Shown: one piece after another, positions 1 through 64,000 of the stretch
Layout: each line of letters begins with the position of its first letter
How positions within the stretch are numbered: position 1 is the first letter of the stretch
DNA from: Candidatus Obscuribacterales bacterium
Lineage (GTDB): Bacteria; Cyanobacteriota; Vampirovibrionia; Obscuribacterales; Obscuribacteraceae
Assembly: GCA_965228855.1 (NCBI GenBank)
Contig: CBDDIJ010000005.1
Coordinates: 1,408,001-1,472,000 of the forward strand
Reading direction: 5' to 3'
DNA length: 64,000 bases
Notes under the pieces: generated by a model
Databases searched by the model: none
Seen by the model: only the letters and a program-made list of their open reading frames with translations
What the model was told of the DNA's origin: nothing
Program-made: the position numbers and the translations under genes

Positions 1-2479
1 TAATCGCAATCGGCTCCCAGCGAACCTTTGTAAGGCGCTTGACCAAATCAAATTCGTCATCCTCTTCAATCGGAGGCTTGTTCTCCTGCTTGCGCTTTTC
101 GGCTTGCAGCTGCTTGGACATTTGACTGCCGGTGATACCATGACCGAGTCCAGCACCGGTGCTCCCCTGGAATGCTCCACCAAACGGATTTGCCAAACCC
201 ATGTCCGCAAGTTTAGAAAATATGTTCTCGTCCTTTTGTGTCTCAGGTAATTTACCGCCTGGAACCGGATCGAAAGCTATCCATGACCAGTTCGGCATGT
301 ATATTTCAGCCCAGGCGTGACCATCCTTGACTTTGATTTCGTAAAAACCAGTTCGCTGATTGTACTTTCCAGGCAAATATCCACCAACCAGACGTGCCGG
401 AATTCCCGCGGCCCGAGCCATTATTACGAAACTGGAAGCATAGTCGACACAATTGCCCTCCTTGGTTTTAAACAAGAAGTTGTCCACGAAATCGCCGCCC
501 TTGACTCGATAAATATTTTTGCTCTTGTACTTGAATGCCTTCTTGTTATGCAGATATTCGGAAATTCTTTGGGCTTTGACAAACCAATTTCCCTCACCGG
601 CAATCTTTTTTGCTTTTGATTTTACGCGTGCAGGTAACTCATCCGGCAATTGCAAATACTTGTCCATAAGCGCTTGCTCTGCGGCTTGCATTTCAATCAC
701 AGGCGGCAGTAATAATGACGTTTTAAAATCGGAATGCGTCTTAATGGGCTGAGAAGTTAATGCTCCAAGGCGATACACAGGAACATAAGACAGCGCGAAA
801 TAAGTCATGCCTGGCTCGATCTTGACGTCCGGTTTTAACGTTCCATCCGATTGAACAGCTACAGTATTAAATGGACCTTCTATTTGTTGAGGTGACCACA
901 TTGCCGGCAGCGTGCCGCTTGTGAGAGGCCGATCGACGGTGATGTGCTGCGGCACTTCCACGATGGGGCAATTTCGTGGGACGCCGAATACATTGGCGTT
1001 TCCAACCGGAAATTGGTTTTCCAACAAAGAGAACTCGACTTCCTTAAGCTGTTCTGCACGCGACCAGCTCGTACCATCATACGTGTCGAAACTCACCCTG
1101 CGCAAATATCCCGGTCGAGGGGTCGTCCAACGAAGAACGACATCTTCCGTAGCTTCACTCTGAGGCAAAACGTTTTGCGGCTCATCATTTTTAGAGCTCA
1201 CTCCCTCCTTGTACGGCGCCGCTTGACCGGAGGTACCGCCGCCGACGCCCCGCGGAGCCTTGCCTGCAGTGCGCTTATCCAGGGGATTTACAGATTGACT
1301 GGGGTTTCCCTGACCGCCAGGTCCGCCGCTGCCACCTTTGCCGACGGTTCCGCCCACGCCACCACTGGCAGTACCGCCAGAGCCACGCTTGGTCGGTTTA
1401 GAACCGGTACCTGCACCGGCTGAATATCCCCTTGAACGGTCAGATTGAGACACCGCGACATAAGGTCTGATTCCATTTTCTAAAATCCAGTTGATCAACG
1501 ATGAAGATCTCGGCATGAAGAAAAACATCAGCATAGTCAAAAGCGGAAGACTGAGCACAGGAATCAAAATAATTGATGTAGCAGCACGAGCCTGTCTGCG
1601 ACTGGGTTTAGGCAGCGAGGCGGGACGCCCCTCTCCTATCGGTCGAGAGGGACCGACGTCACGACTGCGCGAAACACCGTCGAAATATAAGATGAGAGAC
1701 ACACTGGTTATGTAGCCCAAGATGCAGATGAAAAACAGCAGATCGTTAGCCGCTCCGGACGTGCAAACCAACAAGCCAAGCCCGATTAGAGCGTTGATGC
1801 TGAAGTCAGCTCTCGTTCGCAAATCAAAGCAGTGCAGCGCAAGTAGCCCTGCCAGAACCTGCGTGAAGGTCGATAAGAAATTGATCTGACCGAGATTCAA
1901 CTGCGCAAAGCAAACATTGACCATGTAGGCGAGCAACAGGAAAGCGCCGATCGTTGGGAAAATTCCGACCCAACCTGGTCTTTTGGCTCTATAGATGTAA
2001 GACAGCAAAGTGCCTATCATCGCAAGCCACATGAGCAGGAAGCCTGCTAGCGGAGGCATCTCCACGTACACGGTCGCACCTGTGATCAGTAAGATGACCA
2101 TCATTACAGTAGCCAACCGCAGCGGAATTGAATCCTCTGGACGCACCGGAGCAGAATTTTTCGCTGACATTCCACGCCGGTCCTCAGGTTTCATTTTGGC
2201 GGCGGCCTTTGCGTTCTCAGCAGCCTTGGTGTCGGCCTGCGTCGGTCTCAAACCACTAGCTGGAGCGCGATTGGGCGTCGGTGGCACCTTCGCGATCACG
2301 GTTTTCTCATAGGCCGGATCCACGTCATCACTAGCGTAGGGCTGCGGTGACTGAGCGGGCGAACTACCAGTAACATCGCCAAATACAGGACTCTCCGTTC
2401 CTGAGAGCGAATCGCCGGACGAAGACGCAGGCACACCGCCTGGCTTCTTAATCTCTTCTCTGTCCTGATTGTCCGTCAT
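1..2479 (-). CDS. Membrane transglutaminase-like (TgpA/DUF3488-type) protein, 3' end runs off the window
   Basis: Absent from the ORF track because it has no stop in the window. ATG at 2479 overlaps the DUF58 stop (ATGA). The same frame gives the catalytic motifs GNCVDY and DGHAWAEIY..W.AFDP, N-terminal TM helices and a Gly-rich insert near 1200-1430. Confidence 0.88.
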   Translation of the reverse strand, partial: MTDNQDREEIKKPGGVPASSSGDSLSGTESPVFGDVTGSSPAQSPQPYASDDVDPAYEKTVIAKVPPTPNRAPASGLRPTQADTKAAENAKAAAKMKPEDRRGMSAKNSAPVRPEDSIPLRLATVMMVILLITGATVYVEMPPLAGFLLMWLAMIGTLLSYIYRAKRPGWVGIFPTIGAFLLLAYMVNVCFAQLNLGQINFLSTFTQVLAGLLALHCFDLRTRADFSINALIGLGLLVCTSGAANDLLFFICILGYITSVSLILYFDGVSRSRDVGPSRPIGEGRPASLPKPSRRQARAATSIILIPVLSLPLLTMLMFFFMPRSSSLINWILENGIRPYVAVSQSDRSRGYSAGAGTGSKPTKRGSGGTASGGVGGTVGKGGSGGPGGQGNPSQSVNPLDKRTAGKAPRGVGGGTSGQAAPYKEGVSSKNDEPQNVLPQSEATEDVVLRWTTPRPGYLRRVSFDTYDGTSWSRAEQLKEVEFSLLENQFPVGNANVFGVPRNCPIVEVPQHITVDRPLTSGTLPAMWSPQQIEGPFNTVAVQSDGTLKPDVKIEPGMTYFALSYVPVYRLGALTSQPIKTHSDFKTSLLLPPVIEMQAAEQALMDKYLQLPDELPARVKSKAKKIAGEGNWFVKAQRISEYLHNKKAFKYKSKNIYRVKGGDFVDNFLFKTKEGNCVDYASSFVIMARAAGIPARLVGGYLPGKYNQRTGFYEIKVKDGHAWAEIYMPNWSWIAFDPVPGGKLPETQKDENIFSKLADMGLANPFGGAFQGSTGAGLGHGITGSQMSKQLQAEKRKQENKPPIEEDDEFDLVKRLTKVRWEPIAI

Positions 2480-3900
2480 ACGCGAGCGATATCTTCAAAC
2501 CTTTCAACAGTAGCGAGAATACGACCGAGGCTGGGTACGGATTTGACACCCCGTCGTTCCGAGAAACCGGCGGATGCGGGCAGCCCTTCTTTTCGTTGCC
2601 ACGATTCCGCTTTCTCGGCAGCGGAAGATGGCTCTTTGAAGGCGCGGGACATAACCCACATCTCGACTGTTTCCTTCACAAGAGGTGCGATTTCTGATGT
2701 CTCTTGAGCAGGGCGAATAGCCAGCAGAGCCAGTTTGTTGTCCCCGCCAAAGTCAGGTATTGAAGCTTCGAAGGTCGGTGCAACCTGCAAGGCCTCTACT
2801 CGAGCCAGAATTTGAGCCCATCTAGCAATGCCGGGCGGCGTGGGAGGAACATCCTTCAAACAAAGCGGCAATAGATCTACTCGCTCATGCGGGTCAGGAA
2901 TCACGTACAACTCAGGCGCACCGCCCATTCTGAAGCCCAGGTTCAACAAAGAATTTGCAAGTGAAACAGCCAGCTCGAATTGCTCTTCATTCTGCCAGGG
3001 CGACAAGAGGTCGATGAGGACGTCGTATCCCGGTAAGCCCTCTGATTCGAACTCCCGCACAAGTAACTTTCCGCTCTTGGCGGAAGATGCCCAGTGAATC
3101 ATCCTGGGGCTGTCGCCGGTTACAAACTCGCGAAGAGCGCGAACTGACGACGACGGCATCGCCGAGGTGGAGCGGGTTGCGGAGAACATCAGGGCGCTGG
3201 TTCCGGCTGCGCGTAAGCGCCAGAGGAAGTTCCCCTCGACGCCCAGCGTCCTTGCATAGACAGTCACTACCGGGTTGGACACATTCACTGTTTCGGTAAT
3301 GTCGTAGCTCTTCGACCACCACGCCAATCCAAACGGAAAGCATGAATAGGTTTCCAGCTCTTCGAGCCGATAGACTCCCCGCTCGAGAGGTGGGCTCTGA
3401 GCCACAACCCAAGCTTCATTCACGACGGTGTCGACAGTGATCGGACGAAGAACACTTTCTTCTTCACGCATGCCAACCAGTTTCGTGCGCACAACAATCC
3501 ACTTGATAGGAAGATATTTCGCCCATTTGGACTTACCGCTTTTCCGCATTAGCCGCACGCGAACTTTCAAGCGGTCGCCGGCAACAGCGTCGGGAGGAAT
3601 CGAGCAAGACGTGTCCAGATCAACCAACTGACTGAGCGGCAAAAGCACTCCTAACACGACCGCCGCGACACCCCCTGAGGCAATGAGGTACAGCCAGTCT
3701 TTGCCAGTTTCGATGGCCATGAAGTAAAGCAAGGCGACGACGCCAACCAGATACCAGAAGCGCGGCTCTAGAATCAGCGTGTAACCGCCGCCAGAAGGAA
3801 CTCGCGTTCCCTTCAGGTTAAACTCCGTTGCCAGTTTAGGCGGCGGAAATTTAGACTGGTACGGGGACTTCTTCGAGGACTCTCTCAATAAGCTCAGCAT
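2476..3900 (-). CDS. DUF58 family protein
   Basis: Motifs FPFGL and LREFVTGDSPRMIHWASSAKSGKLLVREFE; lies between MoxR and transglutaminase; start uncertain. Confidence 0.9.
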   Translation of the reverse strand: MLSLLRESSKKSPYQSKFPPPKLATEFNLKGTRVPSGGGYTLILEPRFWYLVGVVALLYFMAIETGKDWLYLIASGGVAAVVLGVLLPLSQLVDLDTSCSIPPDAVAGDRLKVRVRLMRKSGKSKWAKYLPIKWIVVRTKLVGMREEESVLRPITVDTVVNEAWVVAQSPPLERGVYRLEELETYSCFPFGLAWWSKSYDITETVNVSNPVVTVYARTLGVEGNFLWRLRAAGTSALMFSATRSTSAMPSSSVRALREFVTGDSPRMIHWASSAKSGKLLVREFESEGLPGYDVLIDLLSPWQNEEQFELAVSLANSLLNLGFRMGGAPELYVIPDPHERVDLLPLCLKDVPPTPPGIARWAQILARVEALQVAPTFEASIPDFGGDNKLALLAIRPAQETSEIAPLVKETVEMWVMSRAFKEPSSAAEKAESWQRKEGLPASAGFSERRGVKSVPSLGRILATVERFEDIARV

Positions 3901-4891
3901 GGCTAACGCGGCTCTCTCTCACTTTTGGAATTACACGATGACCTAAAACATATGGAGCCAGAAGTTTGACGTCGTCAGGCTTGACGAAGTCTCGTCCATC
4001 TACGAAGGCTGATGCTTGTGCAGCACGCATAAGCAACTGACTTCCTCGTGGGCTCACGCCCAGGACTATGCCGGGATGCTTGCGCGTCGCATTGACGATC
4101 GAAACAATGTAATTTTTGATCGAAGGATCGACGAACACCGCTTTGACAGCCTGTCTCGCCTCAAGCACTTCGCTCTCGGTCAAAACCGCGTCAACTTCAA
4201 ACGCTCGATCCTCCAGCGTCTTATCGAGGATCTCGACCTCCTGGTGCGGCTTCGGATAGCCGAGCGACAGCGAAATCATGAAGCGGTCGAGCTGCGCCTC
4301 CGGCAAGGGAAACGTACCGTGATATTCAATCGGGTTCTCGGTCGCGATCACGAAGAACAATTCGGGCAACTTTCGCGTGGCACCATCAGTGGTGACCTGG
4401 TGCTCTTCCATAGCCTCTAGAAGTGCGGATTGAGTACGGGGCGTAGCGCGGTTGATTTCGTCCGCGAGAAGAATATTAGTGAAAATCGGCCCGGGTACGA
4501 ATTTGAAAACACCCTCTTTCTGCTCGAATACGCTGACTCCGCAAACGTCGGACGGCAGAAGGTCAGGAGTACACTGAATCCGCTTGAACTTGGCGTGAAC
4601 AGACATCGCCAGAGACTTGGCGAGAAGGGTTTTACCAACGCCGGGAACATCCTCGATCAAGGCATGACCACCGGAGAGTAAGCAAATTACCGACAGCCGA
4701 GCCGCCTGCATTTGACCGATTAGAACGCTGTTGACATTGTCCAGTAGCCGTTTAGCTTTTGGCGCAAGGGCTTCGATCCCGGTGGTCTCGGGGAAGTCAT
4801 CCCCTTCGAGTCGCGAAGACTCCTCTTCGCCTTCCTCGTCACCAACGTCGGATTCGTAGATTTCGTCCCGTTCGTCTTCGTCAGTTCTCAC
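3851..4891 (-). CDS. moxR: MoxR family AAA+ ATPase
   Basis: Walker A DVPGVGKT, RIQCTPDLLPSD, LLADEINRATPRTQSALLEAMEE, LPEAQLDRF. Confidence 0.95.
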   Translation of the reverse strand: MRTDEDERDEIYESDVGDEEGEEESSRLEGDDFPETTGIEALAPKAKRLLDNVNSVLIGQMQAARLSVICLLSGGHALIEDVPGVGKTLLAKSLAMSVHAKFKRIQCTPDLLPSDVCGVSVFEQKEGVFKFVPGPIFTNILLADEINRATPRTQSALLEAMEEHQVTTDGATRKLPELFFVIATENPIEYHGTFPLPEAQLDRFMISLSLGYPKPHQEVEILDKTLEDRAFEVDAVLTESEVLEARQAVKAVFVDPSIKNYIVSIVNATRKHPGIVLGVSPRGSQLLMRAAQASAFVDGRDFVKPDDVKLLAPYVLGHRVIPKVRESRVSHAELIERVLEEVPVPV

Positions 4892-5116
4892 AAATGCCTC
4901 CAGACTTCTGATTCAAAATGATTGCGATATTTATCAGCCCGTCCCACTCGATCACACGGGCGATTACACGATGCCGTGCCCCCACAGGTCATGTACCCGG
5001 AAACACGCGTGTTAAACTAAATAGATCTTTCTATCGGCCGCTTCACAACCGGCTCCGACAGTTCGTCACCGGCGTTCGCCGGTGCTCATCATCCCTCCAG
5101 ATTTCAGGTAATCGAC

Positions 5117-6049
5117 ATGCTGACTTTCCAGCAAGCAATTCAGACATTGAATCAGTTTTGGGACAAACGTGGCTGCATCGTCATGCAAGCTTATGACACC
5201 GAGAAAGGCGCCTCAACGATGAACCCTGGGACTTTTCTGAGGGTCATCGGTCCCGAGCCCTGGAACATGGCAGTTACAGACCCATGCCGTCGCCCGACGG
5301 ACGGTCGATATGGCGAAAACCCAAACCGCTTGCAGCACTACTTCCAATACCAGGTTATTCTGAAGCCCTCTCCTGATGATGTCCAAGACATCTACCTCGA
5401 CAGCCTGCGGGCACTGGGCGTCAATCCGCTCGAACACGATGTTCGTTTCGTTGAAGATAACTGGGCATCACCAACACTCGATGCCTGGGGCGTCGGCTGG
5501 GAAGTGTGGCTGGATGGGCTGGAAATCACTCAATTCACATACTTCCAGCAAGCAGGCGGTCTGGAAGTGAAACCAGTTGCAGCTGAAATTACATACGGCT
5601 TGGAACGATTGTGCATGTACTTGCAAAACGTTGATAACGTCTACGATTTGCAATGGAACGACACCGTAAAATATGGTGAGCTTTATCTGCAAAACGAGAT
5701 CGAACAATCAAAATACAATTTCGAAGAAAGCGATCCCGCCTACATCACCGGATTGTTCGAGCAAGCGCAAGAACAAGCACAAAAGCTCATCGACAAAAAA
5801 CTCGTCATGCCTGCTTACGAGCAAGTACTCAAATGCTCCCACAACTTCAACTTGATGGATGCACGTGGGATTCTTGGCAGAGATGAGCGCATGCAGAACA
5901 TCCTAAAGATCAGGAAGCTGGCACTGCAAGTCGCCCTTGCCTACCTGCATCAGCGCATCGAAATGCGATTCCCGCTGCTTCCGGAAGATCAACGCGACGA
6001 GCAAGTCCGAATTTACAGCGAACGCTTTTTGAATACTAGCAAGAAATAG
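5117..6049 (+). CDS. glyQ: Glycine--tRNA ligase alpha subunit
   Basis: [51 protein letters not shown]. glyS is not in this window. Confidence 0.97.
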
Positions 6050-6545
6050 ACTGACGCCACCATTGGCGATACCAGATATCGACTGGAGTCCGAAATCGCA
6101 CAGAAACCGTCGAGTTCGGTTTCAACCATATTGCGACATCAAGTCTAAAAATGTGTTTCAATCATATGCAATGAGCTGCCGACTGGAAACAGAGCGGTGA
6201 TTCCAGCTGGTGGCGTGCGTCACCATAACCCCTTGCTGCCTGCCTTGTATCTCCACAACAACTGAAAGACCTTGCAAGATTCGAACAAAACTTTCGGCGC
6301 AAGGTTGATCGCCGAGAAAGCGCATCAGCCATGCCTTTTATATGCATTAGACACACGGGTTGCTACGCGGAAATTTTAACCAAAGCACCTTTTTCGTAGC
6401 TAGAACGGTTTGAAAGCTCCTGCCCTAGTGGTTTTTCATAAAAATTACTGGGGTAAAACCGATTTGTTTTTAGATCAGAATGGGTACATAATTCTTACAG
6501 GATTTTATCCTTCGTTCTCTCTCCAGAAACCCGAGGTATCCTCAA

Positions 6546-8429
6546 TTGGCAGACCACAGCTTGCTTTCCGCAGGAAAGCTGCTTTTGTTACCAGCACTGA
6601 GCCTTGCTTTGCTCGGAGGATTCCAGATCGAGAATTCCGAGGCCGCCATGATGGGCGGGGCTTCGCAGCGCTTCGCAAAGGCATATCGGACGCCGAAAGC
6701 GCACACGTCAAAAGCTTCGAAGGTTAACCGACCGATTACTAAATTGAGCCGCTCCCCGAAAAGCCTATCGACTGCCGCAGCTCAGAAAAGAGGAGCGGGC
6801 GCATCAAAGAGTAAGAGTAATCACTCGAAAAAGGTAGCGCACGCAGCGCCCAAGCACGTGGCTCCCAGAGTGTTACAACCTCAGAATTACATCGATAAAC
6901 TCAACAAGCTTACTCTCAAGCCCGGCGTTGTATACAAGAATTACAAGGGCGGTTTGAACCTTAATATCGTTGAAGTAGACATGCGAAGGGCCGACGTCAA
7001 AGTGCGTCCATTTCTTGCAAGTGAAACATTCGACAAATTGAAAAATGTCGAACAACATGCAAAAGAAAGCGGAGCGCTGGTGGCCGTAAACGCAAATTAT
7101 TTCAAGAAAGACGGCACCCCCCTGGGCACTATAAAGGTCGATGACGAGTGGGTTTCCGGCTCCCTCTTCAACAGAGTGGCGATGGGAATCACCAAAGATA
7201 ATGATCTGAAATTCGCACGCGTTAACTTGCACGGAATTCTAGAGACATCAAATCCAAACGTGCCGCGCCTCTGGGTGAATAACATGAATCAACCGCGTCG
7301 CTCAGGCGTTCGGCTGATCATGTATACGCGACGTTGGGGCAACAGCGTCTCCCTGCCGTACGAAGGCAAGCTCGTTGCAGTAAGCAGCAAAGGCGAAGTG
7401 CTGGACACCAATGCCCGCTCGCTTGCCATCCCTTACGGCGGCTATGTTCTCACAGACAAAAAAGAGTCCGAACTCGCTCATCTGCGCAGGGGAGACTTCG
7501 TAAACCTCGACTGGGAAACGGATCCTAAAGGCTGGAACCAGGTCACGCATGCTGTAAGCGGCGGTCCGACCCTTATCAAAGGCGGACAACTCTTTGTAGG
7601 TTTGAAGGATGAAAAATTCAAAGGTAATTGGACAAGCGCAAAAATAACGAGACGAACCGCATGTGGTGTCACTGCTGACCGCAGACTCATTCTAATTACA
7701 GTTGAAGGACCTCATACGCTCTGGGATCTTGCAAAAACCATGCAACAACTCGGCTGCGTCGAAGCAATGAATCTGGACGGCGGCGGTTCCACAACCATGG
7801 TAGTCGCGGGCAACACCGTCACGGGTAACGACACTGCCGAACAGCGCAAAGTCGCCGCCACCATCTGCGTGATGGAGCCGGAAGTCGCTCAGAAACATGA
7901 GCGCCGACCTGATCTCAGCTATCAGCCCAGCACCAATCTCACAGACTTCAACATCGGAACAGATTTTCTCTCACAAATTCCGATGATGAATGGATCAATT
8001 CAGGCCCGCCGCCAACAAAGAGAATTGGCGGAATTGACGCTCGCGGGAGACGGTCAGGGCAAATTCCTCGGTCCGGATCAGGGATTGCTACCCGCCGGCT
8101 CGATTGACGAGAACGGCGTGGTTGCGAAAATCGATGCGAGCGATTCAGTTATCGATATCGACAACGACCTGGTGAGCGAGCCAAGTGAGAATCACAAAAT
8201 ATCTAAGGCGGCAAAGCACAAACCCGAAGTCGAGCAGACCAAGTTAAATTCCAAACGCCACAAAAAAGCTGTTCCGGTAAGAGACCTGGAAGCGCTGGAA
8301 AAGGCTGAAGTGCCACAAGTGAAAGCAAGCGCAGCGGCTTCCACCATTCATCAAAAAGTTGCACCGGCTTCGAACTCCAACTGGTCGGACAAACTGTTCA
8401 AGCCATTCAAATTCGGCAGAAGAAGCTAA
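6546..8429 (+). CDS. Secreted phosphodiester glycosidase (NAGPA/DUF2233) family protein
   Basis: Signal peptide, basic low-complexity N-terminus, AVNANYF, AVSGGP, RTACG, AMNLDGGGSTTM. Confidence 0.85.
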   Translation: MADHSLLSAGKLLLLPALSLALLGGFQIENSEAAMMGGASQRFAKAYRTPKAHTSKASKVNRPITKLSRSPKSLSTAAAQKRGAGASKSKSNHSKKVAHAAPKHVAPRVLQPQNYIDKLNKLTLKPGVVYKNYKGGLNLNIVEVDMRRADVKVRPFLASETFDKLKNVEQHAKESGALVAVNANYFKKDGTPLGTIKVDDEWVSGSLFNRVAMGITKDNDLKFARVNLHGILETSNPNVPRLWVNNMNQPRRSGVRLIMYTRRWGNSVSLPYEGKLVAVSSKGEVLDTNARSLAIPYGGYVLTDKKESELAHLRRGDFVNLDWETDPKGWNQVTHAVSGGPTLIKGGQLFVGLKDEKFKGNWTSAKITRRTACGVTADRRLILITVEGPHTLWDLAKTMQQLGCVEAMNLDGGGSTTMVVAGNTVTGNDTAEQRKVAATICVMEPEVAQKHERRPDLSYQPSTNLTDFNIGTDFLSQIPMMNGSIQARRQQRELAELTLAGDGQGKFLGPDQGLLPAGSIDENGVVAKIDASDSVIDIDNDLVSEPSENHKISKAAKHKPEVEQTKLNSKRHKKAVPVRDLEALEKAEVPQVKASAAASTIHQKVAPASNSNWSDKLFKPFKFGRRS

Positions 8430-8603
8430 GTCCTTAAGCTGAAGAAGAATTAGGTGTTCGGTCGATAGTTCTCTGCTAATCTTGTGCAGATCTGACCGGA
8501 CGGCATCTTAACGGATCGCTCGGTCGATTTTGGAATCAGAGAGAACTGCAAGAGCAGTGCGACGAAAGTCGTTAGCGCAGGCGGTTTCACGCAGGAGCGA
8601 CAG

Positions 8604-9575
8604 ATGGGCGACAGCTACGCGATCGGCATTGATTTTGGCGGAACCAAAGTGTTGGCAGGCGTTGTCAACACGAAAACAGGCGAGCTGGTTGCAACCAGCA
8701 AGAAGAAGACAAAGCAAGCGAGCGAGCAGCAACAGCTATTGCGGAAACTGACAATCGTTATCGAAGAAGCTGTTGAACAAGCCGGCATCAACTTCGATAA
8801 GATAAAGTCGATCGGCATAGGCGTCGCCGGCATGGTCGACAGAGAACGCGGCATCCTGCTGTCCGGTGTTAACATTGGTGCCAGCAATCTCAAAATAGCA
8901 GAACCGCTCATCGATCACTACGGCATACCTGTTAAGCTCGGCAATGACGTGGAAGTTGCCACGCTGGGAGAGATGCACTTCGGCGCAGGAAAAAAATGCA
9001 ATAACTTGATCTGCGTTTTTGTCGGCACCGGTATCGGAAGTGGTATCGTGCATGATGGCGCGATTTACCACGGACATACTGGGACAGCCGGCGAAATAGG
9101 GCACACCATCTTATTTCCTGATGGACGTCTCTGTAACTGCGGAGGTCATGGCTGCCTGGAAGCCTATGCTTCGCGCATGGCGATAGCGAGGCAAGTAGTC
9201 GCCGGTATTAAGCGAGGCGTTGACACGTCGGTTGCCGGTGAAATAGACGAGAACAAGGGACTGTTGCGTTCGCGCACATTGTCACAGGCCGTAGTTGATG
9301 GCGATAACCTGGTTACTCGTTCCGTCATTCACGCGGCCAAATTTCTCGGCGTCGGACTCGCGTCCGTGGTCAATTTCTACAATCCGGAAAGGATAATTCT
9401 GGGCGGCGGTCTGGTAGAAGAAGTCGGTCTGTATTTTGATGTCGCGGTCGAAGAACTGCAGCATCGAGCACTGCCAATTCCGGGCGCGGCAATCAATGTG
9501 AAAAAAGCAAAACTGGGAGACTTTGCCGGTATCATCGGCGCCGCCATGCTTGCACAAAATTCAAGTGATAACTAG
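8604..9575 (+). CDS. ROK family sugar kinase (glucokinase-like)
   Basis: GIDFGGTK, GTGIGSG, AGEIGH, CNCGGHGCLEAYAS. Confidence 0.93.
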   Translation: MGDSYAIGIDFGGTKVLAGVVNTKTGELVATSKKKTKQASEQQQLLRKLTIVIEEAVEQAGINFDKIKSIGIGVAGMVDRERGILLSGVNIGASNLKIAEPLIDHYGIPVKLGNDVEVATLGEMHFGAGKKCNNLICVFVGTGIGSGIVHDGAIYHGHTGTAGEIGHTILFPDGRLCNCGGHGCLEAYASRMAIARQVVAGIKRGVDTSVAGEIDENKGLLRSRTLSQAVVDGDNLVTRSVIHAAKFLGVGLASVVNFYNPERIILGGGLVEEVGLYFDVAVEELQHRALPIPGAAINVKKAKLGDFAGIIGAAMLAQNSSDN

Positions 9576-10402
9576 GATGTTCGTTGATAGACCTTAAAGG
9601 GTTTGGAGAGCTGCTTATATGCACCGCGGGCGGTACTGCGAGGCAGAGACTCTTTTTCCCCCAGCACAAGATAACCGCCGGATACTAAACTTCCCTCGAT
9701 TAGCTTGTGAACCTTTTCTTGGAGGTCTTGATTGAAGTAAATGAGAACGTTTCGACAAAAGACAAGCGAAAATTCGTTGAACGAAGTGTCAATGGCAAGA
9801 TTATGGTGCGCAAATACGATGTTGCGTTTCAATTTATCTGTTAACAATACTCGATCATAAGCACTCGTGTAATAGGATGAAAACTCCTCCGAACCACCAC
9901 TTTCCAGATAGTTCACGATATAGTCTGTCATCAACCTGATTGGAAAAACACCTGTGCGAGCCTTATTTAAAGACTCCTCGTTTATATCGGTCGCGTAAAT
10001 CCGCGAGCGATCGTACAGCCCCGCTTCAGTAAGAAGGATCGCAAGCGAATATACCTCCTCACCCGTTGAACACCCAGCGGACCATACCCTCAAAAGGGGC
10101 ACATCAGCAAGCTGCGGCAAAACTTGCTCACGCAAAAACTTGAATACCTCAGGATCTCGAAACATCGCAGTTGTAGGAACGGACAGTGATTCTACAAACA
10201 TAGTCTCGAAAGATTTTTGAGTCAGCAACTTGTTCCAGAGCTGGCGCAACGAGGTAAAGCCTTCAGTCTCAATGATCCGAGCAATCCGACGTTTGACAGA
10301 GCTCACAGAATATTGCGAAAAGTCATATCCGGTACGCGAGAAAACATCAGCAAGAAATTCCTGCAGTTCTTCATCGTTGAAATCATCACCAGAGAATCCC
10401 AT
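9572..10402 (-). CDS. cheR: CheR-type protein-glutamate O-methyltransferase
   Basis: MFRDP, RVWSAGCSTGEEVYSLAI, IYATDI, FCRNVLIYF. Confidence 0.93.
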   Translation of the reverse strand: MGFSGDDFNDEELQEFLADVFSRTGYDFSQYSVSSVKRRIARIIETEGFTSLRQLWNKLLTQKSFETMFVESLSVPTTAMFRDPEVFKFLREQVLPQLADVPLLRVWSAGCSTGEEVYSLAILLTEAGLYDRSRIYATDINEESLNKARTGVFPIRLMTDYIVNYLESGGSEEFSSYYTSAYDRVLLTDKLKRNIVFAHHNLAIDTSFNEFSLVFCRNVLIYFNQDLQEKVHKLIEGSLVSGGYLVLGEKESLPRSTARGAYKQLSKPFKVYQRTS

Positions 10403-10425
10403 ACTTCCCTTTATGGATTCCGAGC

Positions 10426-13400
10426 TTACCGTTTATAGAGCCACACCCTCAATAGTGATAATAGCTGACTTTTGTCGACCGGTTTCGAGATGTAGTCAGA
10501 GGCACCGGACTCGAGACACTTTCTTCGATCTTCTTTCATTGCTTTAGCGGTCACCGCGATGATTGGAAGGTTACTAAAGCGCTCGTCCCGACGAATCACC
10601 TGCATAGCTTCATAACCATCCATTTCGGGCATCATCATATCCATCAACACCAGCTCCACATCAGGGTTCTGCTCCAATCGATCGATTGCCTCCTTACCAT
10701 TTTCAGCATAAAGCAGTTTCATGTTTTGTCTTTGTAGCGCACCTTTCATAGCGGCGATGTTTCTTGGATCATCATCCACAATTAAAACTTTTCGCCCGGT
10801 TAGCGGGTGATCGGTTTGGCGCACAGAATCAATCATCCGGCGCTTGCTCTCCGGCAGACTGGCTTCGACCCGGTGAAGAAACAGGAGAACTTCGCTCAAA
10901 AGCCGTTCGGGAGAGTCGACATCTTTTACGGTGCTCGTAATTCTCAATTTATCGATAGTTTCAGTCTCTTCGCCGGTGAGCGCCCGGTCGGCGTAAATGA
11001 GAACGGGAGGCTTGTCCGAATAAATCTTTTGGATCTGACCTATCAGATCAGTCCCTTTCTTGTCTTGCAGATCGATATCAACAACCACACAGTCAAATAC
11101 ATTCTGGGACATAATCGCAAGCGCTTCTTCGCCTGTCCCGACCGCCGACACGGATATATTACTATCACCAATCACCTCAGCTAATCTCGAGCGCAGGCCA
11201 GTGTCATGCGCGACCAGAAGTATGCTCCCGCTCTCCTTGACCATAAAATTTTTGATCCTGTCCAGAGCATCCTTGACACCACTTACAGACACAGGTTTGG
11301 CGGCAAAACCTACCGCGCCTGACTCCAAGCTGCGCTGTCCTTCCACATCAACCGAGATTATGTGTACAGGAATATGCCTTGTGTCCGGATACTGCTTCAA
11401 CTGGTCGAGCACTGTCCAGCCCTGCATGTCAGGCAGGTTTAAATCAAGCGTGATGCCGTCCGGATTGATTCTGCGGGCTAGCTCGATGCCATCTCTACCA
11501 TTGGCAGCAACAACCCCTCTGAAAGAATGCTTGCGCGCCAGATCCAGGAGCATCCGCGCGAATGCTTCGTCATCTTCGATGACCAGAAGCACCCGGTCTT
11601 CCGGTCCAATGTCGCGCCGGTCATCACTAATGGCGCTGCTCGATGCGAGGATGCGAGTATCACGTGTGGACTCAATCGTCTTCTCTAGTTCTCGGAAACT
11701 GGCCGGCGATGGTTTTCTACCCATGCCCGCAGGATGTGACGCCGTCCGATCAAGCCGTCCATCATAGGCCAACGGAAGAACTATCGTGAAAGTGCAACCT
11801 TCTCCAACCTCGCTTCTAAGGTCAATGTATCCGCCTAGCAACTCACTGAGCTGCCGACAGATAGCAAGACCCAACCCGGTGCCACCGTACTTTCCCTTGA
11901 TGGTAGAGTCGGCCTGGCGAAAGGCTTCAAACACCAACTCTTGTTTATCTCGACTGATACCTATCCCGGTATCGACAACTTGAAGTCGCAAGCAAGGTCT
12001 GTCACCACCTGCGCCACCACTTACAACATCAATTCCAAGCTTGACGCTACCCTTTTCCGTAAATTTAAACGAGTTGGTGAGAAGATTAGTCAGCAACTGC
12101 GACAACCGCTTCGAGTCCGATCGTATCGACTTCGGCACCTCCGGCGAAACACTAATTTCAAACTGCAGCCCTTTCGCCTGAGCGGTCTTTCCAAAGGTCC
12201 TCTCCATCTCATCGACAAGATCTTGAATGTCGACCTCGGTCATGTTTAAAACGACTGTACCTGATTCGATTTTCGAGAGATCGAGAACATCATCAATCAG
12301 ACTCAACAGCGTTTTACCTGCACTGTGAATATTCTTGGCATAATCAACCTGAAAGTCCAAAAGATTCTTGTCTTCGTTTTCACCAAGCAATTCCGAAAAA
12401 ATCAGAAGACTATTCAACGGAGTTCGCAAGTCATGCGACATATTTGCGAGGAACTCTGATTTGTACTTAGATGCTTGCGCTAGCTCATTTGCTTTGGCTT
12501 CTACACTGACTTGCATCTGCTCAAGCTCAATATTCTTGTCCGATATTTCCTGATTCTGGATATCGAGAGCATCAGCTTTCTCCTCCAATTCTTCGTTGGC
12601 AGTGCGCAATTCATCTTGTTGACACTCGAGCTCCTCTTGCTGAGCCTGGAGTTCTTCATTCAAGATCTGCGACTCCTGCAATAACAGATCGACTCTGTTC
12701 GAGACGTTGATCGAATTGAACATCGAGGCGATCCATGAGCTTAGCTCATCAATAAAATCGATATGCTTTTTGGAGAACTCCTGCAGTCCGGCAACTTCAA
12801 AAACGCCTTTGACCTCTCCCTCAAACAAAAGCGGAACTATCACAACTTCGAACGGCTGCGAACGTGCTGTGGCGGTCTTGATCACAAAAGCATCGGAGCG
12901 AACATCATGCAAATTTAGGCGCCGTTTATCAATAGCACACTGGCCGATCAGCCCGTCGCCAAATTTAAACGATTCAGGCAGTTCCGACGCGTCGCCACCA
13001 TATGCGGCGGCAAGCTGCAAAGAATCGAGATTGGTTTCATCGCCGATAACATACATTGCGCCATGATGTGCCCCCAACATCGGCACCAATTCGCTCAAAA
13101 ATATCTCACTGGCAGTCTTCAAAGACCGCTGCCCCTGAAGGATTACTGCGAATTTATTAAGCCCGGAGCGGTGCCAATCCTGCGCCGCCTGCGATTCCGA
13201 AAGTGTTCTCAGTCTCTCAATCATTATGTTGAAGGAGCGTGCCAATTGAGACAACTCATCTTTTGAAGTAACCGGACAACGAAAGTCGAGATCGCCGGCG
13301 GCGACTTTATCTGTACCTTGAATCAGACCACTGACGTTCTTCTCAAAACCTCTCACAATGACCGTTCCCGTCAAACCAATCGCGAACATAGATCCAAAGG

Positions 13401-13986
13401 CCAGAATAACAAGCAGGGTTTCTGTACCTCGTATCGACTCGATCGTCTCTTCGGTCCGCTGCTTCAAGAGGCGCTCTTCCTCGGTCTTTATGCGATTGAG
13501 TACCGACACCCAGCGAAATGTGTTTCCATTTTCCGGTGTCCGTAGAAGCTTCAGAGACTCACTCAAACCAGAGTCTTTTCGCGCTTGACGTATTGCCTGG
13601 AGTTGCTGCAATCTCTCGGACATAAGCGGACTGAGGTCATTCAAGTTTTGCTGCTGTGCCGGATTGTCTGATGTCAACGACTTTAATCGGTTGAAACATC
13701 TTTCAACTTTTGCTGTAAGTTCATCCGCACCTTGAAGAAAACGCTCATCGCCAGATGCGACATATCCTCGAATGCGCGATTCATATTCTTTGAGCGAGGA
13801 TTCAAGAGTGTCTCTCTCGAGAATGACTTCCACGGTATGCGAAACCCATCTCCGAGAATAGTTAATGCCCTCGATATTGCTGTGTGCAAAATAGGCGAGA
13901 CAGACTATGCACACTACCGATATGAAAAAACCAATCGTAATGCGCGTAGCTATTTTCATATTTCTGTCCTGTTTGAGATGCGTCAA
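10426..13986 (-). CDS. Hybrid histidine kinase: CHASE3-HAMP-GAF-coiled coil-HisKA-HATPase-3xREC
   Basis: CHASE3 (WVSHTVEV, RGY..SGDE.FL), HAMP (DEL..LARSFN.M), H-box FLANMSHDLRTPLN, G-boxes, three receivers. The start may be ATG 13959. Confidence 0.92.
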   Translation of the reverse strand: MTHLKQDRNMKIATRITIGFFISVVCIVCLAYFAHSNIEGINYSRRWVSHTVEVILERDTLESSLKEYESRIRGYVASGDERFLQGADELTAKVERCFNRLKSLTSDNPAQQQNLNDLSPLMSERLQQLQAIRQARKDSGLSESLKLLRTPENGNTFRWVSVLNRIKTEEERLLKQRTEETIESIRGTETLLVILAFGSMFAIGLTGTVIVRGFEKNVSGLIQGTDKVAAGDLDFRCPVTSKDELSQLARSFNIMIERLRTLSESQAAQDWHRSGLNKFAVILQGQRSLKTASEIFLSELVPMLGAHHGAMYVIGDETNLDSLQLAAAYGGDASELPESFKFGDGLIGQCAIDKRRLNLHDVRSDAFVIKTATARSQPFEVVIVPLLFEGEVKGVFEVAGLQEFSKKHIDFIDELSSWIASMFNSINVSNRVDLLLQESQILNEELQAQQEELECQQDELRTANEELEEKADALDIQNQEISDKNIELEQMQVSVEAKANELAQASKYKSEFLANMSHDLRTPLNSLLIFSELLGENEDKNLLDFQVDYAKNIHSAGKTLLSLIDDVLDLSKIESGTVVLNMTEVDIQDLVDEMERTFGKTAQAKGLQFEISVSPEVPKSIRSDSKRLSQLLTNLLTNSFKFTEKGSVKLGIDVVSGGAGGDRPCLRLQVVDTGIGISRDKQELVFEAFRQADSTIKGKYGGTGLGLAICRQLSELLGGYIDLRSEVGEGCTFTIVLPLAYDGRLDRTASHPAGMGRKPSPASFRELEKTIESTRDTRILASSSAISDDRRDIGPEDRVLLVIEDDEAFARMLLDLARKHSFRGVVAANGRDGIELARRINPDGITLDLNLPDMQGWTVLDQLKQYPDTRHIPVHIISVDVEGQRSLESGAVGFAAKPVSVSGVKDALDRIKNFMVKESGSILLVAHDTGLRSRLAEVIGDSNISVSAVGTGEEALAIMSQNVFDCVVVDIDLQDKKGTDLIGQIQKIYSDKPPVLIYADRALTGEETETIDKLRITSTVKDVDSPERLLSEVLLFLHRVEASLPESKRRMIDSVRQTDHPLTGRKVLIVDDDPRNIAAMKGALQRQNMKLLYAENGKEAIDRLEQNPDVELVLMDMMMPEMDGYEAMQVIRRDERFSNLPIIAVTAKAMKEDRRKCLESGASDYISKPVDKSQLLSLLRVWLYKR

Positions 13987-15080
13987 ATCCTCGGAAATTC
14001 AAGCACGAATGAACTCCCTCTGCCGGGGTTGGGATCGAAAGTTATTGTGCCATTGTGGTGCTGAACGATTTGCTTACACAGATAAAGACCAAGTCCGGTA
14101 CTTCGCGAGTAACCACGGCCGGTGGCACCTCTGTAGAAGCGCTCAAAAAGATATCTCCTGTCTTCGTCGGAAATTCCCGGTCCTGTGTCCGTTACTGCCA
14201 GACGAACCTTATTTTCACCGGAGGCAAGCCGAATCGTGACCATGCCACCGCGAGGAGTAAACTTAAGCGCATTGTCCAGAAGGTTCCGGACAACTCGTGA
14301 AATTGAACTCGCATCAGCCATTATCGCGATATCGTCGCCATCTGAGATCTCGCTACTGATTTGGATGGAACGATCTTCGGCAAGATGCTCGACTTCAAGC
14401 ATGCAGTTGCGAACAAGATTGACTAGATTTGTGTGTTGAAAGGAAATAGTGTGCAGATCTTTGTCGTATCGATAAACTTCAAGCAGATTCGAAATCATCT
14501 CCAGTAATGTGGTGTTGCTGTCAGCCAGTCGCCGAAGAAGCTCAGACTGATCGTCGGCTAACGGTCCCAGGTCGCCCTTCACCAGAAGCCCCAGAATGCG
14601 ATTCGCTCCCTGGAGAGGACCTTTCAGATCGTGCGTGAGAGTAGCGACAAAGTCCTCACGCTCCGCCATTATTTTCGCTCGCTCTATCGCGTAACTAATG
14701 GCTCGGGAAAGCGTTCGGCCATTGATATCACCTTTGACGAGATAGTCTTGTGCCCCCTGCCGCATCGCCGTCATCGCCAATTGTTCATCGTCACGGCCGG
14801 TTAGCACGATGATTGGAATTCCAGAGCAGGTATTCCTTACATCAATGAAAGTGTCGAGGCCCTGACTGTCAGGCAAATTCAAGTCCAACAAAATGACGTC
14901 GATGGACTCGTCGGCCTTGCGCTCAACGTTGGCCCGGACTATCAGATTCGACGCAGCACCTAAAGAGGTCGCCTCGAGCTTCTCAATCTCAAAATTTGCG
15001 TTGCGTGAAAGTGCCGCCCCAATTGCCTTTGCAAAGGTCTCATCATCTTCCACTAGTAACACGCGAACAAACTTGCTCAA
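13983..15080 (-). CDS. Receiver-histidine kinase hybrid
   Basis: N-terminal REC (LLVEDD, LLDLNLPD), H-box THDLKGPL, DTGPGI, GLGLYL; TTG start. Confidence 0.9.
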   Translation of the reverse strand: MSKFVRVLLVEDDETFAKAIGAALSRNANFEIEKLEATSLGAASNLIVRANVERKADESIDVILLDLNLPDSQGLDTFIDVRNTCSGIPIIVLTGRDDEQLAMTAMRQGAQDYLVKGDINGRTLSRAISYAIERAKIMAEREDFVATLTHDLKGPLQGANRILGLLVKGDLGPLADDQSELLRRLADSNTTLLEMISNLLEVYRYDKDLHTISFQHTNLVNLVRNCMLEVEHLAEDRSIQISSEISDGDDIAIMADASSISRVVRNLLDNALKFTPRGGMVTIRLASGENKVRLAVTDTGPGISDEDRRYLFERFYRGATGRGYSRSTGLGLYLCKQIVQHHNGTITFDPNPGRGSSFVLEFPRI

Positions 15081-15220
15081 AGCTTACAGACTCTGCCTTT
15101 TTGTCAAAAATGCCACATCTTAATTTAGTCATCCTTTCCTCTTCTTCGCTATCCTGCTATCGGGTGATTTTCAGATGGCGCACATTTTAGTAATATCGAA
15201 TTACATCCTGGTATCGAAGA

Positions 15221-15616
15221 ATGTCTCAATGCAACATTTTGATCGTCGAGGACAATGACCTGCAACAGGCTTTGTACCGCGCGCTGTCAAAGAAATACGA
15301 CTTTGACTTGACTATGGTCAAGACGTCTCGAGAAGCCCTTGAAACGCTCCACGAAAATCCAACGTTCGATTTAATTCTGATGGATTTAGGACTTGCTGAC
15401 ACTAACGGCTGCGAATGTTCAATAAGAATTCGCGAGGCTGAAATCGACCTCGGTGTTCACATTCCGATAGTGGCAGTCACAGGTCACACCACTGAAGAGT
15501 ATAAGAACGAATGCTTCGAAGCAGGCATGGACGGCTTTCTTTCTAAACCGTTCAGCGTCACCGAATTCGGTGCAGCGATTAAACGGTTTTCTCGATCGCC
15601 AGTGACAATCGATTAA
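15221..15616 (+). CDS. Single-domain response regulator
   Basis: ILIVEDN, DLILMD, IPIVAVT, AGMDGFLSKP; divergent from the kinase cluster. Confidence 0.9.
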   Translation: MSQCNILIVEDNDLQQALYRALSKKYDFDLTMVKTSREALETLHENPTFDLILMDLGLADTNGCECSIRIREAEIDLGVHIPIVAVTGHTTEEYKNECFEAGMDGFLSKPFSVTEFGAAIKRFSRSPVTID

Positions 15617-16590
15617 AATTTAGCTGCGAGCTGCAACCTTTTGCCTTGAAAACTTTGACGCGCCTCAAGCTCGCCATCGATCTTCTTCATAATCCGCTCT
15701 TTCTCGAAAGCCCATTGCGGCGCGATAATTTCGTCTTCCGAGCCCTCCGCGACCAGACGCATAATCACCATATCCGGTGGCAACATCTCGAGTGCATCAG
15801 CGACCAATCTGACGTATCGATCCTCGTCGAGAACGGGTAGATTCCCCATCCGAAAATCGATTTCCATCGGCGTGCCTTTATAAATGCACAACTGGTGGAT
15901 CTTGATACCGTCAATCGGACATTGTGCTACCTGTCTCACAGTCTCAAGCATTTGCTCGTCTGTTTCATCCGGCAAGCCGAAGATCAGGTGTGTCGCGACT
16001 TTCAAGTTTCGTTTCTTTGCTCGTTCGACGGCATCAAAAAATTCTTCGGCTGAATGTCCGCGGTTTATCTTATCGAGTGTTTCGTTAAAGACTGATTGCA
16101 AGCCCAGTTCCAGCCAAACAAAAGTCTTCTCGTTGTATTCGGCGAGAAGATCGAGAATGTTGTCGTCAACACAGTCGGGTCTCGTGCCGATACAAATCCC
16201 GACGACGTCCTCGAATTCGAAGGCCACATCGTAAAGTTGGCGCAAAGCGGCTTCAGGAGCGTAGGTGTTTGAAAAAGCTTGAAAGTACGCCAGGTACTTT
16301 TGCGCTTTGAATCTCCTTTTAGCTCGATTGATACCCTTTTCCATCTGGCCGCGCACGCTGGCGGCAGTGTCGATAGTCGGCGCCCCGGAGCCGCGGTCGT
16401 CACAGAAGGTGCAACCACCAAATGCGCGAACACCATCGCGATTCGGACAAGTAAAGCCGGCGTCGATTGGAACGCGGTAAACGCGGGCTCCGAAGTAGTC
16501 TTTAAGGTAGTTGTTAAAGGTTCGATACGCTGGCATAGGTTCCCCGCCGGGCTGACGCAGTGGCAACTCCGAAGGCTTAAGGGTTGTCAA
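15613..16590 (-). CDS. Radical SAM protein, YhcC/TIGR01212 family
   Basis: DAGFTCPNRDG..GGCTFC, YFQAFSNTY, IGTRPDC, ELGLQS, GIKIHQL. Confidence 0.92.
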   Translation of the reverse strand: MTTLKPSELPLRQPGGEPMPAYRTFNNYLKDYFGARVYRVPIDAGFTCPNRDGVRAFGGCTFCDDRGSGAPTIDTAASVRGQMEKGINRAKRRFKAQKYLAYFQAFSNTYAPEAALRQLYDVAFEFEDVVGICIGTRPDCVDDNILDLLAEYNEKTFVWLELGLQSVFNETLDKINRGHSAEEFFDAVERAKKRNLKVATHLIFGLPDETDEQMLETVRQVAQCPIDGIKIHQLCIYKGTPMEIDFRMGNLPVLDEDRYVRLVADALEMLPPDMVIMRLVAEGSEDEIIAPQWAFEKERIMKKIDGELEARQSFQGKRLQLAAKF

Positions 16591-16690
16591 CCTTCAATGT
16601 TACTACGTCTTGGATATATCTCTCCGAAATTCCTCTAATTGACGGTCCGTTGCCAGCCTGCTATTCTGACAAAACCTTCTACACATGGAC

Positions 16691-16763
16691 GCCCCCATCG
16701 TCTAGAGGCCCAGGACACCTCCCTTTCACGGAGGCGACAGGGGTTCGAATCCCCTTGGGGGTA
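16691..16763 (+). tRNA. tRNA-Glu(TTC), CCA not encoded
   Basis: Cloverleaf GCCCCCA..TGGGGGT-A, anticodon arm CCTCC-CTTTCAC-GGAGG, T-loop GGTTCGAATCC. Confidence 0.97.
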
Positions 16764-16772
16764 TTAGTTGAG

Positions 16773-16805
16773 AAACACAGGCTTTCGAGCCTGTGTTTTT
16801 TGTTT
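16773..16805 (+). terminator. Rho-independent terminator after tRNA-Glu
   Basis: AAACACAGGCT-TTCG-AGCCTGTGTTT followed by a T-tract. Confidence 0.85.
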
Positions 16806-16979
16806 GCACAAACTCGGATCCAAACCCGGAAACGCTCGCTGAGCGACTGTCCGATAGAGTCGTTTGTTTCGATGTGTAACGGGGAGCCATTCATTCAAAT
16901 GAGATAATCTCGATATTACGGGTGCAATTTAAGAACCCGGGCATCCCAATCACGCATCCCAACGACCCACAGGCAAGGT

Positions 16980-18200
16980 ATGACTGACGGCGGCGGCACG
17001 CTCATAAAGCTTGGAGACTTGCTGATTCGGGTCGGCATTCTCAAGCCGAAAGAGCTCGAAGATTGCATAAGAACCGCCGGCGAGACGGGTCTGCCAATCG
17101 GTCGCGTGCTGATAATGTCCGGCTACATGACTGATAGAGAACTTGCGGCGGCCGTTCAGGCGCAGTCGCTAATAAAAGACCGAGTAGTCGAAGTAGAAAC
17201 CGCTCTCGATGCTCTGAAGCAGGTAGCTAATGAAGATGTCACTCTTGAACAAGCACTCCGCAAGCGCGGTTGGGCAGGCAAGAAAACAACGGAAACAGCT
17301 AAGCTCGGCGAACTCCTGCGATCGGCGGAATTGGTTTCAGACGAGCAGTTGAACGGATGTTTGACCACAAGCCAGGAAACGGGTCTTCCGCTTGGGCGAA
17401 TTCTTGTTCTCACCCAGGCTATCAGTGAAGAAACACTCGCGTCGGTCTTAACAGCGCAGATTTTGATTCGAGATGGAAAGGTTTCCAAAGAGCAGGCTAT
17501 CAAAGGCTTGCGAGCGTCTAAACGGCGGCGAATTTCTCTGGAAGAATCGCTTATCGACCAGGGATTCTACAAACCGCCGCTGAGACAAACGGTAAAACTT
17601 GGCGAGTTATTTGTGTTATCCGGTTTAGTCACAGACTCGGATCTGATGGGCGCACTCGAAATCGGCTTGACGCGCGAGATGCCTATTGGGCAAGTGCTTG
17701 TGGATTGCGGCTACGTCTCTCGCGGCGTTTTGAATACGGCTTTAAAGTTTCAAGAGATGGTTATTAACGGAACGCTAAACGCGCTGCAGGCAGCAGAGGC
17801 ATTGCGCCAGGTCTCCACTCGAAACATCTCGATGGCACAGTCGGTGGCTGAACTTGGGCTACTAAAGAGCGAGCAGACTGAAACGATTCGACTGGGTGAA
17901 CTTCTCAAAGCTGCAGGCATTGTCACCGAGGACGATATCAAAAGCGCCATAGATTTGAGCGCAAGAAACTCTGCTTTAATTGGCAAGATCCTGTTGGTTA
18001 CAGGCTTGATCAATGAGCAAACTCTGCACGCTTCATTGCGAGCGCAATTTCTGGTTCGCGAAGGATTTCTGCGAATGGAACAGGCAATCGTCGCGCTGAA
18101 CCATTGCGAGAAAAATGAATGCAGCATCGACGATGCGCTTCAGGAGCTAGGTTGGACAATGCCGTCTCGCGCAAAACTCCACGGCGAACCCGAGTTTTAA
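16980..18200 (+). CDS. Stand-alone protein of four MshEN (T2SSE_N)-like repeats; putative c-di-GMP receptor
   Basis: Four ~100-aa units starting KLGDLL, KLGELL, KLGELF and RLGELL, each followed by a second (I/L)GxxL..Q half-motif. Confidence 0.75.
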   Translation: MTDGGGTLIKLGDLLIRVGILKPKELEDCIRTAGETGLPIGRVLIMSGYMTDRELAAAVQAQSLIKDRVVEVETALDALKQVANEDVTLEQALRKRGWAGKKTTETAKLGELLRSAELVSDEQLNGCLTTSQETGLPLGRILVLTQAISEETLASVLTAQILIRDGKVSKEQAIKGLRASKRRRISLEESLIDQGFYKPPLRQTVKLGELFVLSGLVTDSDLMGALEIGLTREMPIGQVLVDCGYVSRGVLNTALKFQEMVINGTLNALQAAEALRQVSTRNISMAQSVAELGLLKSEQTETIRLGELLKAAGIVTEDDIKSAIDLSARNSALIGKILLVTGLINEQTLHASLRAQFLVREGFLRMEQAIVALNHCEKNECSIDDALQELGWTMPSRAKLHGEPEF

Positions 18201-18204
18201 AACC

Positions 18205-20739
18205 ATGGCGGATGACAAACTCAAGGAGGAGGAACGCGTCGAACTGGTCGAGAAGCCAGATCCCGTGTCCATGCAACTGCCTTCGAACGCCGGTGAAACA
18301 TCCCCGGGTGAAGAGGAGTTGTCTTCGAGTTCCGAGGAAACGACTTCGAAGGCTGAGGAAACGTCGCAGAACCCCGATAACAAGTCTTCCAATATCGAGG
18401 TTGAGTCAGCAAATATCAGGATTGACGACGACGCAGCGATCCTCGCCGGCAAAGTTTCATTTGCACAGAAAGTTGTAGGCGACCGTTTCGAAGTTCTCGA
18501 TATCATCGGACAAGGCGGTATGGGCTCGGTCTACAAGGTTCGAGATTTAAGCACCGACCGTATCGTCGCATTGAAGTTGTTGAAACCTGAACTCTGCGAA
18601 GATAAGGCAGTGTTAAAACGTTTCCTTCAAGAAGCGGCGTCTCTGTCGGAACTCGACCACGAGAACATAGTGACTGTTTACGACCATGGTATCACCCGCG
18701 ATGGCGCACCGTTTCTCATCATGCAATATTTGGATGGTGAAACTCTCGCCGATTTGATTGCGAAAAACGGCAAGCTCAGCCCTGCGCAGGCGATCGACCT
18801 GACCCTACAAATCTGTAGCGGGCTTTATTACGCACACAAGAAAGGATTTATTCACCGAGACATCAAGCCCAGCAACATAGTGCTTCTTGGCGATGGCACA
18901 ACCCTTCAGGTAAAACTCCTCGACTTCGGAATTGCGAAAATTATCGAGACGAGATCCGCAGCAACAACCAATCTCACCCAGACCGGTGACGTGTTTGGAA
19001 CGCCCGCATACATGAGCCCGGAGCAATGCCAGGGCGGGGACATCGACAGCCGGACGGACATTTACAGTTTAGGCTGCGTCCTCTACGAGATGCTCACAGG
19101 TAAGCAGCCGTTCGCAGGCTCGAACGCAATTCAAGTCGCACTGAAACATATAAACGGAACTCCGGATAGCTTTACTCAAAAACTTCCTGATGGAGACGTT
19201 CTCCACAGCCTCGAAGAAATAGTCTTCAAATGCATGAGGAAAGATCCCAAAGAGCGTTTTGACTCAGCAATCGATGTTTCCTCGGATTTGAAAGCGGTAA
19301 GAATAGGCAAGGCGGTCGGCTACGCTGAAGCTGAGGTAGCGAAAACCGAACTCAAGGGCATCCCAAAGCCAATAATCAGAATTGGACACTTCATTGGAAA
19401 TGTTCTCTTCTACTGGACCGCTTTTGTCCTCTATGTCGTCACTCTATACGCAATTTACATCTCCGATCCCACCATTGCGTTCTATGACCGCGGCGAGGTT
19501 ACTGCTGGACTATTTGGGACTTTGATTTTCGGTCTCGCCATCCATGCTAAGGGAGCGGTTACGACAATCAAACGGTTGCATAAACGCAGAACTCTTCTTG
19601 AATGGATGATGGCACTACTGGAGGTGCTCTTATTCAGTCTCTACGCTTTGCTCGGTCTACTGATCGGACTACCGGAATCGACCATGGGAGGTGATATCCT
19701 GTCCGTAGCGATAACGGCATGCATAGTTATGACTTGGTGCCTTCTAATCTTGATCTGCCTGCTGGGTCCGGTATCAATAGCAAGAACAGTTATTCATCGA
19801 ACCATTCACTGGTGGAAGAACAGACAAATTCCTGCCAGCCCCAAATTTAAAACACCAAGAGTTCCTGTAAAGTTTGGACCCGCATTTACCAGAATCGGCG
19901 CTCTCTCCACAGCACTGATCGCCGGATTTATTGCGGTAAATCCGACTGAAACTAGTTCTCTTATGAGCACGGGTGTTTACAATCTGATTGAATTTAGCGG
20001 CTCAAACTTGGCTGTGCCGGTTCTCAATGCGGCAATTTCACTGGACTCGCGAAACGTTCATGCATATAAAGCTCTGGCCTATCGATTCGACCAGGACGGC
20101 GAGTCAGAAAAGAAATTGGAAATACTCAATCAAGGTCTCAAGATCGCACCAGGTGACCCAAAACTTTTAATCGATAGAGGTGAAACCCATCTGGCCGACG
20201 AGCAATATCCGAAAGCGGCGGCAGATTTTGAGAAGAAGGCAAACCAACACCTTGACGCACGCATGGGTCTGGGCAAGGCATATCTTGGTATGGGTGATTT
20301 TGAAAGGTCGTACAAAACATTCACGGCTGCAATCAGTGAATCGAGAAGCTCAGAAGGCTCTCTATCGGACGCCTACACGGGACGCGCGCTGGCGTCATAT
20401 GCGCTAGGGAATTACCAGGCTGCTATCGACGACCTGAGTAAGTCTATCGAGGAAGGCGATGGCTCAAACAAGCCGTTGGACTATGTTCGACGCGGGCTCG
20501 CGTATCAGGCAATTGGACAGAGAACAGCTGCTCGTAACGACTTCGAAACGGCATACCGCGGCTACAGCAGTGAATCCGATGGGGAAACGGCTCTGGCAAT
20601 AGCATTCTGCTATACCCAGATAGGTGACAAGCCAGCGGCCGAAAAGGCGATGTCTGATGCCATGGAAGAGGATATGAACAAGGATGATTTGAAGAGCATT
20701 ATCTTCCCGAACCTTCCATCCGTGAAATTCAAGTGGTAG
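18205..20739 (+). CDS. Membrane Ser/Thr protein kinase with C-terminal TPR repeats
   Basis: GQGGMGSVY, VALK, HRDIKPSN, DFGIAK, GTPAYMSPEQ; several TM helices; TPR-like helices. Confidence 0.93.
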   Translation: MADDKLKEEERVELVEKPDPVSMQLPSNAGETSPGEEELSSSSEETTSKAEETSQNPDNKSSNIEVESANIRIDDDAAILAGKVSFAQKVVGDRFEVLDIIGQGGMGSVYKVRDLSTDRIVALKLLKPELCEDKAVLKRFLQEAASLSELDHENIVTVYDHGITRDGAPFLIMQYLDGETLADLIAKNGKLSPAQAIDLTLQICSGLYYAHKKGFIHRDIKPSNIVLLGDGTTLQVKLLDFGIAKIIETRSAATTNLTQTGDVFGTPAYMSPEQCQGGDIDSRTDIYSLGCVLYEMLTGKQPFAGSNAIQVALKHINGTPDSFTQKLPDGDVLHSLEEIVFKCMRKDPKERFDSAIDVSSDLKAVRIGKAVGYAEAEVAKTELKGIPKPIIRIGHFIGNVLFYWTAFVLYVVTLYAIYISDPTIAFYDRGEVTAGLFGTLIFGLAIHAKGAVTTIKRLHKRRTLLEWMMALLEVLLFSLYALLGLLIGLPESTMGGDILSVAITACIVMTWCLLILICLLGPVSIARTVIHRTIHWWKNRQIPASPKFKTPRVPVKFGPAFTRIGALSTALIAGFIAVNPTETSSLMSTGVYNLIEFSGSNLAVPVLNAAISLDSRNVHAYKALAYRFDQDGESEKKLEILNQGLKIAPGDPKLLIDRGETHLADEQYPKAAADFEKKANQHLDARMGLGKAYLGMGDFERSYKTFTAAISESRSSEGSLSDAYTGRALASYALGNYQAAIDDLSKSIEEGDGSNKPLDYVRRGLAYQAIGQRTAARNDFETAYRGYSSESDGETALAIAFCYTQIGDKPAAEKAMSDAMEEDMNKDDLKSIIFPNLPSVKFKW

Positions 20740-21127
20740 GTGCTCCAGCGCTCATGGAAACCACGAAGACACAGGTTCGCGTCAAGCCAGAAACCGACTA
20801 CCGCGACTGCACTCGGTTGCAGAATCTGGCAAGCAATCCCTCAGATACGCCTCGATCACACGGGTGACACCAGAGCTGTTTGTTGAAACTCAGCGCTGGA
20901 GCGACTATCAGCGGTTTAGTCCCAAAATTCAGCTTGGAAACTATAGTAATTGATCGCGCGTATGCGGTAACATTTGGCCACTCACGCGCCCGACCTGTGG
21001 TTTCTGAGCGGCGACCGCGCCGGAAGGATACAGCACAGGTAGCGATGAACAGGCTCGGCTCACGCCGCAGTCGCGTCGCATGGCAGGCCGTGAGGGCGTT
21101 GCGGTTCATACCAAAAGGAATGAAAAA

Positions 21128-23029
21128 ATGGTTGAAGTTCAAACGGCCACCGATCAAACCGTCCAGCAGCTCGCTCAGCAGTTCCGGGTGGACAGCATCA
21201 GAGCGACTACAGAAGCTGGCTCGGGTCACCCGACATCATGCATGTCGGCAGCCGATCTCATGGCAGTCCTGCTGGCAAAATACTTGCGTTATGATTTCGA
21301 CGCACCGCAAAATCCTAACAACGATCGTCTTATTTTCTCGAAGGGTCACGCCGCTCCATTGCTCTACGCAATGTTCAAAGCCGCGGGCGCTATCACTGAT
21401 GAAGAGTTGATGACACTGCGCAAACTTGGTTCGAGACTCGAAGGTCACCCGATTCCGCAAGTGCTGCCGTGGGTCGAAGTCGCGACCGGATCGCTTGGTC
21501 AAGGACTCGCTCAGGGCGTTGGTATTGCGCTCAACGGTCACTTCCTCGACAAACTCCCTTACAGAACCTGGGTTCTGCTGGGCGATTCCGAGAGCGCAGA
21601 AGGTTCGGTTTGGGAAGCAATGGCGTGTGCTTCGCACTACAAACTCGACAACCTGACTGCGATTCTGGACATGAACCGCCTCGGTCAACGCGGCGAAACT
21701 GCGCTCGGCTGGAACAGCGAAGTGTACAAAGAACGCGCTGAGGCTTTCGGTTGGCATACAGTCGAAATCGACGGACACAACTTTGAGCAGATCGACAAGG
21801 CCTTCCAGGAAGCGATCAAAACGACCGGCAAACCCACTTTGATCATTGCCAAAACCGATAAGGGTCATGGAATTCCGTTGACTCAAAATCAGGACAACTG
21901 GCATGGCAAGCCACTCAGCAAAGAGCAGGCTGAAGACGCGATTAAAACTCTTGGCGGTCAACCCCACGTCAAAATCGATGTACAAAAACCAGCTGCCGCT
22001 CCAGCTTCGGGCAAGATGGGTGATACCAAATCCGGTAGCGGCAAGTTCGAGGTACCAACTTACAGCGGACCGGTTGCAACTCGCGAAGCCTACGGAGACG
22101 CGCTGAAGAACCTGGGTGCAGCCTACAAGAACGTCGTAGTTCTCGACGCAGAAGTTTCCAATTCTACATACGCCGAAAAATTCCACAAAGCGCATTTGGA
22201 ACGGTTCTTCGAAATGTACATCGCAGAACAACTTATGGTCGGCGTCGCCTGTGGATTGGCGACACGCGAGAAATCAGTCTTCTCGTCTACATTCGCGGCG
22301 TTCTTCACGAGAGCCTACGACTTCATTCGCATGGCAGCAGTCTCACGCGCGACGATCAAGCTGGCCGGATCACACGCCGGATGCTCGATCGGCGAAGACG
22401 GTCCATCACAAATGGCACTAGAAGATCTCGCGATGATGCGCGCGATTTGGAACAGCACAGTGCTCTATCCTTCGGATGGCGTATCGACTGCGAAACTCGT
22501 GCACGCGATGAACGACATCAAGGGCGTGAGCTATATGCGCACAACCCGCTCCAAAACCCGCATTCTGTACAAAGAAGACGAAGAGTTTCCGATCGGCGGC
22601 AGCAAGGTGCTCAAGAGTTCCGCGGAAGATCAATGCACATTGGTCGGTGCCGGCATCACTCTGCACGAATGCTTGAAAGCTTATGACGAGCTGAAATCGC
22701 AGGGTATAACAGTTCGAGTTATCGACCTGTATTCGATTAAACCAGTCGATGAGAAGACCCTGCAAAAAGCAGCGAAGGAAACCGGATTCATCGTCACTGT
22801 CGAAGATCACTGGATCGAAGGCGGTCTCGGTGACGCGGTCCTCGGTGCATTCACCGGCAAAGGCAATCCAGAGCGCGGAAGCAAACTGGAAATCCCGCAA
22901 GAGATGCCCAAGGTAGTGAAGATGGCAGTCCACGATATGCCCGGCTCCGCTACACCGGACGAACTCATGGATGCCGCTGGCATCAGCGCCGACCACATCA
23001 TCCGCACGGTCAAATCGTTGATGAAATAA
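21128..23029 (+). CDS. tkt: Transketolase
   Basis: GSGHPTS, SKGHAAP, LEGHP, TGSLGQG, GDSESAEG, GEDGPSQ; SD AAGGA before ATG 21128. Confidence 0.95.
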   Translation: MVEVQTATDQTVQQLAQQFRVDSIRATTEAGSGHPTSCMSAADLMAVLLAKYLRYDFDAPQNPNNDRLIFSKGHAAPLLYAMFKAAGAITDEELMTLRKLGSRLEGHPIPQVLPWVEVATGSLGQGLAQGVGIALNGHFLDKLPYRTWVLLGDSESAEGSVWEAMACASHYKLDNLTAILDMNRLGQRGETALGWNSEVYKERAEAFGWHTVEIDGHNFEQIDKAFQEAIKTTGKPTLIIAKTDKGHGIPLTQNQDNWHGKPLSKEQAEDAIKTLGGQPHVKIDVQKPAAAPASGKMGDTKSGSGKFEVPTYSGPVATREAYGDALKNLGAAYKNVVVLDAEVSNSTYAEKFHKAHLERFFEMYIAEQLMVGVACGLATREKSVFSSTFAAFFTRAYDFIRMAAVSRATIKLAGSHAGCSIGEDGPSQMALEDLAMMRAIWNSTVLYPSDGVSTAKLVHAMNDIKGVSYMRTTRSKTRILYKEDEEFPIGGSKVLKSSAEDQCTLVGAGITLHECLKAYDELKSQGITVRVIDLYSIKPVDEKTLQKAAKETGFIVTVEDHWIEGGLGDAVLGAFTGKGNPERGSKLEIPQEMPKVVKMAVHDMPGSATPDELMDAAGISADHIIRTVKSLMK

Positions 23030-23293
23030 CATTCGGACGCTGAAGTCAGCTCAATCTGAATACAGTTCGACGAGCGGACATCCAGCCCGACGAGTTGAAC
23101 TCCAAACCCGATGAGTTGAACTCCAACCGAAGAAGCGGAACACCAAGGTCAGAAATAACTGCACGCCAGCCCATCTAATGCGGCTGGCGTTTCCTTTTGC
23201 GCCCGCGCCATAGCTCAAGCCAAGCCTCACCTGACCCAGAGCTCGCCCCTGCCCTAGTTCAAGCCACAACTCGACCTTAGAGCTTAGTCCACA

Positions 23294-23645
23294 GAATGTG
23301 TAAAAATCCGATCCAAATTCGCCAAATTTGGCCGTCAATTCTACACATTCGACCTGTTTCGCACGGACACGCCCGACCCATAATCCATTCAAGCCCAGCG
23401 AGTCCGCACTAACTCGATTCCGCCCAGCGAGTCCGCCAATGGCTTCGCAAAATGTGTAAAAAACCGATCAGAATTCGCACAAATTGGCCGTCAATTCTAC
23501 ACATTCGACCCGTTTCGGACGGACACGCCCGACACATTCGACCCGTTTCGGACGGACACGCCCGACACATTCGACCTGTTTCGCACGGACACGCCCGACC
23601 CATTCGACCCGCTTCGGACGGACACGCCCGTGTTTCGGACGGACA
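23294..23645. repeat. Intergenic composite repeat: duplicated ~85-bp block plus 33-bp tandem units
   Basis: CACATTCGACCCGTTTCGGACGGACACGCCCGA occurs about 4 times in tandem from 23500, with one more copy near 23345. Block 23295-23378 recurs from 23451. Confidence 0.9.
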
Positions 23646-23772
23646 GTCCTGTAACCGACACACCCGATCGCAAATAATCAGGCGCCCCAGCGGAGTTAAT
23701 CACTTGGGCGCCCAATTGCTCTAGTCGGGGGCAAACTTTTAAATTTTCTTGTCTTGTACCTTACCTCGCAGG

Positions 23773-24966
23773 CTATGCAGCGGCGAGAGATTTGAGATGA
23801 AGCGCTCTTTCCCACTCGGCGCAGTAGAGTTCGTAGCTGTCTTGCGCAACGGGTTTGAAAGACCCCAATACCTCTAGTGCACGTTCATAGGAAACGCTCC
23901 CGCGCTGAAGCTCTTGCAGCATCACGAGTCCGGTTCGCGACATTTCCTTGGTTATAAATCCACGCTGGATGAGGACTTCAGATACGCTAAATTCGAAGTT
24001 CTCGATCGATGCAGCGGTATCACGCATGGTGCGCTCGTCGATTACGCCGGCGGCTCTCAGAAGAGCGACAATCTGGTCGAGGACATCGAATTCAGCAAGC
24101 AATCGTTCCAGAGGTTTTTCCATCGACGCAACCAGGTTAAGGAGCCTGTAGGCGCGCGGTTTCGAGAATGTCTTCAACGCAATCATGCGTTGCATCTCGA
24201 GCGCGGCTTCCAGAACCTGTTGAGTTACCAGTTTATATTGAACTAGTAATTGTCCGAAAGCAGCATCACTCTCGGTGCCGAGTTCGCAAATGATCAACGC
24301 ATCGGCTTTCGACAAAAGACCTGACTGTACGAGGAGATCTCCCAGCCGGGGCTGACTTGATACAACCGGGCTGTTGACTCCGCATGTACGCAAAATCGCC
24401 TCGAGCGATTGATTTGATTTTTGCAGCGACTGCAGAATGCGCACAGCATCCAGAAAAGAGATGCGTTTATCGCGTAATAAAATTTGCAGATTCAAGCAAT
24501 GCGAAAGAGTCTGCTCGGTGATAAGGCGCAGTGAGACCAGGGCGCGACCGAGAGGATAACCGGTACTCTTGCTGTGCTTCACTGCACATTTCAAGCCGGC
24601 GTCGTCCACGATACCAGCTGCCATCATCAATTTTCCGAGTCGGGACAATGGTCCGACACCGCGGCCGATACCATTCAGCCTGTAGGCTTCGTCGATTGTA
24701 ACCTGATGAACGTGGGCGAAGCGAAGAAGTTCCTTCGCTACACGCACATCGATGGCGCCGTCTCTGATTGAGACCTGCGTGACAAGCGCGCAATCGACAT
24801 CAAGATCGCTTACATGGCCTGACATGACCAGGACACGACCAAGTGGCATGGACGCACGCTTGGCGATGAGCAGGCCTTGCTCCAACACCTGAGGTGAGAT
24901 GATGCCTGCTTCGAGAAATATTTCGCCGAGACGAAACAACGGAGATCTAGCCTTTTTAACAAACAT
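23773..24966 (-). CDS. Second four-repeat MshEN-like protein
   Basis: RLGEIF, RLGKLM and RLGDLL repeats plus a degenerate fourth repeat; paralogous to 16980-18200. Confidence 0.72.
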   Translation of the reverse strand: MFVKKARSPLFRLGEIFLEAGIISPQVLEQGLLIAKRASMPLGRVLVMSGHVSDLDVDCALVTQVSIRDGAIDVRVAKELLRFAHVHQVTIDEAYRLNGIGRGVGPLSRLGKLMMAAGIVDDAGLKCAVKHSKSTGYPLGRALVSLRLITEQTLSHCLNLQILLRDKRISFLDAVRILQSLQKSNQSLEAILRTCGVNSPVVSSQPRLGDLLVQSGLLSKADALIICELGTESDAAFGQLLVQYKLVTQQVLEAALEMQRMIALKTFSKPRAYRLLNLVASMEKPLERLLAEFDVLDQIVALLRAAGVIDERTMRDTAASIENFEFSVSEVLIQRGFITKEMSRTGLVMLQELQRGSVSYERALEVLGSFKPVAQDSYELYCAEWERALHLKSLAAA

Positions 24967-25358
24967 GAGAAGCTCCTATCGGAGAGCAGAGAGAAGCGCA
25001 CAGCAAGACATTGAGGACAGGTGCCCTCGCGCCAAACCGACGAATCTCATCGTCAAGGTAGCAATAGAATCAACAAAGCCCACGCGAAGAAAAAGAACGC
25101 GTAGCTAATGCGAATTCGGTTTTCGAACTAGTAAGTGAATTTAAAAACGGGATCACTCCCAAGCCGCAATCGTAGCGCCTGCTTTTCGATATGTCAAGAG
25201 ATTTTTAATCTTCGAAAAATTCGACCCGAACCGCTCAGTCTGCAAGTCTACCGGCTCACGACATCGGCACATCTACCGAACGCGACACCTGCACGTCTAG
25301 TGGCTCGCGGTAGCGACACAGCTTATCACGCGACTTACTTAGTTACTTATTTAATTAC

Positions 25359-27044
25359 TTACTTATGCTCACGCAGCGAGAAAATCCACTGCTCGGCTCG
25401 CAGCAGCTCGACTGCGATCTCGCGAATCTTATCGGCAAACAAAAACTGTTCTTTCTGAAGGTCGTTTAACGACGCAAGTATCGCGCCGCCATCTTCATCG
25501 CGTTCAGGATACTTAAGTGGATGATTCCAGAAAGGCAATTTTCCTGGTCCAGGCTCGTCGCCGGACATGTACTTTGGATTGTACGGAATTTGCCCGTGTG
25601 CTTTATACCAGTCGTCCATAACTTTGCCGACGAGTGTGAAGGTCGACTCCACGTAACGACTTCCAGCTTCAGACAACGTACAAACATCAGCGGCATAAAG
25701 CTCAGGATATTTCTCTTTGGCGCGTGCTACGGCTTGTTCAATAGCGTCGTGCCCGGACAGAGACGCACTATGGCGAGGACCGACCACAACTCCGGCAAAC
25801 AGCTCAGTCATGATGGCAGATACCCGTTCGACAGCGGTCTTCGTGCGGCGAAGCCCTCTGAGAGCCAATCCTTGAACTTCAGGTCGAATCACTCGGAAGG
25901 AATCTGAAAAACTTTGCACTGCAGATTCGAGCGAATGGTGAATGGTATCGTCTTCGAAGATTGACTCGGTATCCGGTCCGCGAAGCATTGCGATTTTCGC
26001 AAAACCTTCAGGATGATTGTAGTTAATAGAATGGTCGCCCGCGATCACGGCGTGCCCGATCTTAGAGCCAGGGTCGCTTGGGTGCGGAACGTGCCAGTTT
26101 TCAATTCCTATTGTGTCCAACAGTTCGCGCTCTTCGTTGGAAAAATCGATCAAACGCAAATCATCAGAAACATGATTCTGGTTGAACGGATCTTTGATTT
26201 TTTCGAAGATGCTATAAATCGTTTTCACACCTGTGCCACTACCAGTAGGGGCATTCGGATTAAACTTCCCGAGCTTATGTTTGTTATGAAGCATGATAGC
26301 CACAATAGTCGCCATGAAAGTAGGCGGCGCGATCTGGTGCTCCAGACTTGCGCGAGAAACACGTTCCATACTCTTACGGTCAGCCGGTTTGGAAGCATCG
26401 AGGAAGTAGGAAAGCGCTTGCACGGCGGCTTGAGCACCGTGCACATTATGAATGATGAAGTTGCGGCGGCTCTTGATCGCATCTGAAAATATGGAAGCTA
26501 GCAGTGCGTCTCGCGTTTCCTTCGGATTGAGATTCAGCAATCTGGCAGCGTCGTAGACTTGATCGACTTCCGCGCGTGTGTGTTTCCAATTCATGTTCCA
26601 CTGGTAGCCGGTGCGATCGCCACCTTCACCAAACTCGAGCTGCCAGAACATATTGCGCACAATCGCCATGCAGTTCCAGATGAGCTCTTTGTCAGACCGA
26701 CTCAGAAAGCTGTCCGAGCTGAGCTTTTCAAAAACATTCGTGACCTCACCACTTTTGGTGACGACCGGCACATGCTCCAAATCTTCACGCAAGTCGAGCC
26801 GCAGTTTTTCCAGATTCCCAGGCGGGGGCATCTGGTCTTCCCATCGGAAATTATCGGTAGCTGCTCGCAAGAAGGCATCTTTGTCGCTCTGCACCGAGAG
26901 CGTTTGCTTGAAGGAAGCCACGGCGTCACTCACAGATTCGGCGCTTGAAACACCAACGCCAGAACGCCCGCCGCTGACGCGAGTCTCGGCAAGGCTTTCA
27001 GAAATAGTTTCCTGCTTCTTTTTCGTCTTTTTGTCGCTGGTCAT
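25359..27044 (-). CDS. Hypothetical protein with a degenerate HD-like fold
   Basis: Long ORF with WKHT..ALLASIFSD..HNVHGA..EHQ..AGDH spacing reminiscent of HD phosphohydrolases; start set at ATG 27044. Confidence 0.55.
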   Translation of the reverse strand: MTSDKKTKKKQETISESLAETRVSGGRSGVGVSSAESVSDAVASFKQTLSVQSDKDAFLRAATDNFRWEDQMPPPGNLEKLRLDLREDLEHVPVVTKSGEVTNVFEKLSSDSFLSRSDKELIWNCMAIVRNMFWQLEFGEGGDRTGYQWNMNWKHTRAEVDQVYDAARLLNLNPKETRDALLASIFSDAIKSRRNFIIHNVHGAQAAVQALSYFLDASKPADRKSMERVSRASLEHQIAPPTFMATIVAIMLHNKHKLGKFNPNAPTGSGTGVKTIYSIFEKIKDPFNQNHVSDDLRLIDFSNEERELLDTIGIENWHVPHPSDPGSKIGHAVIAGDHSINYNHPEGFAKIAMLRGPDTESIFEDDTIHHSLESAVQSFSDSFRVIRPEVQGLALRGLRRTKTAVERVSAIMTELFAGVVVGPRHSASLSGHDAIEQAVARAKEKYPELYAADVCTLSEAGSRYVESTFTLVGKVMDDWYKAHGQIPYNPKYMSGDEPGPGKLPFWNHPLKYPERDEDGGAILASLNDLQKEQFLFADKIREIAVELLRAEQWIFSLREHK

Positions 27045-27324
27045 AGGCGCTTCGCTGCTATTCGCGCACCACGGGAAACGCATGCAGGCATGAGTTTCGT
27101 TCTCGCCTGAATATTCCCCGAATCGCCCCTATTAAATCACGAGGACGAGCCGCTTGCGCCCCATCGGTCGATAATCGATCAGTTTGAAACATAGCAGGAA
27201 GTTACAGTTCAAACCCAACGCCGGCCTGGGTTTAGGCTTAAGTGAAACCGAACAAAGGCGTGTCAAGAGCCGACCCTATATAATGCCAAACGAAAAATCC
27301 AACTTTCGAGGGTTGTCAATCGAT

Positions 27325-28194
27325 ATGCGTTTCTTGTTTCCAATGGCAGCAGCCAGTTTGCTAGCCACAACAACCGGTCAGGCACTAGCGGAAAACGGCA
27401 CGCCTGCAAAGCCAGTCGTGACAACATCCAATGAGAAAGTGGTCCCCAATAAGTCCGCGAACTTCTTTCTGGAAGAAATCACCACACCCGAAAAGACAGC
27501 GGCGTCCACTAAGAAGGCGACCAAATCGACCAAGAAAGCCAGCGAGAAAAACGCACCAAAGGGCAAGGACTCAAAGACAGCCCCGGCGCCAACGGCTGTG
27601 AAATCGAGCTTACAGGACAAGATCGACAAGCAAGGAAAAGTCTCTTCCCACTTCCAGCAGGGTCTGGTCATGCAGAGCATGGGCATGAACGAGTACGCGA
27701 TCGCGGAGTATCGTGACGCGCTGAAGGAAGACAATAAGTTCATCTCAACTTACAACAATCTAGCTCAATGCCTGGTCAATCGAGGTAAGGACGAAGACAA
27801 AGCCGAAGCACTGAAGCTGTTGACCGAAGCTCAAAAGCTTGAGCCCAACAATGTAGGAACCCTTCATGCCCTGGCGGTTCTAAAAGAATCAAATAAGGAC
27901 AGCGCCGGTGCTGAAGAGATGTACCAAAAAGTCCTGGCTATTCAACCGCTCAACATGCGCGCGATTCAGAACCTGTCGGAGATGCACTGGCGCGCTGGTG
28001 ACAAAGCCAAAGCTCGCGAAGTGATCGTCACTGCGCTCAAGCAAAATCCGCCGTCTCAACAGCGCGAAATTTTTGAACAAGCTATAAAAAACCTGGACAA
28101 GCCAATCGCGGCTGCGCCTGAAGAGAAGCCGGCAGCGGAAGCAAAGCCGACTGACGGAAAACAGACTGCATCGAAAGGCGCAGGCGCCAAGTAA
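27325..28194 (+). CDS. Secreted TPR repeat protein
   Basis: Signal peptide ending ALA, Lys/Ala/Pro linker, TPR motifs (YNNLAQCL, LEPNN, IQPLN). Confidence 0.8.
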   Translation: MRFLFPMAAASLLATTTGQALAENGTPAKPVVTTSNEKVVPNKSANFFLEEITTPEKTAASTKKATKSTKKASEKNAPKGKDSKTAPAPTAVKSSLQDKIDKQGKVSSHFQQGLVMQSMGMNEYAIAEYRDALKEDNKFISTYNNLAQCLVNRGKDEDKAEALKLLTEAQKLEPNNVGTLHALAVLKESNKDSAGAEEMYQKVLAIQPLNMRAIQNLSEMHWRAGDKAKAREVIVTALKQNPPSQQREIFEQAIKNLDKPIAAAPEEKPAAEAKPTDGKQTASKGAGAK

Positions 28195-28396
28195 ATTTAG
28201 ACATGCGTCGAATCACCTGATGATGTCCTGAAACAGTCGCGAGTTTGGCTTTCTTCCGCGCGCACGTTACCCGGATACGGCAGCGTGTCGCCGATTGTAG
28301 ACAATCCAGACTCCTGAAAAGTGCTACAATCCCAGGCTTTGGAATCCCGTAATAAAACCCTGGCTGGCATTGGCGTCAAACTTACAGGAGTAATTT

Positions 28397-31300
28397 ATGG
28401 TCGGAAGATTGAATAAAGCGCTGCCGTTGAAAACGGCAGCCTGGTGCCTGTTCGTCGGTTTCGGGGTGAATCAAGCAATAGAGCCGGCCGCTGCGCAACC
28501 GGACGGACGCGCCGACCACAGAGCAGCACACGCTCTCGATTTGGTGAGGTCCCGCGATGCCAGAAGAAGCGATCGGGCAGAACGACAGGCCGAACGACTT
28601 TTTATGAAGAACGGCGGAGAAGTGCGAGTTCTGAATGCGACCCGCCTTGATGTTGCAACGGCAAAATCATTTCAAGTTCAGATGGAGAGGCTGCCCCGAC
28701 GAATGAACTTGCAGTTTGAGACTGCTCAAAATCAGCTTCAAACCTTGAATCTCAACTCCACGCGTCAAACAGTCGCTGCGCCAACTTTCGATGGCACGGT
28801 AGACATTCAGGTCTCCAGAGGCAAAAGCACTGAGACCTTGACGGTAGACAGCTCCACACGCCTCACTGCAGCACAAGCTGTTGCAGTACACCAGGTTCTG
28901 TACGAGAACGGGCAAACTATCGAAATCGGCAGAAGGGGCGATGCTGTCGGCGGCAGCTTTTCACTCACCAATCAACTGGGTCAAAACCTGGAGAGCCTGT
29001 CTATCCCTAAAGATGTAACAGTTATTCGGGACTTCGGAACCGAGTCGAACCTCTCTTTTACGGGCGATATCGTTAACCGCGGCAGCATCCATGTGGTATC
29101 GTCGGCGCCATCAGTTTCCAGCGCCGAAATCAGCGCTCTAAACATTCGCAATGCAAAAACCGGCGTAATCGACTCTACAGGAGATGTAAGCCTGAGCTTG
29201 GTTGCACAACGAGATCTTATTAACAACGGCGTAATAAGCAGTTCGCGCGATCTCAATCTTACTGCAGGAGACGGAATCTACAATCAATCAGAGATTGGGA
29301 ATTCATCACCACAGGCGGCACTATCCGCACAAGGAAACTTGGCATTAAATTCCAATCTAATCATCAACCAGGGTCAAATAAATGCCACTACCGGCAATAT
29401 CGTGATTCCGGGCTTGCGTCACAATTCGGAAAATCAAACGGTGGCTCTTGCAGTTTATGCTTCCGGAGGATCCTTTAATGCCCTGAATGGAAACATCATC
29501 CTCGGTGACAGTTCGGTCTTTCAAACAAACGATTCGATAGAATTGCTCGGCGGTGATTATCACTCACAAAGTCTTATAGTGGAGGCAGGTGAAGGCAAAG
29601 TCAACGGCACCGTCGGTGATGTCACAGGCAAACTGGAAGTCAGGGCTCGGGAGGCCCACATAGGCGTTTCATCTGACAACCTCATACTGGGCGAGAGCCT
29701 CATAACTGGTGACCCGACCTTCTTTAATGATGCTGGCTCGGTAACCATCACTGCAAACTTAAGTTTCGGAGAAGCCATCGCAATCCTTGCAAGCGGCGAT
29801 GTTACTGACGGGGGTTCAGGCCGTAACATTGCAGCACTAAATGGAACGGTTGGCCAACCGATCACCATCATTGCCGGTGCCAACCTGACTGCTAATGATG
29901 GAGCATTGCCGAATTCCAATGCTCAAGCAGGAAATCAGATATCGGCGGGCTCTGTTACCGTGAATGGTGCATCTGCATCCGGTGGCTCTGTTCTCTTATC
30001 TAACTCCACTCTCAGTTCTAGCAGCACCTCGAATGGCTCTGCCGCAGGAGACGTGACTATTTTAGCCTTTGCAGGGAGCAATGGCGGCTCCGGCACAGTC
30101 AGTGTCGGCACAATTTCGGCTTCTGGGCTTGGCAACGGCAATGACGGTAACATCGTCGTGATCGCCGGGGCCAATTCGGGCACCGCCATTAGCTTGACGA
30201 CGGCCTTCACATCGGGAGGTTCAACCGGCGGCACACCCGGAGCCGTGACACTGACGACTGCTCAACCGACAGCAAAGTTGACCTTCGACCAGTTCGGTAT
30301 CGGCACAGGCAAATTCGGAGCAAGCAAGTCTCTTGCAGCCGGCGCAATTTCTGTGGACTTTATTGCCACGCTTGGCGGAGCGATCAATTTGAGCACTGCC
30401 GGCGCAGTCACCACCGGTACCGCCGGCAGTTCAATCTTCAGCGCAGGCGGTGACATATCGATAGTCGCAGGCTCATTGTCCGCACTACGCGGAATCAACG
30501 CAGACGGTTCCGACGGCGTTGCTGCCGCTGTTCCTGGAGCCGCTGGAGGTAACGGACAAAATGGCGGCAACATCACCATCACAACTACTGGCTCCGTCGC
30601 GACCGCAGTTACCGCGAATCTCAGCAGTAGAGGTGGCACAGGCGGCGTCGGAGCCGCAGGCAGCGACGGCACCGTCGGCACTGGAGCAGCTGGTGGAGCC
30701 GGTGGCGCAGGAGGCAGAGGAGGCGACGCCGGCAACATTGTTATCCTCTTTAATGACTCCGCAACCTTAAATGGACAGCTCTTTGCCACCGGGGGCACGG
30801 GTGGCGCAGGGGCTGATGCCGGCAATGGCGCCACAGGGTCAAACGGCGGTAACGGCGGTAGTGGCGGCACCGGCGGTTCCGGAGGGAACGCAGGTTCAAT
30901 CTCAATTTCGTCACGCAGCGGGGGCGATATCCTGATTGGAAATCAAGTCAACGCTAGCGGAGGCACGAGCAGATCCGGTGGAATGGGAGGCCAAGGTGGA
31001 AACGGGAGTGTCAACAACGGCAATGGTGGCGCAGGCGGTGCAGCCGGGATAGCCGGTGCAGGTGGAACTGTTTCGATTGCCACAACTGAATCCGGAAACA
31101 TCACTCTCAACGCAGTTATCGCTCGAGGTGGACTGGGTGATAACGGAGGCCTGGGCGGAAACGCGAGCGCCACTAATGGCAACGTCCTGGGTGGCAATGG
31201 TGGCGATGGTGGTAAAGGTGGTGACGGAGGAATCGGAGGCTCTGTCTCGGTTACGGCAGTCAACGGTCTGATCACGCTTAGCGGTTTCGTGCTGGCAGAT

Positions 31301-33409
31301 GGAGGAGACGGTAGCGATGGCTCCAACGGTGGAAACGCGGGCGGCTCAAATACGGTCACCGGCGGCACTGGCGGTACTGGTGGCTCTGCAGGGCGAGGAG
31401 GAGACGGAGGCTCAGTATTCGTTTCCACCGGAAAGAAATCGAGTGGATCGATAATCGCGGTCGACTCTCTTTCTGCTAGCGGCGGTCTGACGAGATCGGG
31501 CGGAAACGGTGGCGCAGGGGGTGCAGGGGGCTCCGGCGGTGAGGGCGGAACCGGAGGTACAGGCGGCAACGGCAGCTCCGGAGGTAATGGTGGCACTCTG
31601 ACAGTCCAGGCTAATACAGTGACGATGACAGCGACTTCCGGAGCGTTCGGCGGCGGACAATCAGGTCAGGTTGGCAACGGTGGCGCCGGCGGTGACCACT
31701 CCTCAGGCGGAAAAGGTGGAAGCGGGGGCGCTGGCGGCATTGGAGCTGTACAGGGAGCCGGAGGCGTAGTCAAAGTCTCAGGAGGCGATCTGTCAGTCTT
31801 CGAGTTATTCGCGAGCGGCGGAATTTCAGCCAGCATCCTTGGTGGCACTGGCGGTGCGGGCGGCGATGGTAGTATTGGAGGGAACGGTGGTAATGGCAGC
31901 TCGCCTGGCACCGCCGGTAGTGGCGGGCAAGTCATAATGTCCGGGAAAACTATAACGGCTTCAGGCAGACTGAGCGCTGCTGCTGGAGATAGCTCTAGAG
32001 GCGGTTTTGGCGGAGCCGGAGGTGACGGAACCACCGGAAGTGGAGGAAATGGAGGCAACGCCGGCACATATGCAAACGCCGGCGCAGGAGGACTGGTAAG
32101 TCTGACCACAAAAAACAAATCGGCACCAGCGAACATCTCTGTCGGTACGATTGACGTCTCAGCATCGACAGCGGCTGATCCCGGCTCGGTCGGAGGTAAT
32201 GCAGGCAATCAGACAACACCTTCGAGCGGCACGGGAGGAATTGGTGGAGCAGGAGGATCTGCCGGAACCTCTGCGAATGCTGGCAAGGTAACGGTCAAAA
32301 GCGGCGCGGCTGTTTCAATAAACAACCTGGAGGCCGACGGAAGTACTAATCAGGTCGGCCGGGGCGGTCGAGGCGGTAACTCGTCGACAACAGGCGGATT
32401 GGGCGGCAACGGCGGATCAGGCAGGATCAGCGGCAGTGGCGGAATCGTCTCGATCAAAGCATCGGGACTTGTTTCGGGTAGCGGCACCTGGAGAGCCGAC
32501 GGAGGAAGCACATCCTCGGCTAGCGGCGGAGACGGTGGAGACGGCAGTAATCAGGGTGGAAACGCCGGCACGACCAGCACAGCAGGAGATGCCGGCTCAG
32601 GAGGCAGCATAACGGTTTCAACCAAAGCCGGAATCAACCTTTCCACAATTAACGCAAGGGGTGGTTCCGCTGCGGCTGTAAATGTCTCGGGCGTCGGTGG
32701 CATTAGTGTAGCCGGCGCCGGCGGCGTCGGTGGAGGTTCGGCGGCCCTCGCCGGAGCCGGAGGTACTGGTGGCAAAGTAATCCTGAAAGCGAAGACGAAT
32801 GTGAACGTCAGTTCAGCAGCTCGGGTCGACGGCGGCAGCGGTCAGCGAATTTTCGGCGGAACAGGCGGCAATAGCACCAACGGCACCGGCGGTCAGGGCG
32901 GTGCAGGAGGCATCAGCGGTGCCGGCGGAGATGCTGGCTCACTTTCAGTCAAGACATCTGGTCTTGCCACCCTGGTCACCGCATCAGCAGTTGGTGGCGC
33001 CGGCGGCGACGGCGGTTTTGGAGGAGAAGGCGGTAATTCTACGAATGCGCTCGGGGGTGAAGGCGGTGTCGGAGGAGCCGGTGCCCTTGGAGGAGACGGT
33101 GGCAGCATAAGCATCAAAGCCTCTGACGTCACCTTCGTCACCAGTGCGTCAGCCGATGGCGGCAGCGGAGGCGATGGCGGATTCGGCGGGGACGGCGGCT
33201 TAGGTACAACAGTCGGAGCCGGAGGAGATGCGCAACCGGCTGGCAATGGCGGCGACGGCGGAACCATCAAGACTTCGGATCCAACGGGAATAAGCGGCAC
33301 TGCCAACGGTGGAGCTGGCGGTAGCGTCGGGCTTGGTGGCGCCGGACTACCGGCCGGAAACAATTCAACTGCAGGCTCTAACGGAGCAGACGGCACGGTT
33401 TCACCATAG
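28397..33409 (+). CDS. 1670-aa Gly-rich exoprotein (haemagglutinin-like N half, PGRS-like C half)
   Basis: Signal peptide, beta-helix-like N.G.I repeats, then many GGxGGxGG units separated by short beta strands. Confidence 0.8.
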   Translation: MVGRLNKALPLKTAAWCLFVGFGVNQAIEPAAAQPDGRADHRAAHALDLVRSRDARRSDRAERQAERLFMKNGGEVRVLNATRLDVATAKSFQVQMERLPRRMNLQFETAQNQLQTLNLNSTRQTVAAPTFDGTVDIQVSRGKSTETLTVDSSTRLTAAQAVAVHQVLYENGQTIEIGRRGDAVGGSFSLTNQLGQNLESLSIPKDVTVIRDFGTESNLSFTGDIVNRGSIHVVSSAPSVSSAEISALNIRNAKTGVIDSTGDVSLSLVAQRDLINNGVISSSRDLNLTAGDGIYNQSEIGNSSPQAALSAQGNLALNSNLIINQGQINATTGNIVIPGLRHNSENQTVALAVYASGGSFNALNGNIILGDSSVFQTNDSIELLGGDYHSQSLIVEAGEGKVNGTVGDVTGKLEVRAREAHIGVSSDNLILGESLITGDPTFFNDAGSVTITANLSFGEAIAILASGDVTDGGSGRNIAALNGTVGQPITIIAGANLTANDGALPNSNAQAGNQISAGSVTVNGASASGGSVLLSNSTLSSSSTSNGSAAGDVTILAFAGSNGGSGTVSVGTISASGLGNGNDGNIVVIAGANSGTAISLTTAFTSGGSTGGTPGAVTLTTAQPTAKLTFDQFGIGTGKFGASKSLAAGAISVDFIATLGGAINLSTAGAVTTGTAGSSIFSAGGDISIVAGSLSALRGINADGSDGVAAAVPGAAGGNGQNGGNITITTTGSVATAVTANLSSRGGTGGVGAAGSDGTVGTGAAGGAGGAGGRGGDAGNIVILFNDSATLNGQLFATGGTGGAGADAGNGATGSNGGNGGSGGTGGSGGNAGSISISSRSGGDILIGNQVNASGGTSRSGGMGGQGGNGSVNNGNGGAGGAAGIAGAGGTVSIATTESGNITLNAVIARGGLGDNGGLGGNASATNGNVLGGNGGDGGKGGDGGIGGSVSVTAVNGLITLSGFVLADGGDGSDGSNGGNAGGSNTVTGGTGGTGGSAGRGGDGGSVFVSTGKKSSGSIIAVDSLSASGGLTRSGGNGGAGGAGGSGGEGGTGGTGGNGSSGGNGGTLTVQANTVTMTATSGAFGGGQSGQVGNGGAGGDHSSGGKGGSGGAGGIGAVQGAGGVVKVSGGDLSVFELFASGGISASILGGTGGAGGDGSIGGNGGNGSSPGTAGSGGQVIMSGKTITASGRLSAAAGDSSRGGFGGAGGDGTTGSGGNGGNAGTYANAGAGGLVSLTTKNKSAPANISVGTIDVSASTAADPGSVGGNAGNQTTPSSGTGGIGGAGGSAGTSANAGKVTVKSGAAVSINNLEADGSTNQVGRGGRGGNSSTTGGLGGNGGSGRISGSGGIVSIKASGLVSGSGTWRADGGSTSSASGGDGGDGSNQGGNAGTTSTAGDAGSGGSITVSTKAGINLSTINARGGSAAAVNVSGVGGISVAGAGGVGGGSAALAGAGGTGGKVILKAKTNVNVSSAARVDGGSGQRIFGGTGGNSTNGTGGQGGAGGISGAGGDAGSLSVKTSGLATLVTASAVGGAGGDGGFGGEGGNSTNALGGEGGVGGAGALGGDGGSISIKASDVTFVTSASADGGSGGDGGFGGDGGLGTTVGAGGDAQPAGNGGDGGTIKTSDPTGISGTANGGAGGSVGLGGAGLPAGNNSTAGSNGADGTVSP

Positions 33410-33648
33410 GACGCCTCAAAACACTAATTCTGAGGGCATCCCCAGATTCGGAAAACTCTGTGCGATTACACATTTAAATCGCATGAGTTCTTGGTTACGA
33501 TGTTGGCACAAAGGGAACCCCAATCCCCCGCATCAACAGGAAATGGCAGAACGACGAGGCTTTCTCCCAGCAACCTTCCTCCTCATCGAACTGAACAAGC
33601 GTCCATGGATCCGCCGCAGACCATGGGCGCATTTTCCTTTGCTAAACC

Positions 33649-34194
33649 TCATGGAATCACATACGGCAAACCGCTCGAACCCACGCCTCCCGGAGGCATG
33701 CGGACGACGGGAATGAGATAGCCCGACATCTTCGGATTATTGTTGAGCCAGACGTAAGCTTCCGGTGCCTGTTGTTTTATACAGGTCGCACTATCACCCA
33801 GGGTCACGGAGAAAGGCATCATCCCAGCTTCCGTGCCGTGAAACAGCGGTAAGTTTTTACAGGTGATATCGACCTGAATAGACGGAGCACCTTCAACCGT
33901 TATCTCTTTGATGTCAATCTCCGCCTGAGCCGCGTTAAAACCCATTGCGCCGAGCAAACTTCGCCCCACTTCCTCACCCCGGGTCCGCTTATCTTCATTC
34001 ATCTTCAACTGCGCCGTATAAGTCGCTGTCTGCATCGCCACATATGCAATCTTCTGTTTGTAAAACATCGACATGCCCGAATTTATCAACAGACTAATTG
34101 ATGCTACCGTGATCGAAACAATTAGCCAGAGCGCAACAACGCCCTCAGCCAGAGCCGCGCCACGCTGGTTTCTGCCACGCATATTCTTTTGCAT
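33649..34194 (-). CDS. TadE/Flp-type pseudopilin-like protein
   Basis: Basic leader followed by G|AALAE (Glu at +5) and a hydrophobic helix. Confidence 0.6.
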   Translation of the reverse strand: MQKNMRGRNQRGAALAEGVVALWLIVSITVASISLLINSGMSMFYKQKIAYVAMQTATYTAQLKMNEDKRTRGEEVGRSLLGAMGFNAAQAEIDIKEITVEGAPSIQVDITCKNLPLFHGTEAGMMPFSVTLGDSATCIKQQAPEAYVWLNNNPKMSGYLIPVVRMPPGGVGSSGLPYVIP

Positions 34195-34291
34195 AAATAC
34201 CTGACCGAGACAAAGGAAGTAGAGGTTGCCCTTACTACATTTCCCAATTTGCCTCGGTCAATAAACGCCAGCCGGTGCGTTCGAAAGCAAC

Positions 34292-34771
34292 TTACGTTGA
34301 AACGCCGGTGCCTACTTTCTGAGATGGTGTCACATACGGTGACTCAACGACCGCTGACTTACAGAACAAAAACTTATCCGCAGAGATCGTTCCAGGTCCG
34401 GTGAAAAACAGCAGCACAGCAGAGCTCAAATAACTGGCCGCGGCCTCGAATGAGTTCGGCCCACCGATCCAGTGCCCTCCTTGAGGCACGTGAACCATAA
34501 AAATGGCGACGGACATCGTAATTGCAATTCCGAGACATGCTAGAGGCGTCAACAGCCCAGCTACCAGGGCTAGACCTCCCCCGAATTCAGACAATGCGGC
34601 ACAAAACTGAAAGAACGCTGGAACGCCACTCCCCATCTTGTCCATCCAGGTAAATGGGTGCAAAATCTTCTCGTATCCATGCATCATCAACGCGACGCCT
34701 GTTACGACGCGGAAGATCAGTAAACCGGTTCCAGCTCTGCCGCCGATAAATGGCGTATAAAGCTTCATCAT
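34292..34771 (-). CDS. DoxX family membrane protein
   Basis: LLIFRV.TG..LMMHG..K, EFGGGL..GLLT, GPG.ISAD; start set at ATG 34771. Confidence 0.9.
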   Translation of the reverse strand: MMKLYTPFIGGRAGTGLLIFRVVTGVALMMHGYEKILHPFTWMDKMGSGVPAFFQFCAALSEFGGGLALVAGLLTPLACLGIAITMSVAIFMVHVPQGGHWIGGPNSFEAAASYLSSAVLLFFTGPGTISADKFLFCKSAVVESPYVTPSQKVGTGVST

Positions 34772-34844
34772 AATAGGTCCCTCGCTACGATTTCTGGTAC
34801 CCATAGCGCAGAAACAGCGCAGCGATGCGCAAATAGTTAAAAGT

Positions 34845-35906
34845 CTAAATGCTTTGACCGTTGGCAATTGCCCACCGAATGCTTCTCCGCATTCCTTCTT
34901 CAAGCGAAATCTTCGGATCGTAGTGCAATTCTCGTTCCGCTTTCGCGACACTACAGGCGATGCTCTTGTTCATCTCGGAAAGAACATGAAACTTTTGATG
35001 ATACAATCCAACACTTTGAAGTGTCGCATCCACAGCTAAAGCGACTTCACTGGCAACGTCCGGCAATCGCATCCGTTTGTGAGCAACCGGCATCTTAAAC
35101 TCGGTTTCCAACAATCGTTCAATCGTGTCGACGATCTCGTTCATCGTGTATGGCTTGCGGTCGGCAATCCAATAGGTCTTGCCCCTGGCGGCCTCAGATG
35201 ACTCCGCCAACATAAGTCCCTGGCAGATGTTATCGATATATGCCATTGAGCGTAGGTTATTGCCATCACCAACGATCGGTACTTTGCCGCTTTTAATCAT
35301 CGAGAAGAAGAGTGCCTGACGGGGAGGTTGACCGGGCCCGTAAAACCATGGCGGTCGAATAATTACCGTTTCCAAACTGCCAGCGAGGGATTTAGAATTG
35401 ACCAGGTCTTCGGCGAGCCGCTTGCTACGCCCATAATGCATGTATGGATTATAGGGAGTGTCCTCGTCAAACAATTTGGTTCGCGTCGGATTACACCCGA
35501 TCGGCGAGTTCGAGGAAACGTAAATAAACCGCTTGGTGCGCGCGTTTTGAGCGCCCTCAAGTAAATTTGCGGTTCCATTCACGTTTACGTCGTAAAACTG
35601 CTTGCGACCTCTGGTGGGGTGCACGACGCCCGCCACATGAAAGACATTCGGCTCCCACGTACCTTCAAATAACCTTGCAACCGAAGCACTATCGGTGATA
35701 TCACAATCGAAAATTTGAACCTGGTCGCCGAATCGGCTCAAACTATTATCCAGACTGCCCGGCTCTCGTGCTACGCGTACTATTCTGGGCTCAACTTCGC
35801 TAAGTACCGGAACCTCGGGCAACCCCTGCAACAAACTCTCCACTAATCTCGAACCCAGCCAGCCAGGAGCACCGGTAACGATTGCAATCTTTGGAGCCAC
35901 TGCCAA
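34845..35906 (-). CDS. NAD-dependent epimerase/dehydratase (extended SDR)
   Basis: VTGAPGWLG, HVAG, YGRSK catalytic motif. Confidence 0.9.
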   Translation of the reverse strand: MAVAPKIAIVTGAPGWLGSRLVESLLQGLPEVPVLSEVEPRIVRVAREPGSLDNSLSRFGDQVQIFDCDITDSASVARLFEGTWEPNVFHVAGVVHPTRGRKQFYDVNVNGTANLLEGAQNARTKRFIYVSSNSPIGCNPTRTKLFDEDTPYNPYMHYGRSKRLAEDLVNSKSLAGSLETVIIRPPWFYGPGQPPRQALFFSMIKSGKVPIVGDGNNLRSMAYIDNICQGLMLAESSEAARGKTYWIADRKPYTMNEIVDTIERLLETEFKMPVAHKRMRLPDVASEVALAVDATLQSVGLYHQKFHVLSEMNKSIACSVAKAERELHYDPKISLEEGMRRSIRWAIANGQSI

Positions 35907-37385
35907 CTATCCTCGTTTATTCGCGATGAAGTTTAACACGTTGCGCCGCGCGATCGCCATGATGGTCCCCTGCGGATTGATACCTGGAGATTCCGGCAAC
36001 ATACTTGCGTCGTTCACGAACAAATTCTCAAAACCGAATACCTTCCCATACGAATCCACTGCGCACTTATCACGACGTTCTCCCATCGGGCAGGTTGAGA
36101 ACGCGTGAACGGCAGTCAGGCTGAGCGATGAGCGCGAGAGGTTTTCGTCCAACCATTTAACGGCGTCCAACTCACTGGTGATCGCCGGTAACGATTGTAT
36201 GCACGGATGTACGGACTTCGCGCCTGCACGCAGCAACAGTGATGCCAGCCGAGCCAGTCCCTGACTGAGGTTTCTGATATCCACATCAGAGAGCTCGAAT
36301 CGCAAGATTGCGTACTCGCTTCCAAAACGAGCAGGACGGACGCTACCATATCCGGTGCTTCTCACTGCAACGTTGTAGGTGGCCATCTTGCGGTAGTCGC
36401 GCATGAGGTGCTGACTTTCAGTCCAATTGTCGCTTAGATTCATCGCCAACTGACCTGTGGAGAAAAATGAACCACCAAGTTGAATGTCAGGCCAAAACTC
36501 TTTTACTTGCAATACCGGCATCACGGATTTTTGCGCATCAATCTCCTCGTCGAAGAGGGCTGAAACCTTGAGCATGGGATGGATTTGAAATGTATCACCG
36601 ACGTGAGATTTGATACCACTCCGCCGGAGAAGCGCGGGCGTTTGAGTCGCGCCAGCGCACAGGAATACGTGATCCGCATCAATCCTCACAAGGTCCGTGG
36701 AATTGTCCTCGCGTTTTATCTCAGCAAGCACACCGGTCACCCGATTCTTTGCCTTCAGCAGCAACTTGACCTTGCAGTTAGTAATGAATTTGCAGCCTGC
36801 AGCCTCGGCGAGTGGAACCAGGTTGCGCGTCATACCCTGTTTTGCTCCTTGCGGACAGCCGGACGCGCATTGATTAGTATTCACGCAATCGCCAGCGGCG
36901 CGCGGAATGGCACGGGCGGACCACCCCATCGACTCGACTCCCCGTTTGAACACCTCGCTGTTCTTTTGCAAACGGTCGCCGGTCTCAACCACTTTCAGCT
37001 GTTCCTCGCACCACTGGTAGTGCGGTGCAAGCTGCTCAACCGAGAAGTCATTGATTCCGAACTGGCTGACCCAACGCAACACGAATTCAGGCGGCATTCT
37101 GTGCCAGAAACCGCTATTGATCTCCGTACTCCCGCCCAGACAGCGCCCTTCGACAAAACCGATAGGAACCGACCCGAGAATCGGAGTCATTCCCCGATTT
37201 CGATACAAGGTCTGCATTGCATGCGTCACGCCCTTGCCATAAGCATCTAAACCGTGACGCGCCCCCTCTTCAAGAACGACAACTTCAAAACCAGCACGGG
37301 CGAGTTCCACGGCAGTTATCGCGCCGCCGGCGCCTGAACCGACAACTAAATATTGAACCCGCACGGACTTCGGCTGATTTGTCAT
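35907..37385 (-). CDS. GMC family oxidoreductase
   Basis: VVGSGAGG, LGGSTEIN, C..C..GCP, H..STCPMG, NPQGTIMA. Confidence 0.92.
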   Translation of the reverse strand: MTNQPKSVRVQYLVVGSGAGGAITAVELARAGFEVVVLEEGARHGLDAYGKGVTHAMQTLYRNRGMTPILGSVPIGFVEGRCLGGSTEINSGFWHRMPPEFVLRWVSQFGINDFSVEQLAPHYQWCEEQLKVVETGDRLQKNSEVFKRGVESMGWSARAIPRAAGDCVNTNQCASGCPQGAKQGMTRNLVPLAEAAGCKFITNCKVKLLLKAKNRVTGVLAEIKREDNSTDLVRIDADHVFLCAGATQTPALLRRSGIKSHVGDTFQIHPMLKVSALFDEEIDAQKSVMPVLQVKEFWPDIQLGGSFFSTGQLAMNLSDNWTESQHLMRDYRKMATYNVAVRSTGYGSVRPARFGSEYAILRFELSDVDIRNLSQGLARLASLLLRAGAKSVHPCIQSLPAITSELDAVKWLDENLSRSSLSLTAVHAFSTCPMGERRDKCAVDSYGKVFGFENLFVNDASMLPESPGINPQGTIMAIARRNVLNFIANKRG

Positions 37386-37431
37386 ACTGACACCGCCGGC
37401 GAAGAATCAAAGCATTGGAGCGAAGACCGAT

Positions 37432-39024
37432 TCAGACGGAAACCTCCGGACATGGCGCACCATCACTGTTCATCGAGAGCTTATCGAGCAGCGCTTGAAC
37501 AGCTGGATGGTCGTAGTAGTAAAACAAAGCAAGACTGCGGATCGGTTTCATAAATTTCCTGGTGAGAGAAACCTTCCCAAACGCCCAGGCATCAACGAGA
37601 TTGCGCCGCTGCGCCAGTGGAACGTGACATAAAAATCGTCCGGTACTTAAAACTATCAATGCCTTAAACACCGTCAAACCAATGTCGAAAACAACACGCA
37701 GACGAAACGGCAATCGCTCCAGCTCAGTTACGGTGAAGGTGCTAGCCTCACGCAAAACCGTGTTGAACTCATCCGAATCCGGCAGCCTATGCTCGTCCGG
37801 TATAAAGCACTCACATAACCCCGACCAGAACTTGGTGACTTTCTCTTCCACGCGAGCAGAAATCTCGGGATAAGAAGTTATGAAATTCATGGAGTCCGCA
37901 TGCTCGTCAGGCAAAGCGCGAATAGGCTTGGCTTCATATGCGAGGGCGGCTGTCGAACCGAGTTCCATCGTGTATTTTGCCATCGCATATACACCCCATA
38001 CAGTGACGGTGATGTAGTAAATCGAGTGGACTATGACTGCATAACTTACGGCGATATTCGGATCGACGGCAATCGGATCGGTTGTTCCGGGTGTCATACC
38101 GGGGACAGAGCAAACCTTGATCAGCGCCTCTCGACAGGCGAAATGATACGTGCCGACATGCCCAGGCGTAGACGGAATCAGAATGCCCAGGTTAGTAACC
38201 GACATCGTGATAACGGCCCGGATAAACCCAGGAGGCAATCCGAAACAAGGCATAACAAGCATAAAAAAAATAGATTCGACCAGCCAAATCAAAAAGCTGC
38301 TTGCCAAAATAAAGATGGCACTCTGAGCGTCGCGCAAACAACCAAAGCCGCGATTGATTTGCGTTACCAGCGCCACCACCTTAGTGTGCACCTTCCAGCT
38401 CAAGCGAGACGTGATCGCTGACGCCAGAGCAACGGCGGTCTGTGGTGTGAGAGTAATAATTGCCACACTCAACAAAGCAATAATGAAAAGCAAGGCAGCA
38501 AGCGCGGTCCAGTTTCTCATCTCGGGAGTGGCAGGGACTATCATTGAGGCGGTAACCAACAAAAGCAAGATTACAAGCCCGTCCAGCAGGCGTTCCAGAA
38601 AAGTGATAGTCAGCGACAGAAGGTAGGGCATGCCGGTCCGCTCAGACAGCATTCCGGCGCGAACGAACTCTCCAAGCCGTGCCGGCAATATGTTATTAAC
38701 GGCAAAACCCACAGCAACGATATTACTGGCGGTGCCAGTCGAAATCACTGCTTCGTTTTTAACCAGCAACTGCAATCGCAAACCACGAAGCAGCATCCCG
38801 ACTATGTAAGTCAAGACGGCAAGCGGCAACCACGGTAGCCAGATTGCGTTTTGAAAAGCCGTAATAATTTTATCGGTGGCTAGATTGCGCGAAATCACGT
38901 AGAGAAAAACACAACCGACGACAAACCCGACGATAACAATCGCGCCACGCGAGCGAAAAATCTTCGCCCAAGCAGAGAAGAATCCCTTAACTCCGCGCGT
39001 TATTAAGTTGCCGCCCTGCACCAA
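37432..39024 (-). CDS. Lysylphosphatidylglycerol-synthase TM/flippase-like protein with an extra C-terminal helical domain
   Basis: NNILPARLGEFVR, ERLLD and IPSTPG.VG.Y motifs; ~150-aa soluble C-terminal extension. Confidence 0.82.
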   Translation of the reverse strand: MVQGGNLITRGVKGFFSAWAKIFRSRGAIVIVGFVVGCVFLYVISRNLATDKIITAFQNAIWLPWLPLAVLTYIVGMLLRGLRLQLLVKNEAVISTGTASNIVAVGFAVNNILPARLGEFVRAGMLSERTGMPYLLSLTITFLERLLDGLVILLLLVTASMIVPATPEMRNWTALAALLFIIALLSVAIITLTPQTAVALASAITSRLSWKVHTKVVALVTQINRGFGCLRDAQSAIFILASSFLIWLVESIFFMLVMPCFGLPPGFIRAVITMSVTNLGILIPSTPGHVGTYHFACREALIKVCSVPGMTPGTTDPIAVDPNIAVSYAVIVHSIYYITVTVWGVYAMAKYTMELGSTAALAYEAKPIRALPDEHADSMNFITSYPEISARVEEKVTKFWSGLCECFIPDEHRLPDSDEFNTVLREASTFTVTELERLPFRLRVVFDIGLTVFKALIVLSTGRFLCHVPLAQRRNLVDAWAFGKVSLTRKFMKPIRSLALFYYYDHPAVQALLDKLSMNSDGAPCPEVSV

Positions 39025-39177
39025 ACTTCATCTCCCCGAAGTCTATAGAAGATACTCTTTTATGCCCTTATCGGTTCGCGATATGTATTGACGCGCGTTT
39101 CAGGACTTCACATCGTGTTTATCAGACACGGCGATCGGTTTCTCGAAACTGAAGCCCAGCTGTGAAAAAATAATAGA

Positions 39178-40914
39178 GTGAGAGCACTGTTCGAGGATTT
39201 GATTCTGTCTGAGCAAATCGACGAAAATACGCTGAGAACTCAGCTTCGCAGCATTCTGGATGTACCGGCGGGAGCCTCGCGGCGCCAGATGCGCAAAGCG
39301 CGCGACCGCGAAGTTCAACGCTGCCGCGACGACATGCTTTCCAACGATGCAAAGCTCAACGCCCTTGCGAAAAAACGGCTGGAAGAGCTCGACCGTGCCT
39401 TCGAATATTTGACAGAACCGAAAAAATTTCGCGATTTTCACGAGCTGGTCAATGACAAAATCACTCTTGGAACGCTCGAGCCGGGTAGCCTGGCAGCCAG
39501 CATCGCCAGAAGCGAAGGCTTCGAAAATAAAACCGCAAAAGACGTCGACGCTGAGAGCCTGACGGCAGAGAGTGCGACCTCCGATACTCCTCATATTACG
39601 CTCGCAGAAGAGCGAGAAGTTCTAAAAGAGCTGCGTCGAAAAAGGCTTGAAAAGGCTCCGAAGATTGGACAAAAGCGCATCAAAGCTCGCGAAAAACTGG
39701 TCGCGGAAACCAGTGCCGAAATCGAGCAGGTCGCAAATAGCGCAGCCAAAGCCAAAGCTAGCGAACTGGTCGCAAAAGGCTATACCGGTTCCGAGGAATT
39801 CTTTGAGAGCGTTTACACAGCCGCCCTGCAGGCGGCTCAGTCCACACGCGATCGCGCAGTAAAAACCAGTCAAGAAAAGGACTTGCCCCTCGACGAGAAA
39901 GTGCTGGACGACTGGGAATCGGCGATCCTGGATAGATCGGAGGAAGCGGCGGAGCGCGAATACAACAGTCTGGAAGGCGTGATGGCAACGCAGAAGCCAT
40001 CGCCTTACAAGGGACCGCAATTTGCATTTCGCCTGGCTGTAACCCTTGTCACAGTAGCTGCGGCTCTGGTTGTATTTTGCAACATAAACACCTTAGTTTG
40101 GACGAACAGCCCCGCCGCTCTCAATCAGCAAACCAACGGAAAAAATGCGGCGGACAGCGCCGCCGATCTTTTTCAACAATTGAAAAACTTACCAACTCGG
40201 CTGAGCGCAAACACAAGCATCGCCACAGCTGAAGGTCTGGTCTCCAACGCCGGTACGGCAGGCCCCGCCGGCGCAGCAATGTCGATGGGCATAGACGGTT
40301 CAGCCGATTACAATGCCGGATGCACTGCCATCACCAATGGTGACTTCACAAAATCTATCGCAAGTTTCAATAACGCTATTTCGAAAAACCGAAACATCTA
40401 TCAGTATTGCTATAACCGCGCTATCGGCTGGCTTTCGAGAGGAGATTATCAAGCAGCTCTGCAAGATTTCGATGCTGCCATCGGTTTGCGAACAGATCTA
40501 ATGCAAGCCCGATACAACAAGGGAGTCATCTACCTCATGGGAGGCGCGGACTACGCAGGTCGCGCAGCGCATGAGAAGAATGCGAAATTGAAAGCCGGTA
40601 TGCAAGATCAGGCAGTAGTCAATTTGCGCGCGGCGATTGCAGAGTTTTCCTCGGTAGCTATTAAAATACCGGCGCTTGCCCAACCTCTCTACAACCGAGC
40701 CATCGCGAAGTATCGGCTTGGAGACTTGGAAGGAGCTATCTCCGACTTTGAGGCTGCAATCAATCGCGATTCCAAGATGGCGGCAGCAAAGTACAATCTG
40801 GAAATAGCCAAGAGTGCTCTGGCTGCGCCGAATGCTAAACCGGTAATTCCATCGGGCACCACCCCTAGTGCGCCAATCGGACCACAAGGTCCTTCGGCTC
40901 CGGGATTCTTCTAA
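39178..40914 (+). CDS. Membrane-anchored TPR protein with a J-domain-like N-terminus
   Basis: J-like pattern ILDV..AS....RKA..AFEYL lacking HPD, coiled coil, one TM helix, TPRs (YNRAI, YNKGV). Confidence 0.7.
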   Translation: MRALFEDLILSEQIDENTLRTQLRSILDVPAGASRRQMRKARDREVQRCRDDMLSNDAKLNALAKKRLEELDRAFEYLTEPKKFRDFHELVNDKITLGTLEPGSLAASIARSEGFENKTAKDVDAESLTAESATSDTPHITLAEEREVLKELRRKRLEKAPKIGQKRIKAREKLVAETSAEIEQVANSAAKAKASELVAKGYTGSEEFFESVYTAALQAAQSTRDRAVKTSQEKDLPLDEKVLDDWESAILDRSEEAAEREYNSLEGVMATQKPSPYKGPQFAFRLAVTLVTVAAALVVFCNINTLVWTNSPAALNQQTNGKNAADSAADLFQQLKNLPTRLSANTSIATAEGLVSNAGTAGPAGAAMSMGIDGSADYNAGCTAITNGDFTKSIASFNNAISKNRNIYQYCYNRAIGWLSRGDYQAALQDFDAAIGLRTDLMQARYNKGVIYLMGGADYAGRAAHEKNAKLKAGMQDQAVVNLRAAIAEFSSVAIKIPALAQPLYNRAIAKYRLGDLEGAISDFEAAINRDSKMAAAKYNLEIAKSALAAPNAKPVIPSGTTPSAPIGPQGPSAPGFF

Positions 40915-40957
40915 GCGATAGGCTTGCGGCGATGAGGAGCGTTTCCGGTGCCCGCCG

Positions 40958-43900
40958 CTAATCGGGTGACCGTGCCTGCGCCACGGAAAGTGCGGAGGAT
41001 GGAACAGTCGCCGAAGCCTGGCTTGAAACAGGCGCACAGAGATGCAAAACCCCTCCCAGAAGCTCGTCGATCGTATTCGAGAGTTCACATTGCGGCTGCC
41101 CTTTCGTGAGATGCCGTGTAACGCCTAGAGTAAGCGCACTGCGTTCGTCTGCGCTCAAATCCCTGCCGGAATAAATCACCAGCGGGGTGCTCGCGGCGTC
41201 CTCATGCTTCAAAACTTCAACTACCTGAAAGCCGTCTACTTGAGGCAATTGAACGTCCAAAACAATTATATCGGGAGCCTCTTTTCGCGTTAGGTAGATA
41301 GCCTCAAGCCCGTCCTTAGCCTCGATGCATTGAAGTCCGGCAGCGCGCAGCTGGGTTCTCAGCACCGTACGCGTGTCACTGTCATCGTCGACGACTAGCA
41401 CCTTACACCTGCCCGGAATTTTAATCGCGCGCTCCACGGCGACAGCCAACCTCTGTGTATCAAAGGGCTTTAAAAGCCAATCAACAATCGTCGCATTTCC
41501 AACAAATTTATTTTCAGTCTGTTCACCGGTGCTCACGATGACTGGCGTATCTATGGTCTTGGGGTTCGCGCGCAAGAACTCGAGCAGATCCAGACCACAG
41601 CCATCCGGTAGATTCAAATCCAAGATCACTACATCCGGAACTGAGGTTCTAAGATACTTCTTCGCTTCAGCAAGCGATGCAGTCCGAACGAATCGGTAAC
41701 CTTGATGCCGGATAACGGCACCAACTACGGTGGCGAAATCATCATCATCTTCGACTAGCAGAACCTTCCCTTTCTGCCGGCCAATCGCCTTGAGCTCAGC
41801 CGAGATTCTGTTTGCAGGACAGTCTTCGAGCGGCAGTTCAAACCAGAAAGTTGTTCCCTCATTTACAACGCTGTCGAGACCGATGGTGCCCTGATGTTGA
41901 TCCACCAGAGCTCGACATATCGCAAGGCCCAGCCCAGTTCCACCCTTTTGCCGGGTATCAGACGAGTCGATCTGTTGAAACTTATCGAAAAGTTTCGGTT
42001 TGTTTTCCTCTGCGATACCGCATCCCTGATCGGACACAGTGAAGCGAACGCGCTGATTATCCACGACGAAAGCATCGAATTCGACGACGCCACCCTCCGG
42101 AGAGAATTTAATTGCATTGGATCCCAGGTTCGTCAGTATCTGCACAACTTTGTCAGGATCAGCAAATACGATTTCGCGACAGTCTGTTTTGCAAATCAAA
42201 CTGACCTTGGACTCCTCGGCGAATCCAAGCAGTGACTCCACAGTTTTGCGCACTGGATCAACGGCTTCGAGTTTTTGTTTATAAAACTCCATTTTGCCAG
42301 CTTCAATTTTCTTCAGATCGAGCATATCGTTGATCAGGCGAATAAGCCGATCGGATGAGCCTCTGGCGACAGTAATTAATTCCATAAGCTGCGGACTTTC
42401 CGGAGTTATTATTCCGCCTTCGATAAGCCCCAGAGCACCTCGAATCGACGTAAGAGGAGTGCGCAATTCATGCGAAACCATGGAGTAGAACTCGCTCACT
42501 CGCTTTTCAGCAGCTTTGCGCTCAGTGATGTCACGCATAAACACCGATCTTCCGATAACCTGCTTTCTCTCATCATAGATAGGCTCTATGCAGAGAGCAG
42601 CTTCAACTGTTCGCCCATCCTTCTTGAGGACGGGCGCCTCTATGGATAGCCGGTCCTGACAGCGCTTGAACGCATCGAGATGTTCAAAATAGTGATCGAG
42701 TTGAGCAGGCGGTACAAGCATTGACGAACGGCGCCCACAAACCTCTTCTGCTGTGTATCCAAGCAAGTCCTCCGCGCCTTTGTTCCAACTAAGGATGACA
42801 CCATCTATGGTTTCACTAACAATTCCTTCACTGGCGGAATTGACCACTTTCGCAAGCTGGCGATTGGCGTATTCCACGCGGCCGCGAACAACGAATTGAC
42901 CGATCTGATGCGCAATTCCATCGAGCATAACGGTGTCCAATTCTTCCAGCAAATGTTCATGTTGTATGCAGAACTCCAGGACGCCGTATACATCTCCTCC
43001 CGCGAAGATCGGAATGGCAATAACGGTTTCCACCGAGGTGTCCTCGGCAAATTTAGAATCAGCAGTAAAACCGGCGAGGTTTTCTTGATGAACGACTTGC
43101 CGAGAGTCGGCAGCCTGGCGGGCGTGTTTAAACTGGCGCAGTGTCGACAGCAATTCTTTTGAAACGCGTGGTTGATGCTTTCCGATACTGCTGCACAGCT
43201 GAACCTCAGAAATACAGACCAGATCTCGGGACGACGGATCTAGCTCCCACATCGAGGCGCAGACCAACCCAACATCATGAAACAAACCGTTCGAGAGAGG
43301 CCCGAGAATTCGTGGCGCCGCTTCCTGCATCGATTCGCAATCAGCTAAGATTCGGGATACGTTGTACTGCGTTGCCACCTGCAATTCGCTATCCTGTAGC
43401 TCTCGAGTGCGTTCCGCGACCACGACCTCGATTCCATCGCGGGTAAGCTCGATTTCCGCCTGTCGGCGAGCATTCTGGCGCATCTCTGTGACATTCTCTC
43501 GACACGAGTTCATCAAAAATACGTCTTCGAAAATCACCCAGGCTGAGTGCTCAACCCAACGCCAGGGTTCAATTGAGGATACGCCATAAATCGACTGGGG
43601 AAAGGAAATTCCACGCAGCACATGATCGCCTGCGACAATTACCGTCGCAGACAACAATACCCGCCAATCCCTGTAAAAACTCAAAAATGCTAACGATCCA
43701 AACACATGAAAGTGAGTTTCAATGCGCCCTCCCGTTAGATGAATAAGCAGCGCCGAGTAAAGCATTTGCGCCACTGCGATCACGTGACGCGTCAAATCCT
43801 GCCCTGCGTGCCGCATCGAGAGATAGATCGGCCAGAACACGATCAAACCACCCAAGACCACACTGGTCCAAACATGGATGTGAACATCGCTGTACACGCC

Positions 43901-44068
43901 GGTCCACGCCCGCGGTGAAACCAGAACAGCAACTGCTATCCCAGCAAACCACTCGAACGCGAGTAGCAATCCAAATAGTCTATCGACCTTCGCTCGCACC
44001 GCTTTAATCTGTTCATCGAACAAAGCTTCAGAACGCCTACTGAGCTTGTCCGCTATAGAATTCGTCAT
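40958..44068 (-). CDS. Membrane hybrid histidine kinase (RedC-like TM sensor-GAF-PAS-HisKA-HATPase-2xREC)
   Basis: TM region LIHLTGGRIETHFHVF..YRDW, PAS (WNKGAEDLLGY), VSHELRTPL, two receivers; ATGA overlap with the upstream gene. Confidence 0.9.
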   Translation of the reverse strand: MTNSIADKLSRRSEALFDEQIKAVRAKVDRLFGLLLAFEWFAGIAVAVLVSPRAWTGVYSDVHIHVWTSVVLGGLIVFWPIYLSMRHAGQDLTRHVIAVAQMLYSALLIHLTGGRIETHFHVFGSLAFLSFYRDWRVLLSATVIVAGDHVLRGISFPQSIYGVSSIEPWRWVEHSAWVIFEDVFLMNSCRENVTEMRQNARRQAEIELTRDGIEVVVAERTRELQDSELQVATQYNVSRILADCESMQEAAPRILGPLSNGLFHDVGLVCASMWELDPSSRDLVCISEVQLCSSIGKHQPRVSKELLSTLRQFKHARQAADSRQVVHQENLAGFTADSKFAEDTSVETVIAIPIFAGGDVYGVLEFCIQHEHLLEELDTVMLDGIAHQIGQFVVRGRVEYANRQLAKVVNSASEGIVSETIDGVILSWNKGAEDLLGYTAEEVCGRRSSMLVPPAQLDHYFEHLDAFKRCQDRLSIEAPVLKKDGRTVEAALCIEPIYDERKQVIGRSVFMRDITERKAAEKRVSEFYSMVSHELRTPLTSIRGALGLIEGGIITPESPQLMELITVARGSSDRLIRLINDMLDLKKIEAGKMEFYKQKLEAVDPVRKTVESLLGFAEESKVSLICKTDCREIVFADPDKVVQILTNLGSNAIKFSPEGGVVEFDAFVVDNQRVRFTVSDQGCGIAEENKPKLFDKFQQIDSSDTRQKGGTGLGLAICRALVDQHQGTIGLDSVVNEGTTFWFELPLEDCPANRISAELKAIGRQKGKVLLVEDDDDFATVVGAVIRHQGYRFVRTASLAEAKKYLRTSVPDVVILDLNLPDGCGLDLLEFLRANPKTIDTPVIVSTGEQTENKFVGNATIVDWLLKPFDTQRLAVAVERAIKIPGRCKVLVVDDDSDTRTVLRTQLRAAGLQCIEAKDGLEAIYLTRKEAPDIIVLDVQLPQVDGFQVVEVLKHEDAASTPLVIYSGRDLSADERSALTLGVTRHLTKGQPQCELSNTIDELLGGVLHLCAPVSSQASATVPSSALSVAQARSPD

Positions 44069-44736
44069 TTACCAATTTCCTGTCCTACTGCGATTTCACA
44101 CTCAACCGGGTTTCCCAATGAGCAGCCAAAAACACCAGTCCTCGGGCAGCGTTGATCGCCATCTCTGACGATGGCAACAACGCTGTCCAAACCCTGGTTG
44201 TCGCCTTCATGTCCTCGGCTGCCAGTTATCCCCCCAACAAAGAGCAATTTGCCGTCGCCGCCAAACAACAGCGTCTCGCCGGACGTCGTAGCTTTGAACC
44301 GGCGGGACTCTCTAGCCCCGTCATCGGAAAAGACCTTCACACCTTGAATCTCAGAAGCGCGCCGCCAGTAGCTCGTCTTTTCCCAGTTTTGTTCAACCCC
44401 GTCCGGTTTGAGGAACACCGCATAGGCATTAACGTTCGGAGAACAGCGCGTCATTAGAATTGCCAACTCGCTCAAGCTGGCGTTCGTGCACGGACACTTT
44501 GGATGTATGAACATCACGAGATTCATCTTCCCGGTCGCCAACTCCAGAGCTGAGCCGCTAGGCCACACGGCCGGCGGTGGAACAACCTTTGCCGGCTTCG
44601 CCTCATAGGCAAGGAAGTGTGCATAGGCAACCAACACGGCGCATACCCACACCAGGCTCACGACCATAAACGGGAATAATTGACGGACCGGTTGCTGAGC
44701 CGTCTTGTCGCGATCAGAGATCCAAACAGAGTTCAT
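44065..44736 (-). CDS. RedB-like thioredoxin-fold membrane/periplasmic protein
   Basis: One TM helix, HPKCPCT.AS..EL, F.GGIT.SRGHEGDN, FGC. Confidence 0.7.
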   Translation of the reverse strand: MNSVWISDRDKTAQQPVRQLFPFMVVSLVWVCAVLVAYAHFLAYEAKPAKVVPPPAVWPSGSALELATGKMNLVMFIHPKCPCTNASLSELAILMTRCSPNVNAYAVFLKPDGVEQNWEKTSYWRRASEIQGVKVFSDDGARESRRFKATTSGETLLFGGDGKLLFVGGITGSRGHEGDNQGLDSVVAIVRDGDQRCPRTGVFGCSLGNPVECEIAVGQEIGK

Positions 44737-44751
44737 TCAATGCCACCATAT

Positions 44752-45138
44752 TCAGTGCACAAACACCTGTCCTAATATCTGCTTTATCTCGCCGGGCAAA
44801 GTCAACGGGTCGAACGGTTTACTGATAACGCCGGCAGCGCCGAGCTCGCAATAACTCGCGACCTCTGCTGTTTGGACTTTAGCCGTCATAAAAATTACCG
44901 GTGTTTGCGCCACTTCTTCCATCTCTCGCAGCTTCTGAAACGTCGTCGGTCCATCCATTCCCGGCATCATCACATCGAGCAATATGACATCGGGTTTGAA
45001 CTCCGAAATCAAAGCGAGTGCTTTGTTGCCGGAGTCGACGGTCTTCACCCCCCATTTGCCAACCTTAGACAAACTGATTTCCGCGATCATCAAAATAGAC
45101 AGGTCGTCGTCGACCATCAAAACTTTTTCTATTTCCAT
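44752..45138 (-). CDS. Single-domain response regulator
   Basis: VLMVDDD, LLDVMMPGMDG, FMTAK, KPFDP. Confidence 0.92.
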   Translation of the reverse strand: MEIEKVLMVDDDLSILMIAEISLSKVGKWGVKTVDSGNKALALISEFKPDVILLDVMMPGMDGPTTFQKLREMEEVAQTPVIFMTAKVQTAEVASYCELGAAGVISKPFDPLTLPGEIKQILGQVFVH

Positions 45139-45277
45139 CCGCCGCACCCCCGTGCTCCCCATCTCAATCATCGACCAGATGGCGCTTCTGGCGCATCACC
45201 CATATGGGCGTAACCGCAGGTGATTAAACAGGCTGACGAATCAACCGATCGAGTAATTTCGCCGACACCAGTAGAAG

Positions 45278-46303
45278 TTAGGAGAGCTGTTTCAACACCC
45301 AGAGGAGCTTTTCCTTCACGCGCTTTCGATGCGGAGAGCCGTCCTGCTTGTGTTTGAAGACCGAATAATTGGCAATAAACTGATCGTAGTTTTCGCTAAG
45401 CATTTCGACATTCGAATACTTCGGCTTCCAGCCAAGCGCTGTAAGCGGTTTCAAATCGAAGTAGAAATCTTCGCCGTAAGTCAAATAGTGCCAGGGCGCC
45501 AGGGGGCTGAGCCCAAACTTATCGAGCGCTTGCAGTGTTTCAATCGCCAGATGCTTCGGCAAATGTTTTACTTTCGTGTCGGTGCCCGCATGCTGGATGA
45601 GCGCAGTAAGAGTCTCTTCCAGCGTTCCGAACCGATCGGTTCCAACATTGTAAAACCCCGGTCTCTCTTGCCGGCAGAGAAACATATAGCAATCAATCAG
45701 ATCATCGGCATGTAAAAACTGAATCTTGTTTTTGCCGTCGCCCAGCACATAGATGTTTCGCCCCTCCTTGATCCACTCGAACAAAATCTGAAATATGCCG
45801 AGACGCCCGGTACCAATTAGAGTTCGCGGTCTAACGACAATCAGTGGCATGTTGTGTTGCTTCGCTACCTCTTCGACTGCGCGCTCGCCCTGGAGTTTCG
45901 AGAGACCATACTTTTCGACCGGCTTCAATGGCGTCTCGTTACCAGCTGGGCATGGGGGTTTACCGAATATCGCACTGGAGCTAGTGTGCACAAAATACTT
46001 CACACCAGCGCGCGCCGCCTCTTCTGCAACGATTCGGCTACCTTCAACGTTTACTTCGTTAAACTTGTCATTCTGCTTGGTGAGCGGCACGAGCGCCGCA
46101 GTGTGATGAACAACCTCGACATCCTTCATCAGACGCCGCACTAAATCGCGGTCCAGAACGCTGCCCAAAACGAACTCAACATCCGGTAACTGATCCGGCG
46201 CTTCCCAAACATCGAGCGACACCACCTGAATGCCCTTGGACAGGAGGCTTTCAGCGATCACCATTCCAAGAAATCCGCAACCTCCGGTAATTAAGTGCTT
46301 CAT
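45278..46303 (-). CDS. NAD-dependent epimerase/dehydratase (extended SDR)
   Basis: ITGGCGFLG, HTSSSA, YGLSK. Confidence 0.9.
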   Translation of the reverse strand: MKHLITGGCGFLGMVIAESLLSKGIQVVSLDVWEAPDQLPDVEFVLGSVLDRDLVRRLMKDVEVVHHTAALVPLTKQNDKFNEVNVEGSRIVAEEAARAGVKYFVHTSSSAIFGKPPCPAGNETPLKPVEKYGLSKLQGERAVEEVAKQHNMPLIVVRPRTLIGTGRLGIFQILFEWIKEGRNIYVLGDGKNKIQFLHADDLIDCYMFLCRQERPGFYNVGTDRFGTLEETLTALIQHAGTDTKVKHLPKHLAIETLQALDKFGLSPLAPWHYLTYGEDFYFDLKPLTALGWKPKYSNVEMLSENYDQFIANYSVFKHKQDGSPHRKRVKEKLLWVLKQLS

Positions 46304-46423
46304 CTCCCGCTCTTGTAATCTCCCCTGGGTTGTTCGTCCAATTAACTGTGATATCGTTGTGGGTGTATTCTCGCATGGTTTCCCTACCTCAGGTTCGAGG
46401 TCCTGGGCAATGGAGTTGTCGCT

Positions 46424-47383
46424 TTGACCTCTGATTCGAACACGATAGCAAGCGGACGCAGAGTAACCCTTGTCGTTCCTGGAAGTACCAGCAATTTGGG
46501 ACCCGGACTCGACACAATAGGACTGGCTCTAAACATTCAGAGCAAAATGACCTTCCACGTTGCGGACGAGAGCGAGGCGGCGAACATGCCCTTCGTCAAA
46601 CTATCAGGCGCTATAAGGAAAAGCCAGCCAGAGGACCAGGGAAAGCTCGTATACACGATTTTGAGCAAGATCTGGGAGCACGACAATGACCTGTTGAAGC
46701 GCGTGCGCATCACTGTGCAATCTGACATCCCGCTCGGTTGCGGGCTAGGCAGCTCGGCGAGCAGCATACTGGGCGCGCTGTGGGCGTCGTCGGTTTTTTG
46801 CGATAAAATTCCCACCGCTCAAACACTTCTCGCTGAAGGATGCGCTCTGGAAGGGCATCCGGAAACGCTTGCTGCAAGCCTCTACGGCGGCATGGTCGTT
46901 TGCGCGCCGAGCGTCAACGGTAATCGCATAATCACACAACAGATAGCCTGGCCGGACGATTGGCATATTCTGGCAGTGATTCCCGATTACACTTTGCACA
47001 CGGCGGACCTCCGAGCAGCGCTGCCCAAGCAGGTTAAACTAGAAGACGCAATCTTCAACGCCCAACGCGTCGGGCTCCTGGTCGCCGCCGTCACGCGCAG
47101 CGACGAATCGGCGATGAAAGAAGCGCTCAACGACAGGCTTCATGAACAATACCGCGAAAAATTTGTTCCGGAACTGAAACAGCTGCGCCGCGAACTCGTC
47201 AACGACCCTGTGATCGGCTGCGTCCTCAGCGGCGCCGGCTCGTCATGCGTCATCATCGTGAAAAGCAAGAAGAAAGAACAGGTAAAAGAACGCCTCGAAC
47301 ACTTCGCCCAAACCGCCGAAAAACCCCACCGCATCCTGGACCTCCAGGTCGCCAAAGAAGGCATGCAAGAACTCGAAATTTAG
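46424..47383 (+). CDS. thrB: Homoserine kinase
   Basis: VPGSTSNLGPGLD, IPLGCGLGSS, EGHP, DRLHEQYR, LSGAG. Confidence 0.92.
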   Translation: MTSDSNTIASGRRVTLVVPGSTSNLGPGLDTIGLALNIQSKMTFHVADESEAANMPFVKLSGAIRKSQPEDQGKLVYTILSKIWEHDNDLLKRVRITVQSDIPLGCGLGSSASSILGALWASSVFCDKIPTAQTLLAEGCALEGHPETLAASLYGGMVVCAPSVNGNRIITQQIAWPDDWHILAVIPDYTLHTADLRAALPKQVKLEDAIFNAQRVGLLVAAVTRSDESAMKEALNDRLHEQYREKFVPELKQLRRELVNDPVIGCVLSGAGSSCVIIVKSKKKEQVKERLEHFAQTAEKPHRILDLQVAKEGMQELEI

Positions 47384-47395
47384 AAAAAATTTTTA

Positions 47396-47590
47396 TCTAC
47401 TATATACCAGAGTATCAACATTTCCCCAAAACCCCTGTCCAGCCAGCCTTTCCAACCTCAGTCCTCCGTTTCAGGCTCAGTTTGGCTATCCCACGATGAC
47501 GGAATTCGCGAAATCTGTCTATGCCTGATAGACACCCAGAAGCGCTGCCAACAACACGCACGTCTTCTGGCGTCGCGAGTTTGCGAACGA
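47396..47590. repeat. Dispersed non-coding repeat, uninterrupted copy
   Basis: Co-linear blocks TCTACTATAT-19nt-CCCAAA..GTCCAG.CA..CTTTCC..TTTGGCTATCC..ATGACGGA..TAGACA are shared with 53298-53410 plus 54676 onward; right boundary approximate. Confidence 0.7.
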
Positions 47591-47649
47591 AGCAACAAAA
47601 CACATAGGAGGTTCAGTCGGTCCGGAAAAGAACTTCGTCTTCTACTGAT

Positions 47650-48012
47650 TCACCAGCTGCCCCGGAATAAGTTTAAGGCGCTTGTGAGCGCAATGGCGAG
47701 TACGTAGGCGAAGAGACAAATCGTCACTCCGAACAAGCAAAATTTATAGAACCCGCTGCGAAGTTCGTACCCCCTATCTTTCGCGAAGACGTGTAGCAAC
47801 AATCGAACCGGCGGCAAAATCAAAAAAGATAGGAAGAACCGCAGGCTCCAGCCGTCGTTGAAGCCCCACGTGAATCCGAGCACCAAGCAAAAGAAAATCA
47901 GAGCGACGTAAATCGTCCTGGCACGAAGACGCTTCGCCAGATCCACAGCCACCACTAAGGTAGTTGCTATCCAGCCGAGGTAAAAAGCGACAATACAATA
48001 GACCACACTCAT
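47650..48012 (-). CDS. Small 4-TM membrane protein, paralog A
   Basis: WIATT..RTIY..GFTW..PPVRL..GYELR..YKF. Confidence 0.75.
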   Translation of the reverse strand: MSVVYCIVAFYLGWIATTLVVAVDLAKRLRARTIYVALIFFCLVLGFTWGFNDGWSLRFFLSFLILPPVRLLLHVFAKDRGYELRSGFYKFCLFGVTICLFAYVLAIALTSALNLFRGSW

Positions 48013-48050
48013 ACGCCACCACCAACGACACCACCGAACAGACTAGACCT

Positions 48051-48452
48051 TCAACCATGCGACGGCATATTTTGAAACGCCCAGGTCGCGAGCATCGTCA
48101 ACCCCAATGCCGACATTACGCTCGCCCCAAACACCGCGCGGCGATACAGCGCAAACTGACCCAGGTAATCACCTTTTGCTTTGTTCAAGAAATACACCAC
48201 TGTTCTCACCGGAGCAATCGCCAGGAAAAACACCGGGAGGTACTCAACAATCGCCCACGCCTGCGACCAAAGAAAACCAATCGTCAGGAAACTCCCCATC
48301 AAAATCAGGTAAATCGTTCGCGCCTTAAACCGAAAAGAATGGCAGAAAAACTCAACGCAGATCGCGCCCACGACCGCAAAATAAGCGGCGGCGAGAATCG
48401 TCAGAAAGAACGAAAGTGCAAAACCGATTGCTACTATGCCTAAACCGTTCAC
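48051..48452 (-). CDS. Small 4-TM membrane protein, paralog B
   Basis: VEF..RTIYL..GFLW..APVR. Confidence 0.72.
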   Translation of the reverse strand: MNGLGIVAIGFALSFFLTILAAAYFAVVGAICVEFFCHSFRFKARTIYLILMGSFLTIGFLWSQAWAIVEYLPVFFLAIAPVRTVVYFLNKAKGDYLGQFALYRRAVFGASVMSALGLTMLATWAFQNMPSHG

Positions 48453-48563
48453 AAGCAGAGTCCCTCGATGAATTTGACTCGACCTACTCCTTGTTCTTGA
48501 GTCTAAAACGATCTTACAAGCTCCTTGATTTGTACGCTTGCCTCACCTATCATCCGTTTCCCT

Positions 48564-48959
48564 TCAACGCGCCAGGCTGACGTACAACACCATAACGATC
48601 CCAGTAAGAGCGAGAATCACAGCAACAAAACCCGCAGGAACCGACGAACTCATCACGAGAGTTTTGTACCTGGGATGCGTGAACAGCCTGTCATTTTCTG
48701 GCTTTATAAAGCGGCTTACAAACAACCTGAGCGGACAAAGTCCCAAAATTGCAACTCCCAAAAGGATCGCTCCCCAACAACTGTTCCATGTGAGTCCGAA
48801 AATCACAGAGAGTGCGACGAGGCTTGCATAAAAGTAAGTGGGGTGCGTTTTTGCGACAAGCGAGCCAAGCTCAGCTGCGACATAGATCGTGGTACCGAGC
48901 CAAACAAGCACAAAGGTTCCGGCGGTCAAGCAAACGAAAACTATAGCCAGTTGTCCCAT
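48564..48959 (-). CDS. Small 4-TM membrane protein, paralog C
   Basis: WLGTT..AEL..GLTW..CPLRL..YK..SSVP. Confidence 0.72.
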   Translation of the reverse strand: MGQLAIVFVCLTAGTFVLVWLGTTIYVAAELGSLVAKTHPTYFYASLVALSVIFGLTWNSCWGAILLGVAILGLCPLRLFVSRFIKPENDRLFTHPRYKTLVMSSSVPAGFVAVILALTGIVMVLYVSLAR

Positions 48960-49037
48960 TGTTCACTTACCGTCTAAAGGTCCTGAAACCTATTGTACAG
49001 CGAGGTGACGAATGGAGGTAACTTGCACCACATGTCG

Positions 49038-49688
49038 TCACGGTAGCGGTATATTCGGTCCTCGACGGAATTTGTCAGGGTCAGTATCAGCTCCCAGCCC
49101 AAATCTTCTTTGCCACTTCAGCGGAACAGAAATGCGCTGTTTCACATCGCCGTTCCATTCAGGCTTGAAACCGTTCTCGCGCATAACATCGCAAATCTCT
49201 TGCGCTATCGAAACACCATCAAAACCCTCACAAGCCGAATGTGCAAGCCAAAGTTCACGCCCGGCAATCGCACCTTCGACGTCCTGCCCGTGATAGACGC
49301 AGCCGCCGCGAACCTTCGACACCAGTCCCGCCGCCTTCCACTCGTCGTAAACCAGCTCATTCCAATCAGACCAGGCATCGCTCATAGTGTAGCCCAAGTT
49401 CTCAGCACTCAAAATACCGCGGGACGTCAGCTTTTCGAACGCTTTTGTCAAACGGTCGCAATCGGTTTCATCCGGCCAAGTGCGCTCTGCTTCAGCCTTT
49501 TTATCGAACTCCTGCTGCACCAGGGTCGAAACCAACTCCTCATCGACCTCGTCTGGTGGCTCGTCCGAGAATTGCCCCTCCTCTACCGCCTCGAGCGCAG
49601 CTTCAAGAATTTCCTCGGGCGTGCAAAAACCGCTCCAGACCTGTAACGGAAGGAAGTTCTCCTTCAGTTCAACATACGCTTCGTGCAT
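49038..49688 (-). CDS. Acidic hypothetical protein, DUF6891-like
   Basis: WPDETDCDRL..AF..L...GI, YHGQD, W.G....RI...WQRR; start set at ATG 49688. Confidence 0.7.
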   Translation of the reverse strand: MHEAYVELKENFLPLQVWSGFCTPEEILEAALEAVEEGQFSDEPPDEVDEELVSTLVQQEFDKKAEAERTWPDETDCDRLTKAFEKLTSRGILSAENLGYTMSDAWSDWNELVYDEWKAAGLVSKVRGGCVYHGQDVEGAIAGRELWLAHSACEGFDGVSIAQEICDVMRENGFKPEWNGDVKQRISVPLKWQRRFGLGADTDPDKFRRGPNIPLP

Positions 49689-49969
49689 TCTAAAAACCCT
49701 TTTTTCACGTAGCCATATTTTACCGCTGACGAAGTCGATGCCTGCGTCAATAGCTATTGAAATTTGGCGCAATTTTACCATTCGCGCTAAGCTTGAGGTT
49801 GAATCTCTGTTCGGCACTTAACTGCGATTTTCTTCGAAGATTGTATGTCGCAATTGCCTTCTTGGAGATCCAAAACACGACCACCTGAGGATACAACCTA
49901 TGCGAGCGATCGCACCACAAAACCTCACCGTATGTGGTGCCATCCTCCTCTAACTGCCGTGGTGTTGCG

Positions 49970-50344
49970 ATGTTGTTCATGTTGGTTATTGCATTACTTG
50001 GTCTCTACGTGTTTTTCTGGATCGGCACAACTTGTATCATCGTTGTAGAATTCGCTAGACAGTTCAGCACGAGAACTTTGTACCTGGCCTTAATCACCCT
50101 TTTTCTGCTGCTTGGTCTCACTTGGTGTTCAAATTCACCAGCATGGTGCCTAGGAGGAGTATGCGCCAGTTGCTTCGTTCTTCCGGCGGTGCGGCTTTGG
50201 TTGCACCTTTCATTTGCGTCGGAAGGCTACGAACTTCGAGGCGACAGAGGCTACAAGTTTCTTGTCTACGGGTCAACCATTCCAATTTGCACGGTCTTCA
50301 CGCTGATCTTCATATCGCTTCTGTTCATTGCCATGAAAACATAA
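49970..50344 (+). CDS. Small 4-TM membrane protein, paralog D
   Basis: WIGTT..VEF..RTLY..GLTW..PAVRL..GYELR..YKF; closest to paralog A, opposite orientation. Confidence 0.75.
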   Translation: MLFMLVIALLGLYVFFWIGTTCIIVVEFARQFSTRTLYLALITLFLLLGLTWCSNSPAWCLGGVCASCFVLPAVRLWLHLSFASEGYELRGDRGYKFLVYGSTIPICTVFTLIFISLLFIAMKT

Positions 50345-50446
50345 TTCAACCACAGCGCTGTCGATGGAGCGTTCTGATGCGGCGATGACACCTACCAGTG
50401 CTATCGGATTCTTTGAATAGCAAGACAACTTGAGTAGCCTTTCAGC

Positions 50447-50842
50447 TCACAGCGAAACAAGCCAAACTATTGCCACTGCGCAAAGTCCTAGGATTGACAC
50501 CGTCGCGCTAAAGAACACTCCATAACAGAAAAACTGATTTTGGTCTAACCAGTCTTTAGCAGACGATGCTGGGTTCCGGCGCGCAGCAGCGAGAACTCGA
50601 AGCGGAGCAATTAACAGCACAGGGACTTCGACGACTAGCGCGTTATCGAAGCGAAACCAAAGCAATCCAATGGCCGTACTAGCGAAAATGACGAAGAGAT
50701 ACAACCTCCAGCTTTTGTATCTGCCCAATTTCAGAACGAACTCAACTACTATTGCCAGCTGAATACAGATATAAGCGAGCGGCAAAAGCGCTGCCAGCGC
50801 CAGCGAAATAGGTCCCACCCAATTGGCAGAAATCGATCCCAT
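50447..50842 (-). CDS. Small 4-TM membrane protein, paralog E
   Basis: VEF..RLYL..GLLW..APLR; closest to paralog B. Confidence 0.7.
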   Translation of the reverse strand: MGSISANWVGPISLALAALLPLAYICIQLAIVVEFVLKLGRYKSWRLYLFVIFASTAIGLLWFRFDNALVVEVPVLLIAPLRVLAAARRNPASSAKDWLDQNQFFCYGVFFSATVSILGLCAVAIVWLVSL

Positions 50843-50917
50843 AGCATTATGCTAGCGCAACATAAGATTGAGTGCTCCAGCACAGGCAATCGCGTTCTGG
50901 CAACGACACTTAGCTTT

Positions 50918-51325
50918 TCACGTGCCCAAAAGTGACGTTAAGAACGTGAATCCGTAGACAAATGCGACTCCTGCTCCAGCCAAACCCATCAACCCGGTCG
51001 GAACACTTGAAAGAACGAGCATCCATCTGTAATCCGAATTTGCTACAACCGGGTCTCTCGGAATTTGCACCACACGGGAGAGTAAAAGACGGAGGGGACA
51101 TATAGAAATTGCGAGACACAGAAGAAAAAAACAGCTCCAGGGCTTGTTCCATAAGAGTCCGCAAAGAGCCGACAGAGCTATGACTAGGCGGTTGCGTATT
51201 GCCTGGACGCCGATTTTGTTTGCGCCCCAGTAGTCGCGACAAACTCCACATCGCGACAGCTCGCGCCCGCTCCGCAAACGCCCGCTAATTGTTAACAGAT
51301 CAAAAAGAGATCTCCGAGTTCTCAT
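50918..51325 (-). pseudogene. Paralog F with a degenerate or truncated N-terminus
   Basis: The C-terminal part matches paralog C (GLLWN..CPLRL..SSVP), but a hydrophilic sequence replaces the first TM helix. Confidence 0.5.
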
Positions 51326-51666
51326 TAGAGCTATGTATAGCGAGCTTCAAATACCACCAAGGTTCAGTACATTCGCGCGATGTCTTAGAGTCTCGCTAAC
51401 TCCTCTCTTGATTAAACATGCTCTTGACCTTTGTCCCGCCTGAACCCTAGGGTGGTCGACGTACGTGTTTTAATTTTCAACCAGAGGCAAACTTTCCAAC
51501 CGGAAAACCTCTCCCTCTTTCTCAACCTGACGTAAGTTCTCTAGCTACTCGCTAGGCGATAGGTGTGGGCTTTGCCGCGCCTTCTGTTTGAGCACCCGAT
51601 GCAACCGGATGCCCGAACTAGCCACGCTTTGTAGCAGAGCTGTCAATCAAACCCAAGGAGACAGCC

Positions 51667-52842
51667 ATGTTTGGTATCGACACCTCAGTGCTCATCGCAC
51701 TGCTGCTTATTGCTGTGGCGGTTGGCGCGGTTTTCGCAGCCAAGCGACGCAACAACATCGACAATCGGGTCATCGTCGTTTCCGACGAAGACTTCGACCC
51801 CGTTCACCGCGGCTGGGGCCACCGTCACGACGACGAAGGTCCTTGCAAGTTCGACCGCAACGAAGTCCGCCGCACGATGCACAACGCCGTGCCGCCCATC
51901 GACATGTCGAACATCCCGGCGCCCGAAGCCTTCGTCCAGAAGCTGCTGAAGTGCGTCAACGCCGACGAACTCGCCGAACTCGTCGCTGGACTGTCCGGCG
52001 AAAAGCCGGTCTACGTCGGCGACCAGCACGTCACCCTCAAGAGCCGCAGCACCCATGGTCCGGGCGTGTGGCTGGCGATGACGTGGCTCGAGCAGTTCTA
52101 CCGCTCGCTCGGAATCGAAGTGAAGCGCATCCCCTACAAGGTCGGCGGCGAAACGCTGTTCAACCTCGAGGCGATCAAGCGCGGCAAGTCGACCGGCAAG
52201 AAGCCGAAGGTCTACATCGCGGGCTCGCACCTCGATTCGACCGCCGGCAACACCTGGAGCAACGAGAAGGTCGCTCCTGGTGCGGATGATGACGGCTCCG
52301 GCACCATCGCCGTTCTGAAGCTCGCCGAAGCGATGAAGGACCTCGTCCTCCCGGACGACGTCGAAGTTCGCTATCTGCACTTCACCGGCGAGGAGCAGGG
52401 GCTCTGGGGCAGCAAGAAGTACGCTCAGGCGTGCAAGGCTGCCGGCGACAACATCATCCACATGTGGCAGTGCGACATGATCGGCTACTGCCGCACCGAG
52501 GAGCACATGTTCGACATCCACGACAACGTGGACCAGAACGGCAGCCACGAGATGACCGTGCTCCTCGTTCGCACCATCGCCCAGTACGGTCTCAACCTGA
52601 AGCCCATCGACACGCACAACCGCGCGGTCGAAGGTCGCAGCGACCACGCTCCGTTCACGGCCTACGGCTGGAAGGGCGTGCTCGTCAGCGAGCGCTTCAC
52701 GGACGAGGACTTCACGCCGTACTACCACACCACCGAAGACCGCGTCGGCAAGTTCCGCATGCCGTTCTACGTGGCGATCGTTCAGGCGATGATCGCGACC
52801 CTCATCCACGACTCGGGCGCCAAGCCGGCCAGCCTGCGTTAA
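51667..52842 (+). CDS. M28 family Zn-aminopeptidase with an N-terminal membrane anchor
   Basis: SHLDS, GADDDGSG, GEEQGLWGS, DMIG, SDH, YHT; SD AAGGAG; very high GC3. Confidence 0.9.
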   Translation: MFGIDTSVLIALLLIAVAVGAVFAAKRRNNIDNRVIVVSDEDFDPVHRGWGHRHDDEGPCKFDRNEVRRTMHNAVPPIDMSNIPAPEAFVQKLLKCVNADELAELVAGLSGEKPVYVGDQHVTLKSRSTHGPGVWLAMTWLEQFYRSLGIEVKRIPYKVGGETLFNLEAIKRGKSTGKKPKVYIAGSHLDSTAGNTWSNEKVAPGADDDGSGTIAVLKLAEAMKDLVLPDDVEVRYLHFTGEEQGLWGSKKYAQACKAAGDNIIHMWQCDMIGYCRTEEHMFDIHDNVDQNGSHEMTVLLVRTIAQYGLNLKPIDTHNRAVEGRSDHAPFTAYGWKGVLVSERFTDEDFTPYYHTTEDRVGKFRMPFYVAIVQAMIATLIHDSGAKPASLR

Positions 52843-52923
52843 CGCTTCGCAAGGGTGAGTTGCACACCCTCGCTTAGCGTGCGTCAGGTTGAATCCGGTT
52901 GGACCTCCAACGAAAGGGACATT

Positions 52924-53175
52924 TTGAGAAGAACTCATCGTGAAACGGTGCTGATGCGCAATCGTCAGCGCCTCTCCATGCAGCACCACAACCTCTCCGC
53001 AGAAGAGGCTCCGCAGGGGCGTTTCCGCAAACGGCATCCGCTGGATTGTGGTCGTGCCAAGTGCAAGCTCTGTTCTGGCGAAAAGCTCTTCGGCAAGCGT
53101 TCGGTAAATCGCCAGCGCGCCGACGAAGCCTTCTCCTGCCAGCTCGCCGAAGTCGAGTCTGCTGTTAGCGCGTAG
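52924..53175 (+). CDS. Small basic Cys-motif hypothetical protein
   Basis: SD AAGGGA before TTG 52924; GRFRKRHPLDCGRAKCKLC; followed by a long hairpin. Confidence 0.6.
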   Translation: MRRTHRETVLMRNRQRLSMQHHNLSAEEAPQGRFRKRHPLDCGRAKCKLCSGEKLFGKRSVNRQRADEAFSCQLAEVESAVSA

Positions 53176-53193
53176 GTGCAGTCCCATCAACCT

Positions 53194-53236
53194 GGGGCGG
53201 TTGGAGTAACAGTCGCAAGACAACTCTGACCGCCCC
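53194..53236 (+). terminator. Strong stem-loop after the peptidase operon
   Basis: GGGGCGGTTGGAGT...ACTCTGACCGCCCC; no clear T-tract. Confidence 0.45.
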
Positions 53237-53427
53237 GCACGAGACGAAGAACAAGGCCACAAGCCAACCTTCTTCGCCTCGTGTTTTCCAGAACTTGTCT
53301 ACTATATGCCGACATAGTCCGCAACACCCAAAGTGCAGTCCAGGCATGCTTTCCCACCCAAACGCCCTTGCCCAACCTCCTGCAAACCCGGTTTTGGCTA
53401 TCCAGCTATGAGATAGTGTGTTCGCTG

Positions 53428-54393
53428 TCAACAATGAACGCTTAGATGATTGGGATTAAATGGTGTCTTTGTCCTGTAGATCGCCATCATGATGCGAAGT
53501 AGCTTGCGCATGGCGGCGCACAAGATGACTTTCCTTGGTTTGCACTTCTCTGCCAACTTTGTCGCGAATTTTTGAATGGCAGGGTTTGATCGAACTGCGC
53601 TCAGAGACGCCATGTAGAAAACTTTCCGGAGGCGCTTGCAGCCTTTCTTAGACATCTTCGGACGCCCTCGAACAGAAGTTCCAGACTCGCGCAATTCCGG
53701 AGTCAAGCCGCAGTAGCTCTCGACTTCTCTCAACGACTCGAAGGAATCCAAGCCGGAAATTTCCGTGAGAAACGTGAGTGCCGAGATCAAACCGACTCCA
53801 GGGATGGTTTGCAGTAAGGCGAGATCGTTCTGAAATTGCGGTTCGGACTTGATCAAGAGGTCTCGAGCCTGTTCCAGCAGCAAAATCTCATTGTTGATGA
53901 ATTCGATTTGCCGCTGAAGCGAGATACTCACAGGTTCGTCGAGCCGACCGGACTCGGTACGATTCACGGTTCTGGTTCGGTCGGTCTTGAGCGCATCAAT
54001 GTGACGCTCAATGTTGCGAATCTTCCGGACCACGTCCGGGAGGGGCGTCCAGGTCTTCGGTTGAATCAGTTTGCAAAACTGTGCGATTACCTCGGCATCA
54101 ATTGCGTCCGTCTTTGAACGCTTCAACAGGCTTTTGCCAAAGTTTTTGATCTGAACAGGATTGACGACGCTGACGGCAAAACCTTTGTCGCAGAAGTATT
54201 CTGCGAGTGGCTCCCAGAGCTTTCCAGTGGCCTCCATGCAAATTTGTACTTCGCTTTCGGTGTGCTGATTCAGCCACTTCTCAATTCGCCGAAATCCGCT
54301 GTCAGAGTTGTCAGCGTGCAACTTCCGCCCTCGTTCCGAGAGCAGATAGCAATCCACAGTCTCTTTAGAGATGTCTATCCCAAGTGATATCAC
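53428..54393 (-). CDS. IS110 family recombinase (DEDD RuvC-like + Tnp domain)
   Basis: GIDISK, CMEATG, KTDAIDA, TIPGVG, GLTP..ESG.S, K.G...LR; SD GGAGG before GTG; frame intact. Confidence 0.96.
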   Translation of the reverse strand: MISLGIDISKETVDCYLLSERGRKLHADNSDSGFRRIEKWLNQHTESEVQICMEATGKLWEPLAEYFCDKGFAVSVVNPVQIKNFGKSLLKRSKTDAIDAEVIAQFCKLIQPKTWTPLPDVVRKIRNIERHIDALKTDRTRTVNRTESGRLDEPVSISLQRQIEFINNEILLLEQARDLLIKSEPQFQNDLALLQTIPGVGLISALTFLTEISGLDSFESLREVESYCGLTPELRESGTSVRGRPKMSKKGCKRLRKVFYMASLSAVRSNPAIQKFATKLAEKCKPRKVILCAAMRKLLRIMMAIYRTKTPFNPNHLSVHC

Positions 54394-54444
54394 GATGCGC
54401 CTCCATTTAGACTTGCCAACCTACACAGGACGCGGATAGAATCT

Positions 54445-54660
54445 TGTCAGGGCGAGCCTTGTACGCATGCTAAATCGTTCTAGGATTTGCATCTGATAGT
54501 GTTCAGCCTCAGAGGACAAGACAGAAACGGAAGTCCAAACCTCATAGCCTGACTTCGCGGTCATACGCTTTTTCCTGGTTTCTTCCGTTTCTCTATCCTC
54601 GCGTCCTCGGATAGCCTTGCCGACAGCAGGACCTGGTGTCAATTGATTGGGTCTGCTGTC
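54445..54660 (-). ncRNA. Putative IS110 bridge RNA
   Basis: Two stem/internal-loop/hairpin modules (54512-54600 and ~54453-54510) whose loops match the target flanks and the element ends; RNA termini approximate. Confidence 0.8.
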
Positions 54661-54744
54661 AATCTCTAACGTACAACGGATTTAGAAAATTCCGGCATCG
54701 TAGCGTAGACAAACCACCTTGTATTACTGCGACTACAGCGACGT

Positions 54745-54864
54745 CAAAACCGGTCAACGCTTGCGGCACAGACTCTTCCAGCTTTCACAAACCAACTACG
54801 ACGTTTAGTAGTCTTTCGCGTGACTGCAAAACCGGTCAATGCTTGCGGCACAGACCTTTTCAGC
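54745..54864. repeat. Direct repeat pair, 29-nt core, period 82 nt
   Basis: CAAAACCGGTCAA(C/T)GCTTGCGGCACAGAC at 54745 and 54827. Confidence 0.85.
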
Positions 54865-55011
54865 ATTTGCATATCCACCACTGCATCTAGTAGCAAAAGC
54901 CGACAGCCACTACTGCATTTAGTAGTAAATTTTTCAAGAGAACCAGCCGCAGAATTGAGTTCTGCAGCCGGTTCTGAGAAGACCACTCGTCAGAGCGGTT
55001 CAATAGCGGTT

Positions 55012-55248
55012 CTACGCGCTTCGCCGAAGTGCTACGCGCTCCACACGCAACTCAGGATGCACCTGCGCGCCCTTGTCGCGAGTCCTACCAATCGTTTTGC
55101 CGCAGCACTCACACACGTCTAACTGACGGCTGTGCACGCGACAACAGAGGTGACCGCGAGGAATGCTGAATTTGCAGCCTTCAGCCGTACACTTGCGAGT
55201 GCCCTCGCCTTCATGATTTTCGTTTGCAGAACATTTTTTGCAGACCAT
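55012..55248 (-). CDS. Small Cys-rich putative Zn-binding protein
   Basis: SD GGAG upstream of ATG; MVCKKC..C....C..HLCC..H..CECCGK. Confidence 0.65.
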   Translation of the reverse strand: MVCKKCSANENHEGEGTRKCTAEGCKFSIPRGHLCCRVHSRQLDVCECCGKTIGRTRDKGAQVHPELRVERVALRRSA

Positions 55249-55327
55249 AAAGTCTCCAGGTTAGAACTTGAACTCGGCCGGAAGCCGAGGCACGCGCCTC
55301 ACGCTTCCGACCGAAAACACCCACGAA

Positions 55328-55855
55328 TCAGTTATTGCACCTTGAACTGCTGAACCACCGTGCCGACAGGAACGCGGAATCCTGACGCACGTAGCGTTCG
55401 CGTTCCTTCAGGAAGATGCCCCAGTTGTACAGCGCCGAATCCGGATCGCACTCGCGAATCGTCGTGCGCCAGTAACCGACGTCCTTCAGCTCCGGGTCTT
55501 CGATGAGGCGCACGAGATCATTGGCGTACACCGAGCGGGGAGCCAGGCTGCCGTCGTCCATGCGCTGCATGAAGTTGTAGGTCACGGTGCTGTTGACGGA
55601 GCCGGAGCCCCAGATGAAAGTACCGGACAGCCCGTCCGAGCTGCGCATCGAGACGAGCGTGCCCGGTCCGTATACCGTGTCCTTCATCGGCACGAATGCA
55701 CCGACCACCATCGCACAGATGAAGCCGACGAAGGCACCAGCGCAAGGTCCGGCGATGCCGCCGAACAGGAACTTGCCCCAGCTGCGCTCGCCGAAGACGG
55801 CGATGATGACACCGAGCAGAAAACCGACGGCGACACCAAGCAGAATTGAGTTCAT
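55328..55855 (-). CDS. Membrane-anchored hypothetical protein with a probable frameshift near the 3' end
   Basis: Two N-terminal TM helices, SD AAGGA, high GC3; codon pattern continues in a shifted frame after ~55380. Confidence 0.7.
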   Translation of the reverse strand: MNSILLGVAVGFLLGVIIAVFGERSWGKFLFGGIAGPCAGAFVGFICAMVVGAFVPMKDTVYGPGTLVSMRSSDGLSGTFIWGSGSVNSTVTYNFMQRMDDGSLAPRSVYANDLVRLIEDPELKDVGYWRTTIRECDPDSALYNWGIFLKERERYVRQDSAFLSARWFSSSRCNN

Positions 55856-56332
55856 ATCAGTTGTCCTTTGCTAGTAGTGAGCGGTTTCAGTCCGCTTCCA
55901 GCCACGAGTTGAAGGTGATAGACGCGCTTCTCCACGAAAATCGAACGCAGAGCGAAACGACCTCGTGCCGAAACAGCTGACAGAGCCAACGGTTTCAATC
56001 TCGAAGAGATAGTCTGGTTGTTATTCTTGGCTGAGTCTCTCGGAAAATAAAAAGCGCGAATACGTTCTCATCTTGTTCTTCTGTTCTTCCAACAAGCAAA
56101 CATTGTGAACAGAATCAAACCAAAATCGCGTTCTTTGACCTAGCGCGCTTTCACTAGCAAGCGCAGGCCGCGCGCCGGCGCCAACGATTCGCGAGCAATA
56201 TCCGATCTCGAGGTGCTGCGTATTTTCCCCACTGCAACTGCGAAAGTCGCGATTGGTACAGCCTCGGTCTTTCTATGCAAGTCTCCGAGACGCCCTCCGT
56301 GTGCTACAGAGCAGTCGGAGGACTGGACTCTC

Positions 56333-56671
56333 ATGAAAAACATGGTTTTAATCGCGACACTGTTATCCTCGATGGCGGGACAGGCATTAGCGGACCAACT
56401 CAGCGTGGATGCGCCGCAGCTCGATCAGAAGGACACTGCTGTGAATCAGCAAATTTTTGAGCTGGAAAAAAACAACGTGCTGTCGAGCACGGAGGCCGCT
56501 GTTCTGCAGGCGCGCCGCGGCAACATCATGAGAGAGGCAAACATCCGCCGGAAGAAAAACAATGGCATCCTGCCAACTGCCGACCTTCGCGAACTAAGTA
56601 AGCGCATGGACAACATGTCAAAGCAGGTCAGCAGGCGCGTAGCAGCCCGTTCCACAACGACTACGCAGTAG
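56333..56671 (+). CDS. Small secreted helical protein
   Basis: Signal peptide MKNMVLIATLLSSMAGQALA; GGAGG/GGA upstream. Confidence 0.7.
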   Translation: MKNMVLIATLLSSMAGQALADQLSVDAPQLDQKDTAVNQQIFELEKNNVLSSTEAAVLQARRGNIMREANIRRKKNNGILPTADLRELSKRMDNMSKQVSRRVAARSTTTTQ

Positions 56672-56673
56672 TC

Positions 56674-57324
56674 CTATTTCTTCATCATCGAATTCATCAG
56701 GCGAAATAACTCGTCGAGATCACTGTGCCTAACGAGAAATGTAAGCTCGGTGTATGTCGAAATCAATTCAACAATGTTGAGTTTTCTAACCGCGAGCGAC
56801 CGCAGCAGAGCAAAATACATGTTCGGAGTGTCGATGTACTGTTCGCCAAATTGCACGGTAAGTGCTGCCAAATTCTCCAGGTGAATCTTCGGCTTGTCTG
56901 GCTGAAAGTTCTTCAGGATTGGCTTGGATAGAGACATTGGTGCAAAGATGGAAATCTCTCCGGCACCGTAAGTGACCGTCAAAAAATCGGCCTGTGCGAA
57001 TTCAACTGCCGTGTAGAGCCGCTGGGCACGTAGCTTATTCTCCGCAGTTTTATTGAACGCGACTTCCACAAGATTCGACTTCACGGATATGCTATCCATC
57101 TCAACCTTGGGCAGAAGCGGATCTTCAGTGGTCAACTCGGCACTCAAGCGCGACAGTGCCACCACTATGGTGCCTATTTGAACTGGTTTCATGGCTTTAC
57201 GCTCTACATCAGCTTGAATTCGCTTAGCGTAAGCGGAAAGATTGAGAGCTTTACGCGAAAGCACCGTCAGCTCAGGCTCTGACGATAAAACTATTGCGCG
57301 GACGATATCGCTGACTTTGTTCAT
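56674..57324 (-). CDS. ACT-domain protein with a helical N-terminal domain (often mislabelled aspartate kinase)
   Basis: LNLSAYA..I..ALSRL at the N-terminus; C-terminal ACT LNIVELISTYTELTFLV; no kinase domain. Confidence 0.75.
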   Translation of the reverse strand: MNKVSDIVRAIVLSSEPELTVLSRKALNLSAYAKRIQADVERKAMKPVQIGTIVVALSRLSAELTTEDPLLPKVEMDSISVKSNLVEVAFNKTAENKLRAQRLYTAVEFAQADFLTVTYGAGEISIFAPMSLSKPILKNFQPDKPKIHLENLAALTVQFGEQYIDTPNMYFALLRSLAVRKLNIVELISTYTELTFLVRHSDLDELFRLMNSMMKK

Positions 57325-57548
57325 TTTGTAATAAATATAACAAATAGAACTTAAATGTACCAATGCTTTAGAAATTTTACTTCAGAACCGCATGACGGTA
57401 GAGTGAATAAGCCGCAGACGACACTCTGCGAATGGCAAATATCGCTAAGACATATTAAATAGAGACCACGCGCAGAAGCTGACTGCACGCGCGTCTCGCC
57501 ACGCCTCCGCCAACCGTATAGATTCAGCGCATATAAGAGGAAAAACAT

Positions 57549-58076
57549 ATGACAGTCTTAACTAGACAAGCAGTCCCCGAAGACGCTCACGAAATCTATG
57601 AGATGATTCGCGCTCTTGCGGAGTACGAGAAAGAAGAAAACAGCGTGAAAGTTTCTGCTGATGACTTGCATGAGCAAATGCAGCTGTCGGAGCGCCCCTT
57701 CGAGTGCCTGCTGGCCATTCAAAATGGAATGACCTGCGGATTCGCCTTGTACTTTTATACTTATTCTACGTGGGAAGGCAGTCGCTCTCTATATCTCGAG
57801 GACCTGTTTGTTTATCCGACTGCAAGAGGCACCGGTGCTGGTGCAGCCTTAATGACAGCGCTGGCGACGATCGCTCAAGAAAAGCAATGCCGGAGGTTCG
57901 AGTGGTCCGTGCTGAATTGGAACTCGTCGGCTATCCACTTCTATGAAAGGCTAGGCGCGGAGCCAGTTTCCGGCTGGACGCGTTATCGAATGGACGGCGA
58001 TACTTTGCGAAACTTTGCACGCGAAAGATCGACACCAATTACCACCGCCGATCGACCACAAGCGAAACGCGCATGA
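57549..58076 (+). CDS. GNAT N-acetyltransferase (diamine/spermidine acetyltransferase-like)
   Basis: LAEYEK, YSTWEG..LYLEDLFV, RGTGAG, WSVLNWN..AI.FY..LGA. Confidence 0.9.
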   Translation: MTVLTRQAVPEDAHEIYEMIRALAEYEKEENSVKVSADDLHEQMQLSERPFECLLAIQNGMTCGFALYFYTYSTWEGSRSLYLEDLFVYPTARGTGAGAALMTALATIAQEKQCRRFEWSVLNWNSSAIHFYERLGAEPVSGWTRYRMDGDTLRNFARERSTPITTADRPQAKRA

Positions 58077-58346
58077 GAAGCAAATCTCCGCCTTCCTTTC
58101 TTCAGAATGTCAGTATTGGTGGGCATTTCTGCAGCATCACCGATATACTATCGCGCTATTGTAAACTCGACGGAGAGGAACGTCTGACCTAGCAAGAGAA
58201 GCACCGCGAGTAGTGCAGGGATCGCGACCTTCCATCTCCCGAAAGTTGAAAAACTCAATAGAAGATTTAGTGTTCAGCTGCTTAACAGCTTGCTGAACCG
58301 ATTACACGCAGGCGAATGCGTTCAAGACAAGGAAAGGAGATAAGTC

Positions 58347-59384
58347 ATGTTTGGAAGGAAATTGCAGATACCCCTGGCACTCAGCGCATTAATAGCGGTA
58401 GGAGCCCTGTACACGCCGCTGGCGTCGCAGGCAGACAATCTGCTGGTCAAGGAAACACGCTCGATCCACCTGTGCGGTGACCTGTTCGAGATCGAGGCGA
58501 ATGCGGACAAAATGACTGCTGCAGAGCGTGCCAAAATTATTCAAAAGAACCTGGATGATGCATTGATCAAGGCGCTTGATCGCAGCCCGGACTCAGTGGC
58601 CGTGCGAGTGAAGAACAAACAGCCGGTTGTAGAATTGAACGGTTATCATATCGCGACAGCAGACTCCAACAGCGCAATCCGAAAAGGTGTTTCGCAAATG
58701 GAACTGGCGAACGAATGGGCGCAGAGTATTCGTGAGTGCCTCGCTGACCAAACTTCAGTAGAGAGGTATATATCAGCTCTTCAAGAGCCCGCGAAGGTCT
58801 CGACCGGTTTGGTGAAAACCCACAAGCACATCGCCGTGGTCCCGCCGGAGACTCGAATGCCAATTAAACTGTTGAGCGCATTCCACTTTGATGGCACCAC
58901 CATTGGTGACTCCGTTACCGCTGTCATCAGCAGAGACGTTCCATTGGGTCCGCAGTTCGACACATACTTGCCCGCAGGAACACTGGTGCACGGTAATGTG
59001 CTGGACGCTGAAGAATTCACTTATAACGGTTTTCCAGGTGACTCGACTGTGACCATTCAGTTCACCAAGTTGGAAACGCCGGATGGTCAACAGATCCCCA
59101 TCCAAGCCTTTGTGGTTGGCGGCGTCAACGAATTTGAAATCGCTGCGAAAGAGCAAGTTGATCCGCAGGGCGCTCTCGACATGACCACTGGCGCGACCAG
59201 CACGAAAGGTCTGATCTCGGGTGCATGGGTTGGCAACCAATACGCTAAGGACGAACAATCCCGATTGCCGCGTCTGTTCATGAGCCGAGGAGCGGTCTTC
59301 GACATCGGCCCCATGGAAGAGCTACAGCTTGAAACTACGGCGACAACAAGCATCGCCATTGCTGAGCCAGTAGGCACTATCTAG
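58347..59384 (+). CDS. Secreted hypothetical protein, paralog 1
   Basis: Signal peptide, SD AAGGAG; N-domain shared with the next gene. Confidence 0.8.
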   Translation: MFGRKLQIPLALSALIAVGALYTPLASQADNLLVKETRSIHLCGDLFEIEANADKMTAAERAKIIQKNLDDALIKALDRSPDSVAVRVKNKQPVVELNGYHIATADSNSAIRKGVSQMELANEWAQSIRECLADQTSVERYISALQEPAKVSTGLVKTHKHIAVVPPETRMPIKLLSAFHFDGTTIGDSVTAVISRDVPLGPQFDTYLPAGTLVHGNVLDAEEFTYNGFPGDSTVTIQFTKLETPDGQQIPIQAFVVGGVNEFEIAAKEQVDPQGALDMTTGATSTKGLISGAWVGNQYAKDEQSRLPRLFMSRGAVFDIGPMEELQLETTATTSIAIAEPVGTI

Positions 59385-59454
59385 GCGCCGCGCGTTATCA
59401 ATTCAAACGCGCAAATAATTAGGATTATTCAAAAAAATTTTTAGGAGTTAGATC

Positions 59455-60345
59455 ATGAAATTGAAATTCAAAACGCTACTAGGTTTGGTGGCATTAACTA
59501 TCGGACTTGGAACCTTGCCTGCTAACGCAGGGTTCAACCAGGGTAACTGGGTCACATTCAGCGGCGAACCGATGTTCCAGGTCAAAAGCGGAGCTGCCGG
59601 CTTATCAGCTGAGCGCCGCGCCTGGGTCGCCCAGGACAACCTGGACAACGCGCTCGCAGTGAACCCGAGCAAGTCGCCGAGTACGGTCCAGGTCTGCAAA
59701 GTCAACGGTGGATACACCGTCCAGGTCGGTGGGAAATATATTCTCACAGCCGATGCCGATAGTGCACGAATGGAGAACATGAGCGCGCTCGAATTGGCCA
59801 ACGCCTGGGCCGGCGCCATAAAGGACCGACTCGCCAATCGAGACGACTCTCAACGCTACATCTCGACACTGCGAGACGAACATGCATTGCAAGCCAACGT
59901 TTCTGTAACCGAAACAGATATCGTCCGCTCGCGCGAAGAGGGCATTCCGTTCAGAATGGCTGAAGGAACACTGACCATGAGCCCCGATGTTGCTGATCAG
60001 TGCATCCTCGTGCTCAAGAAGAACGTTGTTCTCCAAAACGGCTACCTGCCGGAACGCTCTATCCTCACTGGCGTGATCTCGAAGGACGGTCAAGGTGAAT
60101 ACGTGACCTTCACGCAAGCCACCACACCGGCTGGAAACACAGTTAAGTTGACCAACGTGGTCGCCTCGGCTGCATTCTCGACAGACGCACCACATCCGGT
60201 GCTGACGCTGAACATGCCGGCTAACCCGCAAACCAGCAGTCGAGAGCCTGCACTAGTCGGTGTTGGTGCTCAAGAGAGCGACATTGCGGTCATCGAGGAG
60301 CGCAACAACATGGTCGCAGTAACCACCGACGACCTGCAAATGTAG
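59455..60345 (+). CDS. Secreted hypothetical protein, paralog 2
   Basis: Signal peptide, SD AGGAG; Q.NLD.AL..SP..V.V..TAD..SA..ELAN.WA..RYIS.L shared with the upstream gene. Confidence 0.8.
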   Translation: MKLKFKTLLGLVALTIGLGTLPANAGFNQGNWVTFSGEPMFQVKSGAAGLSAERRAWVAQDNLDNALAVNPSKSPSTVQVCKVNGGYTVQVGGKYILTADADSARMENMSALELANAWAGAIKDRLANRDDSQRYISTLRDEHALQANVSVTETDIVRSREEGIPFRMAEGTLTMSPDVADQCILVLKKNVVLQNGYLPERSILTGVISKDGQGEYVTFTQATTPAGNTVKLTNVVASAAFSTDAPHPVLTLNMPANPQTSSREPALVGVGAQESDIAVIEERNNMVAVTTDDLQM

Positions 60346-60420
60346 TTACATTCACCTCGTAAGAATCGCGAGATCCGCAAAACTCGCAGTTAACGAAGGA
60401 TTATGGATGTACATGAAAAG

Positions 60421-60454
60421 GAAAAGGACCATCTGACGGATGGTCCTTTTCTTT
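60421..60454 (+). terminator. Rho-independent terminator, possibly bidirectional
   Basis: AAAAGGACCATC-TGACG-GATGGTCCTTTT. Confidence 0.85.
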
Positions 60455-60587
60455 GGTTCGACGGAACCGCACTATTTCAAGAGACCATAATGCTACTTCC
60501 GTTTTGTTTGCTCCTACCTGCCCGCTCCTTATGATTAGTGACAAACTGAGCTGATCCTTACTCTAATGCGCCTGCCGCTCCCAAGCC

Positions 60588-60623
60588 AAAAAAGAGGTCG
60601 CTTCCGCGACCCCTTCCTTTTTT
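60588..60623 (-). terminator. Probable terminator downstream of the CsbD gene
   Basis: A-tract, GGTCGC-TTCC-GCGACC, T-tract. Confidence 0.55.
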
Positions 60624-60680
60624 CGTGGATAGAACCCGTCTTCCTGGACAGCTACCCACTAGTCATTAACAGGCTGTGCG

Positions 60681-60890
60681 TTAACCGCAGCAGTTATTCC
60701 CGTCCATGAATTCATTCACTTCTTTTTCGGCGATTTCTTTGGTGTGACCATAGCGCTTTTGAATACGACCAACCAACTGGTCGCGTTCGCCTTCGATTGC
60801 CAGCATATCGTCATCTGTGAGCTCAGCCCACTTCTCTTTGACTTTGCCTTTCATCTGGTTCCAATCACCCTTCAATTGAAGTTTATTCAT
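60681..60890 (-). CDS. CsbD/YjbJ family stress protein
   Basis: KGDWNQMKGKVKEKWAELTDDD..G.RDQLVGRIQKRYG; SD AGGAG. Confidence 0.92.
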   Translation of the reverse strand: MNKLQLKGDWNQMKGKVKEKWAELTDDDMLAIEGERDQLVGRIQKRYGHTKEIAEKEVNEFMDGNNCCG

Positions 60891-61268
60891 TACTGCTCTC
60901 CTAAAGTTATGGGGAACTCGTTATCTTCGGGCCTGGCCGCAATTCAATCGGCTCTCCCATTGCCGGCGAGTACATCGCCTCTGCGATCTAATTAGCATGT
61001 GCAAATTGGGCTAATGACTCTTGTCAGCCAACTGTTGCAAAACCTGGTGTAGAAAACCGAAACGCTCGGTAGATACAAGCTTGAGCAAAGAAATTTGCAA
61101 ATTCTGCACAAGTTTAAACACGAAAAGCGCCATCAGCAGCGGCGATCCATCGAAACATACACGTTTGTGCTATATCATCTCTGTGAATTTACGGGTTGCA
61201 GTTCTACCCATATGATTGATGCATAGTCTCAACCCCGCCCAATCCCCTTACTCAAAGAGATCATTGAG

Positions 61269-61589
61269 ATGACAGTTTCCAGCAAAGACAACGAGCAAAT
61301 AGGCAGTCTCCTCGTAGACGCAGAAATCGTATCCCCCGATATGGTCGAAATTGCTCTTCAAATATCCGCCGGCTTCGGCGAATCGATCGTTCAAGTTCTC
61401 GCTGATACCAATAGAATCAGCGATTGCGATGTGCAAAACGTCCTGCGCGCTCAGGACATGGTCAACACCGGTAAAGTGGAAGCGAAAGTTGCGACACGCG
61501 CTCTCAATTTCGCACATAAGACCAGACGCGCTTTCAACGACACAGTCTGGACCGACTTCCCCGCCGAGGACATTGCTCGCGCAGCATAA
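61269..61589 (+). CDS. Single MshEN-like repeat protein
   Basis: IGSLLVDAEIVS....AL....VL....IS..D...VL.AQ; resembles one unit of the four-repeat proteins. Confidence 0.55.
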   Translation: MTVSSKDNEQIGSLLVDAEIVSPDMVEIALQISAGFGESIVQVLADTNRISDCDVQNVLRAQDMVNTGKVEAKVATRALNFAHKTRRAFNDTVWTDFPAEDIARAA

Positions 61590-62237
61590 TCGGTAAAAGT
61601 TTTTTCGTGACACTGCAGAATTGGACTTGGTGCTCGGGCGCATCAAGTCTTTTTCTTTGCGGCGAAACCGAAACAGTCGCCTCGACTAGCGCAACTTATC
61701 GTTTCGTCAGCCGGGTCCTTCGACCGTGGCGTGGATCACGTTCGCAAGCGACCGTCAGTTGTGTGCAAACCATTTTGATATTGAACCGCAGAAAAAAACT
61801 TTTCGGGAAGAGCACTTTACTGCAAATGCCCATGAATAGCGCGGTTACACCAAACTCATCATCATGCCAACGCGCATCCCCTTGAATTAATTTGATTACG
61901 ATATGACGCGGTGAAATACTAGTTTTGCGCAAAGTGCGCCATGGGCTTCAATTACGCCCACCCCGATTCCCCGCACCAGATGCAATACCATTGGCGCGAA
62001 GTTCTTATTAAACTAAAACAGTGTCAAACGTCACGGCGAAGACGCAGCGCAATATAACCAGGTTATAGCGTCGCTCATCCGTCCGACTGTCGTACCTGAT
62101 TCATCTATTCAGACGATGCCACCATCGTCGGCTTCTGTCGCACCCGTTCGGTGAGACGAGGCATCCCTTATCCTATAAATGCAATTGACGCAATCCGCCT
62201 TCCGCAGCGGATCGTCACATGCCGCCGGAGTTTCCTC

Positions 62238-63656
62238 ATGGTCGAATTAAACGCAAACAGGGAAATACAGAATCCCTATAATCAGACGCCGGACTTCACA
62301 TTCGAATTGAAGAAGTTCGAAAATTCCACCACGCTCGACTTTTCGCCATACCAGAGCGCGGAAGTACATCTGCTTTCTCCGTTGTCCAACACAGAAAACC
62401 TTCCCGGACTTGGCATTTCGCAAGGACCGGATCTGTTCCTGCCAGATGTTCAAATCGAGCCTGCATACGACTTCAAGGGAGAGCAAAGACTGGCTCAACG
62501 TGGACATAGTGCAGAAATATCAGTGGCACCATCTCCGCCTTCAGATGGTTCTGAGCAACTCAAACCAGCTCAGCCGAAGACTTCAGATCTTCCAGCCAAT
62601 GCAAGAATCGCGCTCGCGGCGGAACGCAACGCCGAAGCCAAACCATGGGTTGGTTCGCGCTATGAGCCGCAGGTGCAAAATGGTCGGTTAGCCGGTGCCG
62701 CAGCGGTTTCAATGGTGCTTCAAGACATCGGCTATGATTACGCCGACTCAGCCAATGTCGGAAAACTGTCGAGCCAACTCGAGCAAAAGGGTTGGCAAAA
62801 GGTTCCGTTGGATCAAGCGAAACCAGGTGATGTCATATATGGTGGTAGGCTAGGAAAGGATTGGCGCGCCGGCGGTGGGAATGCTCATATCGGCATCGTC
62901 GGTCAAGACGGAAAAGTCTGGCACAATGACTCGAAGACCGGCAACTGGCAGGCTGATTCAGTCGCAAGCAGTTTTCCCCCGGAAAAATATGGAGAGCAGG
63001 TCTGGGTCCTTCGCCCGCCACAGTCAGACGTCCCCAACATACCGGTGCCGAATGGTCCGGTGCGCCCGGACCGACCGCATCCGCCCTCACCCGGGCGCGA
63101 TCACCGCCCACGACCTCATTATGTACCGGACGACGTCACGCCCCGCCCGGACGACTATTCGCCACGACCTGGTGACGACCCGAACATCCGACCAGAGGAC
63201 AGCGAAAGAAACATCGAAGCAAACAAACGCATCCTCAAGAAAGCGGCTGCAAACGTCGATAGACGTCTCTGGGCTCAGTCAGACTTTGCAAATTCAGTCA
63301 AAGGCGGTCGGCTTGGGTGCGCAGCATCTGTTTCCGAAGTTCTAAAAATGTCCGGGCTTCATTACGCAAACAGCGCCGGCGTAGGCGGTTTGGTAGACAT
63401 ACTCAAACAACAGGGTTGGACCCGCGTCCCGCTTAGCCAGGCGCAGGCCGGAGACGTAGTCTATGGTGGCAAGCCCGGCACACGCTGGTGGGAAGGCGGC
63501 GGAAACGCTCACATCGGCGTCGTCGGTGAAGATGGACAGGTCTTTCATAACAGTTCCGGACGCAAGCGCTGGGTGCAAGACAATCTCACCACCGTATTCA
63601 ACTCGAAGCGCTTCGGCGACAATCGTTGGGCGCTTCGTCCGCCTCGCAACGGCTAA
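62238..63656 (+). CDS. Protein with two tandem NlpC/P60-CHAP-like (papain-fold amidase) domains
   Basis: Duplicated GRLxxAAxVS..GW..VPL.QA..GDV.YGG..GGGNAHIG.VG.DG.V.HN.S, joined by a Pro/Asp/Arg-rich linker. Confidence 0.75.
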   Translation: MVELNANREIQNPYNQTPDFTFELKKFENSTTLDFSPYQSAEVHLLSPLSNTENLPGLGISQGPDLFLPDVQIEPAYDFKGEQRLAQRGHSAEISVAPSPPSDGSEQLKPAQPKTSDLPANARIALAAERNAEAKPWVGSRYEPQVQNGRLAGAAAVSMVLQDIGYDYADSANVGKLSSQLEQKGWQKVPLDQAKPGDVIYGGRLGKDWRAGGGNAHIGIVGQDGKVWHNDSKTGNWQADSVASSFPPEKYGEQVWVLRPPQSDVPNIPVPNGPVRPDRPHPPSPGRDHRPRPHYVPDDVTPRPDDYSPRPGDDPNIRPEDSERNIEANKRILKKAAANVDRRLWAQSDFANSVKGGRLGCAASVSEVLKMSGLHYANSAGVGGLVDILKQQGWTRVPLSQAQAGDVVYGGKPGTRWWEGGGNAHIGVVGEDGQVFHNSSGRKRWVQDNLTTVFNSKRFGDNRWALRPPRNG

Positions 63657-63848
63657 AATCGAACAGGCCTGGTCTCGGAGCTTTCGGAACATGAACTGTT
63701 GCAACGCGTCATAAGTGGCAGTTGTAATTTTTAAAGCAGGTTAGTAATAGCCTCGGTAGCCGTTGTTACACCAACAATGGCACCATATACGGCACTGCAG
63801 TCGAGCGACCGCAGGCACGACCTTGCTCGTCGTAAAGGAGACGCGATC

Positions 63849-64000
63849 ATGTATAAGTGCACGCACGAAAGCGATGATGGAACCGCCAGGATTTTCTCCG
63901 AGTCACAATGCTCAATCCCGCCAGATACAATCTTCGGTCAGACCGGCACGCAACAAGAACCGCAGCCTGATATACAGTCAGCCAATTTGCTCGATTCCTC
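63849..64000 (+). CDS. Partial hypothetical ORF running off the window
   Basis: SD AAAGGAG 8 nt before ATG; open to the window end. Confidence 0.4.
   Translation, partial: MYKCTHESDDGTARIFSESQCSIPPDTIFGQTGTQQEPQPDIQSANLLDS

Follow-up and report, generated by a model that had tools for sequence, protein, structure and literature searches.

A genome-wide family of 52-bp palindromes phased behind gene ends near the replication origin of a Candidatus Obscuribacterales bacterium: possible protein-bound DNA modules

The window, a stretch of 64,000 nucleotides, contains two copies of a palindromic repeat, and we find that this palindrome family is real and genome-wide. Its members have a fixed geometry, helical phasing towards a second motif, anchoring at terminators, clustering around the origin, conservation between strains and occupancy by IS110 elements, and they are likely to be protein-binding sites rather than RNAs. 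At roughly even confidence, we propose that the repeat is a selected double-stranded DNA module which would be bound by a host protein and looped or wrapped. A profile scan of the source genome (G000) recovered 210 intact 52-bp double-dyad cores of invariant length at 159 loci; all 210 scored above 18 bits, the reversed genome, which served as null, gave none above 12, and the score distribution (208 above 32 bits, 211 above 12 bits) holds almost no decayed copies. Outer arms matched exactly at spacing 52 in 132 cases, compared to a mean background of 0.5. The further genomic copies that an earlier note on this DNA had proposed to search for thus exist, whereas its palindrome of about 200 bp shrinks to 52 bp within a one-armed unit (box, arm and core) of ~150–160 bp. 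Tandem Repeats Finder gave 0 rows. The features of the two copies are as follows (the window's own numbering).

46424–47383, plus strand: homoserine-kinase-like gene (Pfam GHMP kinase N and C domains), ending 13 nt before box 1
47397–47414, plus strand: box of copy 1, CTACTATA-N6-AGTA, 86 bp before the core
47415–47482, plus strand: variable arm of copy 1, from the family profile, with weak phased CCC.AAA and TTT.GG tracts
47483–47534, no strand: intact 52-bp core of copy 1, 63 bits, the sole intact core in the window and identical in G007
47650–51325, no strand: variable block of six paralogous small membrane-protein ORFs and a DUF6891 gene
51667–52842, plus strand: M28 peptidase, within the bracket, yet conserved beside the kinase gene in core-less species
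53239–53287, plus strand: terminator-like inverted repeat and T run, read from the sequence, ending ~11 nt before box 2
53299–53316, plus strand: box of copy 2, 96 bp before the core
53395–53411, no strand: positions 1–17 of the copy 2 core, left of the IS
53412–54676, minus strand: IS110-A element, 1265 bp, with 4 near-identical genome copies, all at core position 17/18
53428–54393, minus strand: IS110 recombinase (PF01548, PF02371; NF033542 above cut-off)
54458–54573, minus strand: predicted bridge-RNA guides with exact matches to target and circle-junction sequences (left target 54573–54565, right target 54548–54542, left donor 54503–54495, right donor 54465–54458)
54677–54711, no strand: positions 18–52 of the copy 2 core, right of the IS
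54712–54925, minus strand: additional arm of copy 2 in inverted orientation; degenerate boxes lie at 54811, 54893 and 54925

When the IS was excised in silico (53412–54676, 1265 bp, one A shared), 53395–53411 and 54677–54711 rebuilt a 52-bp core that scored 63 bits on the family profile and aligned without gaps to 47483–47534 with 34 of 52 positions matching. This alignment bears out what had been claimed for the pair; taken alone, the match is only modestly above chance (the best match elsewhere in the window was 27–28, and the maximum of 200 shuffled queries 32); the family is clear-cut. The box also lies 19 nt from CCCAAA in both copies, as described earlier, the box-to-core distance differs (86 versus 96), and both copies do sit after plus-strand genes and opposite minus-strand genes. 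Copy 1 has a T run but no terminator hairpin in front of its box, and an 82-bp direct repeat is a duplication of the inverted arm of copy 2. An Atlas search with one small ORF gave only matches below 0.9.

The core consists of two 19-bp dyads with centres 33 bp (three turns) apart. Its own centre has an 11-6-11 geometry with central hexamers that vary among copies, and positions 20–21 show an anti-palindromic constraint (z about −3, T in both halves in 3 of 210). The same two-dyad, 33-bp geometry recurs in a second family of other sequence with 46 copies. Most cores have the box at a distance of 75, 86, 97 or 108 bp: the distances in 185 arms fell at 74–76 (7), 84–88 (74), 94–100 (94) and 107–111 bp (10), none between, and a third strain gave the same peaks. 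Rayleigh figures for this phasing overstate its significance, since two peaks dominate. In vivo, looped DNA displays an 11-bp periodicity (PMC3001091). The phasing is compatible with any multi-site protein complex, a mobilising enzyme included. Arms of different loci have a mean identity of 30%, and orthologous divergence was 3.6% in cores (20 pairs) versus 7.5–14.5% in arms (20 pairs). Hypermutation just before the box between strains was considered and rejected: divergence there is 13%, against 7.5–14.5% in the arm, and the pre-box stretch is therefore not special.

With regard to genomic placement, 174 of the 210 cores lie in a 1.05-Mb zone (C2:77–1122 kb) around dnaA and the skew minimum, at 167 per Mb compared to 5 elsewhere (36 cores outside). 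The zone is asymmetric about the origin (−712 kb, +330 kb), and the most GC3-rich stretch, C2:0–77 kb, holds 0 cores. Gene calls from a custom script placed a core in 54 of 82 convergent gaps as against 12 of 122 divergent gaps (p = 3e-17), and a hairpin ends 8–22 nt before the box in 98 of 142 arms behind a gene versus 9 of 54 others. Orientation relative to replication was 98 with and 128 against. Phased box, terminator anchoring, origin clustering and box-anchored duplications (see below) were all absent from the earlier note.

The model that we favour would have two dimers occupying the 52-bp core, their dyad centres three turns apart, and contacting a partner at the box, which lies 7 to 10 turns off on the same face, so that ~150 bp would be looped or wrapped just behind transcription terminators. 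Such a structure may constrain transcription supercoils or organise the origin region. SMC is present, and ParB was found only on contig C4 of the source genome and in 0 of 7 other genomes of the genus. A pattern for the 16-bp parS palindrome gave one parS-like match, and the repeats do not qualify as parS. No candidate cognate protein appeared near the cores or among the XerC-like paralogs; two of the latter lie in the zone, and they were rejected as they are genus-wide and G007 is missing the closer ortholog. Four reverse transcriptases of the source genome, one of them retron-like and abutting an element, were likewise set aside, such genes occurring across the genus.

The core is found only in a small clade, with 0 hits in 400 other genomes of the phylum. 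Among the matches listed, G006 and a record labelled Acidobacteria had copies on contigs 73–92% like the source genome, and these were left out of the range count. G062 had 8 inner-pattern matches versus 2 in the control. The high-GC3 zone and the absence of ParB are also seen in sister species that have no core, and the core can therefore not be essential to the genus; a de novo search in G002 and G005, covering ~145 kb close to dnaA and to the kinase gene, found no other repeat, and its positive control worked.

The main rival explanation is a non-autonomous selfish element resembling REPINs or MITEs. Its conserved bases would be sites for a mobilising enzyme that inserts at terminator ends, and it would have spread once in the clade and now undergo only local duplication. 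This is possible, if doubtful. An abundance restricted to the clade, the exact spacing behind terminators and the ability of related families B and C to replace the core at the same sites all suit it. So does the pattern of local growth: 53 tandem duplications in the source genome, a set gathered by searching from boxes, have their left end in common, at the box, and stop 24–227 bp on, identity in 12 array-edge pairs was 94% downstream, 55% at −1 to −5 and 33% at −6 to −10, and several indels end just before a box. In the protein-bound reading, too, units grow locally, through duplications with a fixed start at the box and a variable right end. The idea that the junction bases are inverted copies of nearby DNA was rejected (5.21 vs 5.18 shuffled). 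What speaks against a selfish element is that the source genome, 95% complete, has 0 Y1/RAYT (PF01797) and 0 IS91 Y2 transposases, that no 4–10 bp repeat above chance surrounds the core as target duplication, that a tail of decayed copies is missing and that loci are common to strains (55/56, 55/60 and 65/70). Moreover, 0 cores occur in viral contigs and 0 in plasmids, and no gene family except IS110s recurs beside cores.

To our knowledge, REP-like repeats have been known for decades and have no agreed function. The family resembles GTAG/CGTC REP, BIME and REPIN sequences (PMC3733652) in being high-copy extragenic palindromes of convergent gaps, with a patchy species range, tandem clusters and use as IS110 targets. 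The core half, CGTC/TGTC … MCA (profile positions 34–37, with a 3-bp tail at 50–52), resembles the CGTC REP tag and tail, and the reversed box ends in GTAG. Unlike REPs (PMC3733652), the core has a fixed 52 bp, no covariation, no RAYT and no 8–9 bp stem with a 4–5 nt loop between tag and tail (12 nt lie between; the longest stem in 420 halves was 0–2 bp), nor are there complementary changes preserving a stem-loop. It also lies ~100 bp beyond the terminator, as opposed to within 20 bp of the gene, and has a phased partner box and confinement to the origin region. Of the REP/MITE-like family suggested earlier, the dispersed extragenic palindromes stand and the MITE part finds no support: 55 of 56 loci are fixed between strains, target duplication around the core is lacking, and neither presence/absence polymorphism nor an autonomous partner with like ends was seen. 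Neisseria dRS3/NIME repeats (PMC1797815) likewise combine conserved palindromes, variable spacers, syntenic sites, copy-number variation and targeting by incoming recombinases; dRS3 has 20 bp and spacers of 19–214 bp, in contrast to the quantised spacers and second motif found here, with flanking genes that are no more variable. The confinement of palindromes to one replication-defined chromosome region recalls matS/MatP and SlmA sites (PMC3116907), but those are single 12–13 bp sites in 23–50 copies, partly in genes and with a known protein, whereas the present family is a 150-bp multi-site module at 159 intergenic loci on the origin side.

A promoter module appears improbable; the box would then serve as a −10-like element (TAnnnT on either strand) and the core as an upstream activator site in phase with it, and together they would drive transcription of antisense or small RNAs at gene ends. 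The box is AT-rich and unstructured, the arm has phased A/T tracts, and box and arm persist without a core at orthologous sites in G002, G005 and G006, all of which suits this reading. However, the box is a dyad (degenerate TACTA-N7-TAGTA), neither strand has a −35 hexamer at 17 bp, sigma-54 was not found, and cores are depleted in divergent promoter gaps.

We consider it very improbable that the repeats are site-specific recombination sites (attC-, pdif- or dRS3-like) flanking exchangeable cassettes such as the 5.7-kb block, for which a recombination boundary had been proposed. The 11-6-11 geometry and three G007 genes that lie between core copies and are absent in the source genome would fit, yet the block varies internally: in run X6, a 41-kb contig has the two block ends in place and internal pieces exchanged. 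In G007, genes adjacent to cores are more rarely missing (2/98 vs 29/285), neighbour identity is 96.5 vs 96.0% (p = 0.39), larger indels end near a core in 10 of 21 cases (p = 0.26), the duplication ends do not coincide with the core centre, and the central hexamers vary from copy to copy. A structured RNA or single-strand hairpin, REP-like in mRNA 3' ends and in line with the conserved hairpin or ncRNA of the earlier note, is scarcely credible in spite of the location in convergent gaps and a small excess of matching halves (identical spacers in 11 of 159, vs 3.3 expected), as core pairing shows no covariation (73.1%, against 72.2% after shuffling, with 80 of 500 shuffles reaching that value), Rfam gave 0 matches to E 5 over 46000–56500, the repeat lies beyond the terminator and its spacing tracks DNA turns.

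The proposed use of the repeat as an IS110 safe harbour held up, as all 7 copies in the source genome are placed within cores, with one further in G007, and the predicted guides match. DEDD and Tnp_20 domains and predicted bridge guides for target and donor place the element in IS110, for which terminal repeats are not required. The right-target guide matches the occupied half; against the empty copy it shows 2 mismatches, in agreement with the poorer fit noted before. In IS110-A the cores do not match, CT in the donor being joined to GT in the target. The copy 2 site is empty and the core intact in three relatives (G007; runs X6 and X9; L137). Two sister IS110 elements, 52% identical, have the same donor guides and different target guides, with targets 33 bp apart within the core; they exploit it at different positions. 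As in IS621, ISPpu9 and ISPpu10 (PMC11208160; 10.64898/2026.03.19.712850), bridge guides match a repeated intergenic target and the donor core is CT; unlike there, a single repeat is addressed at two positions by sister elements that have the donor loop in common and differ in the target loop.

A bolder version of the protein-bound module, which we regard as unlikely, would be a ParB-independent organiser of the origin megabase, made of ~160 terminator-anchored phased modules that renew themselves by DNA synthesis from the transcript end and have sequence-swapped sister families that keep their geometry. The basis listed for transcript-end renewal is the fixed left end, the rewritten first 10 bases and the variable right end. 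The sister IS110 elements form a natural pair of bridge recombinases that have a common donor and separate targets at a distance of 33 bp, and in one of the two the donor and target cores mismatch. The fixed core, quantised spacing, terminator anchor and origin confinement make the repeat a direct pull-down bait for its cognate protein, and the same geometry makes it possible to test whether the family has a structural role in a genus in which no chromosomal ParB was found.

Contig C5 of the 8.2-Mb genome (G000, six contigs) carries the window. The earlier note had aligned a palindromic repeat in the window with a second copy after removal of its IS110 insertion, and this alignment proved correct: the restored 52-bp core agrees with the intact one at 34/52 positions, and the IS-free second site scores 63 bits on the family profile. 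The same site is empty and its core intact in G007, a close strain 93% identical at the window region, and likewise in the sequencing runs X6 and X9 and the metagenome locus L137. The repeat is also dispersed, as that note supposed; BLAST gave well over a hundred matches.

Window 47483-47534: intact core, a 52-bp double-dyad palindrome
Window 53412-54676: IS110-A, splitting the second core

Iterated profile searching of G000 found 210 cores, 208 of them above 32 bits, against none above 12 bits in the reversed genome. These represent 159 loci and 199 distinct sequences; a further 19 truncated or weak halves and four halves cut by IS were seen. The outer arms TGkCTAy and rTAGmCA form 132 pairs at a total length of 52, compared to a background of 0.5. 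Both halves are 19-bp dyads in which GkC-N11-GmC is invariant, and the dyad centres are separated by 33 bp. A CTACTA box is found 70-112 bp from 175/210 cores, and 54 of the 210 have inward-pointing boxes on both sides; of the 292 CTACTATA words, 236 have a core no more than 400 bp away. The box has the form of a degenerate TACTA-N7-TAGTA dyad, and weak CCC.AAA and TTT.GG tracts come after it. The remainder of the arm between box and core is 30% identical across loci. A subfamily with TGTCAA ends has no box and is arranged as 73-bp arrays.

Box and core are separated by discrete distances of about 75, 86, 97 and 108 bp, with empty gaps between the peaks. Spacing quantised at ~11 bp is a mark of looped DNA in vivo, according to the available text of PMC3001091. 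The proposal that the repeat is a structured RNA with a conserved hairpin did not hold: there was no covariation in 50 cores (score reached in 37/500 shuffles), and paired cells amounted to 73.1% as compared to 72.2% in shuffled cores (80/500 shuffles as high). Compared with shuffled partners, core halves showed a slight excess at some positions, in part owing to the subfamily, and a deficit at positions 20-21. Between orthologues, cores diverge by 3.6% and arms by 7.5-14.5%. We infer that proteins bind the core/box module.

According to our own gene caller, 207/210 cores are intergenic, and cores occupy 54/82 convergent gaps versus 12/122 divergent ones. Behind gene ends, 124/142 outer arms carry a hairpin below -12 kcal/mol; its end lies 8-22 nt ahead of the box in 98/142 such arms, compared to 9/54 other arms. 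Only 15/323 coreless hairpins in the origin zone (C2:77-1122 kb) are followed by a box. This zone, in which coding density is lower and many genes have high third-position GC, holds 174 cores, dnaA and the GC-skew minimum. In G007 the C2 start and the C5 end are contiguous, so the window sits on the thin flank of the zone.

Third-position GC exceeds 0.75 in 20-80% of genes in an origin-proximal zone (C2:0-1.1 Mb and the C5 end of G000; L114 and L117), versus ~0% elsewhere; G002 and G005, two relatives, also have such a zone, which resembles either a large, ancient import of genes or a regional bias. Chromosomal ParB was not found among eight genomes of the genus (ParB occurs only on contig C4 of G000), despite which SMC is present in the genus genomes examined. 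Two XerC-like paralogs (L124:1776-2714 and L125:1283-2056) are ~90% conserved across the genus, and the catalytic motifs of both look altered relative to what we take to be the consensus. Other features include a dense, phage- or island-like array of ~21 tRNA genes (C3:724518-727973), a 33-bp tandem repeat with a spaced 156-bp duplicate (window 23292-23630), a long gene with glycine-rich repeats (window 30600-33350), and promoter-like intergenic words recurring across G000, ending CAAAAAGTTCAAT (14 loci) and ACCACATGCGGT.

Use of repeats by IS110 elements is already known from the available texts of PMC11208160 and 10.64898/2026.03.19.712850. The suggested targeting of this repeat was borne out: all seven recombinase-gene copies in G000 are located in cores, the four of IS110-A at core position 17/18 and the three of its sister IS110-B at 48-50, and a G007 copy at a different locus is in a core too. 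The two recombinases are 52% identical. In the non-coding ends the left donor guide is the same and the right one similar, while the predicted target guides differ and match the two core positions. The A target 9-mer is present in 21 unoccupied intact cores (68 sites genome-wide) and the B target 10-mer in 22 (37 sites). ISPpu9 is said to be a further case of IS110 use of repeats. The guide layout resembles the bridge model as presented in the available text of PMC11208160.

The repeats do not appear as a recombination boundary of the ~5.7-kb block between the window copies. A 41-kb X6 contig spans the homoserine-kinase-like gene to the M28 peptidase with internal changes (replacements at 48422/49078 and 49689/51241), and in the relatives G005 and G006 the kinase gene adjoins the peptidase gene with no core there. 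Across the genome, genes next to cores show neither greater divergence nor more frequent absence, and the block is not a mobile unit. It contains six paralogous membrane-protein ORFs (47650-51325; 120-136 aa, GLTW...PVR motif) that occur nowhere else in the genome, are exchanged between strains and were assigned no family match.

Counts above background were seen in just two of the order's 107 genomes, G000 (167) and G007 (137), the others having 0-8, and 0/400 further genomes of the phylum held the family. Metagenome matches came from two assemblies of one close strain. Among the matches listed by a GTDB scan were an Obscuribacterales-labelled record and one look-alike contig bearing the label Acidobacteria; distant holders beyond the clade may exist. 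In G002, G005 and G006 the orthologous sites keep box and arm without core, and the box may therefore be older than the core. A third family, in which a TGCAA-N6-TTGCA dyad occurs twice, again spaced by 33 bp, has 46 copies spread over 12 loci, always forms tandem arrays of 102-103 bp and frequently adjoins or replaces the box-core element. A further intergenic palindrome, AACCGATATCGGTT, occupies ~28 loci that cluster tightly in three patches away from the origin zone, forms 40-bp tandem arrays in G006 (L121) and a further genome, G013 (L120), and is centromere-like or regulon-like.

C2:145605, 572604, 907849, 1043740, 1488766: among the TGCAA-N6-TTGCA sites
C5:885498, 1605008: among the TGCAA-N6-TTGCA sites
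C5:1.11-1.21 Mb: AACCGATATCGGTT patch
C3:0.95-1.07 Mb: AACCGATATCGGTT patch
C3:1.50-1.53 Mb: AACCGATATCGGTT patch

The architectures of attC, pdif, parS and IS91 also used for comparison are general knowledge. The closest described systems included the CGTC/GTAG REPs (available text of PMC3733652, the comparison leaving its consensus-sequence figures aside) and dRS3/NIME arrays (PMC1797815, likewise in part), both with defining features that the core family lacks, and matS/SlmA sites (PMC3116907, in part), with which it shares the position feature only. No description was found in the literature searched, a body that excludes most subscription journals; the family is real and, within that literature, undescribed.

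Positions are stable: over 560 kb, 55/56 G000 loci are common to G007 and 55/60 G007 loci to G000, a third strain (86-96% identical) has 65/70 mapped cores in common, and copy number inside loci differs while positions are kept. The module has an even chance of being a structural host site. The main alternative, a stalled selfish element, is less likely. Duplications in G000, collected by searching outward from boxes without control for other start points (n=53; 108 with G007 and a looser cut), begin at the box and stop 24-227 bp further along, in many cases within the core; about 10 bases ahead of the two boxes differ even at 94% downstream identity, and X9 has one such duplication at box 1 of the window. 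No target duplication was found around cores, and neither a RAYT nor an IS91 transposase in G000. A retron-like reverse transcriptase (L126:1460-2629) stops just ahead of a box, and in G007 the gene's final 385 bp, as far as that point, are absent.

In placement and IS110 use the core family is REP-like, but its construction resembles that of a multi-site protein-DNA complex with ties to terminators and to the origin region. The structural host role and the stalled selfish state may be stages of one history.
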